Virus record (IMG/VR): IMGVR_UViG_3300032287_000440
Coordinates: 1 to 34,370 of that record
Length of the DNA: 34,370 bases
Source: a virus
Lineage: Duplodnaviria; Caudoviricetes
Direction: 5' to 3' (one strand)
Shown: positions 1 through 34,370 of the stretch, in pieces
How the letters are laid out: each line of letters starts with the position of its first letter
How positions within the stretch are numbered: the first letter of the stretch is position 1
Notes under the pieces: generated by a model
Seen by the model: the letters and a program-made list of their open reading frames with translations, nothing else
What the model was told of the DNA's origin: nothing
Database searches by the model: none
Made by a program: the position numbers and the translations under genes

Positions 1-123
1 GCGCGTGGTTCGTCAGTACACGATCAACAACGACTCTATCCCGACCCGTCTGGATGTGTTGTACGGTTGGGCTCCTCTCTACCCCGAACTCGCTTGCCGC
101 GTTGCAGCTTAATTGAAAGGGAA
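1..123. repeat. Terminal direct repeat, copy 1 (circular assembly overlap)
   Basis: Identical to 34248-34370; contains the 3' end of the coat gene. Confidence 0.97.
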
Positions 124-129
124 TAAATC

Positions 130-432
130 ATGCCTTTGTCTCCTACTACCTACACCAACAACGGCCCTGCCGTTACCACCAGCCCCCACCGTCTGATTGA
201 TGGTGACAGCACTGACGGAACCGCAATCGCCCCCAACGGCGGTTTGGTTTCCTTCTTTGGTGCTACGGGCACGACCCAACCGACCTCTGCTGGCAACACC
301 ACCACCGTGGCTGCTGGTTCGACCACCGCTGTCTACACGAACACCACGTTCTCTGGCGGCACTGGTTCTACCGCTTACACGGTTGGCGATATTGTCAAAG
401 CTCTGAAGGCTTTGGGTCTTATCGCTGCCTAA
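130..432 (+). CDS. Small virion protein (head decoration/fibre-like)
   Basis: Directly after coat gene; SD AAGGG; T/G/A-rich; C-terminal IVKALKALGLI motif typical of head-fibre proteins. Confidence 0.7.
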   Translation: MPLSPTTYTNNGPAVTTSPHRLIDGDSTDGTAIAPNGGLVSFFGATGTTQPTSAGNTTTVAAGSTTAVYTNTTFSGGTGSTAYTVGDIVKALKALGLIAA

Positions 433-450
433 TCAGCCGCGATGAAGCAG

Positions 451-490
451 AAAAGCCGCCTCTCAAAAAGGGGTGGCTTTTTCTCTTTTT
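451..490 (+). terminator. Rho-independent terminator after head genes
   Basis: AAAAGCCGCC-loop-GGTGGCTTTT stem followed by a T-rich run. Confidence 0.85.
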
Positions 491-524
491 CTGGTTAAAA
501 TCAATTCATCTCTAAGGAGAAATC

Positions 525-851
525 ATGGCTCTGCAAACCACCATCTTGCGTGGGAACATCCTTAATTCGTTCATTATGGGTATTCCTGTCACCGCAACGA
601 CTGTTGCCACCTCTGGCGCATCCAAAAACGTGTCTGTTCCTGGCTTGGAAGTTGGCGATGCCGTTACCGTAACGCTTCCCGCTGCTCAAACCACTGGTGT
701 TGGCATTGCTAACGCCTACGTTTCGGCTGCTGAAACGCTGACGATTCAATTCATCAACGCTACGGGTTCCTCGGCCTCCGCTGCCGCTGGTACTTATACC
801 GTTGTGGTTGACCGCGCAGAATCGTTGCCGTTGGCCTCCAACGCTGTCTAA
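525..851 (+). CDS. Putative virion structural protein
   Basis: Strong SD TAAGGAG; beta-rich composition; structural operon context. Confidence 0.7.
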   Translation: MALQTTILRGNILNSFIMGIPVTATTVATSGASKNVSVPGLEVGDAVTVTLPAAQTTGVGIANAYVSAAETLTIQFINATGSSASAAAGTYTVVVDRAESLPLASNAV

Positions 852-852
852 A

Positions 853-1203
853 ATGGCATCGTCTACAGTCCAGCGTAATGCAGGGGTTACAGTAGCCCTT
901 GCAGTCACGGCCTCGGCTCACGCCAACGTTGTGATTAACGACAATACCAACGATCAGGTGAACTACACCAGTTTCCTGAATGTTGGAACCAAGCCGTGTG
1001 CGATTCGTTGGGGTACAACTGACAGCAATGTCGGAACCCCGGTGTTTCCCACGGATGGCACAAACGGTGACTTTGTTCTCCCTGGGAACATGGTTATGCC
1101 GTTGATTCTTGCGACTCCGACAACGCCTTATTACTTGTCGGCAATTTGTGGCGGTAGTGACAGCACTACCCTGTATGTGACTCCCGCAGCAGATCAATCG
1201 TAA
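853..1203 (+). CDS. Putative virion structural protein
   Basis: ATG at 853 right after upstream stop (track start at 802 is less likely); beta-rich. Confidence 0.65.
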   Translation: MASSTVQRNAGVTVALAVTASAHANVVINDNTNDQVNYTSFLNVGTKPCAIRWGTTDSNVGTPVFPTDGTNGDFVLPGNMVMPLILATPTTPYYLSAICGGSDSTTLYVTPAADQS

Positions 1204-1208
1204 GAACT

Positions 1209-3419
1209 ATGGCTGACCCTTCATCAGTAAGTGACCAGAATCTGCTACCCGTACAGGCATATTTTGCCGTTGACGGGACGTTCCAGACATTTATTGGGCA
1301 GGGTCAGCCATTTTATGCGACAGTAAATCCTAGCCAATCTGGGCTAAACATTACAAATAGCACGATTAACAGCACGACAATCGGCGCTATCACCCCATCA
1401 ACGGGTGTTTTTACAAACATTGCCACGACAACTGGCACGATTTCAACACTTCCATCTGGCAACACCGACATTGCAAACAAGCAATATGTTGATGCTTACG
1501 TTGCTGGATTGTCATGGAAGCCGCCTGTAAATTACGGCACAACCGCAGACATTGCGCTTGCTGGCCTTGGAACTCAAGCCGGTGGCGATTGGGGTTCTGC
1601 GCTGACCGCAGGGATGCGTGTTTTGGTCAAGAACCAGAATACTCCCGCAAACAATGGCATTTACATTGCAGACTCAAGCAATTGGAGCCGCGCCCCTGAC
1701 GCAGACGCTTGGAACGAGTTTGTCTCTGCTCTGGTCTTTGTTGAAACCGGAGCAACTCTGGCGGGTTCTGCCTGGTATTGTTCTGCCCAACCTGGCGGAA
1801 CACTTGGCACAACGGCTATCAATTGGTCAAACTTTAGTGTTGCCGCGCCGTATTCTGCTGGCACAGGATTAACGCTAAACAACTACATTTTCAGCATCAC
1901 CAACACGGGTGTAACTGCCGCAACCTATGGGTCGGCATCGTCTGTGCCGGTGTTTGTGGTCAACGCGCAGGGCCAATTAACCTCTGCAAGCAACACCTCA
2001 ATAGCAATTGCGGCATCTCAGATTACATCTGGGACAATTGACACCGCTAGGATTTCTGGTTCTTACACGGGAATTACGGGTGTTGGGACGCTTACTGCGG
2101 GAACTTGGAATGCAACACCAATTGGCAACTCATATCTTGCCAATTCAAGCCTGACCATCAATGGCAACACGGTTTCTTTGGGTGGATCAACAACAATCAC
2201 GGCAAGCACGACTAATGCGCTGACTGTTGATAATTCAGGAACTGGTGCGGCGTCTGGGTCAACTTTTAACGGCAGTGCTCCGGTCACGATTTCCTATAAC
2301 AGCGTGGGTGCGCCATCAACCGGGGGCACAAATGCAACAGGAACGTGGAACATAAGCATTTCTGGTAATGCTGCAACCGCAACAAGTGCAACAAGCGCAA
2401 CAACCGCAACCAATCTTGCTGGCGGTGCGCTTGGTTCTGTTCCATATCAAAGCGCATCTGGAACTACCACTTTCTTAGCGGCGGGGACTTCTGGTCAGGT
2501 TTTGAGTACCAATGGCGCGGCTGCTCCCACATGGATTGGCCCTTCTGCTTTTCTGGACAACATAACCACGACTCAAGGTAGCCTAATTTACAGAAACGCC
2601 TCGGGTTGGGTTAATTTGGGGCCAGGGACTGCTGGACAAGTATTGCAGACGGGAGGCGCTGGTGCTAACCCTTCCTGGCTCAATCAATCGTCTATTGCGG
2701 CAGGTTCTGCGGCTACTGCAACGTCTGCAACAACATCCACAAACCTTGCTGGTGGTGGTGCTGGTTTTGTTCCCTATCAGTCTGGTGCTGGCGCTACATC
2801 TTTTGTCTCTGCTGGTACTACCGGACAGGTCTTGACCTCCAACGGGTCAAGCGCCCCAACATGGACAACGCCTACGGCTTACGCAACGGTTACTGATGAC
2901 ACAACCACGAATGCGACCCGTTATCCGCTGTTTGCGGCTGTTACTGCTGGCAACCTGACCACAGAATACGTTAGTTCAACCAAGTACCAATTTAACCCCT
3001 CTACGGGCGTTTTGACCGCCACCTCATTCAGCGGCGCTGGTACAGGACTGACCGGGACTGCCTCTAGCCTATCAATTGGCGGGACTGCCTTAAACGTGAC
3101 CGGAACGGTTGCAGTTGGCAACGGCGGGACGGGCGTTACGACCTTGACCGGATTGGCTTACGGCAACGGAACGTCTGCGTTTACTGCCGCAACTGCCGCC
3201 CAAGTTGTTGCCGTAATTAACTCAACCGCTGTCACAAACGCCACAAATGCCGCAAACACGGCGATTACGGATGACACGACAACCAACGCGACTGTTTACC
3301 CAACTTGGGTGACAAGCACCACCGGCAATTTGCCTCAAAAAACCTCATCAACTAAACTGTCGTTCAACCCCTCAACCGGGGCATTGACTGTCAGCAACAA
3401 GCTAATCATTGCGCCATAA
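1209..3419 (+). CDS. Tail fibre-like protein with internal repeats
   Basis: 736 aa T/G/S/A-rich; ANKQYVD and RVLVKNQ..NGIY fibre motifs; duplicated NLAGG..VPYQS..GQVL and TDDTTTNAT..FNPSTG modules. Confidence 0.8.
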   Translation: MADPSSVSDQNLLPVQAYFAVDGTFQTFIGQGQPFYATVNPSQSGLNITNSTINSTTIGAITPSTGVFTNIATTTGTISTLPSGNTDIANKQYVDAYVAGLSWKPPVNYGTTADIALAGLGTQAGGDWGSALTAGMRVLVKNQNTPANNGIYIADSSNWSRAPDADAWNEFVSALVFVETGATLAGSAWYCSAQPGGTLGTTAINWSNFSVAAPYSAGTGLTLNNYIFSITNTGVTAATYGSASSVPVFVVNAQGQLTSASNTSIAIAASQITSGTIDTARISGSYTGITGVGTLTAGTWNATPIGNSYLANSSLTINGNTVSLGGSTTITASTTNALTVDNSGTGAASGSTFNGSAPVTISYNSVGAPSTGGTNATGTWNISISGNAATATSATSATTATNLAGGALGSVPYQSASGTTTFLAAGTSGQVLSTNGAAAPTWIGPSAFLDNITTTQGSLIYRNASGWVNLGPGTAGQVLQTGGAGANPSWLNQSSIAAGSAATATSATTSTNLAGGGAGFVPYQSGAGATSFVSAGTTGQVLTSNGSSAPTWTTPTAYATVTDDTTTNATRYPLFAAVTAGNLTTEYVSSTKYQFNPSTGVLTATSFSGAGTGLTGTASSLSIGGTALNVTGTVAVGNGGTGVTTLTGLAYGNGTSAFTAATAAQVVAVINSTAVTNATNAANTAITDDTTTNATVYPTWVTSTTGNLPQKTSSTKLSFNPSTGALTVSNKLIIAP

Positions 3420-3428
3420 GGAAACGAT

Positions 3429-5333
3429 ATGGGAACTCTAGTTTTTCAAGCAAACTTAGGCGGGGCGATTAACCTAGTCGGCCCAAACACCGCATCTACG
3501 GTTAACTTCACGCTCCCAAGCGCAGATGGCACTAACGGTCAGGCATTAACCACCAACGGAAGTGGAACACTTGCATTTGCAACTGTTTCTGGCACGCCTG
3601 GTGGATCAAACACCCAAGTCCAGTTCAATAACTCTGGTGCATTTGGTGGGTCTGCTAATCTAACCTTTGATGGCACAACCTTTACCCACACAGGCGCATC
3701 CAACTTTGCGTCAACCACCGGAAACGTGGGTGTTGGTACGGCATCCCCTGGTTCTAAACTAGACGTCAAAGGCACGCTACGACTGTCTGGGTCATCTTCT
3801 GGCTATGTTGGATTGGCCCCCGCTGCCGCAGCAGGATCAACCACCTACACGCTCCCTACCGCTGATGGTACTAACGGACAATCTTTGACCACAAACGGCT
3901 CTGGCACGCTTTCTTGGGCATCGTCTAGCGGTGGTGGATTTAGCGGATCAACCACAACGTCATCTGCTGTTGATATTACGCTGACCAATACGTCAACACA
4001 GACGCAAGCTGTGTCAATGACTGCTGGTGGCAAATTTGTCATCCTGCCTAACGCCACAACCCTTTCTAATAAGGGTGGCCCAATCTTTATTATCCAGAAC
4101 AAAGGGCAAAATCCGTTTGGTATTAAAGATGCGGCAGGTAACGTAATTGCCAACATGGTTTATTACGGACAGTCCGTGTCGTTGGTTTTGTTAGACAATG
4201 CAGCATCGGCAGGAACATGGGGTACGCAAGTTATTGGTTCTGCGGGTGTTGCGGGTATTGGGCCTATCAATGCCTCTACCATTTCGTTTCTAGCTAATGG
4301 CAGTGTCACTGTCTGCGGTCTTTCAAGTACCCAGGCGCTCCTTGTATATGCCAATACTGCCAGCACAAATTACCAGATCGTGCTTGCCACAATTTCTGGT
4401 TCAACGGTAACGTATGGAACACCAACTACGTTATACGCATCAACTGCCCCAGGAAATTGTTATGGGGCTATTGCGCTATCTTCCTCTCTTGCGGTGTTTT
4501 GCGTTGTTAATAATTCCAGCGTACCACAACTAATTGCGGCTAGTGTTTCTGGGTCTACGATAACCGTAGGAACGGCTGTGGCACTTAGTACAGTTAACCT
4601 TCTTGGTCAGCGCGGCATTATGTATCAAGAAAGTTCTACTAACGGTGTTGTTACATTCATTATTGATAACGCTGGAACGCAATCAGCAATTGCTAGAGCG
4701 TTTTCAGTATCTGGTACAACGATCACGCTTGGAACTGCACAAAACTTAATTAGCGGCATTGCTTCTGGTACTTTATATTGCGCTACTGCAAAACTTGCCA
4801 CAGGTTCTTATGTCAGTATCTATTCTGACGGTTCTTCAGGTTACGCTCGTCCCTGGACAATAAGCGGAACAACGATAACGCTTGGAACACAAACATCGTA
4901 CCTTACTGGCGTTCAACAAGCCACTTATATACTGTATGCCGCCCAGACGGGTGGCGGTTTTGGGGCATCATCAACGTGCGGTGTGTTTTCGTATTCTGGA
5001 AATAACGTAACTGTTGTCATTTCAGGTTCAACTATCTCTAGTCTGTCCACGAGTTACGGGCCAATTACGACATTTGGTGGAACAGTTGCATATAGTGCGT
5101 CTATTGGTGTGCCAAGTCCGTTTGGTACAAGTGGAATGATTTCCACACAAGGTTCTGAACTCGGTGTATATACAGGGAGTGCCAATGGTTGGGGCGGTGG
5201 TGTATATATTGGTTCTACTGGGTTGTTTGGTTTAAGCACTACCGGAAACTACACTTATCTAAACTCCACAACAAACCTGTACGCTGGCAATTACAACGGT
5301 CTGGTTTCAGCCGTAGTGGTTAAGGGAAACTAA
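3429..5333 (+). CDS. Tail fibre / receptor-binding protein
   Basis: LPxADGTNGQxLTTNGSGTL twice; GNVGVGTASP motif; C-terminal SGxTxTxGT repeats. Confidence 0.8.
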   Translation: MGTLVFQANLGGAINLVGPNTASTVNFTLPSADGTNGQALTTNGSGTLAFATVSGTPGGSNTQVQFNNSGAFGGSANLTFDGTTFTHTGASNFASTTGNVGVGTASPGSKLDVKGTLRLSGSSSGYVGLAPAAAAGSTTYTLPTADGTNGQSLTTNGSGTLSWASSSGGGFSGSTTTSSAVDITLTNTSTQTQAVSMTAGGKFVILPNATTLSNKGGPIFIIQNKGQNPFGIKDAAGNVIANMVYYGQSVSLVLLDNAASAGTWGTQVIGSAGVAGIGPINASTISFLANGSVTVCGLSSTQALLVYANTASTNYQIVLATISGSTVTYGTPTTLYASTAPGNCYGAIALSSSLAVFCVVNNSSVPQLIAASVSGSTITVGTAVALSTVNLLGQRGIMYQESSTNGVVTFIIDNAGTQSAIARAFSVSGTTITLGTAQNLISGIASGTLYCATAKLATGSYVSIYSDGSSGYARPWTISGTTITLGTQTSYLTGVQQATYILYAAQTGGGFGASSTCGVFSYSGNNVTVVISGSTISSLSTSYGPITTFGGTVAYSASIGVPSPFGTSGMISTQGSELGVYTGSANGWGGGVYIGSTGLFGLSTTGNYTYLNSTTNLYAGNYNGLVSAVVVKGN

Positions 5334-5334
5334 C

Positions 5335-5727
5335 ATGAAAATTCTTTTGAACTCCGACTCGGTTGCCATTTTTGTTGGCTTGTCGTTCACGCTGACCGCT
5401 GAAGGGCTTTACCTGCCTGATGCGTTTAGTGCTCAATGTACGACTGCAAACTGCACCGTGATTGAGGTTGAGCCGCCGCCATATTACGTCAGCAATGTGT
5501 ATAAATGGGAAAACAACGCATGGACTTGTATTGACCAACCTGCTGTTGATGCGTACATTGCGGAACAAATAGCAAAATTTAACCAAGAACAAAGCAACAA
5601 ACGCCTACTAGCCTACACTGCTGAAGCCGATGGTATTTACTTCAAATGGCAGCGCGGAGAAGCTACCCAGCAAGAATGGCTGGACAAGGTAGCTGAGATC
5701 AAGGCTCGTTATCCTTACATCACCTAA
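5335..5727 (+). CDS. Putative tail fibre assembly/chaperone protein
   Basis: Follows fibre gene; C-terminal W..KVAEIKARYP motif. Confidence 0.6.
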   Translation: MKILLNSDSVAIFVGLSFTLTAEGLYLPDAFSAQCTTANCTVIEVEPPPYYVSNVYKWENNAWTCIDQPAVDAYIAEQIAKFNQEQSNKRLLAYTAEADGIYFKWQRGEATQQEWLDKVAEIKARYPYIT

Positions 5728-5729
5728 AA

Positions 5730-6056
5730 ATGTTCAATTCGCCAATCATCTACAACTGGACAATCAAAAACCTATACGCTGAAAACGAGCGTATTACGTC
5801 TGCCCACTATCACGTTGTGGCAAGTGTTGATGACTTGTCGGTTGAGACTGAGGGAAACTGGTTTTTTGATGAACCAGGGACAGTTCCGTTTGCCAGTGTG
5901 ACCGAGGAAATGGTGGTTGGTTGGATCGAATCCTCCTCTATACGGGATGGCAAATGCGTCATAAAATCCCGCCTTGAGGAGCAACTAAAAGCCTTGGAAA
6001 TACGCAAGCCCGTGGTTGCTCCTTGGATGCCCCAGGTGTTCACTCCTGACCTATAA
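5730..6056 (+). CDS. Conserved phage tail-associated protein
   Basis: W.I..L...PF..VTEE.V.GW...PW pattern seen in fibre-adjacent genes. Confidence 0.55.
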   Translation: MFNSPIIYNWTIKNLYAENERITSAHYHVVASVDDLSVETEGNWFFDEPGTVPFASVTEEMVVGWIESSSIRDGKCVIKSRLEEQLKALEIRKPVVAPWMPQVFTPDL

Positions 6057-6065
6057 GGACACAAA

Positions 6066-7049
6066 ATGACTCAGCCGATAGACATTATTAGCAGAGCCCT
6101 AAAAGACATCGGCGCATTGGAAGCAGGAGAAACACCGACCCCTGACGCAGCGCAGGATGCGTTCGATATGTTGAACGACCTGATTGACCAATGGTCAAAC
6201 GAAAACATGATGGTTTTCAACGTGACCGAGATCATTTTCCCGGTCATTGCTGGTCAGGTTCAGTACACCATTGGCCCCGATCCAAGCACGCAAAACTTTA
6301 TTGGCGCATCGTTTACAGGCTCAATCTCTGGAAACGTCCTGACGGTTACCGGCATCAACTCTGGCGCAGTTGCCCAAGGTCAGACTCTTAGCGGCACAGG
6401 CATCCAGGCAGGGACTAAGATTACCCAATTCCTGACCGGGGCGGGTGGTAACGTCAACGAACAAGGAACGTATCAAGTCAACATCAACCAATCGGTTGCC
6501 TCGACCACGATCACCGCTTACTATCAAAAGCCCTTGCAGATTAACTCGGCGTTTGTGCGTATCAACACGACCTCTAACGGTCAACCGATCATCTCTGGTG
6601 GCCTAGATTATCCGGTTGCGGTGTTGGCGCTAGAAGATTACGAAATGATTGGATTGAAGACGCTGAATGGCCCTTGGCCCAAGGCGATTTACTACAATCC
6701 CGGCGCAGATTCTGGCAACGTGTTTGTGTGGCCCAACCCGTCACAAGGCGAAATGCACTTGTTCGCCAACACGATTTTTACCCGCTACGAAACCATCAAC
6801 GACACCATTCTGTTCCCGCAGGGCTATCAAATGGCGCTGAGATGGTGTTTGGCAGAGCGTTTGATGCCCATGTATGGCAAAGCCTCGCCAACCCAAATTG
6901 CCATGATTCAACAATACGCAGCGCAATCAAAATCTACGATCAAGCGCAACAACATGACGCCCATGCAAACGGCGCGTTATCCTGATTCGCTTTTGGTCGG
7001 CAGAGCCAAAGACGCAGGTTGGATTCTCTCGGGTGGTTTCTTCCGTTAA
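6066..7049 (+). CDS. Head-to-tail adaptor (P22 gp4-like) with inserted beta module
   Basis: DIISRAL.DIG...D.LND.IDQW N-terminus; P.GY..AL...LA.RL.P.YG C-terminus; position before gp10-like gene. Confidence 0.75.
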
Positions 7050-7058
7050 GGATAAGTC

Positions 7059-9047
7059 ATGGCAGATTTTGGATTTGTCGGGCCATCTTATGAAGCGCCT
7101 AGCATCTATCAGGATGCACAGGAATGTATTAACTTCTTTCCTGAGATTGACCCGCTAAAACAGCCTGGTGTTCGCGGTGTTGTTGCTTTGTACCCAACGC
7201 CTGGGTTGGTGGCAAAAGCGGTGCTTAACTATGGTGAAATCCGTGGTTTGCGTACTGTTTCCGGTGGTGAACAGCTTGTTGCCGTATCTGGGCCTTACGT
7301 TTACGTTCTGTCCTCAAATCTGACGCCCACAATCGTTGGATTCCTGAATACTTCCACCGGACGGGTGGGCATCACCGACAACGGCATCAACGTCTACATT
7401 GTGGACGGTGCGTATCGATACACCTGGCGCATTTCGACCCCTGCTGCGGCTATTTTTAACGCCAGCATCTCTGGCACTACCCTGACCGTCACAAGCCTGT
7501 CTAGTGGCACGTTAGCGGTGGGTCAGGTGGTCTTTGGGGTGGGTATTGCAAACGAGACTGTGATTACCGCGCTTGGAACCGGAACGGGCGGGACGGGTAC
7601 ATACACGGTCAATATCTCGCAAACTATCGCCTCCGAAACCATGTCCACGGCGGCGGCGGGTGCGATTGTGACCGGCTCAATTTCTGGCACAACGCTGACG
7701 GTTTCTGCGGTAACGTCTGGGACAATTTACGTTGGTCAGACCATCCAAGGAACCGGAGTAACCGCTAACACAATGGTCACCGCGCTTGGAACGGGTACTG
7801 GTGGGGCGGGAACTTACACCGTTAGTACCTCGCAAACTGTTTCATCAACGACCCTTTATGCCCTGAATTTCACCCAGATTCCGTCCTCAGATGGGGCGTT
7901 TTCTGGTGGCAACACGGTGGATATTGTTGACAACTATTTTGTTTACAACAACCCCGGCACTCAAGAATGGGGCGCTTCTGATTTCCTTAGCCCCGTATCT
8001 CCGTTGTTGTCCTATGGGCTAAAAGATGGAGCGCCTGACGATTTGGTGTCGCTGATTGTTGACCATCGAGAGATTTATCTGCTTGGTGAAAACTCATCCG
8101 AGGTCTGGGTTGATGTTGGCGCAGTTCCGTTCCCATTCCAACGCATTCCCGGTACGTCTACCCAACACGGCATTGCATCTGTGTTCTCGGTTGCTCGATT
8201 GGGCAATTCGTTTGCCTATGTTTCGCGTAATATTCGTGGACAAGGGCAGATTGTGCAGATGAACGGCTATACGCCGACACGCATTTCGACCCACGCTGTT
8301 GAGAATTCCCTGCAAAACCAATACATTGACGATGCAGTTGCGTGGACTTACCAGTTAGAAGGCCACGAGATTTATGTGGTCAGTTTCCCGACTCTTGACC
8401 TGACTTGGTGTTATGACACGGCAACCCAGATGTGGCACAAGTGGCTTTGGGTTGATAACGACAACGTATACCATCGTCACCGTGGAAATTGCTCGGCATT
8501 GTTCCAAAGTTTGGTTATCGTTGGCGACCATGAGAACGGGAAGCTGTACGAACTGAGCAAACAGGTCTACACGGATGATGGTCAGGAAATCCGTAGGGTT
8601 CGCCGCGCTCCTCACTTGGTTGCTGACTTGCAACGTCAATACTTTGATGAGTTCCAGATTCAGTTCCAACCAGGCGTTGGGACTACCGGCTTGTCTGTTG
8701 CCAACGTAGATTACAACAACTATCTCGGAAGCCCTTACTATATCTATCCAAGCGCAACTCTAAACGTAATGCCAACGGATGTTTTGATTATTGGAAACCG
8801 AACCGTAGCATCTACTGGCGACACCACTACCAAACCACAAGCCATGTTGCGTTGGTCAAACGATGGCGGCTCTACTTGGTCGAATGAGTATTGGGTTGGA
8901 ATTGGTGCAACGGGTAAATACAAGAACCGCGCAATCTGGCGGCGCTTGGGAATGGCCCGTGACCGAGTGTTTGAGGTTGTTGTAACTGATCCCGTCAACG
9001 CTGTAATTGTCTCTGCCAATCTGAAAGCCTCTGTCGGGGAAAACTGA
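7059..9047 (+). CDS. Tail hub / phage stabilisation protein (P22 gp10-like)
   Basis: [19 protein letters not shown] and [18 protein letters not shown] motifs. Confidence 0.85.
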
Positions 9048-9634
9048 TGGCAACCAACAACATCAGTGACATCAACATTCCAAGAAGCCCATTCTTGGAT
9101 ACGCAGACAAATCGCCCCTCAAGGGAGTGGTTGATGTATTTGCTGAAGTTGGGTAGCCTGTTCTCTGGTTATTTGAAATATGGAGCGTTTCAAGATACCA
9201 CGACACAATCAGCGACAGCCAACACCGCAACCATAATTACATTTAACACCACGGACTACTCGAACGGGGTGACGGTAAATGGTGGAAGTAGGCTAACGGT
9301 TGCTTACGCAGGAACTTATAACGTCCAGTTCAGCGTTCAATTGCAAAACACAGACACGCAACTTGATGATGTCTCAATTTGGTTGAGAGTAAACGGAACG
9401 GACGTTGTTGGGTCAACTGGCCTTATTAGTGTTCCAAACAAACATGGCGGTGTAAATGGTCATAGCGTCAATGGTTGGAATTACTTTTTGCAACTGAACG
9501 CTAATGATTATGTTCAGCTAGTTTGGTCAACAAGCGCAGCAACAACAACAATTGAATACTACGCACCGGGAACAAGCCCAACAAGACCAGCGACTGCATC
9601 TGTGATTGCGACTGTTAACCAGATCACGCCATAA
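9047..9634 (+). CDS. Tail-associated protein with C1q/TNF-like beta-sandwich
   Basis: N-terminal P.SPFLD..T.RPSREW..YL; YGAF.D, GTYN.QFS.QL and LNANDYVQL motifs. Confidence 0.6.
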   Translation: MATNNISDINIPRSPFLDTQTNRPSREWLMYLLKLGSLFSGYLKYGAFQDTTTQSATANTATIITFNTTDYSNGVTVNGGSRLTVAYAGTYNVQFSVQLQNTDTQLDDVSIWLRVNGTDVVGSTGLISVPNKHGGVNGHSVNGWNYFLQLNANDYVQLVWSTSAATTTIEYYAPGTSPTRPATASVIATVNQITP

Positions 9635-9652
9635 ATTTGTCAAGGTAATGTA

Positions 9653-11956
9653 ATGGCTATAACTCTGCCTCCTTTAACTGATCCAGTCTTTGCAAATATG
9701 CCAACCGGGGCATATGCTGACGATTGGTATATCAAACACACTCCGTATGAAGATTTGTATTCTGGAGTTAAAACTATTGGAGGAAAACAACTTTCGCCTC
9801 TAATGGATGTGCGACAAATTCCTGGTGGTTTTATAACAGGAGATATATCTGTACAAGGCTTGTACAACAGGGGGCTTTATATGCCCTCAGCAGAAGAAAA
9901 GAATGCAATCAGACAGTATCGAATACAAGAAGATAATAGAAGGGCGCAACAAAATTCTGGTGGAATATTTGGTAATTCATTTTTGGGTGGTTTAGGAAAT
10001 AGCCTAGTTGGTTTGGTTGGTGATTTAGGCCCAATTGGTACTATCGCCACGGCAATCATTGCCCCTGAGTTTTTGCCTGTAATTGCTGGTGCTCAAACCG
10101 CAGCAAAAGGTGGTGACCTTGGCGATGTGTTGAAGTCTGCGGCAACGTCTTATGCTGTTGGTCAAATTGGGCAACAAGCCGGTGTTCTTGGGGATCAGGC
10201 GGCGGCATCTGCACAGTACGGAACTGACATAAATTCCATGCAGACAGCTATGCTTGCCGCACAAGAGGCTGGCACAGGCTCTTTGGTTGATGTTGCTGGA
10301 AACATTGCAGGGAAAGCCGCCTCTAGCGCAGTATCGTCTGCCGCTACGGGGGCAAAAACTGACCCGTTGGCGACTTTGGCGAACTTTGGCGCATCTGCCG
10401 CTGCCCCTGCAATCACTAGCCAAATTCCAGGTTTTGATACCCTTCCCCCGTTGGCACAAAGCGCAATTAACACCGTTGTCGCTAGTGAAATGACGGGGAA
10501 AGACCCGACCAATGCCTTGATTTCCCAGGCGTTGCAAGCCGGTAAAAACGCAGTCCAAAACTATTCTTTGTCTGACATTGCCAACATTGGGGCAAATCAA
10601 CTGAATGCGGTTGATCCCAATACCGGATTTGTACAAGACTTAATTCCTATTGCAGAGGCTTTCCCAACGCAAGTAACGCCTCCTGTGGTTGAGCCGGTAG
10701 CCCCGCCGGTTGTTACGCCTGTGCCCGATCAGACGCCTATCATCGGCACGCCTTTGTCTAGCATAGGTAATCAGCTAACAACGGAAAACCAAGGGCAACC
10801 GGAAAACATTGGCATTCTGGACTCGCAGACAACCCAGACACAAGCCCCAGAAACTCAGCCAATCCAGAATGACGTTGTTACTAACACCAATTTACAAGAT
10901 AATCAACCAACCGCATCGGGTCAAGGAAATGCTATGGACATCTTAGACTATATTGGTGGCGACACAACACCTGACAACATTGACATTGGTGGTGGTTTCA
11001 ATCCTGCCGGCAACATTTATGACCAATATACCCAAGCAGACATAAACGCTATGGGCGATGTTGGCATGAATGTTGGCGGTGGCGCTGACTTGAATGCAAT
11101 GGGCGATATTGGAATGGGAGCCCCGTCTGGTGGTGACATGACGGGTGGCGGCATTTCTGGTGGTGGCACAACGGGTGGCACAAGCCTTTCAAACATTCTT
11201 AAGAACGTATTGCCAACATCTACGCTTGGCAAGGCGGCTTTAGGTTCTGGTGTTAGCGGTGCTTTGCAAGGTTTGCTTGCTGCGAATGCGGCAAACAAAG
11301 GCGCACAACTGCAATCTGATGCCGCCAGAGCCGCATTGGCCCAACAACAAGCCATGTTCAACACGTTGAACTCGCAACAAGCCCCATATCGAGGCGCTGG
11401 TTATGGTGCTTTGAACCAGATTCAGGGAATGTTGCCGGGTCAATATGTCAAATATGACGCTCAAGGTAATCCTATTGGAATGGGAACCGGGACGGGTTAT
11501 CTGACCCAACAATTCACGCCTGAGATGTTCCAACAGGGTATTGACCCTGGCTATGCCTTTAGACTGCAACAAGGTCAAATGGCTAATCAACGCATGGGCA
11601 ACGTGTCTGGTGGCGGTTTGGGTGGCAACGTTATGCGCGGTTTGCAAGACTACACCCAAGGTCAGGCTAGTCAAGAATTTGGAAACGCATTTAACCGATT
11701 CCAAACGCAACGTTCCAACATCTACAACACGCTTGCAGGAATTGCAGGAATTGGGCAAGCAAGTCAACAACAGGCTAATGTTTTGGGTAGCAACTTGGCA
11801 AATGCTCAAGCCAATCTGGGCGTTGGTTCTGCGGCGGCACAGGCGGCGGGTCAGGTTGGTCAGGCTGGCGCATACGGTGGTGCTTTGAACAGTATCAACC
11901 AAGCAATAATGCTGTCCCAACTGCCTGATATTGCAGCGGCAATGAAAGGTCAATAA
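9653..11956 (+). CDS. DNA ejection (pilot) protein with P22 gp7-like C-terminal half
   Basis: G/A/Q-rich; QAPYR.AG..AL and DPGYAFRLQQG motifs; first of three ejection genes. Confidence 0.7.
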   Translation: MAITLPPLTDPVFANMPTGAYADDWYIKHTPYEDLYSGVKTIGGKQLSPLMDVRQIPGGFITGDISVQGLYNRGLYMPSAEEKNAIRQYRIQEDNRRAQQNSGGIFGNSFLGGLGNSLVGLVGDLGPIGTIATAIIAPEFLPVIAGAQTAAKGGDLGDVLKSAATSYAVGQIGQQAGVLGDQAAASAQYGTDINSMQTAMLAAQEAGTGSLVDVAGNIAGKAASSAVSSAATGAKTDPLATLANFGASAAAPAITSQIPGFDTLPPLAQSAINTVVASEMTGKDPTNALISQALQAGKNAVQNYSLSDIANIGANQLNAVDPNTGFVQDLIPIAEAFPTQVTPPVVEPVAPPVVTPVPDQTPIIGTPLSSIGNQLTTENQGQPENIGILDSQTTQTQAPETQPIQNDVVTNTNLQDNQPTASGQGNAMDILDYIGGDTTPDNIDIGGGFNPAGNIYDQYTQADINAMGDVGMNVGGGADLNAMGDIGMGAPSGGDMTGGGISGGGTTGGTSLSNILKNVLPTSTLGKAALGSGVSGALQGLLAANAANKGAQLQSDAARAALAQQQAMFNTLNSQQAPYRGAGYGALNQIQGMLPGQYVKYDAQGNPIGMGTGTGYLTQQFTPEMFQQGIDPGYAFRLQQGQMANQRMGNVSGGGLGGNVMRGLQDYTQGQASQEFGNAFNRFQTQRSNIYNTLAGIAGIGQASQQQANVLGSNLANAQANLGVGSAAAQAAGQVGQAGAYGGALNSINQAIMLSQLPDIAAAMKGQ

Positions 11957-13296
11957 TGGCAACGCTTCCATTCAATACGAACCTAACAGTTCAGCCCATG
12001 CAAACCCAAAGTCCCATGACGGGGCTTTCGGATATGCTTAACCTTGCCAAAGGGATTCAGAGTTATCAACAGGCGGCTGAACTTAATCCTTTGGCAGTAA
12101 AAAAAGCTCAAATGGAAGTTTCGCAGTTGGAAGCAACAAACCCTCTTGCCCTGCAAACAGCAAGAGCACAAGCTGAACAGGCGCGTTTCCAATTGGACGC
12201 AAATCAAAACGCAATGCTTTATCAACTGATTGGCGCTTATGCCAACGATCCTGACATCAATAGCGGGAATCGAGCAAAGGTTGGTGAAAAGCTATTGGAA
12301 ATCAAGAACGAAGCCGCAAGCCTTTTTGCTGACGTTCCAGATGCAGAACGCAAGGTTAATAGCGTATTTGATCGACTGATTAACAAAAGCGTGTCAACGC
12401 CTGACGCAATTCCTCAAGCATTTAAGAATGCCATTCAGTTTGGGGTTGGCGCTAGTGGTCAACAAGCCTTGCAAACTCCTCAACTCACAACCTCTGGCGG
12501 TCAACCTGCGTTGTTCCGTCCTGGAGCTGGCGCTGTCGAGCCTGTGCAAGTTGCTCCTCAAGCCGCGCCTCAAGGCGCACCTGCCGCCCCCGCACAAGCA
12601 GCGGCTCCTGCTGGATTGCCTTACAAGGTTCGCCAACCTGGTGATGTTACGCCCTTGTCTGTGGGCGAGGAATCTGACCGCGCTAAGAACCAAGCATATC
12701 GCCAAAGCCTGACAACCCGTCAAACTGACTTGTCAACGGCAAAACGAAATCTTGATGAGGTTATCAAAGAGGCAACCAAACTTGATCCAGAGAGTTTCTG
12801 GTCAAAAGGTTTGGCGGGTGATGTTCTGCGGAAGATCAAAGATCGCATGGGCGACACGACCTACAAACAACTGAGCAAGGATTTGGCTAACGTACAGATT
12901 GCCAACATTCAGTCTGTTGGTGGTTCTATGGATACCGTGGCGGGTCAGCAACTTGCTAAGATTGCCAACGGGGACGAAACGTATCCTCCATCTGTGCTGA
13001 TTAACATTGCACGCAGAACGTATGCTGACCTGACCAACCTTGAAATGCAAGCCAAGGGCGCGTCAGCTTTTGCTCAGAAGTTTGGTGACGCTAACCTTAA
13101 TTACTACAAACAAAAATGGTCTGAGAACGCAGATTCCAAGGTGTTTGAAGCAATCAGCATCTACAACAGCGTCAAAGACCCAGCAGAACGCAAAAAAGCA
13201 ATTGATGCGTTGATGGGCGACAATCCCAAGCAAAGAAACGAATTCGCTGACAAGTTCAAAAATATCCAGAAGTTGTCTCAAACCGGAGAGTTGTGA
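11956..13296 (+). CDS. DNA ejection protein (gp20 position)
   Basis: Helical, Q/A-rich; lies between gp7-like and gp16-like genes. Confidence 0.55.
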   Translation: MATLPFNTNLTVQPMQTQSPMTGLSDMLNLAKGIQSYQQAAELNPLAVKKAQMEVSQLEATNPLALQTARAQAEQARFQLDANQNAMLYQLIGAYANDPDINSGNRAKVGEKLLEIKNEAASLFADVPDAERKVNSVFDRLINKSVSTPDAIPQAFKNAIQFGVGASGQQALQTPQLTTSGGQPALFRPGAGAVEPVQVAPQAAPQGAPAAPAQAAAPAGLPYKVRQPGDVTPLSVGEESDRAKNQAYRQSLTTRQTDLSTAKRNLDEVIKEATKLDPESFWSKGLAGDVLRKIKDRMGDTTYKQLSKDLANVQIANIQSVGGSMDTVAGQQLAKIANGDETYPPSVLINIARRTYADLTNLEMQAKGASAFAQKFGDANLNYYKQKWSENADSKVFEAISIYNSVKDPAERKKAIDALMGDNPKQRNEFADKFKNIQKLSQTGEL

Positions 13297-15725
13297 TGGA
13301 CGAACTAGAGCAACTGATTCGTGGTTCTCAATCATCTTTTAAGCCATCTGCTCAACCGGCTTCTCAAAAAGACTACAGCAATTTGGTTACCGATCAGTTG
13401 CTTGATCGTCTAAAGAAGGTGGAAAGCGGCACAGACCCTTATGCTGTCAACAAACAGACCAAGGCGCTAGGCCCATATCAATTCATGCCTGAAACGGTTG
13501 CCGATCTGCACCGCAAGGGCTACAAATTCAACGCTTTTGACGAGAAAGAATCTCGGGAAGCGGCGAGAAAGTATCTAACCGAACTGGTCAACAAAAGCGG
13601 CGGTGACTTAGATAAGGCGCTTGCCGGTTATGGCGGGTTTGTTACCAAAGACCCGTCTGGATACATTGCCAAGGTCAAAGGGACTGAACCTGGACAACAA
13701 CCAAAGTCAGAACCGGTTGTTGATGACCTTGAACAATTGATTCGCGGTACGGCAAAAGCGCCTGAAACGCAACCTGCCGCCAAACCAGAAGCCAAACCAC
13801 AGGTTAAACAAGGCGTCAAACCAGAAGATTTGAGCAAGCCTTATGTTGGTTATCCAACTGGAAAAACTCCAGCAGTTGAACGCGCACCAGAGCAACCATC
13901 TTCATTTGGGCAGCTTGGTCAAATTGGCCCTGGCCTAGCAAGTTTGGCAGATGTGACCATTGGAGGAATCATTCCTAGCGTGGCTGGCCCTCTTGCTTAT
14001 GCTGGCGCTCGCGCTATGCAGAAAAGCCCAGAAGAAGCAGCCGCCCTGCAACAAAAGGTTGTTGGAGCAACTGAAAGCCCGTTTGGAAAGGCTTTTGGGG
14101 TAACAGAATCGCCTGGTTATAAAGGTGAGGCTTCCCGTCAGATCATGGATTTTATTGGTCAAAACATCAGCAAAGGTGCTGAATGGATTGCCCAAAAAAC
14201 CGGTTTGCCTGTTGGTGACGTTGAAAACATGATGGGAACGGCAATGGTTGGGGCTACTCCTACCGTTGCTAAAGCCATTCCAAAGGCGGCTGGCGCTGTT
14301 CAATCTGTTCGTGATGTTCGTGCCCAAATGCAAGATCAATTGGCACAACGTCAGGCTATTCAAGGTAATGTTCCTGAACCGGCTCGGCAAATGTCTCCGC
14401 AAGATATTGCCGCCATGCAAGCGCAATTTGAGGCTAAACGTGCGGCTCCTGCGGCGCAACCTGCCCAGGCTGACTTGGTTGGTGTTGGGGCGGCATCTGT
14501 TACGCCTGAAAAACTGCGTGTTCAGCGTGCCAAAGAATTGCCTGTACCAATTGAGTTGTCCAAAGATCAGGCAACCCGTGACCCGGCTGACGTTCGTTTT
14601 GCAAGAGAAACGGCAAAAGACCCTGTTTTGGGTCAAGCCTTGCAAACCAAGTATGCAGACGATAACCTAAAGATTCAAAAAAACCTAGATCACTTTGTTG
14701 AGAATTCTGGGGCTGAATTTACGGGAGCCGCACCTGGTGAAATCGGTCAGATGTTGGTCAACTCAATTGGCCCGTATCAGCAAACCAGAAAAACGGCAAT
14801 CACCACCGCATACGATGCCGCACGCGCCGCTGGCGAGATGGACGTTCCGGTTCAGATTAACCGCTTGTCTGACTTTGTTGAGAAAAACCAATCTGCTGCC
14901 AAGAACGCTCCTGTTATTTCTGCGGTTGGTAGCGAGATCAAGCGCCTTTCAAAAGACGGTCAAATTTCCATCAATGATCTTGAGGAAATCCGTAAGATGA
15001 CAAATGTGTTGGCGCAAGATAGTGGGCCAAACTCTCACTACGGACGCCAAGCAATCCGCATCATTGACAAGATGACCGAGGGCAAAGGTGGCAAAGCCTA
15101 CCAAGATGCACGCCGTCTTAACGCCGAATATATGCGGGAGTTTGAGGACACGCCTGTTGTCAAAAACATTCTGTCTATGAAGAAAGGTTCTACCCAGCGC
15201 GCCGTGGCAATTGAGGATTTGATTGAAAAGTCAATGCTTAAAGGCCCGCGCTCGGATGTGATGCAACTGTTTAGTACGTTAGAGAAAGCTGGCCCTGAAG
15301 GTCAGCAGATGATTAACGAACTGCGCGGATATGTTGCACAACGCATTAAAGACGAGGCTACCAAGGGTGTAGGACGAGACATCAATGGTTTGCCGTATGT
15401 GTCTACGCATGGTCTAAACAAGATGATTGTTGATCTTGATCGTAGTGGCAAACTTGAGTTGTTGTTTGGCAAACAAGGTGCAGAGCAATACCGAACGCTA
15501 AATGATGTAACCAAAGACCTCCAGACCGTTCCTGTTGGCACAACCAACCCGTCTGGAACTGCCTCAACTTTGTTGGCGGCAATGGCTGAAATGGGCGCAC
15601 AAACGGCTATGACGGGAGTTCCGTTGCCGGTGGCTATGATTGGCAAGCAAATCTACGGAAAAGTGCAAACCAACAAAAAGCTGAACAAGATTCGTGATTT
15701 CGTTGAATACAGCAAGGAAAAATAA
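13293..15725 (+). CDS. Large ejection protein with N-terminal lytic transglycosylase domain
   Basis: SLT motifs VES, ALGPYQFMPET, AARKYL and ALAGYGG; C-terminal NPSGTA motif. Confidence 0.8.
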   Translation: MMDELEQLIRGSQSSFKPSAQPASQKDYSNLVTDQLLDRLKKVESGTDPYAVNKQTKALGPYQFMPETVADLHRKGYKFNAFDEKESREAARKYLTELVNKSGGDLDKALAGYGGFVTKDPSGYIAKVKGTEPGQQPKSEPVVDDLEQLIRGTAKAPETQPAAKPEAKPQVKQGVKPEDLSKPYVGYPTGKTPAVERAPEQPSSFGQLGQIGPGLASLADVTIGGIIPSVAGPLAYAGARAMQKSPEEAAALQQKVVGATESPFGKAFGVTESPGYKGEASRQIMDFIGQNISKGAEWIAQKTGLPVGDVENMMGTAMVGATPTVAKAIPKAAGAVQSVRDVRAQMQDQLAQRQAIQGNVPEPARQMSPQDIAAMQAQFEAKRAAPAAQPAQADLVGVGAASVTPEKLRVQRAKELPVPIELSKDQATRDPADVRFARETAKDPVLGQALQTKYADDNLKIQKNLDHFVENSGAEFTGAAPGEIGQMLVNSIGPYQQTRKTAITTAYDAARAAGEMDVPVQINRLSDFVEKNQSAAKNAPVISAVGSEIKRLSKDGQISINDLEEIRKMTNVLAQDSGPNSHYGRQAIRIIDKMTEGKGGKAYQDARRLNAEYMREFEDTPVVKNILSMKKGSTQRAVAIEDLIEKSMLKGPRSDVMQLFSTLEKAGPEGQQMINELRGYVAQRIKDEATKGVGRDINGLPYVSTHGLNKMIVDLDRSGKLELLFGKQGAEQYRTLNDVTKDLQTVPVGTTNPSGTASTLLAAMAEMGAQTAMTGVPLPVAMIGKQIYGKVQTNKKLNKIRDFVEYSKEK

Positions 15726-16267
15726 TGGCATATCTACTTTCCCCAATTGGTAACGGATTTCAATTCTTCACCACTACTGGATTGCCATTAAATGGCGGGT
15801 TGTTGTACACATACCAGGCGGGTTCATCTACCCCAATTGCAACCTACACAAACTCAACGGGTACGTCCAACAACACCAACCCAATTGTGTTGGGGACTGA
15901 TGGCAGACCTCCCCAAGAGATTTGGCTATTGTCTGGGTATACCTATAAGTTTGTTTTGCAAGACTCGACCTACCAAACGATTGCGACCTACGACAACATC
16001 TATCCAATCCCGTCCAGTACGGCGTCTGGTACGTCTGTCCCTGCTGGCGCAATCATTATGTGGTCAGGTTCTATCGGCTCAATCCCAACTGGGTATGTGA
16101 TCTGTAACGGCAGCAACGGCACGCCTGATTTGCGTGATCGGTTTGTTGTTGGGGCTGGTAATACTTATGCCGTTGGCAACACGGGTGGCTTTACGTCTGC
16201 CGTTGCCGGTTCTGGTGGTACAAACCTGCCTTTGTACTATTCCCTGGCATACATAATGAAAACTTGA
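15725..16267 (+). CDS. Tail collar domain protein
   Basis: P.GAIIMWSG..IPTGYVICNGSNGTPDLRDRFVVGAG collar motif. Confidence 0.8.
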   Translation: MAYLLSPIGNGFQFFTTTGLPLNGGLLYTYQAGSSTPIATYTNSTGTSNNTNPIVLGTDGRPPQEIWLLSGYTYKFVLQDSTYQTIATYDNIYPIPSSTASGTSVPAGAIIMWSGSIGSIPTGYVICNGSNGTPDLRDRFVVGAGNTYAVGNTGGFTSAVAGSGGTNLPLYYSLAYIMKT

Positions 16268-16494
16268 AAATGGAATCGCAATTCATTTTTAACATCATTG
16301 TTGGGATTGCGGCTTTCTTTGGTGGGTGGATGCTAAACAGCATCACCAAGGCCATTGAACGACTAGATTCTGATGTGCGATCCATGCCTCACACTTATGT
16401 GTCAAAGGATGATTACAGACGCGACATTGATGAGTTGAAAGACATCTGTAAGCAAATCTTTGCCAAACTAGATAACAAGGCAGACAAAAATTGA
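16264..16494 (+). CDS. Small membrane protein (holin-like/lysis accessory)
   Basis: N-terminal TM segment then coiled coil; start may be ATG 16270. Confidence 0.6.
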   Translation: MKMESQFIFNIIVGIAAFFGGWMLNSITKAIERLDSDVRSMPHTYVSKDDYRRDIDELKDICKQIFAKLDNKADKN

Positions 16495-17038
16495 TCCGGT
16501 TACCATTGGTCTAGCGTTCGCCGGGGCTAAGGCTGCGGTAGCAACAATTAAAGAGGTTATTAAGTTAGGCAAAGACACTAACGAAATAGCCCAGAGCATT
16601 GCTGGTTACTTTGACCAAAAGGCAGTTATTGAGAAAGCCGAGGCGGTCAAGGAGCGAGAGAAACGGGAAACATTGTGGGACAAGGCCAATGGGGTCAAGC
16701 CCAAAAAGACAGATGCTGAACTGACATCCGAGGCGTTAGAGATAGTCCAAAAAAGACGAGAGTTGGAACAGCACGAGTACGAACTTTATGAAATGCTGGT
16801 TTGGTCGGGCCAGGGCAAACTCTGGGATGAAATGGTTAAAACCAGAGAGGAAATGAGGCGGCAGATTGCCAAAGAAGAAGCCGAGGCTGTCAAACAAAAG
16901 ATCATTGACGCCGCCAAATCCGCTGATCGCAAGGCAATGATCCAAGACATTCAGCTATCTGTGGCAGTTTTAGCGGCATTTGGATTGGGGATGTACTGGC
17001 TAGTGCAATGGGGAATCTCAAAGGGAATGTGGAAATGA
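16490..17038 (+). CDS. Membrane-anchored coiled-coil protein; probable ATT start
   Basis: Frame open from ATT-GAT-CCG (IDPVTIGLAFAGAKAAV) to 17038; C-terminal TM. Confidence 0.65.
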   Translation: MDPVTIGLAFAGAKAAVATIKEVIKLGKDTNEIAQSIAGYFDQKAVIEKAEAVKEREKRETLWDKANGVKPKKTDAELTSEALEIVQKRRELEQHEYELYEMLVWSGQGKLWDEMVKTREEMRRQIAKEEAEAVKQKIIDAAKSADRKAMIQDIQLSVAVLAAFGLGMYWLVQWGISKGMWK

Positions 17039-17652
17039 GCGAACAGCAAGACAAAGCATTAGGCGTGTTGGACAGGGTTCTGGCCTATGTTGACAGCCCA
17101 TTCAAGCTGATTGCTTTGCTTGTCATGTTCCTGTTTGGTTTCTGCGCCTGGTTTGTTTACACCAATCAAGAACTGTTAGTGGGCGCTTACAAAGAAAGCC
17201 AGAAGCTACCAAGTATCAATGAGGCTCGGGCTGACGATGTGGCGGCGGTAATGTTTAAGTATGGTGGCGCTCAGACTGTTGCCATCTTCAAAGTTAATCC
17301 ATTGTTTGGAACCCGTATCCTGTATCGGGCTTATACAAAAGAAGGTCGAGACAAAAGATTGGAGGGAATCGATGTTGGACTCTTTACCCAAAACCCCAAC
17401 AATAACGCAGACGTTGTACGCCTTATGGCAGGAGAAACGCCATGCGGTGATTACCACAAGCCACAAAGCGAAATCGGCCTGTGGTATGTCGAAGTTGGTG
17501 TCACCCACGGCTGTCGAATCTCTGTACCACCGGACGCAACACGTTTCATCGGTCAAATTACCGTTGGGTTCAAAGATAAACCTGAAAGCATAGAAGATGT
17601 GCAATCATTGCTTTCAATTGCCTCATCAATGTTAACCAAAAAGAGTTACTAA
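17035..17652 (+). CDS. Single-TM protein with soluble C-terminal domain (possibly T4 holin T-like)
   Basis: ATGA coupling; one TM near the N-terminus; two Cys in C-terminal domain. Confidence 0.5.
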   Translation: MSEQQDKALGVLDRVLAYVDSPFKLIALLVMFLFGFCAWFVYTNQELLVGAYKESQKLPSINEARADDVAAVMFKYGGAQTVAIFKVNPLFGTRILYRAYTKEGRDKRLEGIDVGLFTQNPNNNADVVRLMAGETPCGDYHKPQSEIGLWYVEVGVTHGCRISVPPDATRFIGQITVGFKDKPESIEDVQSLLSIASSMLTKKSY

Positions 17653-18087
17653 ATGGGAATATTAGACTCACTTGCAACCGGCCCTGTCGGTGCGCTTTTG
17701 TCAGTTGGTAGCAAGATTCTGGACAAGGTTCTACCTGACCCTGCCGCCGCTGAAGCCGCCAAGCTAGAACTTGCCAAACTTGCCCAGGCTGGCGAGTTGG
17801 AGAAGATGGCTAACGAAACCAAGCTGTTTGAGACTGAGCAAAACAACCTCACAGAGCGCCTCAAGGCCGACATGGGTAGTGACTCATGGCTGTCCAAGAA
17901 TATCCGCCCCATGACCCTTATAGCCATCTTGGCGGGGTATTTCACGTTCGCCATGATGTCAGCCTTTGGGATGGACACCAACGAATCCTATGTCCAACTT
18001 CTGGGACAATGGGGAATGCTCATCATGTCGTTTTACTTTGGTGGGCGCACGCTTGAGAAAATCATTGATATGAAGGGCAAAAAGTGA
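17653..18087 (+). CDS. Holin (3TM / GTA-holin-like)
   Basis: SDSWLSKNIRP..L and YFGGRT.EK motifs; directly upstream of endolysin. Confidence 0.75.
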   Translation: MGILDSLATGPVGALLSVGSKILDKVLPDPAAAEAAKLELAKLAQAGELEKMANETKLFETEQNNLTERLKADMGSDSWLSKNIRPMTLIAILAGYFTFAMMSAFGMDTNESYVQLLGQWGMLIMSFYFGGRTLEKIIDMKGKK

Positions 18088-18515
18088 ACCTTTCACCTCA
18101 TTTCACCCTAGAAGAACTGACGCACACGGATCACCGTGAGTTTGACAACACCCCTAATGATTCAGAGAAAAATAACCTTAAACGGCTGGCAGAGTTTCTT
18201 GAGCAAGTCAAGGATGTACTTGGAGGGAAGCCCATCATGGTCAACTCAGCATTTCGTTGCAAACAAGTCAATGATGCTGTGGGGAGCAAAGATACTTCTC
18301 AGCATCGGCTCGGCTGTGCTGCTGACATTCGGGTTCCCGGCATGACGCCAGATGAGGTGGTCAAGGCTGTGATTGCCTCTGGGATTGGCTACGACCAAAT
18401 CATCCGTGAATTTGACCGTTGGACGCACATTTCCGTTCCCAACACAATTACCGACACGCCGCGCCGACAAGCCCTTATCATTGACAAAACCGGAACCCGT
18501 ATTTACAAGGAGTAA
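18084..18515 (+). CDS. Endolysin, peptidase M15A family
   Basis: LSPHFTLEEL; NSAFRC..VN.AVG; SQH..G.AAD; W.HIS Zn ligands. Confidence 0.9.
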   Translation: MNLSPHFTLEELTHTDHREFDNTPNDSEKNNLKRLAEFLEQVKDVLGGKPIMVNSAFRCKQVNDAVGSKDTSQHRLGCAADIRVPGMTPDEVVKAVIASGIGYDQIIREFDRWTHISVPNTITDTPRRQALIIDKTGTRIYKE

Positions 18516-18517
18516 TC

Positions 18518-18727
18518 ATGGCAACCAAAATGATCCTGACCCGCGAAAAGCCCCGTCACTCGGAGGCCAAAGAATATGTCATTGAAAAAGAGCATATTAA
18601 AGAGGCCCGCAAGATTGCTGCTCTAGAAAAAGAACTCAAAGCGCACGAGAAAATGCCCATGGATCGTGCTCACCCGCAGGGAGGCTCACAAAAGGACGCC
18701 CCTTTGCCTTCGATGCGTAAGTACTGA
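18518..18727 (+). CDS. Small basic hypothetical protein
   Basis: SD AAGGAG; last gene of late operon. Confidence 0.55.
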   Translation: MATKMILTREKPRHSEAKEYVIEKEHIKEARKIAALEKELKAHEKMPMDRAHPQGGSQKDAPLPSMRKY

Positions 18728-19041
18728 TTCGTAAACGGAATCTCCTCGGGCCATAAACCCGCAGTTGCCAAACTCTGGAGAGTTTTCAGGTGGGCCTGTT
18801 CCCACCTGTTTTTTCGCTCCTCTTTGGACAACTCTTTTCCTTGGTCGATCTCGTAGTGACACCAGAAGCAAAGCGCGGCTATTTCGTTGTCGCTTGCCTT
18901 TATTCCCCGGCCTTTCCCGCCGCCCCAATTGCTGTGAGCCGCCTGGACTTGCTGGCCTGACCCGCACCATTGACAGTCTAGACTAGCCACCAGCTTTAGG
19001 AGTTTCTTGCTCCTGACGTATAGCGTTTTAGGGAATTTCAT
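18670..19041 (-). CDS. HNH-like Zn-finger nuclease (DUF1364/DUF968-like)
   Basis: CxxC..AAH..G.G.K.SD..ALCxxCH..ID; likely start ATG 19041. Confidence 0.7.
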   Translation of the reverse strand: MKFPKTLYVRSKKLLKLVASLDCQWCGSGQQVQAAHSNWGGGKGRGIKASDNEIAALCFWCHYEIDQGKELSKEERKNRWEQAHLKTLQSLATAGLWPEEIPFTNQYLRIEGKGASFCEPPCG

Positions 19042-19367
19042 TCGTGAGACTTTATCTGCAATCTTGCGCTTGCCTGACGGGTTCGCCAAATCTCAATGTC
19101 TAGCCGGTGGCTTTCTAATTCCCATTTGAGCGTTTCCTCGACCTCCACCGCCCCTTGAAGGTCTGCCAACAGGCTTTGGTATTCAGGATCGGCTAGTGCC
19201 TCACGCTCCTGAGCGTTTGCCGCCTCTATCCCTTTGGTAAGCGCATCCTTCATCAGAATGGCTTTCTGTACCCTTCTGTACTCCTCCAGATACGTCCTGC
19301 GCCCTTTTGCCTGACCAAATCGAGGCGCTTTTTCTCGGATGGATTCTGCGGCTTTTTCGGGGCTCAT
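19038..19367 (-). CDS. Helical recombination-region protein (possibly UvsY-like)
   Basis: AQEREALADPEY motif; ATGA coupling. Confidence 0.5.
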   Translation of the reverse strand: MSPEKAAESIREKAPRFGQAKGRRTYLEEYRRVQKAILMKDALTKGIEAANAQEREALADPEYQSLLADLQGAVEVEETLKWELESHRLDIEIWRTRQASARLQIKSHE

Positions 19368-19507
19368 TCGTCATCCTCCTCATCATCTTCACATCTTTCG
19401 CAACCGGGATGGTCTGGATCACGGCAATCATGGGCAGACATCAGCCGATAGTGGCGTTTCTTCTCCCACCAAACCAATGCTTGCAATTCTTCTCTTTCGA
19501 CATCCAT
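19364..19507 (-). CDS. 47-aa Cys/His protein (not in ORF track)
   Basis: MDVEREELQ...CRDPDHPGCERCEDDEEDDE; SD TAAGGAG. Confidence 0.65.
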   Translation of the reverse strand: MDVEREELQALVWWEKKRHYRLMSAHDCRDPDHPGCERCEDDEEDDE

Positions 19508-19516
19508 AAATGCTCC

Positions 19517-19699
19517 TTAAATACGTTCGTTTATGACGTTTGACCAAATGGTCTGTGGTTTTTGATGGTCGCGGTAAAACTTAATCAAATAATCAACGAC
19601 TTGGTGATAAGACATTGATATGCCCAATTGCTGTTGCAACGAGGCTTTGATTGCGTCAATGTTTCCATCAATCGGCAACGTGATTCTTTTAGTCACCAC
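19517..19699 (-). CDS. Small putative DNA-binding protein (RHH-like)
   Basis: GTG start; KRITL strand followed by two helices. Confidence 0.5.
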   Translation of the reverse strand: MVTKRITLPIDGNIDAIKASLQQQLGISMSYHQVVDYLIKFYRDHQKPQTIWSNVINERI

Positions 19700-19788
19700 G
19701 GTGCTTCCTCTGCATCCGAGGGGAATTTCTGCCGCTTTGGTTCTTTGTAAGGCGGCAAGGGAAAGGGCGGGAAAGGCCAAGTATTCAT
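19693..19788 (-). CDS. 31-aa Pro-rich peptide (not in ORF track)
   Basis: MNTWPFPPFPLPPYKEPKRQKFPSDAEEAPW; ATGA-coupled to rusA; SD GGAGG. Confidence 0.55.
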   Translation of the reverse strand: MNTWPFPPFPLPPYKEPKRQKFPSDAEEAPW

Positions 19789-20213
19789 TCCAGTTCCTCC
19801 TTAACCATGATGTCCACGCCCGGCTCACTTGCGTAGACCTTTGTGCAATGCAATGAAACGATCTGCGAATCGTCCTTAAAAACCACCCCATTCATGCCAT
19901 CCAACATGGATTTGGCAAGGTTGTCGATGTCTGGCTTCTTAATTGGCTTCTCCAAGCCCGTTAAACAGTCCTCTGTGCGCTTTTTAGAGTGCGACTTAGG
20001 GATGGGTAGCCTCATGTACAAATAAACGCCCACAGGGGTTTCTAGCGGCTCGTTCGATCCCATAGCGTTTTGGGAGGTCAGCCGCACATGATCCTCATAC
20101 GTCCGGGTTCCCTTGTCGGTGTAGGATTGGACTATTCCGTTGAATTGACGGAATCGAGGGCGCTTTTTAGGGACTGGTGTGCCCTCAACGTGAAAGTGAA
20201 CCATAAAAGTCAT
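19785..20213 (-). CDS. rusA: Holliday junction resolvase RusA
   Basis: G.PVPK.RPR and KPDIDNLAKS.LDG.NG....DDSQIV catalytic motif. Confidence 0.92.
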   Translation of the reverse strand: MTFMVHFHVEGTPVPKKRPRFRQFNGIVQSYTDKGTRTYEDHVRLTSQNAMGSNEPLETPVGVYLYMRLPIPKSHSKKRTEDCLTGLEKPIKKPDIDNLAKSMLDGMNGVVFKDDSQIVSLHCTKVYASEPGVDIMVKEELE

Positions 20214-20449
20214 TTGTTTAGCCTGTTCATTCGTTGTCTGAGATCAAAGGCGGCATCGTCACCGCGCAACCTTCTGATGTGGTTAATGGTTCTGTCCCAC
20301 CATATCCGGGCATCGTTCGGGCCAACCTCTTTGGCTTTCTCCCGGTATCTCTTTATCCATTCCCGAGCCTCTGCCTCGCGTATGAATTCCAAGGTCGCCG
20401 GTGACGAGTAGGGCGAGGTTGACTTTGTATTGCGGGGTCGGGATACCAT
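20210..20449 (-). CDS. Hypothetical protein; true start uncertain
   Basis: EAREW..RY...WW...RG helical pattern; ATGA-coupled to rusA. Confidence 0.55.
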   Translation of the reverse strand: MVSRPRNTKSTSPYSSPATLEFIREAEAREWIKRYREKAKEVGPNDARIWWDRTINHIRRLRGDDAAFDLRQRMNRLNK

Positions 20450-20492
20450 TTTTTGCTCCGTCCAAAATCAAGTGTGCTTCTGCGTTGGTCAT
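20283..20492 (-). CDS. Hypothetical protein
   Basis: MT.AEA..ILD..K.G...N.AL..TGDL; SD AGGAG; ATGA-coupled to MTase. Confidence 0.55.
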   Translation of the reverse strand: MTNAEAHLILDGAKNGIPTPQYKVNLALLVTGDLGIHTRGRGSGMDKEIPGESQRGWPERCPDMVGQNH

Positions 20493-21304
20493 TTAAATGC
20501 TCCTGCTAACAATCGGAAGGCTTCTGCGGCACAGAGGGGGACTTGTCCGTTGCCAATGGATTTAAGTCTGTCCACCCTAGCGGCCACCCCATCAGCCACT
20601 CGACCCACGTTGGGTTCAGCTTGCCACCATTTCCCGCCCCCATTAGCCTGGCTTCCTCGATGGTTGTGTTCTTGTTCAGCAGTTCCCATGAACCTGTCCC
20701 GCCACACATCCCAGCCGTTCTCGGTGTGGGCCAATTCACTTGCGCTGTCAGCGTTGGCGTGTTCCTGTTGTGTTCGCTTGGCGCGTTCGTTTCTTTTGCC
20801 ATATGTGCTGTTGGTGTAGGCCACGATCCACATTCTGTCCCTCTGGTGATTGGCTCCAACGTCTGCTGCTCCCATAACAGTCCATCGACAGTCATACCCC
20901 AGCGCGGCAAGGTCTGCAATGACTCTGGTTCCTCCTCTAGTAGTGAGCATTGGGGAGTTTTCCACGAACACGAATCGGGGTCGAACTTCGCCAACCAACC
21001 GCGCCATATGTTTCCACATTCCTGATCTTTCTCCATCAAGTCCATCACCTTTTCCTGCCGCACTAATGTCCTGACATGGAAATCCACCACTGATGACATC
21101 GACAACTCCTCGCCATGGATGTCCGTCAAAGGTTTGAACGTCATCCCAAATCGGGAAAGGCGGGAGAAGGTTGTCATTTTGTCGGGCGCACAGTACGCTT
21201 GCGGGATAGGGTTCCCACTCAACGGCGCAGACGGTTCGCCATCCAAGGAGTTTTTCCCCAAGTATTCCTCCACCAGCGCCCGCGAATAAAGCCAACTCAT
21301 TCAT
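20489..21304 (-). CDS. C5 cytosine DNA methyltransferase, catalytic (alpha) chain lacking motif IX
   Basis: Motif I LFAGAGG, IV GGFPCQDIS, VI VENS, VIII HQRDR, X LKSIGNGQVP. Confidence 0.92.
   Translation of the reverse strand: MNELALFAGAGGGILGEKLLGWRTVCAVEWEPYPASVLCARQNDNLLPPFPIWDDVQTFDGHPWRGVVDVISGGFPCQDISAAGKGDGLDGERSGMWKHMARLVGEVRPRFVFVENSPMLTTRGGTRVIADLAALGYDCRWTVMGAADVGANHQRDRMWIVAYTNSTYGKRNERAKRTQQEHANADSASELAHTENGWDVWRDRFMGTAEQEHNHRGSQANGGGKWWQAEPNVGRVADGVAARVDRLKSIGNGQVPLCAAEAFRLLAGAFK
20506..21300 (-). CDS. Overprinted MTase partner (beta) chain carrying motif IX and putative TRD
   Basis: 264-codon alternative frame with its own ATG and SD; two WPTP repeats; LNPTWVEWLMGWPLGWT. Confidence 0.75.
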   Translation of the reverse strand: MSWLYSRALVEEYLGKNSLDGEPSAPLSGNPIPQAYCAPDKMTTFSRLSRFGMTFKPLTDIHGEELSMSSVVDFHVRTLVRQEKVMDLMEKDQECGNIWRGWLAKFDPDSCSWKTPQCSLLEEEPESLQTLPRWGMTVDGLLWEQQTLEPITRGTECGSWPTPTAHMAKETNAPSEHNRNTPTLTAQVNWPTPRTAGMCGGTGSWELLNKNTTIEEARLMGAGNGGKLNPTWVEWLMGWPLGWTDLNPLATDKSPSVPQKPSDC

Positions 21305-22062
21305 GCTCCTTTCCTCAATGCCGCCATCTTTGCCAAAACTTCTAGGGACGGAGGAGCGGCTCTTTTCCTGTCCTCATCCAGTTTGACCAGCGCCGGGTCG
21401 CGTTCTTTGGTTCCAGGTACTGTGGTTCTGGCAATGTCAGCAGGTGCAACCTTGAGCGCATTCTGTCGGCGTATCCAATTGCGCCATGTGGCCTCCCAAT
21501 CGGTCTTAACGCCTTTCTGACCGGGTTGGGCAATCCAGTAGTCTCGGAATTGCTCCCAAACATCTAAGGCAGAAAGTTCGGGGCGGGTTTTGATGCAGAA
21601 CGAACACCATTCTTCTGGCAAAAGAAAATTTGGGTCAAGGCGCGAACCGCGCCGCGCTTTAACCTTGTGTTCTGTGTCTTGTGTAGTGTGTAATGTGTCT
21701 TGTGTAGCATTGCTTTCGGATTGCGTTGGCAATGCGTTCGCATCCTTGGCTTTGCTCCATCGTGCTTGAGCACTTTTGCTGGCTTTGTTTGACTTCTCTC
21801 CAGCCTTAGCAATCTCAGCATTTGCCCGGTGATGAATCCACCCTTTTTCTGTGCGCTCGAAATACTCTTGCAATACGGACGCAATGCAATCCGTATGCGA
21901 ACGCATACGAATCTGCCTAGCGGTTTCGCTTATTTCGTTAGGAATGGGGGATTCGTGAAGATAGTACCAATCCAGCAAACGCCGATAGGTCAAATCTTCC
22001 ATTTCGGAAAGATGTTCCGTGTGACTTTTGTAGTCACCAATATTGAATTGGTAGTAGTGCAT
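21301..22062 (-). CDS. Replication initiator, YdaU/DUF1376 family
   Basis: MHYYQFNIGDY..T.HLS..E...YRRLLD.YY..E.P; C-terminal FRDYW..K.DW.ATWRNW. Confidence 0.88.
   Translation of the reverse strand: MHYYQFNIGDYKSHTEHLSEMEDLTYRRLLDWYYLHESPIPNEISETARQIRMRSHTDCIASVLQEYFERTEKGWIHHRANAEIAKAGEKSNKASKSAQARWSKAKDANALPTQSESNATQDTLHTTQDTEHKVKARRGSRLDPNFLLPEEWCSFCIKTRPELSALDVWEQFRDYWIAQPGQKGVKTDWEATWRNWIRRQNALKVAPADIARTTVPGTKERDPALVKLDEDRKRAAPPSLEVLAKMAALRKGA
21665..21745. repeat. Candidate replication origin iterons inside initiator gene
   Basis: TGTGTCTTGTGTAG at 21673 and 21694 (21-bp period) plus adjacent short GCATTG/GCAATG repeats. Confidence 0.5.
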
Positions 22063-22154
22063 TGCACTTCCTCGCTTACCTCCAGAAAGAAACGCGCGGC
22101 AGGTGGGAGGTGCACTTTTCGATCAGGGGATCAATCCTGATCTAGCCGGGTTTC
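22063..22154 (-). ncRNA. Structured 5' leader of replication gene
   Basis: Nested stems GAAAC/GUUUC, CGGC.AG/CUGCCG, GAUCAGG/CCUGAUC; ACCUCC complementary to downstream GGAGGU. Confidence 0.6.
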
Positions 22155-22159
22155 AAAAA

Positions 22160-22187
22160 ACTATACCATCAAATTCCGCAACCGCAA
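22160..22187 (-). promoter_or_regulatory. Putative sigma70 promoter for replication operon
   Basis: TTGCGG-16-TATAGT with extended TGn, just upstream of the leader. Confidence 0.5.
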
Positions 22188-22297
22188 ATCATTTTGCCGT
22201 TAGCGCCCTGGATGCAACGATAAGGCTGGAAGGTCGGGCAAGCTGCCATAGCAACGCCAGAGGCAAAAAGCACGAGGGAAACAATCAGTTTTTTCAT
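22169..22297 (-). CDS. 42-aa secreted Cys-rich micropeptide (not in ORF track)
   Basis: MKKLIVSLVLFASGVAMA signal peptide plus ACPTFQPYRCIQGANGKMICGCGI; SD AAGGA. Confidence 0.75.
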   Translation of the reverse strand: MKKLIVSLVLFASGVAMAACPTFQPYRCIQGANGKMICGCGI

Positions 22298-22308
22298 GGT
22301 GGTTCCTT

Positions 22309-22473
22309 TCATTGAATAACATCAAACCATTTGGGCCGCAAAAGCATTAGCTGGTAAATCCGTCCTTGTGGGATAGATTTCCATTGCCAAACCGCCCCTC
22401 TGGTGACCCCCAGGAGGCGTGCTAGGTTGGCTTGTGAGCCAGCCAGTTCAATTGCTTTATCTTTTGTCAACAT
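22309..22473 (-). CDS. cro: Cro-like HTH regulator (probably leaderless)
   Basis: AIELAGSQANLARLLGVTRGAVWQW..IP..R.YQL; ATG 6 nt after -10 TATACT with no SD. Confidence 0.85.
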   Translation of the reverse strand: MLTKDKAIELAGSQANLARLLGVTRGAVWQWKSIPQGRIYQLMLLRPKWFDVIQ

Positions 22474-22479
22474 TCTGCG

Positions 22480-22562
22480 AGTATAGAATCCTAGACGAAA
22501 ATACAACACATAACCCTGTATTGCGCTTGGGTATTGAGTTGTGGTCTAGTTTGCTATACACT
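22480..22562. promoter_or_regulatory. Divergent promoters with two operator-like palindromes
   Basis: Leftward -10 TATACT at 22480-85; rightward TTGAGT-17-TACACT at 22534-62; GTCTAG-N4-CTATAC at 22481-96 (-) and 22544-59 (+). Confidence 0.7.
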
Positions 22563-22608
22563 TCAGTCATCCCGTAGCGCAATGCAAGCGGTCTTTTAAG
22601 GAGCAAGT

Positions 22609-22755
22609 ATGAAGCAAGCGTATGTTGTTGAGTTCAACACCACAAACACTTCTGATGGCTGGTCAAGGATTGAATTCACTTCAATCACTAAGGCTTTGGG
22701 ATTTGTTTCCCTGATGGTCAAGCGCGGCTGCCATTGCCAAATTTTCCAAGCATAA
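22609..22755 (+). CDS. 48-aa early hypothetical protein (not in ORF track)
   Basis: SD TAAGGAG; MKQAYVVEF...CHCQIFQA. Confidence 0.65.
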   Translation: MKQAYVVEFNTTNTSDGWSRIEFTSITKALGFVSLMVKRGCHCQIFQA

Positions 22756-22767
22756 AGGAGCACACAC

Positions 22768-22911
22768 ATGAAGAACTACCAAACCCCCCGCAACCTCGCA
22801 GACGCCACCTACACGGTTGGCTACTCCACCAGCAAGCCTGAAAGGGTCTTGCGGTATGTCTACGCATTCGCCGCAGGTTTCCTACTTGCCATGATCGTTT
22901 TTGGAGGTTGA
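22768..22911 (+). CDS. 47-aa early membrane protein (not in ORF track)
   Basis: SD AAGGAG; C-terminal TM VYAFAAGFLLAMIVFGG. Confidence 0.65.
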   Translation: MKNYQTPRNLADATYTVGYSTSKPERVLRYVYAFAAGFLLAMIVFGG

Positions 22912-22913
22912 AC

Positions 22914-23099
22914 ATGAACGCACAACAAATCATTGAAAGCATCCGTGACTACCGTGATGCCCATTTTTCCAAGGATGACCCCATGCGTACCGAGTACCAA
23001 GTGGGATGCCTTGAGACAAAGATCATGGAACTCTGTTTCATTTACAACAACACCGTGGAAGCCATGCGCGAGATTCAGCGCGATTTGGAGGCGAAATGA
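22914..23099 (+). CDS. Hypothetical early protein
   Basis: SD GGAGG; ATG 22914. Confidence 0.6.
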   Translation: MNAQQIIESIRDYRDAHFSKDDPMRTEYQVGCLETKIMELCFIYNNTVEAMREIQRDLEAK

Positions 23100-23344
23100 G
23101 ATACCTAGTCCTAATCCCTGCAATCCTTCTGGTGGGTTGCTCATCAACTTCCTCGCCGAATGCGGCACAACAAGAATTGGTGCTTGATAAGCACGTTCAG
23201 CCCTTGAGCCGCAACGAGGTGATCTATGCGGTTCGTGAATGCGAAACCAACAAAACCCGCGCCGTGATGATCTTTGGCAAACGCAAGATCAATGGCTACA
23301 CAACAGACGTTGTGGTTGACGTAACGTGCGCCCCTAAGTGGTAA
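23096..23344 (+). CDS. Early lipoprotein
   Basis: Lipobox LLVG/C after hydrophobic leader; two further Cys. Confidence 0.7.
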   Translation: MRYLVLIPAILLVGCSSTSSPNAAQQELVLDKHVQPLSRNEVIYAVRECETNKTRAVMIFGKRKINGYTTDVVVDVTCAPKW

Positions 23345-23353
23345 GGAGACATC

Positions 23354-23956
23354 ATGGAAACACCAATCGGAATGAAAGTAGCGGCGGCATTTGTCAAGGC
23401 TCAAAAAGAGTTTGGCCCTGCGCTTAAGCTGTCAAGCAATCAGGCATTCAAACAAAACGGCAGGGTCAGCCGATACGCTGATTTGACGTCTTGCCTAGAG
23501 GCGGTTATGGACGCGCTGAACAACAACGGAATCGCATTGATGCAACGCACTTACGAATGCAAAGACGGGGTGATGTTGGAGACTGTGTTTCTGCACGAAT
23601 CTGGCGAGGTATTAGAGGGTGGGTTGCTTCATGTACCAGCGACCAAACATGACGCGCATGGATATGGCTCTGCCCTGACCTATGCTCGGAGATACAGCCT
23701 CATGGCAACCTGCGGCATATCGGCAGAAGATGACGATGGAAATGCGGCATCTGGCAAACCAGAACCCAAGCCCACAACCAAGGTTGACCCCGGCATGATG
23801 GCAGACCACCTGGCGGCAATCGAGGCGTGCATTGATATGACAACCCTCAAGACTACTTACAACGCCGCCTATGCGTCTTGTGATGGGGATGCGGTTTGGC
23901 AAGCAAAGGTAATGGCAGCAAAAGACAAGCGCAAAAAGGAGTTAACAAATGGATAA
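23354..23956 (+). CDS. erf: ERF-family ssDNA annealing protein
   Basis: YADL and GSALTYARRYSL..G...EDDDGN motifs. Confidence 0.92.
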   Translation: METPIGMKVAAAFVKAQKEFGPALKLSSNQAFKQNGRVSRYADLTSCLEAVMDALNNNGIALMQRTYECKDGVMLETVFLHESGEVLEGGLLHVPATKHDAHGYGSALTYARRYSLMATCGISAEDDDGNAASGKPEPKPTTKVDPGMMADHLAAIEACIDMTTLKTTYNAAYASCDGDAVWQAKVMAAKDKRKKELTNG

Positions 23957-24170
23957 CAAACAAGACATAGATTTGCTTTTTGAAACAAACAGCGCTGATT
24001 TAGAGGCATTGCAGGATGCTCAATTTACCCTTGAAGCAATTAAAAGTGCTGACCCAGGCACTTACGATGAAATCATTGATGATTCTTTAAGACTTATTCA
24101 AAAATCATTGAGTATGAGTCCTCAAAGTTCCATAGAAAGACTAGCAAAACAGTTAGGAGTCAATATATGA
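23949..24170 (+). CDS. Hypothetical protein (AT-rich)
   Basis: SD AAGGAG; overlaps erf stop. Confidence 0.6.
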   Translation: MDNKQDIDLLFETNSADLEALQDAQFTLEAIKSADPGTYDEIIDDSLRLIQKSLSMSPQSSIERLAKQLGVNI

Positions 24171-24664
24171 GAAAGCACTACCTTTTACCAAGTGACTTTG
24201 CTGGATTTGCGGTAACTAAATTTAAGAGGGCAAAAGATGCGGCATTAAAAGCAAAACGGGAATTGCTGGCAAAAGAAAACGCAGAGGCCGTGTTAAGGAT
24301 TGAGCGTCAAGGTTTGGGATTGATCTACAAAGAAAAAACTGTTCGATCTGGGTTTACGTTGCCAACAAGTTATGAAGGTTATTGGCTAATCAAGCCAAAG
24401 AAAAACACAATCATAGGAAAGCGTGTTCAAAAAGAAATGGACGATGTTTGCAAGTTACTTGACGATTGGCAATGGTCAACAGAGAACGCTTTAGGCATAT
24501 ACGAATCTGTGTATGACAGAAGGGAATTCCACAACACGGTTTGTTACGCCCTAAAAGATGATTTAGTTGCAGTCAGTCAGCACAAGGACACAAAACATCA
24601 ACTGCCAGAGCAATATGCAATAACAAAAGAACTGTTTGAAACAATAATTAAGGAGGCAATTTAA
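24167..24664 (+). CDS. Hypothetical protein (AT-rich)
   Basis: SD TAGGAG; ATGA coupling. Confidence 0.65.
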   Translation: MRKHYLLPSDFAGFAVTKFKRAKDAALKAKRELLAKENAEAVLRIERQGLGLIYKEKTVRSGFTLPTSYEGYWLIKPKKNTIIGKRVQKEMDDVCKLLDDWQWSTENALGIYESVYDRREFHNTVCYALKDDLVAVSQHKDTKHQLPEQYAITKELFETIIKEAI

Positions 24665-25275
24665 TGGAACAGAAATCAGAAGAATGGTTCAAAGCCCGTT
24701 TGGGCAAGGTAACCGCAAGCCGTGTTGCTGACGTACTAGCCAAGACAAAAACGGGCTACAGCGCCAGCCGTGATAACTACATGGCTCAGTTGGTGGTGGA
24801 GCGCATGACCAACACTCAGGCTGAATCGTTTACCAATGCTGCCATGCAATGGGGAACGGATCAAGAGCCGTTTGCAAGGGCGGCTTACGAAGTCCAACAG
24901 AACGTTCTGGTAGACGAAACCGGCCTAGTCGATCACCCAACGATTGCGATGGCTGGCGCGTCTCCTGACGGCCTAGTGGGGGAAGATGGGTTGGTGGAGA
25001 TCAAATGCCCCAACACGGCTACCCATATTGATACGCTATTGACGCAGACTGTGCCTGGGAAATACATTACGCAGATGCAATTCCAGATGGCGTGTACCGG
25101 GCGTCAGTGGTGTGATTTTGTCTCTTTTGACCCGAGGATGCCTAGTAAAGCACAATTGTTTGTCAAAAGGGTGCAACGGGACGATGGTTTTATAAAGGAG
25201 ATGGAATCGGAGATAACAAAGTTCTTGGCAGAAGTCACAGCCAAGGTGGAGCAACTTAACAAACTAATCGCATGA
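24664..25275 (+). CDS. YqaJ / lambda-exonuclease family nuclease
   Basis: EQ.SEEW..AR.GKVTAS, GASPDGL, EIKCP and Y..QMQ.QM motifs. Confidence 0.93.
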   Translation: MEQKSEEWFKARLGKVTASRVADVLAKTKTGYSASRDNYMAQLVVERMTNTQAESFTNAAMQWGTDQEPFARAAYEVQQNVLVDETGLVDHPTIAMAGASPDGLVGEDGLVEIKCPNTATHIDTLLTQTVPGKYITQMQFQMACTGRQWCDFVSFDPRMPSKAQLFVKRVQRDDGFIKEMESEITKFLAEVTAKVEQLNKLIA

Positions 25276-25541
25276 AACATCAATTCGACATCAAATTTGC
25301 CGCCCGTAAGTACAAAACCACACATGGAGAAGAAAGAACCTACTGGAGCCCTCATGGGACGGTTTGGATTGAATCTGACCAGCCTTTGGACATCAAAAGC
25401 CTGACCATCAAGATTGACAGCATTCCGCAGTCAGCCAATTGGGAAGGTTATTTCAAAGCATTTGCCCACCGCCCCAAAGAAGAAGGCAATATGTACCCCA
25501 AGGGAGGATTCCCTCCCAACGATTACAACGAAGATTTCTGA
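25272..25541 (+). CDS. Putative small ssDNA-binding protein
   Basis: Follows erf/exo; aromatic beta strands; acidic C-terminus DYNEDF. Confidence 0.55.
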   Translation: MKHQFDIKFAARKYKTTHGEERTYWSPHGTVWIESDQPLDIKSLTIKIDSIPQSANWEGYFKAFAHRPKEEGNMYPKGGFPPNDYNEDF

Positions 25542-25546
25542 TTAAC

Positions 25547-25628
25547 GGGCGGGAAAACGGGTTAGCGCCGTGGTCACTTTTCTAAAGTGTTGTTCAAGCC
25601 TACGCTGCTTTATGCGACCCGCCCACCA
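25547..25628 (+). ncRNA. Degenerate tRNA-like RNA with encoded CCA
   Basis: 7-bp GGGCGGG/CCCGCCC stem plus ACCA; D-like and anticodon-like hairpins; non-canonical T arm. Confidence 0.6.
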
Positions 25629-25642
25629 CCTGGAGCACACAA

Positions 25643-25960
25643 ATGAGCATTTTTGACGTATTGAAGAAAACCAACATCTTTCCCAGGGTTCGCAACGCCG
25701 ACCCCAACACAAGCGCCGAGGCTGCTGACAAGGCCGGTAACCTGTCCATACAGCATGGGGAAATCATTGTTCAGGCTCTGGTTGCCTACGGGCCAATGGG
25801 CAAGGATCAGATTGCCGAGGTGACCTATCTGGACGGAAACCAGGTCGCCAGACGCATGAAGGAACTAGAAACTCTGGGGTTAGTCCATTTGACCGGGCGC
25901 ACCGTAAAGAACAAATCAGGCCGTCAGGAACGTGAGTGGGCGGCTACAATGTGTGCTTGA
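25643..25960 (+). CDS. Winged-helix DNA-binding protein
   Basis: R..DP.TS.EAA N-motif; QVARR.KEL...GLV..TG....SGR..R.W. Confidence 0.75.
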   Translation: MSIFDVLKKTNIFPRVRNADPNTSAEAADKAGNLSIQHGEIIVQALVAYGPMGKDQIAEVTYLDGNQVARRMKELETLGLVHLTGRTVKNKSGRQEREWAATMCA

Positions 25961-25984
25961 CAAGTCCCTAGATTTGTCGAAAAT
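25957..25984 (+). promoter_or_regulatory. Putative promoter overlapped by an inverted repeat
   Basis: TTGACA-16-GAAAAT; GACAAGTC-N4-GATTTGTC at 25959-78. Confidence 0.5.
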
Positions 25985-26015
25985 TGAATTTCCCACAACC
26001 TTGCAAGGAATCAAA

Positions 26016-26231
26016 ATGGGCAAAATGGACAGCATGAAAGGTGTTAAGAGCACCACCGGCGCAATCCCTCCCAAGGGCGCAACCTCCAGCGATATGTCTG
26101 GTGAGCGCAAGGGCAAGATGGTAGGCGGCGTGGCAATGGGTATGGAAGATGCAACGGGCGCTGACAAGCAGTTCAATACTGGTCGCACCCCCGGCGTTTG
26201 CTACACCCACACCCGTAGCGAATACCGCTAA
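26016..26231 (+). CDS. Small G/K/M-rich hypothetical protein
   Basis: SD AAGGA; ATG 26016. Confidence 0.6.
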   Translation: MGKMDSMKGVKSTTGAIPPKGATSSDMSGERKGKMVGGVAMGMEDATGADKQFNTGRTPGVCYTHTRSEYR

Positions 26232-26297
26232 AACGAGGAACGCTAGGGAATGCCCTCCCTAACGTCCTCTAAACTCAACTGATAAGGAGTTGAATCT

Positions 26298-26543
26298 GTG
26301 AATCATTGTAGCGATTGTCGGCACTTTGTCGATCAAGAGATCATGGGTCAATGCCGAGCCCATCCACAGTTTTTCCACAAACACCGAAACGATTGGTGTG
26401 GAGAACTGTCACCAAAGCCGCTGCCAAACACCACGGTCACGGTGTCTGCTGGTAGCGCGGTCATTCTGCCCGTTGTAGACGCAATGACGGAGCCAAAAAA
26501 ACGCAAATACACCCGGAGGCAAGATGCTAAAACCTCTGCGTGA
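26298..26543 (+). CDS. Cys-rich putative metal-binding protein
   Basis: CxxC..F...G.C...P...WCGE; SD TAAGGAG; GTG start. Confidence 0.65.
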   Translation: MNHCSDCRHFVDQEIMGQCRAHPQFFHKHRNDWCGELSPKPLPNTTVTVSAGSAVILPVVDAMTEPKKRKYTRRQDAKTSA

Positions 26544-26811
26544 CAAGATCATTGTTAAGCCAGCACAGCGTTTCCAGTCTGAATTCTTGGATTTAAGCCA
26601 GGTTCAGGGCGTAGAAACCGTGGGATTTGTGGTCGCCGTTGGCCCAGAAGCCGAGGATGTTGGCCTGAATGTTGGCGACAAGGTGCATTTTGGTACTGTT
26701 GCGGCAGATGCTGGCAATGAATACCTAAAATTTGAAACTGTAAAGATTGACGGACAAAGCCATATCAAAATGTCATGGCAAGACGTTTGCTTTGTTGAGG
26801 AACAAGAATGA
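26524..26811 (+). CDS. groES: GroES-like co-chaperonin
   Basis: LKPLRDKIIV, G.VVAVGP and VGDKV.F motifs. Confidence 0.85.
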   Translation: MLKPLRDKIIVKPAQRFQSEFLDLSQVQGVETVGFVVAVGPEAEDVGLNVGDKVHFGTVAADAGNEYLKFETVKIDGQSHIKMSWQDVCFVEEQE

Positions 26812-26987
26812 CCAAAGAACTTATCCAGACTCGAATCCAAGACCTGATTGCCAAAGGCAAGGAATTGGAGCAAACTGCTCACCAGACCCAGGTGCAATTG
26901 CAGCAGATCAATGGTGCATTGCAACAATGCCAATGGTTTCTGACTGAACTGGAGAAGCAAAATGCCCCTACAGAAGTCCAAGACTGA
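26808..26987 (+). CDS. 59-aa coiled-coil protein (not in ORF track)
   Basis: ATGA coupling; MTKELIQTRIQDL...INGALQQCQWFL. Confidence 0.6.
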   Translation: MTKELIQTRIQDLIAKGKELEQTAHQTQVQLQQINGALQQCQWFLTELEKQNAPTEVQD

Positions 26988-27105
26988 AAAAGCCTTCAAA
27001 GAAAACATCAAAGCCGAGGTGAAGGCAGGGAAACCTGTCAAACAGGCGGTTGCGATTGCTTACAGCACCAAGCGTGAAGCTGAAAAGAAGGCGAAAAAGA
27101 AATGA
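26962..27105 (+). CDS. 47-aa Lys-rich protein (not in ORF track)
   Basis: MPLQKSK..AFKENIKAE.KAGKP.KQAVAIAYS; SD GGAG. Confidence 0.7.
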   Translation: MPLQKSKTEKAFKENIKAEVKAGKPVKQAVAIAYSTKREAEKKAKKK

Positions 27106-27374
27106 AAAAGCACGACAAGTCCATTCCCCACAAGACCACGGGCAAGGACAAGACCTACAACCCGACCGAAAAGGGTGCGGGGATGACGGCAAAAGGTCGT
27201 GCTGAATACAACGCCAAGAACAACGCCAACCTGAAGCCGCCAGCGCCTAACCCCAAAACCAAGAAGGACGAGGGGCGTAAAGCCTCTTTCTGCGCCAGGA
27301 TGGAAGGGGTAGTCAAGAACGCCAAAGGCCCGGCAGAACGTGCCAAAGCCTCTCTAAAGAACTGGAATTGCTAA
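27102..27374 (+). CDS. Basic phage protein with SFCARM motif
   Basis: GMTAKGRA.YN, NLK.P and RKASFCARM..W.C. Confidence 0.7.
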   Translation: MKKHDKSIPHKTTGKDKTYNPTEKGAGMTAKGRAEYNAKNNANLKPPAPNPKTKKDEGRKASFCARMEGVVKNAKGPAERAKASLKNWNC

Positions 27375-27535
27375 TGAAACCCGGACTTTACGCCAACATT
27401 CACCGAAAGCAAGAGCGCATAGAACGGCAAAAGGCAGAGGGAAAGCCTGTGGAAAAGATGCGAAAGCCTGGTTCAGAGGGTGCGCCGACTGCTAAAGCAT
27501 TCAAAGAATCGGCAAAAACTGCCAAAAAGAAGTAA
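27374..27535 (+). CDS. 53-aa Lys-rich protein (not in ORF track)
   Basis: GLYANIH.K..RI...EKMRKPGS.GAPT..AFK.SAKTAKKK; TAATG coupling. Confidence 0.7.
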   Translation: MKPGLYANIHRKQERIERQKAEGKPVEKMRKPGSEGAPTAKAFKESAKTAKKK

Positions 27536-27544
27536 AGTTATCAT

Positions 27545-27636
27545 GTTGGGTGTTAAGCCAGCATTCGAGGATGTCAATGTGGGGTGTTTTCTGGCTTTCC
27601 ATCCTGCCTAGTTAACGACCAAATCGAGCCCAACCA
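27545..27636 (+). ncRNA. Structured, possibly tRNA-like/pseudoknotted RNA
   Basis: GUUGGG/CCCAAC closure; three internal hairpins; AAGCCAG/CUGGCUU complement; ends ACCA. Confidence 0.55.
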
Positions 27637-28346
27637 TGCCTACTTTAGCCGACATTTACAGCGCAATAGGAACTGCCAGACGCAAGGCGTCAGACTTTGT
27701 GCAGAACCCTATGACCAGTCTGCAACAGATGGCTGGTAATGCCAATGACCGGGCTAGGGCATTGAATGAGATGACTGCGGCGGCGGCAGAGGAAAAAGAA
27801 CTCTACGGGCCAGCAAACCGGGCGCTTGGGGCTAAGTTAGCAGAGGCTTACAACCCTATGGGGATGACTGTTTACCACGGCAGTCCTCATCTCTTTGAGC
27901 GTTTTGATCTTGGAAAAATGGGTAGCGGAACTGGGCAACAAGTCTATGGAAAAGGCTTGTATATGGCTGAAAATCCTGCGACTGCACAAAAATATCAAAA
28001 AAACGTCAAAGATTTAGAAAATCCGGGCAATTTATACAAAGTTGATCTTCCAGACACTCATGTCCGCAGGATGTTGGACTTTGATGAACCATTGAAAAAT
28101 CAACCTAAGAAAGTTAGAGATTTGGCTAAATCGCTTAATCTAGACTTGAATGATCTTGGTGGCGATTTGCTTGAAAGAATTGGAAAAGGCGAACAAGGCA
28201 AAAAGATTCTTCAAGACGCAGGAATAACAGGCATTAAGTATTACAACGAGATGAGTGGCGGCAAAGATTTGTGGAAGCGAAATTTCGTAGTGTTTGACCC
28301 GAATCACCTGACCATCCTTGAGCGAAACGCTGAAAATATCAAATGA
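27636..28346 (+). CDS. ADP-ribosyltransferase-fold (ART-PolyVal-like) protein
   Basis: VYHGS..FERFD, YGKGLY.AE, GNLYKV, GITGIKY and NFVVFDP motifs. Confidence 0.65.
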   Translation: MPTLADIYSAIGTARRKASDFVQNPMTSLQQMAGNANDRARALNEMTAAAAEEKELYGPANRALGAKLAEAYNPMGMTVYHGSPHLFERFDLGKMGSGTGQQVYGKGLYMAENPATAQKYQKNVKDLENPGNLYKVDLPDTHVRRMLDFDEPLKNQPKKVRDLAKSLNLDLNDLGGDLLERIGKGEQGKKILQDAGITGIKYYNEMSGGKDLWKRNFVVFDPNHLTILERNAENIK

Positions 28347-28753
28347 CTGAAACAGCCGAAAAACGCCCTGTTGGACGTCCAAGTCTCTACGATCCTGCCT
28401 ATTGTGAGCAGGTAATAGAGTTGGGAAAGATTGGCAAGTCAACTGAGGCAATTGGCGCTATTTTGGGCGTTGGAACTAAAACTTTATACAACTGGCGGGA
28501 TCAACATCCAGAGTTTTTACACGCCTTGGAACTTGCCAAGGAGTTTGAACTCCAATGGTGGGAAGACATAGCCCAGACCCACATGGTCGAGAACAAGGAA
28601 AGTGATCGATTGAACGCAACAATCTGGTCACGGAGCATGGCGGCAAGATTCCCAAAGAAGTACCGGGAACAGGTGAAACAAGAGATTACGGGTGCGGATG
28701 GTGCGCCTTTGCTGAACGCAATCCAAGTCTCTTTCATCAAGCCAGATGAGTAA
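28343..28753 (+). CDS. terS: Terminase small subunit
   Basis: GRPS.Y, HTH, TLYNW...HPEF, EITGADG.PL; directly upstream of terL. Confidence 0.85.
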   Translation: MTETAEKRPVGRPSLYDPAYCEQVIELGKIGKSTEAIGAILGVGTKTLYNWRDQHPEFLHALELAKEFELQWWEDIAQTHMVENKESDRLNATIWSRSMAARFPKKYREQVKQEITGADGAPLLNAIQVSFIKPDE

Positions 28754-30017
28754 CGTAGCAGACGTCAAGTTCCCGGTTAAGCTGGAATTCCTATTCCGCA
28801 AAAGCCGATACAAATGCGCCTGGGGTGGTAGGGGCGGCGCAAAGTCTTGGGGGATTGCTAGGGCACTTCTGATCCTTGGGGTAAAGAATCCCCTACGAAT
28901 CCTGTGCGCCCGTGAGTTTCAGACCTCGATCAAGGATTCCGTCCATAAGTTGCTGTGCGACCAGATCGTTTCCATTGGGTTAACGGACTTCTACGAAATC
29001 ACCCAGAACAGCATTCGGGGCAAGAACGGGACGGAATTTGCCTTTGTTGGCCTGAAGAACAACGTAGCCAACGTCAAGTCCTATGAGGGTGTGGACATCT
29101 GTTGGGTGGAGGAAGCCCAGACAGTTAGCCGCAACTCCTGGAACGTCCTAATCCCGACCATCCGTAAGGAAGGCTCGGAAATCTGGGTTAGCTTCAACCC
29201 GGAACTAGAGACAGACGAGACATATCAGCGGTTTGTGGTCAACCCGCCTGATAACTGCGTATCGGTCAAGATCAACTGGAACGATAACCCGTGGTTTCCT
29301 GAAACCCTGCGGCTGGAGAAGGATAGCCTCAAGAACCGCGACCCTGCTGCCTACAACGTGGTTTGGGAAGGTTTGTGCCGCCAGACTGTGGATGGGGCTA
29401 TCTTTGCCCGTGAAATGCAGATGGCTGACTTGGAAGGACGCATTACCAAGGTCGGCTATGACGCTACGAAGCCTGTTCATGCGATATTCGACTTGGGATG
29501 GGCAGACGCCACGGCAATCTGGTTCCTACAGTTCATTGGGATGGAAACCAGGCTGATTCGGTACATTGAGGGCAACCAGAAAACCATGTCCGAGTACCTT
29601 GCCCAGATGCAGACATTCGGTTATGTTTACGATACTTTGTGGCTCCCGCACGATGCCCAGAACAAAACGTTGGCAGCAAACGGCAGGAGCATTGAGGAAA
29701 TCGTACGGGCGGCTGGCTACAAAACGAGGATTCTGGACAGGGTTCCGGTGGCTGACTCAATCAACGCTGCCCGAACAATGTTCCGAAATTGCTGGTTTGA
29801 TAGGGAAAATTGCCACGATGGTCTACAATGTCTCAGGCATTATCGGTACGAAGTTGACCCAGAAACGGGCCAATTCAGCCGAAATCCATTGCACGACCAC
29901 TATTCACACGGCGCGGATGCTTTCAGAATGATTGGGCTGATGGTCAATGAACCCAAGCAACTGAGGAAGGTTAGACCAATGCAAAACGCGCCACTTTCTT
30001 ACGGATGGATGGGCTGA
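28746..30017 (+). CDS. terL: Terminase large subunit (PBSX/Terminase_3-like)
   Basis: Walker A GGRGGAKS, CAREFQ.SI, Walker B WVEEA, FNP, DLG..D, SHGADAF. Confidence 0.95.
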   Translation: MSNVADVKFPVKLEFLFRKSRYKCAWGGRGGAKSWGIARALLILGVKNPLRILCAREFQTSIKDSVHKLLCDQIVSIGLTDFYEITQNSIRGKNGTEFAFVGLKNNVANVKSYEGVDICWVEEAQTVSRNSWNVLIPTIRKEGSEIWVSFNPELETDETYQRFVVNPPDNCVSVKINWNDNPWFPETLRLEKDSLKNRDPAAYNVVWEGLCRQTVDGAIFAREMQMADLEGRITKVGYDATKPVHAIFDLGWADATAIWFLQFIGMETRLIRYIEGNQKTMSEYLAQMQTFGYVYDTLWLPHDAQNKTLAANGRSIEEIVRAAGYKTRILDRVPVADSINAARTMFRNCWFDRENCHDGLQCLRHYRYEVDPETGQFSRNPLHDHYSHGADAFRMIGLMVNEPKQLRKVRPMQNAPLSYGWMG

Positions 30018-30018
30018 T

Positions 30019-32142
30019 ATGGCTGAAGAAAATGGTAGCGACTACAACCCTCTAATCGAGGAAGCAAAGCAATTCCTGAAACTTGCCAACGATTCTGACA
30101 CCATGAATCGGCAAGAAGGGTTGGAAGATTTGAAGTTTGTAAACGGCGACCAATGGCCCGTTGAACTGCAAAACAGCCGAAACCTAGAATCCCGCCCCGT
30201 CCTAACGATCAACAAACTGGATGGCTACTGCCGCCAGGTGGTCAACCAAATCAGGCAACAGCGCCCTCGTCCCAAGGTTCATGGGATGAACTCCCAGGCC
30301 GACTCCAAGGTTGCCCAAGTCCTCCAAGGCATCATTCGCCATATCGAGGCCAATTCCAACGCAGACAACGCCTACGACAATGCCGTTGACTATGCTGTTC
30401 GCATGGGTTGGGGCTACATCCGTCTGCGTACCGATTACTTGTCTGAGGATACGTTTGAGCAGGAAATCTACATTGACCCGGTAGACAACCCGTTCACCGT
30501 CTATTACGACCCGAACAGTATCCTGCCTGACGGCTCTGACGCCGAGCGTGTGCTTATCACCACCATGATGAGCAAAAAGGCATTCTCCGACCAGTATCCT
30601 GACGCAGAGGTTGATTCCTTCCAGCAGCGCGGGACGGGTGATGCCCAATCCGAATGGATCACCAAAGAGGACATTCGCCTTGCCGAATACTTTTACACGG
30701 TTCGCAAAGAGACTGAACTCATCATGTTGTCGGATGGGACTACTGTCTACAAAGAGGAGTTGCCATCAGATGAGGTTCTGGAAGCCGCTGGCATCACCAT
30801 TCTGGACAAGCGCCGCACCGTCAAGAAGGAAATCCGGTGGTGCAAACTGACCGCCATTGAGGTGCTTGAAGAAAAGGTATTCCCTGGGCGATACATCCCG
30901 GTGATTCCGGTTTACGGGCGTCATGTCGTTATTGGCGACAAGCGTAAGAAGTTTGGCATGGTGCGTCACGGCAAAGACGCCCAAAGGATGTACAACTTTT
31001 GGCAGACCAGCCTGACCGAATCTGTGGCGCTTGCACCAAAAGCCAAATGGCTAATGGCAGAGGGTCAGGACGAGGGCCACGAGAATGATTGGGCACAGGC
31101 TAACGTCAAGTCCTACCCCGTCCTACGATACAAGCAGACGGATATTGATGGACGCCCTGCCAACCCGCCCCAACGCCTTCAGCCCGAGCCGCCAGCCAAT
31201 GGCATCATGCAAGCGACTGTTGCGATTGATGAGGACATCAAGACCCTGATGGGCATCTTTGACCCGGCGCAACTGAAGCAGGGCAACATCTCTGGCAAAG
31301 CATTAAATGGTCAGCAACAACAGATTGACCTAACGAACTTTGACTTTTACGACAACCTGACTAAATCCCTGGCTCACGTTGCTCGGGTCATCCTTGACCT
31401 AGTTCCCACGATCTACGACACCCAACGGGTGCTACGGATCATTGGTGACGATGGCAAGCCTGAGATGATTACGGTGAATGAGAAGGACGCCGTTGGTAAG
31501 ATTCTGAATGACGTTACTGTCGGTCGCTACGATGTGGTCATGGAAACCGGCCCTGGCTACAACTCCAAGCGCCAAGAGGCTGTGGAAGCCATGATGCCGC
31601 TTCTGTCGGGCAATAGCGAACTGTTCAACGCCGCCTCTGATCTAGTGTTCCGTAACATGGATTTCCCCGGCGCAGACATGATTGCCGACCGCCTCGCCGC
31701 CCTGAATCCTCTGGCCCAGATTGACGAGAAGTCTGACATCCCGCCCCAGGTTCAGATGCAACTCAAGCAAGCCCAAGAGCAGGTCAAGCAGATGCAACAG
31801 CAGATGCAAGCTATGCAGATGGCAATGAAGCAACGCGCAGACATTGAGCAGGTCAAGCAAGACGCTGAAACCAAGCGCAAACTCATGGATGTTACGGCAC
31901 GCGCCCACAACACCGAAACGATGGCAGAAGTGCGGGTCAACGACCAGAATACTCGCTCGATTACGTCCCAGAATAAGACGGAAATTGATGCGATTGTTCA
32001 GCTTCTGTTGCACAACATGGACACAGCACGCCTGAATGCGGAGATTGACCGCAGGAACGCCGAGCAGATGGGATTTGCCCAACTAGCCGCCCAAGACATT
32101 GAGCATGGTGCTAATCCGTTTACAGGTGGCTTGACGCAGTAA
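30019..32142 (+). CDS. Portal protein (P22-like)
   Basis: G.QWP, RP.LTINKL and SGKAL..Q motifs; Gln-rich C-terminal barrel; follows terL. Confidence 0.92.
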   Translation: MAEENGSDYNPLIEEAKQFLKLANDSDTMNRQEGLEDLKFVNGDQWPVELQNSRNLESRPVLTINKLDGYCRQVVNQIRQQRPRPKVHGMNSQADSKVAQVLQGIIRHIEANSNADNAYDNAVDYAVRMGWGYIRLRTDYLSEDTFEQEIYIDPVDNPFTVYYDPNSILPDGSDAERVLITTMMSKKAFSDQYPDAEVDSFQQRGTGDAQSEWITKEDIRLAEYFYTVRKETELIMLSDGTTVYKEELPSDEVLEAAGITILDKRRTVKKEIRWCKLTAIEVLEEKVFPGRYIPVIPVYGRHVVIGDKRKKFGMVRHGKDAQRMYNFWQTSLTESVALAPKAKWLMAEGQDEGHENDWAQANVKSYPVLRYKQTDIDGRPANPPQRLQPEPPANGIMQATVAIDEDIKTLMGIFDPAQLKQGNISGKALNGQQQQIDLTNFDFYDNLTKSLAHVARVILDLVPTIYDTQRVLRIIGDDGKPEMITVNEKDAVGKILNDVTVGRYDVVMETGPGYNSKRQEAVEAMMPLLSGNSELFNAASDLVFRNMDFPGADMIADRLAALNPLAQIDEKSDIPPQVQMQLKQAQEQVKQMQQQMQAMQMAMKQRADIEQVKQDAETKRKLMDVTARAHNTETMAEVRVNDQNTRSITSQNKTEIDAIVQLLLHNMDTARLNAEIDRRNAEQMGFAQLAAQDIEHGANPFTGGLTQ

Positions 32143-32159
32143 CCAATTAGGTCTATATT
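32131..32159 (+). promoter_or_regulatory. sigma70-like promoter for scaffold/coat genes
   Basis: TTGACG-17-TATATT. Confidence 0.6.
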
Positions 32160-32208
32160 GACCAAGCCTACCCGTGGGTTTCACGGGGTAAATTCTTAGG
32201 TATTACCT

Positions 32209-33096
32209 ATGTCTGAAGAAAAAAGTGCTGGCTCAGTAGTGACCAGCGAAAACGCAGCGGATTTTTATGCAGAGAGATTAGGTTTAGCCGAAAAGCCTGT
32301 CAAAACTGTGGCTGAAGAACCTGAAAAGGCAGACGCAGAGCCGGTTGAGACTGAGGAACGGAGTGAACCTACTGAAGCAGACGCCGCAAAACCGCAGGAG
32401 GAACGCAAGCAAAATCCAAAACTTGAAAAGCGTTTTTCGGAAATAACTCGCCAACGGGAAGAAGCGCGTAAAGAAGCGCAACGGGAACGTGAAGCGAGGA
32501 TGCAACTGGAAGATCGGTTGAGGCAGTTGGAGCAGAAAGCCGCACCACAAGTGCAGCAACCTAGCGATAGCAAACCCCGACCAGAGCAATTCAAAGATGC
32601 CTTTGAATATGCTGAAGCTCTAGCCGAGTACACAGCAAATTTGAAGATTCAGCAGATGAAGCAGGAAACCGAACGGGAAAAGTTTGTTAAAACTTGGGCC
32701 GAGAAGGTGAATGCTGTTAAGGATGAGTTGCCCGACTTTGATGACATGGTTGCCTCAAGCGATGTGGTTGTACCCGATCATGTACGCGATGCGATTATGG
32801 ACAGCGAAAACGGTGCAAAACTTCTGTATCACCTGGCTGAGAATCCTGAGATTGCTGAAAAGATCGCCAAATTGCCTCCAATCAGCGCATTGAGAGAAAT
32901 TGGAAAACTTGAGGCCCGTTTTGATGCCAAACCGCAAGAAACGAGCGCTCCCGTGGTCAAAAGCAAAGCCCCCGAACCTATCAGGCCAATCCGAGCAAGC
33001 AAAGGCGCAGTAGATGTCCCCATGTCCAGCGATGGTGTGTGGGAAGGCAGTTACCAAGCCTGGAAGCAAGCAAGGAAGGCGGGAAAGATTCGGTAA
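32209..33096 (+). CDS. Scaffolding protein
   Basis: Acidic coiled coil between portal and coat; basic C-terminal helix WKQARKAGKIR. Confidence 0.85.
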   Translation: MSEEKSAGSVVTSENAADFYAERLGLAEKPVKTVAEEPEKADAEPVETEERSEPTEADAAKPQEERKQNPKLEKRFSEITRQREEARKEAQREREARMQLEDRLRQLEQKAAPQVQQPSDSKPRPEQFKDAFEYAEALAEYTANLKIQQMKQETEREKFVKTWAEKVNAVKDELPDFDDMVASSDVVVPDHVRDAIMDSENGAKLLYHLAENPEIAEKIAKLPPISALREIGKLEARFDAKPQETSAPVVKSKAPEPIRPIRASKGAVDVPMSSDGVWEGSYQAWKQARKAGKIR

Positions 33097-33120
33097 ACCT
33101 AATCTTTTTAAGGAAACCAA

Positions 33121-34359
33121 ATGTCAAATACCTTGCTAACTATTAGCAAGATCACCAACGAAGCGTTGATGGTCTTGGAAAACGAGTTGACCTTCACCTC
33201 GGAAGTTGATCGCAACTATGACGATCAGTTCGCCGTAGTTGGAGCCAAAATCGGCAACACGGTTAACGTTCGCCGTCCGGGCCGTTTCATCGGCACGACT
33301 GGCCCCGCCCTGAACGTTGAAGATTTCAACGAAACGAGCGTGCCCGTGACCCTGAGCACCCAGTTCCACGTTGACACCCAGTTCACGACTCAAGACCTGG
33401 CTCTGTCTCTGGATATGTTCTCGGATCGCGTGCTAAAGCCCGCCGTTGCCGCTATCGCCAACAAGATTGACCGCGATGGTCTGTCGATGGCTACCCTGCA
33501 AACCGCCAACATCGTTGGTACTGCTGGCACGCCGCCTACCGGCCTGATTACCTACCTGACCGCAGGTGCGTATCTGGACGCTGAAGGCGCACCCCGCGAT
33601 GGTCGCCGTTCGTGTATCGTTGAACCGTTCACGAGCGCAACCATTGTTGACAGCCTGAAAGGTCTGTTCGTTCCCCAGGAAGCCATTGGCGAGCAGTACC
33701 GTAAAGGTCTGATGGGCCGTGACTCTGCTGGCATGAACTGGAAGATGGATCAGAACGTGGTTTCCCAGACCTTTGGTTCGTTCGCTGGTACGGCTGTGTG
33801 TTCTACCACCGCTGCCACGGGCTTCCTGACCTCTGGTTGGGCATCGTCCTCCACGATCAGCATCACCTCTACCGGCGCAGTTTCCCTGAACGCTGGCGAT
33901 GTGATTACGATTGATGGCGTGTACGCTGTTAACCCCCAGAACCGTCAAGCCTACGGCTCGAACAAGCTGCGTAACTTTGTGGTGAAAGCCGCTGCCTCTG
34001 GCACTGGCGCAACCTTCAACGTGACCGTCAGCCCCGCAGTCATCACCGCTGGTCAATTCCAGAACGTGACGATTCCGAGCACCTCCTCTACGGCTACCGT
34101 TAACTTCTTCAACAAGACGGGTACGGTTTCTCCGCAGAACATCATCATGCACCGCAATGCGTTCACGCTGGCAGTGGCTGATCTGGAACTGCCGGAAGGT
34201 GTGCATTTCGCCGGTCGCGCTTCCGACAAGGAAATCGGCCTGTCGATGCGCGTGGTTCGTCAGTACACGATCAACAACGACTCTATCCCGACCCGTCTGG
34301 ATGTGTTGTACGGTTGGGCTCCTCTCTACCCCGAACTCGCTTGCCGCGTTGCAGCTTAA
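33121..34359 (+). CDS. Major capsid protein (P22 gp5 coat family)
   Basis: ITNEALMVLEN, KIG.TV.VR.P, AGDV.TI.GV and RLDVLYG motifs. Confidence 0.93.
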   Translation: MSNTLLTISKITNEALMVLENELTFTSEVDRNYDDQFAVVGAKIGNTVNVRRPGRFIGTTGPALNVEDFNETSVPVTLSTQFHVDTQFTTQDLALSLDMFSDRVLKPAVAAIANKIDRDGLSMATLQTANIVGTAGTPPTGLITYLTAGAYLDAEGAPRDGRRSCIVEPFTSATIVDSLKGLFVPQEAIGEQYRKGLMGRDSAGMNWKMDQNVVSQTFGSFAGTAVCSTTAATGFLTSGWASSSTISITSTGAVSLNAGDVITIDGVYAVNPQNRQAYGSNKLRNFVVKAAASGTGATFNVTVSPAVITAGQFQNVTIPSTSSTATVNFFNKTGTVSPQNIIMHRNAFTLAVADLELPEGVHFAGRASDKEIGLSMRVVRQYTINNDSIPTRLDVLYGWAPLYPELACRVAA

Positions 34360-34370
34360 TTGAAAGGGAA
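34248..34370. repeat. Terminal direct repeat, copy 2
   Basis: Identical to 1-123. Confidence 0.97.

Follow-up and report, generated by a model that had tools for sequence, protein, structure and literature searches.

A phage C5 methyltransferase gene with two almost completely overlapping frames that probably encode two chains of one enzyme

The stretch of DNA analysed here (the window) is a complete virus record of 34,370 bp, which carries direct terminal repeats, is rated complete by CheckV and encodes P22-like terminase, portal and coat genes (Pfam). On its minus strand, within a run of cro, replication gene, methyltransferase (MTase) and rusA, lies a C5-MTase gene with two long open frames: the alpha chain of 271 aa (20489..21304) and, in the +1 frame, the beta chain of 264 aa (20506..21300), whose ORF starts at alpha codon 2 and spans 795 of the 816 nt of the alpha gene (97.4%). 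This agrees with the initial annotation, which, without naming the strand, had described a C5 MTase split across two nearly fully overlapping frames, the second starting 4 nt after the first (ATGAATG) and staying open for 264 codons, about 97% of the gene. The neighbours are replication, RusA and small genes; directly upstream, and given for context only, lies a replication-initiator-type gene (DUF1376, 253 aa, 21301..22062, minus strand; Pfam, PHROG).

Between this replication gene and the next gene, the MTase gene forms a segment (20497..21310, minus strand) with an ATGA overlap at either end. Both ends carry a copy of AGGAGCAT (21310-21303 and 20504-20497), each of them SD-like, and the word is present in four copies across the window against about one expected. 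Among 16 loci with the same downstream 79-aa gene, the MTase occupies the slot in one, the replication gene is joined directly to the next gene in seven and a different 203-aa gene fills the slot in one; in sequencing runs of near-identical phages the slot is likewise empty or replaced. Since close relatives leave the slot empty or fill it differently, we regard the MTase gene as an accessory insert. The reads of the best-matching run, which may itself have given rise to the window, agree with positions 19500-21146 and 21278-22500 with zero differences. A Pfam scan of the 27 window ORFs gave no restriction-enzyme gene, and a promoter and terminator scan returned signals at chance level. The genome contains no GGWCC (45 expected) and no CGWCG (36 expected), which is in line with restriction pressure and names no target. 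An RNA run (X20) held short pieces only, mostly from relatives.

The alpha chain was delimited with the ORF list, the conservation profile and its matches to PF00145 (E 9e-33, 114.5 bits with a cut-off of 22, residues 4-218), phrog_363 (E 1e-69) and M.HhaI (residues 4-166 on 15-174, E 2e-12). The C5-MTase motifs I, IV (PC), VI (ENV/P), VIII (RxR) and X were all found in order, whereas alpha contains no motif IX, just as the initial annotation had stated. The chain can be divided into i) motifs I-VIII (residues 1-161, with FAGAGG, GFPCQ including C77, ENSP and HQRDRMW), ii) an unconserved filler (residues 162-225), which is the least conserved part of alpha (conservation 0.16-0.36), and iii) the pre-X segment together with motif X (IGNGQ; residues 226-262). 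Across 71 alpha rows, F7, G9, P76, C77, E115, N116, R155, R157, G251 and N252 are invariant.

Beta begins with a conserved N-terminal extension overprinted above alpha motifs I-V (residues 1-104, 20989..21300), which has no counterpart in the beta chain of the EcoHK31I type. It is followed by a core (residues 105-159, 20824..20988; WKTxQCSL, PxWGMxxxGxxWE) that is the +1 reading of alpha motifs VI-VIII and aligns in the same register with GMAFRGEYW of the EcoHK31I-type beta. Next come two WPTP cassettes as candidate target-recognition units (residues 160-189, 20734..20823, and 190-226, 20623..20733), and finally the motif IX equivalent LNPTWVEWLMGWPLGWT (residues 228-244, 20569..20619; all on the minus strand), which is encoded by the same DNA as VGRVADGVAARVD of alpha. 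Two WPTP units and a motif-IX-like segment had been noticed before; the alignment of LNPTWVEWLMGWPLGWT with RRMLPSEYERLQGFPENWT, the motif IX of the EcoHK31I-type beta, and the invariance of E234, M237, G238 and T244 across 71 rows bear this out. Beta ends without motif X, IGNGQ being located in alpha. Its database matches are limited to PHROG families, the best being phrog_1008 ('DNA methyltransferase', E 3e-26). The window protein has no Pfam family, the 71 beta proteins gave only weak single-member matches, and NCBIfam, PDB sequences (profile search) and the named ESM Atlas clusters gave none; these blanks are evidence neither of novelty nor of absence. Folded alone, beta reaches a pLDDT of 50.

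Both frames open within the short segment GAGGAAAGGAGCATGAATG (21298..21316, minus strand), which contains two SD-like elements, the TGA of the replication gene and both ATGs. GAGG (21316-21313) is placed 8 nt before the alpha ATG and AGGAG (21310-21306) precedes the beta ATG by 5 nt. The DUF1376 gene ends in a TGA (21303-21301) that overlaps the former ATG and abuts the latter, and the double SD also encodes the end of the replication protein. The beta ATG is found at the same place in 74 of 75 homologs, and in 55 of 76 rows an alpha start codon precedes it by 4 nt; elsewhere alpha reads on from upstream. The proposal that each frame has its own SD therefore describes the window but does not extend to the family: among 49 distinct start regions (48 homologs and the window), two or more SD-like registers are present in 15, one in 25 and none in nine. 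In the commonest register, the SD-like site stands 4 nt from the alpha start and 8 nt from that of beta, and therefore one SD site can serve both chains. Similarly, the contact of both starts with the replication TGA is real in the window, but an upstream ORF of at least 40 aa ending in an overlapping TGA was seen in only 19 of 48 homologs, with varied upstream genes. Co-translation with the initiator, also suggested initially, has to be given up as a family trait, as a homolog of the DUF1376 initiator abuts the MTase gene in 8 of 75 loci and the slot next to it is so rarely taken by the MTase.

For the comparison with homologs, 80 viral loci were fetched with alpha alone as query (59-81% identical, out of about 1,600 stretches estimated in the collection). 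One at a contig edge (L016) had no readable alpha and was dropped, which leaves 79 homologs and the window as 80 rows; measurement began at the ORF start in three rows that lack a match to motif I, one row is truncated at the contig end, and the 76 complete rows include 73 distinct ones. From motif I to motif X the +1 frame is stop-free in all 80 rows, without frequent stops ahead of the LNP..E.LMG motif, while none of them has an open +2 frame (median of 15 stops), and open reverse frames occur in 1, 0 and 0 rows. A 160-aa antisense ORF (20543-21025) with a weak PHROG match was rejected as a gene because the reverse frames are almost never open. With the alpha protein fixed and its codons redrawn from the window usage, the +1 frame averaged 5.7 stops and was stop-free in a fraction of 0.00065 of 20,000 draws. 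The per-locus chance of a stop-free +1 frame is about 10^-3.3, whereby the open frames of the homologs do not count as independent trials because the homologs are related. In 14 other genes of the window, the +1 frame has 2.0-6.5 stops per 100 codons and longest open runs of 36-146 codons.

Patterns from beta served to collect a second set of 80 genome loci with 34-65% identity, from Acinetobacter, Pseudomonas, Burkholderiales and others. An alpha-type MTase is present in the -1 frame at all of them, both frames are whole in 72, two end at a contig edge and six have one frame interrupted; as these loci were picked by the beta N-terminus, the set cannot tell how frequent full overlap is. So extensive an overlap characterises this clade rather than the family as a whole, with beta opening later in Che9d, Arcticfreeze and the EcoHK31I-type gene.

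Besides being open, both frames are under selection, in different places. The synonymous sites of alpha are constrained: at invariant four-fold columns, the wobble diversity amounts to 0.30 (residues 1-60), 0.44 (61-104), 0.33 (105-161), 0.0 (226-245, three columns) and 0.37 (246-262), compared with 0.64-0.70 in four neighbouring gene families that served as controls and may be more diverged than alpha. Within alpha 1-60, 6 of the 22 invariant four-fold columns are frozen. The suppressed synonymous variation anticipated for a double-coding gene is hence seen. Along the WPTP units, selection acts on beta, and alpha serves as filler. The 73 distinct loci contain 127 cassettes (in 72 of them) that fall into 37 families and stand in mixed order, with one cassette in 24 loci, two in 41 and three in seven; cassette 1 of the window belongs to the commonest family (31/127) and cassette 2 to the second (19/127). 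In the eight largest families, differences at the third codon position of beta reach 0.48 versus 0.13 and 0.11 at the other two, and the amino-acid difference is 0.53 in alpha versus 0.17 in beta, a comparison that favours beta by design as the families were defined by beta similarity, with pairs filtered by DNA identity. Even so, alpha runs through the cassettes without a stop, for which the chance is about 10^-2 per locus, since otherwise it would not reach motif X. Outside the cassettes, the amino-acid difference is 0.07-0.25 in alpha versus 0.24-0.45 in beta.

These last values would also be expected if beta were a mere shadow of conserved alpha codons that yields no functional protein, with alpha working alone or being degenerate, since much of the pattern in the beta core and N-terminus is set by the alpha motifs; the lack of a Pfam or PDB match for beta points in the same direction. 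We consider this extremely unlikely. It is at odds with the +1 frame that stays open throughout the 80 rows, with the frozen wobble sites of alpha, with the conservation of beta exactly where alpha varies and with the missing motif IX of alpha. Moreover, two MTases that have every element in frame 0 (L201, L203) show stop-rich +1 frames.

Co-folding of the two chains, a check put forward in the initial annotation, supports their association. The complex model of alpha and beta, built with a 71-row alignment for each chain, scored 0.86 versus 0.00 for the best control; of 157 solved complexes, 116 reach the mark applied to this score, as do 2 of 215 mismatched pairs. At least 44% of the contacts are shared between runs, and the partner pLDDT is at least 53. 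The tightest modelled contacts connect beta 230-246 with alpha 246-257 and 36-41, and the beta core is predicted to pack on alpha 118-155, while beta 1-105 lies outside the confident interface. In monomeric C5-MTases, motif IX packs on motif X. The model supports binding but falls short of proof, because the halves of a split enzyme can pass by their likeness to solved MTases.

Single-chain relatives provide a further view of the same parts. Chains with catalytic motif, IX and X make up 3 of 44 long proteins found by beta 155-250 and 11 of 119 proteins found by one such chain, and run in the order I-VIII, WPTP units (in most), LxPxWxEWLMG and X. Two of them (P0140 and P0165) are 70% identical along their length, therefore the single chain is not one assembly error, and another (P0272) was modelled with a pLDDT of 75.5 and superposes on M.HhaI (Z 23.8, rmsd 3.2, 219 aligned). 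P0140, P0165 and P0159 retain the beta core after motif VIII, and since this core is the +1 reading of motifs VI-VIII, these chains must, as we infer, derive from a two-frame gene. In the single chains, motif IX and the pre-X segment stand in tandem with a spacer of 30-50 residues. A DNA pattern for un-overlapped IX and X identified 22 loci; in 15 of these alpha stops behind motif VIII, with both IX and X located in beta, and none of the 22 encodes a clean single chain. As a DNA search with P0140 gave five two-frame loci only, the single chains are known as proteins only. In a tree of motifs I-VIII (69 rows, quick mode) the architectures are mixed: the single form needs seven changes, three of them forced by starred branches, and the direction of change between architectures is left undecided.

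The existence of natural single chains of this order raises the possibility that one ribosome switches frame twice in the phage gene, from alpha to beta after motif VIII and back before motif X, and thereby makes a single chain. We judge this very improbable, because such a hybrid requires neither the beta ATG nor the first 150 beta codons, which are conserved and stop-free, nor an alpha frame that is open across the cassettes. In addition, one stretch of DNA encodes both motif IX and the pre-X segment in the phage gene, whereas the single chains carry the two one after the other.

The closest known system is M.EcoHK31I from E. coli (YGGCCR), for which the accessible parts of two papers describe an alpha chain with motifs I-VIII plus X and a beta chain with motif IX encoded inside the alpha gene in an alternate frame (PMC2836561, PMC3404938). 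Alpha without beta gave no methylation and both chains gave full protection, as far as the available section 13 of the first paper reports (PMC2836561). With a primer from its supplement, an EcoHK31I-type gene was found in 81 of 5,426 E. coli genomes. The representative locus (L170) encodes a 309-aa alpha MTase beside a convergent NotI-family nuclease and, from alpha codon 104, a 176-aa +1 beta ORF that begins with the residues read from the published beta primer (PMC2836561, in part); it differs from the primers at one or more residues and is taken here as an M.EcoHK31I allele. The beta family profile scores 24.7 bits on its beta (best of 1,000 shuffles 9.9), and this beta matches TIGR00675 217-302. 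In the alignment, the GM..G..W core lies over alpha motif VII and LNPTWVEWLMGWPLGWT falls on the canonical motif IX, over the same alpha stretches as in the window; part of this likeness is forced by homologous alpha codons. The +1 phase and the register, both for the core and for motif IX above the pre-X segment, are thus common to the two genes, which differ in extent, with beta starting at codon 104 (57% overlap) in the EcoHK31I type and at codon 2 (97%) in the phage gene, and in motif IX itself (RR.LP.EYERLQGFP versus LNP.W.EWLMGWP). They also differ in their surroundings, L170 standing next to the nuclease and the phage window having no restriction gene among its 27 ORFs. In the tree, the L170 alpha falls among enzymes with a canonical motif IX, and a single origin of the overlap in the phage and EcoHK31I-type genes is thus likely but short of proof.

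The later start of beta in the EcoHK31I type leads to the question of whether the working phage beta could be a shorter chain from an internal Met (e.g. M86, M89, M136), the first 100 codons being open only for translation coupling. This would fit with the position of beta 1-105 outside the confident interface, with the later opening in Che9d and Arcticfreeze and with the activity that internal starts at 17 or 26 gave in M.EcoHK31I according to the accessible text (PMC2836561). Seven frozen wobble sites in alpha 1-104, some of them far from the start (48, 58, 68), suggest an amino-acid constraint on beta in this region, and for this reason we hold a short beta to be unlikely; it is compatible with our preferred explanation.

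This explanation is that the gene encodes an orphan two-chain phage C5-MTase of the EcoHK31I type, both frames giving chains of one enzyme, which we regard as highly probable from the frames, the selection, the shared register and the complex model. The initial annotation had arrived at the same proposal of a heterodimer with near-total overlap. The motifs are divided between the frames, and the cassettes vary in number and order. Ribosomes that end the upstream gene, or bind the shared SD region, would start at either ATG and thus produce both chains from one mRNA. Alpha would bind beta 225-251 at motif X and beta 106-169 at residues 118-155, and the two chains together would restore a two-domain enzyme of the HhaI type, in which alpha C77 would attack the flipped cytosine. 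Attack of a cysteine on the flipped cytosine is common to all C5-MTases. Each cassette would read one target, so that cassette swaps could change or add specificities, and the alpha frame across them would need only to stay stop-free on its way to motif X. The resulting methylation may shield new phage DNA from restriction enzymes of the host.

The WPTP repeats were already seen as candidate target-recognition units in the first reading of the sequence, and selection in the beta frame as well as their place between VIII and X in the single chains strengthen this view. We consider it likely, with a confidence below that for the two-chain enzyme, that they are shuffled target-recognition cassettes. 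As the cassettes stay below a pLDDT of 50 even in the single-chain model, this assignment is based on position, modularity and selection, not on fold; the profile searches and the model matched them to no known family or structure. Bacillus phages have multispecific C5-MTases (M.SPR, M.phi3T, M.rho11s) that are orphan enzymes too and carry, between motifs VIII and IX, tandem recognition modules of some 30-40 residues that can be exchanged, but these enzymes consist of a single chain in one frame, whereas the gene described here probably gives two chains from two frames. M.HhaI, which is matched by alpha 4-166 and by the fold of P0272, and M.HaeIII are monomeric enzymes with one frame and one TRD.

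A more restrained interpretation holds that both chains are made and bound, with beta contributing only motif IX and structure, which is what has been reported for M.EcoHK31I, and that the WPTP units have a function other than reading the target. In its favour, the TRD of M.EcoHK31I is assigned to alpha in the accessible parts of the literature (PMC2836561, PMC3404938), and the L170 alpha has a TLDSRG segment in that region; the cassettes are also not folded in the model, and none of 4 cassette families x 48 avoided words in 69 flanks showed an association that survived correction (best p 0.005 uncorrected), so that the word-depletion test yielded no methylation target. In the phage gene, unlike in M.EcoHK31I, the selected cassettes lie in beta and the corresponding alpha region is filler: being the least conserved part of the chain and drifting under the wobble positions of beta, it cannot be a conserved TRD. 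Furthermore, the cassettes of the single chains are located between VIII and IX, which is the position of the TRD in C5-MTases. We therefore hold non-reading WPTP units to be quite unlikely.

In this context, M.AquI (CYCGRG), an enzyme of two chains, is also of interest, as the second of them, in the accessible account, holds motif IX along with a portion of the variable region (PMC3404938), which resembles the phage gene. Motif X is part of the second chain in M.AquI but of alpha in the phage gene, and the 15 of 22 un-overlapped relatives mentioned above show the M.AquI division. A broader reading, which we put forward tentatively and just short of even chances, is that the WPTP cassettes form a distinct class of interchangeable recognition units in a multispecific, reprogrammable methylase, and that what began as a shadow of the other frame (the beta core above VI-VIII, the pre-X segment of alpha above IX) now works as part of the enzyme and is retained when relatives un-overlap by duplication into AquI-like or single-chain forms. 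If true, overprinting, recruitment and un-overlapping would have taken place within one enzyme, across thousands of phages. In any case, two-frame, AquI-like and single-chain relatives together make the evolution of overprinting testable in one enzyme.

A search of the literature, with most subscription papers and REBASE outside its scope, revealed no description of the phage family, and the accessible parts of PMC3706429, PMC3029335, PMC4260502, PMC8788219, PMC11855218, PMC6070908 and bioRxiv 2020.06.30.179317, 2022.06.14.493971 and 2025.01.02.630785 do not mention it. Relative to this literature, and with an earlier mention being possible, what may be new are a 97% overlap that sets in at codon 2, cassettes located in the second frame, the family size and the coexistence of AquI-like and single-chain forms. 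Overlapping methylase subunits may be mentioned in mycobacteriophage papers of the Hatfull group and in the M.SpyI paper. A related arrangement exists in Paenibacillus phage Arcticfreeze (gp56/gp57, MH431932), where two nested CDS are both annotated as DNA cytosine methyltransferase and overlap by 705 of 1,056 nt, the inner one carrying a WATP unit and LNPDWVECLMGFP; the pair is known from annotation only, and the portion of PMC6070908 available to us holds no discussion of it.

For practical work, to clone, model or recode only the annotated CDS would probably yield an inactive enzyme and miss what determines its specificity. Should the cassettes indeed be TRDs, the family would represent a natural collection of exchangeable C5 specificities, from which anti-restriction methylation in phages could be predicted directly. 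The same-strand overlap of 800 nt, in which the frames appear to encode two halves of one enzyme, belongs to a family with thousands of beta-like proteins (7,824 at E<=0.001 among 7,996 candidates scored). In current annotations, members of this family mostly appear as one CDS or as 'hypothetical'.

Besides the gene in the window, other C5-MTases may also have a two-frame organization. In three phage genes (L198:1039-2127, L199:991-2073 and L200:928-2070), frame 0 contains motif IX in its canonical form, and a long +1 ORF is present as well across motifs IV-VIII, terminating in an ECSLSDILEE..V.E..FLS element. The same element lies in frame 0 in the loci L201 and L203, where the +1 frame is rich in stops, and a segment resembling it is found at the corresponding place in the EcoHK31I-type beta chain. 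The genes in L198, L199 and L200 look like a second type of two-frame C5-MTase. In mycobacteriophage Ochi17, the stretch annotated as two methylase genes, gp73 and gp74 (L194:832-1591), reads from its sequence as a Che9d-like two-frame gene, in which the frame would change after motif VI.

The pre-X segment is tandemly doubled in the alpha-type proteins P0256, P0181, P0191 and P0194, possibly as a step towards un-overlapping of motifs IX and X. In P0123 and P0133, the reading frame of the beta chain extends through downstream domains that are unrelated to it (PF13649, PF07799), and these joins are either true fusions or read-through calls.

The MTase occupies a slot between the replication gene and a 69-aa gene (20492-21300 in the window; 1536-2147 in L207). 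Across related phages, this slot is either empty or filled by this MTase, by a gene of 203 aa or by several small genes. Directly downstream on the minus strand follow two DUF7696-like genes of 69 aa (20492-20283) and 79 aa (20449-20210), which lie in different frames and share 167 nt. Matches to both genes occur in 11 of the 16 related loci. Overlapping gene pairs resembling this one are present in L215, L216 and L218.

Regarding short words, GGWCC and CGWCG are absent from the whole window (0 vs 45 and 0 vs 36 expected, respectively), while AGCT, CASTG, GGCC and CGCG reach 0.35-0.54 of expectation. GGWCC is also reduced, to 0.27, in the pooled flanks of 69 homologs.

Elsewhere in the window, the 236-aa gene preceding the small terminase (27636-28346, plus strand) encodes an ART-PolyVal ADP-ribosyltransferase domain (E 1e-7), and a long antisense frame of 311 codons over the coat gene (33433-34368, minus strand) is still open at the window end.

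Follow-up and report, generated by a model that had tools for sequence, protein, structure and literature searches.

An apparently uncatalogued phage RNA family with a closing stem and two fixed-loop hairpins around an exchangeable insert

An 82-base element in a phage recombination block

The window, that is the whole stretch of 34,370 bases that was analysed, belongs to a tailed phage in which genes for portal, terminase, capsid, Erf, YqaJ exonuclease and a RusA-like protein were identified. In the recombination block on the + strand, the gap between an ORF of 89 amino acids and an ORF of 105 amino acids is filled by an element of 82 bases (Table 1). This element is the sole strong match of model R1 across the window, with a score that has to be read in view of the fact that the window sequence was included in the training set of the model. 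The 89-aa ORF matched no family in PHROG or Pfam; its product is possibly a single-stranded DNA-binding protein, judging from position and acidic tail only. The place of the 105-aa ORF is taken by other, differing ORFs in the close relatives L001 to L008. Since a consensus scan of positions 22448 to 28000 revealed no terminator on the + strand, the element is probably co-transcribed with its neighbours. The RNA data consisted of assembled contigs (24 runs, of which 7 were compared; runs without cover prove nothing), and contigs from three runs of two studies span the element (25413-25670, 25485-25782 and 25490-25640); as they continue past both of its ends and leave precursor RNA indistinguishable from DNA, they show neither a discrete RNA nor transcription.

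Table 1. Positions of the element, its parts and the neighbouring genes in the window
Feature	Position	Strand	Remark
Erf gene	23354-23956		precedes the 89-aa ORF
YqaJ exonuclease gene	24664-25275		precedes the 89-aa ORF
89-aa ORF upstream, acidic tail followed by a final Phe	25272-25541	+	hypothetical relatives only
Whole RNA unit, subfamily with AGUGUUGU insert	25547-25628	+	model R1, 68 bits
P1 closing stem, 5' strand, G first	25547-25553	+	partner 25618-25624
P2 hairpin, loop GUUAGCG (family NUUAGYN)	25557-25571	+	99% paired, compensating changes
Variable insert, 31 nt, with GGU/GCC stem, optional CACU/AGUG stem and AGUGUUGU at 25586-25593	25572-25602	+	
P4 hairpin, 3 bp, loop UGCUUUAU (family UGCUWNAU)	25603-25616	+	compensating changes, loop variants
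P1 3' strand and ACCA tail (25625-25628)	25618-25628	+	similarity of the closest relatives stops exactly at ACCA
105-aa ORF downstream, weak winged-helix match	25643-25960	+	phrog_1123, sub-threshold Pfam wHTH

Two further observations were made in the window. A sigma-70-like promoter (10 of 12) is located within 25957-26267 ahead of a short Gly/Met-rich ORF ending at 26231, which is followed by a 13-bp hairpin at 26238-26267, and contigs confined to about 25976-26317 were present in several river RNA libraries. On the - strand, the overlapping ORFs 20489-21304 and 20506-21300 lie in different frames and both match DNA methyltransferase PHROGs, an arrangement which we take to recall the lambda-type methylase pair with its overlapping frame.

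A folded frame and its relation to tRNA

The minimum-energy fold of the element (-30.6) differs from the cloverleaf (-26.7) and, as the stability of the single sequence stands out only modestly against 200 shuffles (z -1.98; matched by 5 of them), a comparison of homologues was needed. A common frame was found in 121 of the 135 distinct copies examined, consisting of a closing stem P1 of 6 to 24 bp and free sequence, the hairpin P2 with the loop GUUAGCG, an insert of 21 to 44 nt, the 3-bp hairpin P4 with the loop UGCUUUAU, and a short junction. In alignment A1, which comprised 60 of 120 diverse copies, 86.3% of the cells pair compared with 68.4% in shuffles and 25 to 46% in slid controls, and double changes occur at 15 of 21 pairs, including all 8 column pairs of P1; none of 500 shuffles reached the paired cells and covariation score of this alignment. 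Among 97 previously unseen copies, P1 forms in 94, P2 in 92 and P4 in 96, whereas the swapped strands used as a control form P1 in 317 of 1904 cases. The middle pair of P4 was seen as A-U, G-C, U-A and C-G, and both P2 and P4 were recovered by RNAalifold from the 22-member subfamily. At two fixed positions of P2, G-U was counted 18 times and A-C twice, and this asymmetry fixes the RNA strand as +.

When matches were anchored on one loop, the other loop was kept in 94 of 111 and 65 of 102 distinct matches. The consensus sequences NUUAGYN for P2 and UGCUWNAU for P4 were derived from variants obtained when the respective loop was not selected for, and both loops are nearly invariant across unrelated phages. 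A contact of 3 bp between AGC in the P2 loop and GCU in the P4 loop is a conserved candidate and could be formed in these RNAs; we infer it from the invariance and from one change that keeps a G-U pair. Covariation among homologues, which the preliminary description of the element had proposed as a check, was found for three of the four stems. Judged by sequence comparison, the element represents a real conserved structured RNA family, in which a closing stem and two fixed-loop hairpins surround an exchangeable insert.

In that description the element had been taken for a degenerate tRNA-like RNA, and all its structural observations were confirmed at the positions given. The 7-bp stem GGGCGGG/CCCGCCC followed by ACCA lies where it had been placed, and the hairpins ACGG-GTTAGCG-CCGT in the D position and CGC-TGCTTTAT-GCG in the T position are present, with compensating changes in homologues in the first case and a covarying stem in the second. 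As anticipated, the element is missed by standard scanners (no tRNA with ARAGORN, no family in Rfam). The hallmarks of a tRNA are U8, G18G19 in the D-loop and TTC in the T-loop; their absence from the element, the last from the loop of the 3' hairpin, was verified on the sequence, and the family has the loops NUUAGYN and UGCUWNAU instead. The hairpin CACT-TTTCTAA-AGTG in the anticodon position (25575-25589) is present in the sequence, but its stem is 72.7% paired and without double change in the 22 subfamily members; likewise, the pairing of UAGCG with CGCUG is possible in this copy but broken in 16 of the 22.

Of the tRNA-like topology, the closing stem, the D-position hairpin, the middle arm and the T-position hairpin were retained, but a conserved anticodon was not. 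In this copy a 4-bp stem carries a YU---R loop of 7 nt; among near-identical copies the 'anticodon' loop measures 5, 6 or 7 nt, an anticodon-like hairpin is present in 4 of 112 inserts compared with 4.3 by chance (6 of 22 in the subfamily), and a conserved 5-bp anticodon stem with a 7-nt loop is absent from the inserts of both the subfamily and the family. If the element were a decoy for anticodon nucleases, or a tRNA of unusual build (UCU or amber), the stem, ACCA, loop and cloverleaf-like topology of this copy and the four arms of its subfamily would be accounted for, and family copies are found in arrays with real tRNA genes. At family level both readings are largely refuted and must be regarded as very improbable: the anticodon-like loops at chance level, the middle stem without covariation, the variable loop, the free length of the closing stem and a full NCCA after P1 in only 40 of 182 copies speak against a tRNA (RF00005) as well as against the decoy. 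The family also cautions that a terminal stem with ACCA is, by itself, a sign of stable phage RNA rather than of tRNA mimicry. A hairpin GUGUUG/CUACGC with a T-loop-like loop was tried as T-arm and rejected: although 87% paired, it shows no double change and equals its shuffles; its 3' side follows the A-rich junction found throughout the family.

Distribution, 3' tail and genomic arrangement

The pattern of the two inner loops was estimated to occur in about 610 stretches of IMG/VR and about 870 of metagenomes. In GTDB genomes the same pattern gave 17 matches, of which 12 have the fold and 5 were dropped since the fold is absent; 11 of the folded copies lie in records labelled as Burkholderiales or betaproteobacterial and one in a MAG of the Beijerinckiaceae. 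The carriers of the family are mainly Burkholderiales records, including records of the cultured, non-pathogenic hosts Variovorax paradoxus, Curvibacter and Undibacterium. As the model matched only 2 of 151 genomes sampled from the order, both of them among the GTDB pattern carriers, the family is not a core host RNA. Clustering of the proteins of 27 carrier genomes revealed at least two lineages with few genes in common, and no protein family is common to all 27 (best 18 of 27). A blastn search of INPHARED with the window stretch and one array stretch as queries gave no match, and hence no cultured phage was found. A loose subfamily pattern was discarded as mostly chance, since of 120 only 14 distinct ones passed the filter, one of these without the fold. 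Two tandem family copies are present in one bacterial genome (L156, an Achromobacter record), and a Variovorax record (L152/L163) contains three model matches, two of which are separated by about 1 kb and lie on opposite strands.

Of nine loci reached via the upstream protein, eight carry the element, and in the remaining one, L009, its slot is filled by another structured unit. Relatives differ in what follows the acidic-tail ORF, which may be the element by itself, another unit by itself, or both. Variable occupancy of the slot together with varying downstream genes is as expected of free-standing RNA genes. A second type of module, closed by a G/C stem plus ACC and consisting of a variable insert between fixed ends, occupies the slot of the element in close relatives (8 non-redundant copies; L009 after about 3200, L013:1430-1495 and L045). 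L009 also holds a sub-threshold match to int-alpA RNA at 427-493 on the - strand (32.3 bits compared with 35.8).

P1 is followed directly at its foot by RCC in 82 of 182 copies, compared with a background of 5.7%, and an RCC(A) tail was found in 43 of 94 unseen copies. The ACCA that had been named as a check on homologues is frequent only in this shorter form, the full NCCA being confined to the 40 of 182 copies given above. A 3' RCCA is recognised by bacterial RNase P, which also cleaves RNAs other than tRNA precursors, regulatory RNAs of phages among them (part of PMC4919922). The features of an RNase P substrate (5' G, helix and 3' RCC(A)) are all present in this copy. The processing signal for RNase P suggested in the preliminary description survives in a broader sense, in that the RCC(A)-rich tail fits maturation either of the RNase P type or as a stable RNA. 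The tail is commoner in promoter-proximal copies (44 of 70 compared with 37 of 96), which would have no leader, and this argues against a pure RNase P role. A stop of 3' trimming at such tails is a property of stable RNAs, and the RCC tail may also serve as such a stop.

In 70 of 166 copies the end of a -10-like hexamer lies 3 to 9 nt ahead of P1, compared with 27, 9, 3 and 5 in windows further upstream; the copy described here is not promoter-proximal and sits inside its operon. An ORF lies no more than 50 nt away from 46 of 112 non-redundant copies, and these nearby ORFs are often Cro-like, replication or terminase-like (judged by eye). This arrangement, and the rarity of stand-alone terminated units (terminator within 80 nt in 2 of 112), would suit a leader acting in cis, such as a 5' stabiliser or an antiterminator of the put type, that aids the expression of the downstream operon. 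The put RNA of HK022 has about 70 nt and two stem-loops, lies downstream of PL and PR and needs no phage protein (part of PMC9378689); it resembles the family in length and, as regards the part of the copies counted above, in the position after a promoter but, compared by description and not by sequence, is devoid of closing stem, insert and tRNA-like tail. A leader of this kind is unlikely, because 46 of the 112 copies adjoin other modules or tRNAs, often deep in arrays, tandem duplicates carry different inserts, the close relative L009 is without the element in the same slot, and neither the RCC tail nor the enrichment of anti-Shine-Dalgarno (anti-SD) words described below would be needed.

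The arrays alternate stem-closed modules with different heads, and the family head sits on either type of array stem. Tandem arrays of such modules of 70 to 100 nt were observed at L045:1380-1800, L122, L034, L041, L108, L120 and other loci; they share a stem, comprise at least 57 non-redundant heads, are interspersed with tRNA genes and gave no Rfam match in the 20 loci scanned. Modules are gained or lost as units and the array stems are superficially attC-like, as might be expected if the units were single-stranded DNA structures or recombination sites by which modules are shuffled, and RNA folds are hard to distinguish from those of ssDNA by comparison (part of PMC5737381). We consider such a DNA site highly implausible, given that copies begin at predicted transcription starts, have a multi-branch fold and an RCC tail, neighbour tRNA genes and are enriched in anti-SD words, and that no shared integrase was seen by eye among the 45 most widespread protein clusters.

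The variable insert and the proposed function

The word UCCU occurs in 36 of 114 non-redundant inserts compared with 14.1 in dinucleotide shuffles (maximum 22 in 300), CUCC in 22 compared with 7.1, CCUUUC in 10 compared with 0.8 and GU-rich words in 26 compared with 14.6 (0 of 300 shuffles for each of the four), whereas AGGA is not enriched (9 compared with 8.0) and GGAG only weakly (10 compared with 5.3); since the family members are related, these shuffle tests overstate significance. Of 40 anti-SD words, 32 lie within the first 13 insert bases after P2 and 21 are predicted to be unpaired. In the unseen set such words are present in 33 of 97 inserts, a count without shuffle comparison, and about two thirds of the inserts, including that of this copy, have none. 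The heads of neighbouring array modules show no enrichment of anti-SD words (9 of 57 compared with 9.9), and where two copies share one locus their inserts differ (8 of 8 loci, 6 distinct pairs). Taken with the enrichment, these two results suggest that the insert serves as a module for pairing, subject to the reservation that the members are related. In the subfamily the GGU/GCC stem of the insert covaries, and AGUGUUGU is found in 22 of 22 members and kept whatever the 5' side does, an invariance that is partly by construction because the subfamily was grouped by AGUGUUGU. The shortest inserts have 13 to 21 nt.

Targets were sought in several sequence sets. The inserts paired no better than expected with their own flanks, ranked near uniform against the start regions of their own phage (30 inserts, 7 of them in the top 12%) and had a mean rank of 0.54 against their own downstream ribosome-binding sites (RBS); in one Undibacterium lysogen host, there were 3 non-self matches compared with 5 in the control. 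The 12-mer of this copy had matches in 107 of 401 genomes of the order, with no common gene start in the 30 loci read. Across phages (1.57 Mb of pooled phage DNA, 20 shuffles), complements of at least 13 nt were not enriched (160 compared with 166 to 213), and exact complements of at least 11 nt on real RBS numbered 54 compared with 6 to 45 in shuffles, an excess which is largely the same signal as the anti-SD enrichment. For three start-site complements between phages (16, 14 and 13 nt), no homologue turned up in the remaining phage DNA compared, and anti-AUG words at RBS spacing were not enriched (7 of 40 compared with 4.1; 98 of 1000 shuffles). Short seeds in hosts other than those covered would escape all of these tests.

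We tentatively propose, as a reading that is quite possible though not yet probable, that the element is a stable, C4-like small RNA matured by the host, the insert of which base-pairs with other mRNAs, probably those of the host, and blocks their translation. Here the RNA would be co-transcribed in the Erf-YqaJ operon and excised by host RNases: RNase P, directed by the stem and ACCA, would cut at G25547, and the 3' end would be trimmed back to ACCA. In promoter-proximal copies, transcription itself would start with the first G and no cutting would be required. Docking of the two fixed loops (AGC/GCU) would fold the RNA compactly into an L resembling that of a tRNA, which would either make it more stable or recruit a host factor, and unpaired words of the insert would pair with the target, namely CU-rich anti-SD words in about one third of the inserts and AGUGUUGU in this copy.

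It is conceivable, if somewhat doubtful, that the fixed loop-loop frame is itself the active part, as an RNA that works in trans by binding a host protein or serving as a decoy for it (a sensor or effector of defence, or a factor of translation or RNA decay), and that the insert is secondary. The near invariance of the loops in unrelated phages would follow naturally, the very short inserts are tolerated, the target searches found none, and real tRNA genes stand beside copies in 4 of 20 hand-picked loci. Such a decoy leaves the positioned anti-SD words and the different inserts of paired copies unexplained, however, and no partner protein was identified among the 27 genomes compared.

The proposal of a targeting small RNA can be widened to freshwater betaproteobacterial phages in general, which would use a tRNA-shaped, host-matured chassis with swappable targeting inserts, shuffled in arrays with tRNAs and RNA modules, as phage-specific silencers of translation that need no phage protein; in this wide form it appears improbable. 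Few phage small RNAs have been described, mostly as one-offs, whereas this family is common and its frame sharply defined. With such a frame and hundreds of natural insert variants, function is directly testable by insert swaps and loop mutation. If the insert targets, phages diversify RNA regulators on one chassis, and the frame would offer a compact synthetic sRNA scaffold for Burkholderiales.

Among the closest known systems are the C4 antisense RNA of P1 and P7 (RF01695) and the CI RNA of P4. The targets of C4 adjoin it in the same phage, whereas no local target was found for the family inserts in own flanks, start regions or downstream RBS. C4 has about 77 nt, is cut by RNase P and has one loop over an RBS and one variable loop (part of PMC5320573). 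The family likewise comprises phage-encoded RNAs of about 80 nt with a G-initial closing stem and a multi-stem fold with variable single-stranded parts, but it has other conserved loops and no Rfam match even at permissive E. RNAC and RNAD of T4 are located within a tRNA cluster. They are small phage RNAs of unknown function (part of PMC9697503), from which the fixed two-hairpin frame with its exchangeable insert is set apart by description and not by sequence.

No family of Rfam 15 matched the element, whether gathering or permissive thresholds were applied. Resemblances to pistol and hammerhead ribozymes, boxA, the purine riboswitch and the GcvB seed were rejected on alignment. Literature searches by motif word and topic found no description in the text covered; the motif may be among the published candidate lists of PMC10690425 (10,000 viral candidates) and PMC5737381. 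On the comparative evidence, the family is real and uncatalogued and belongs to a generally known kind of phage RNA; its small-RNA function is proposed only.

CU-rich sRNAs of Burkholderia carry unpaired words complementary to ribosome-binding sites (part of PMC5688073). The 'toxic' double-hairpin sRNAs (RF02278) and anti-hemB (RF02837), as far as that part describes them, resemble the family in their host group and, as regards the third or so of the inserts that have them, in CU-rich anti-RBS words; they differ in being chromosomal, with a terminator and U-tail, whereas the family is phage-borne with a closing stem and RCC tail. Membership in RF02278 was indicated neither by Rfam, which gave no match, nor by the terminators, found as stated in only two copies. 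At L291:670-742, an anti-hemB-like CU-rich sRNA with a terminator follows directly after a family copy; its match (E 1.5e-4) does not reach the gathering score.
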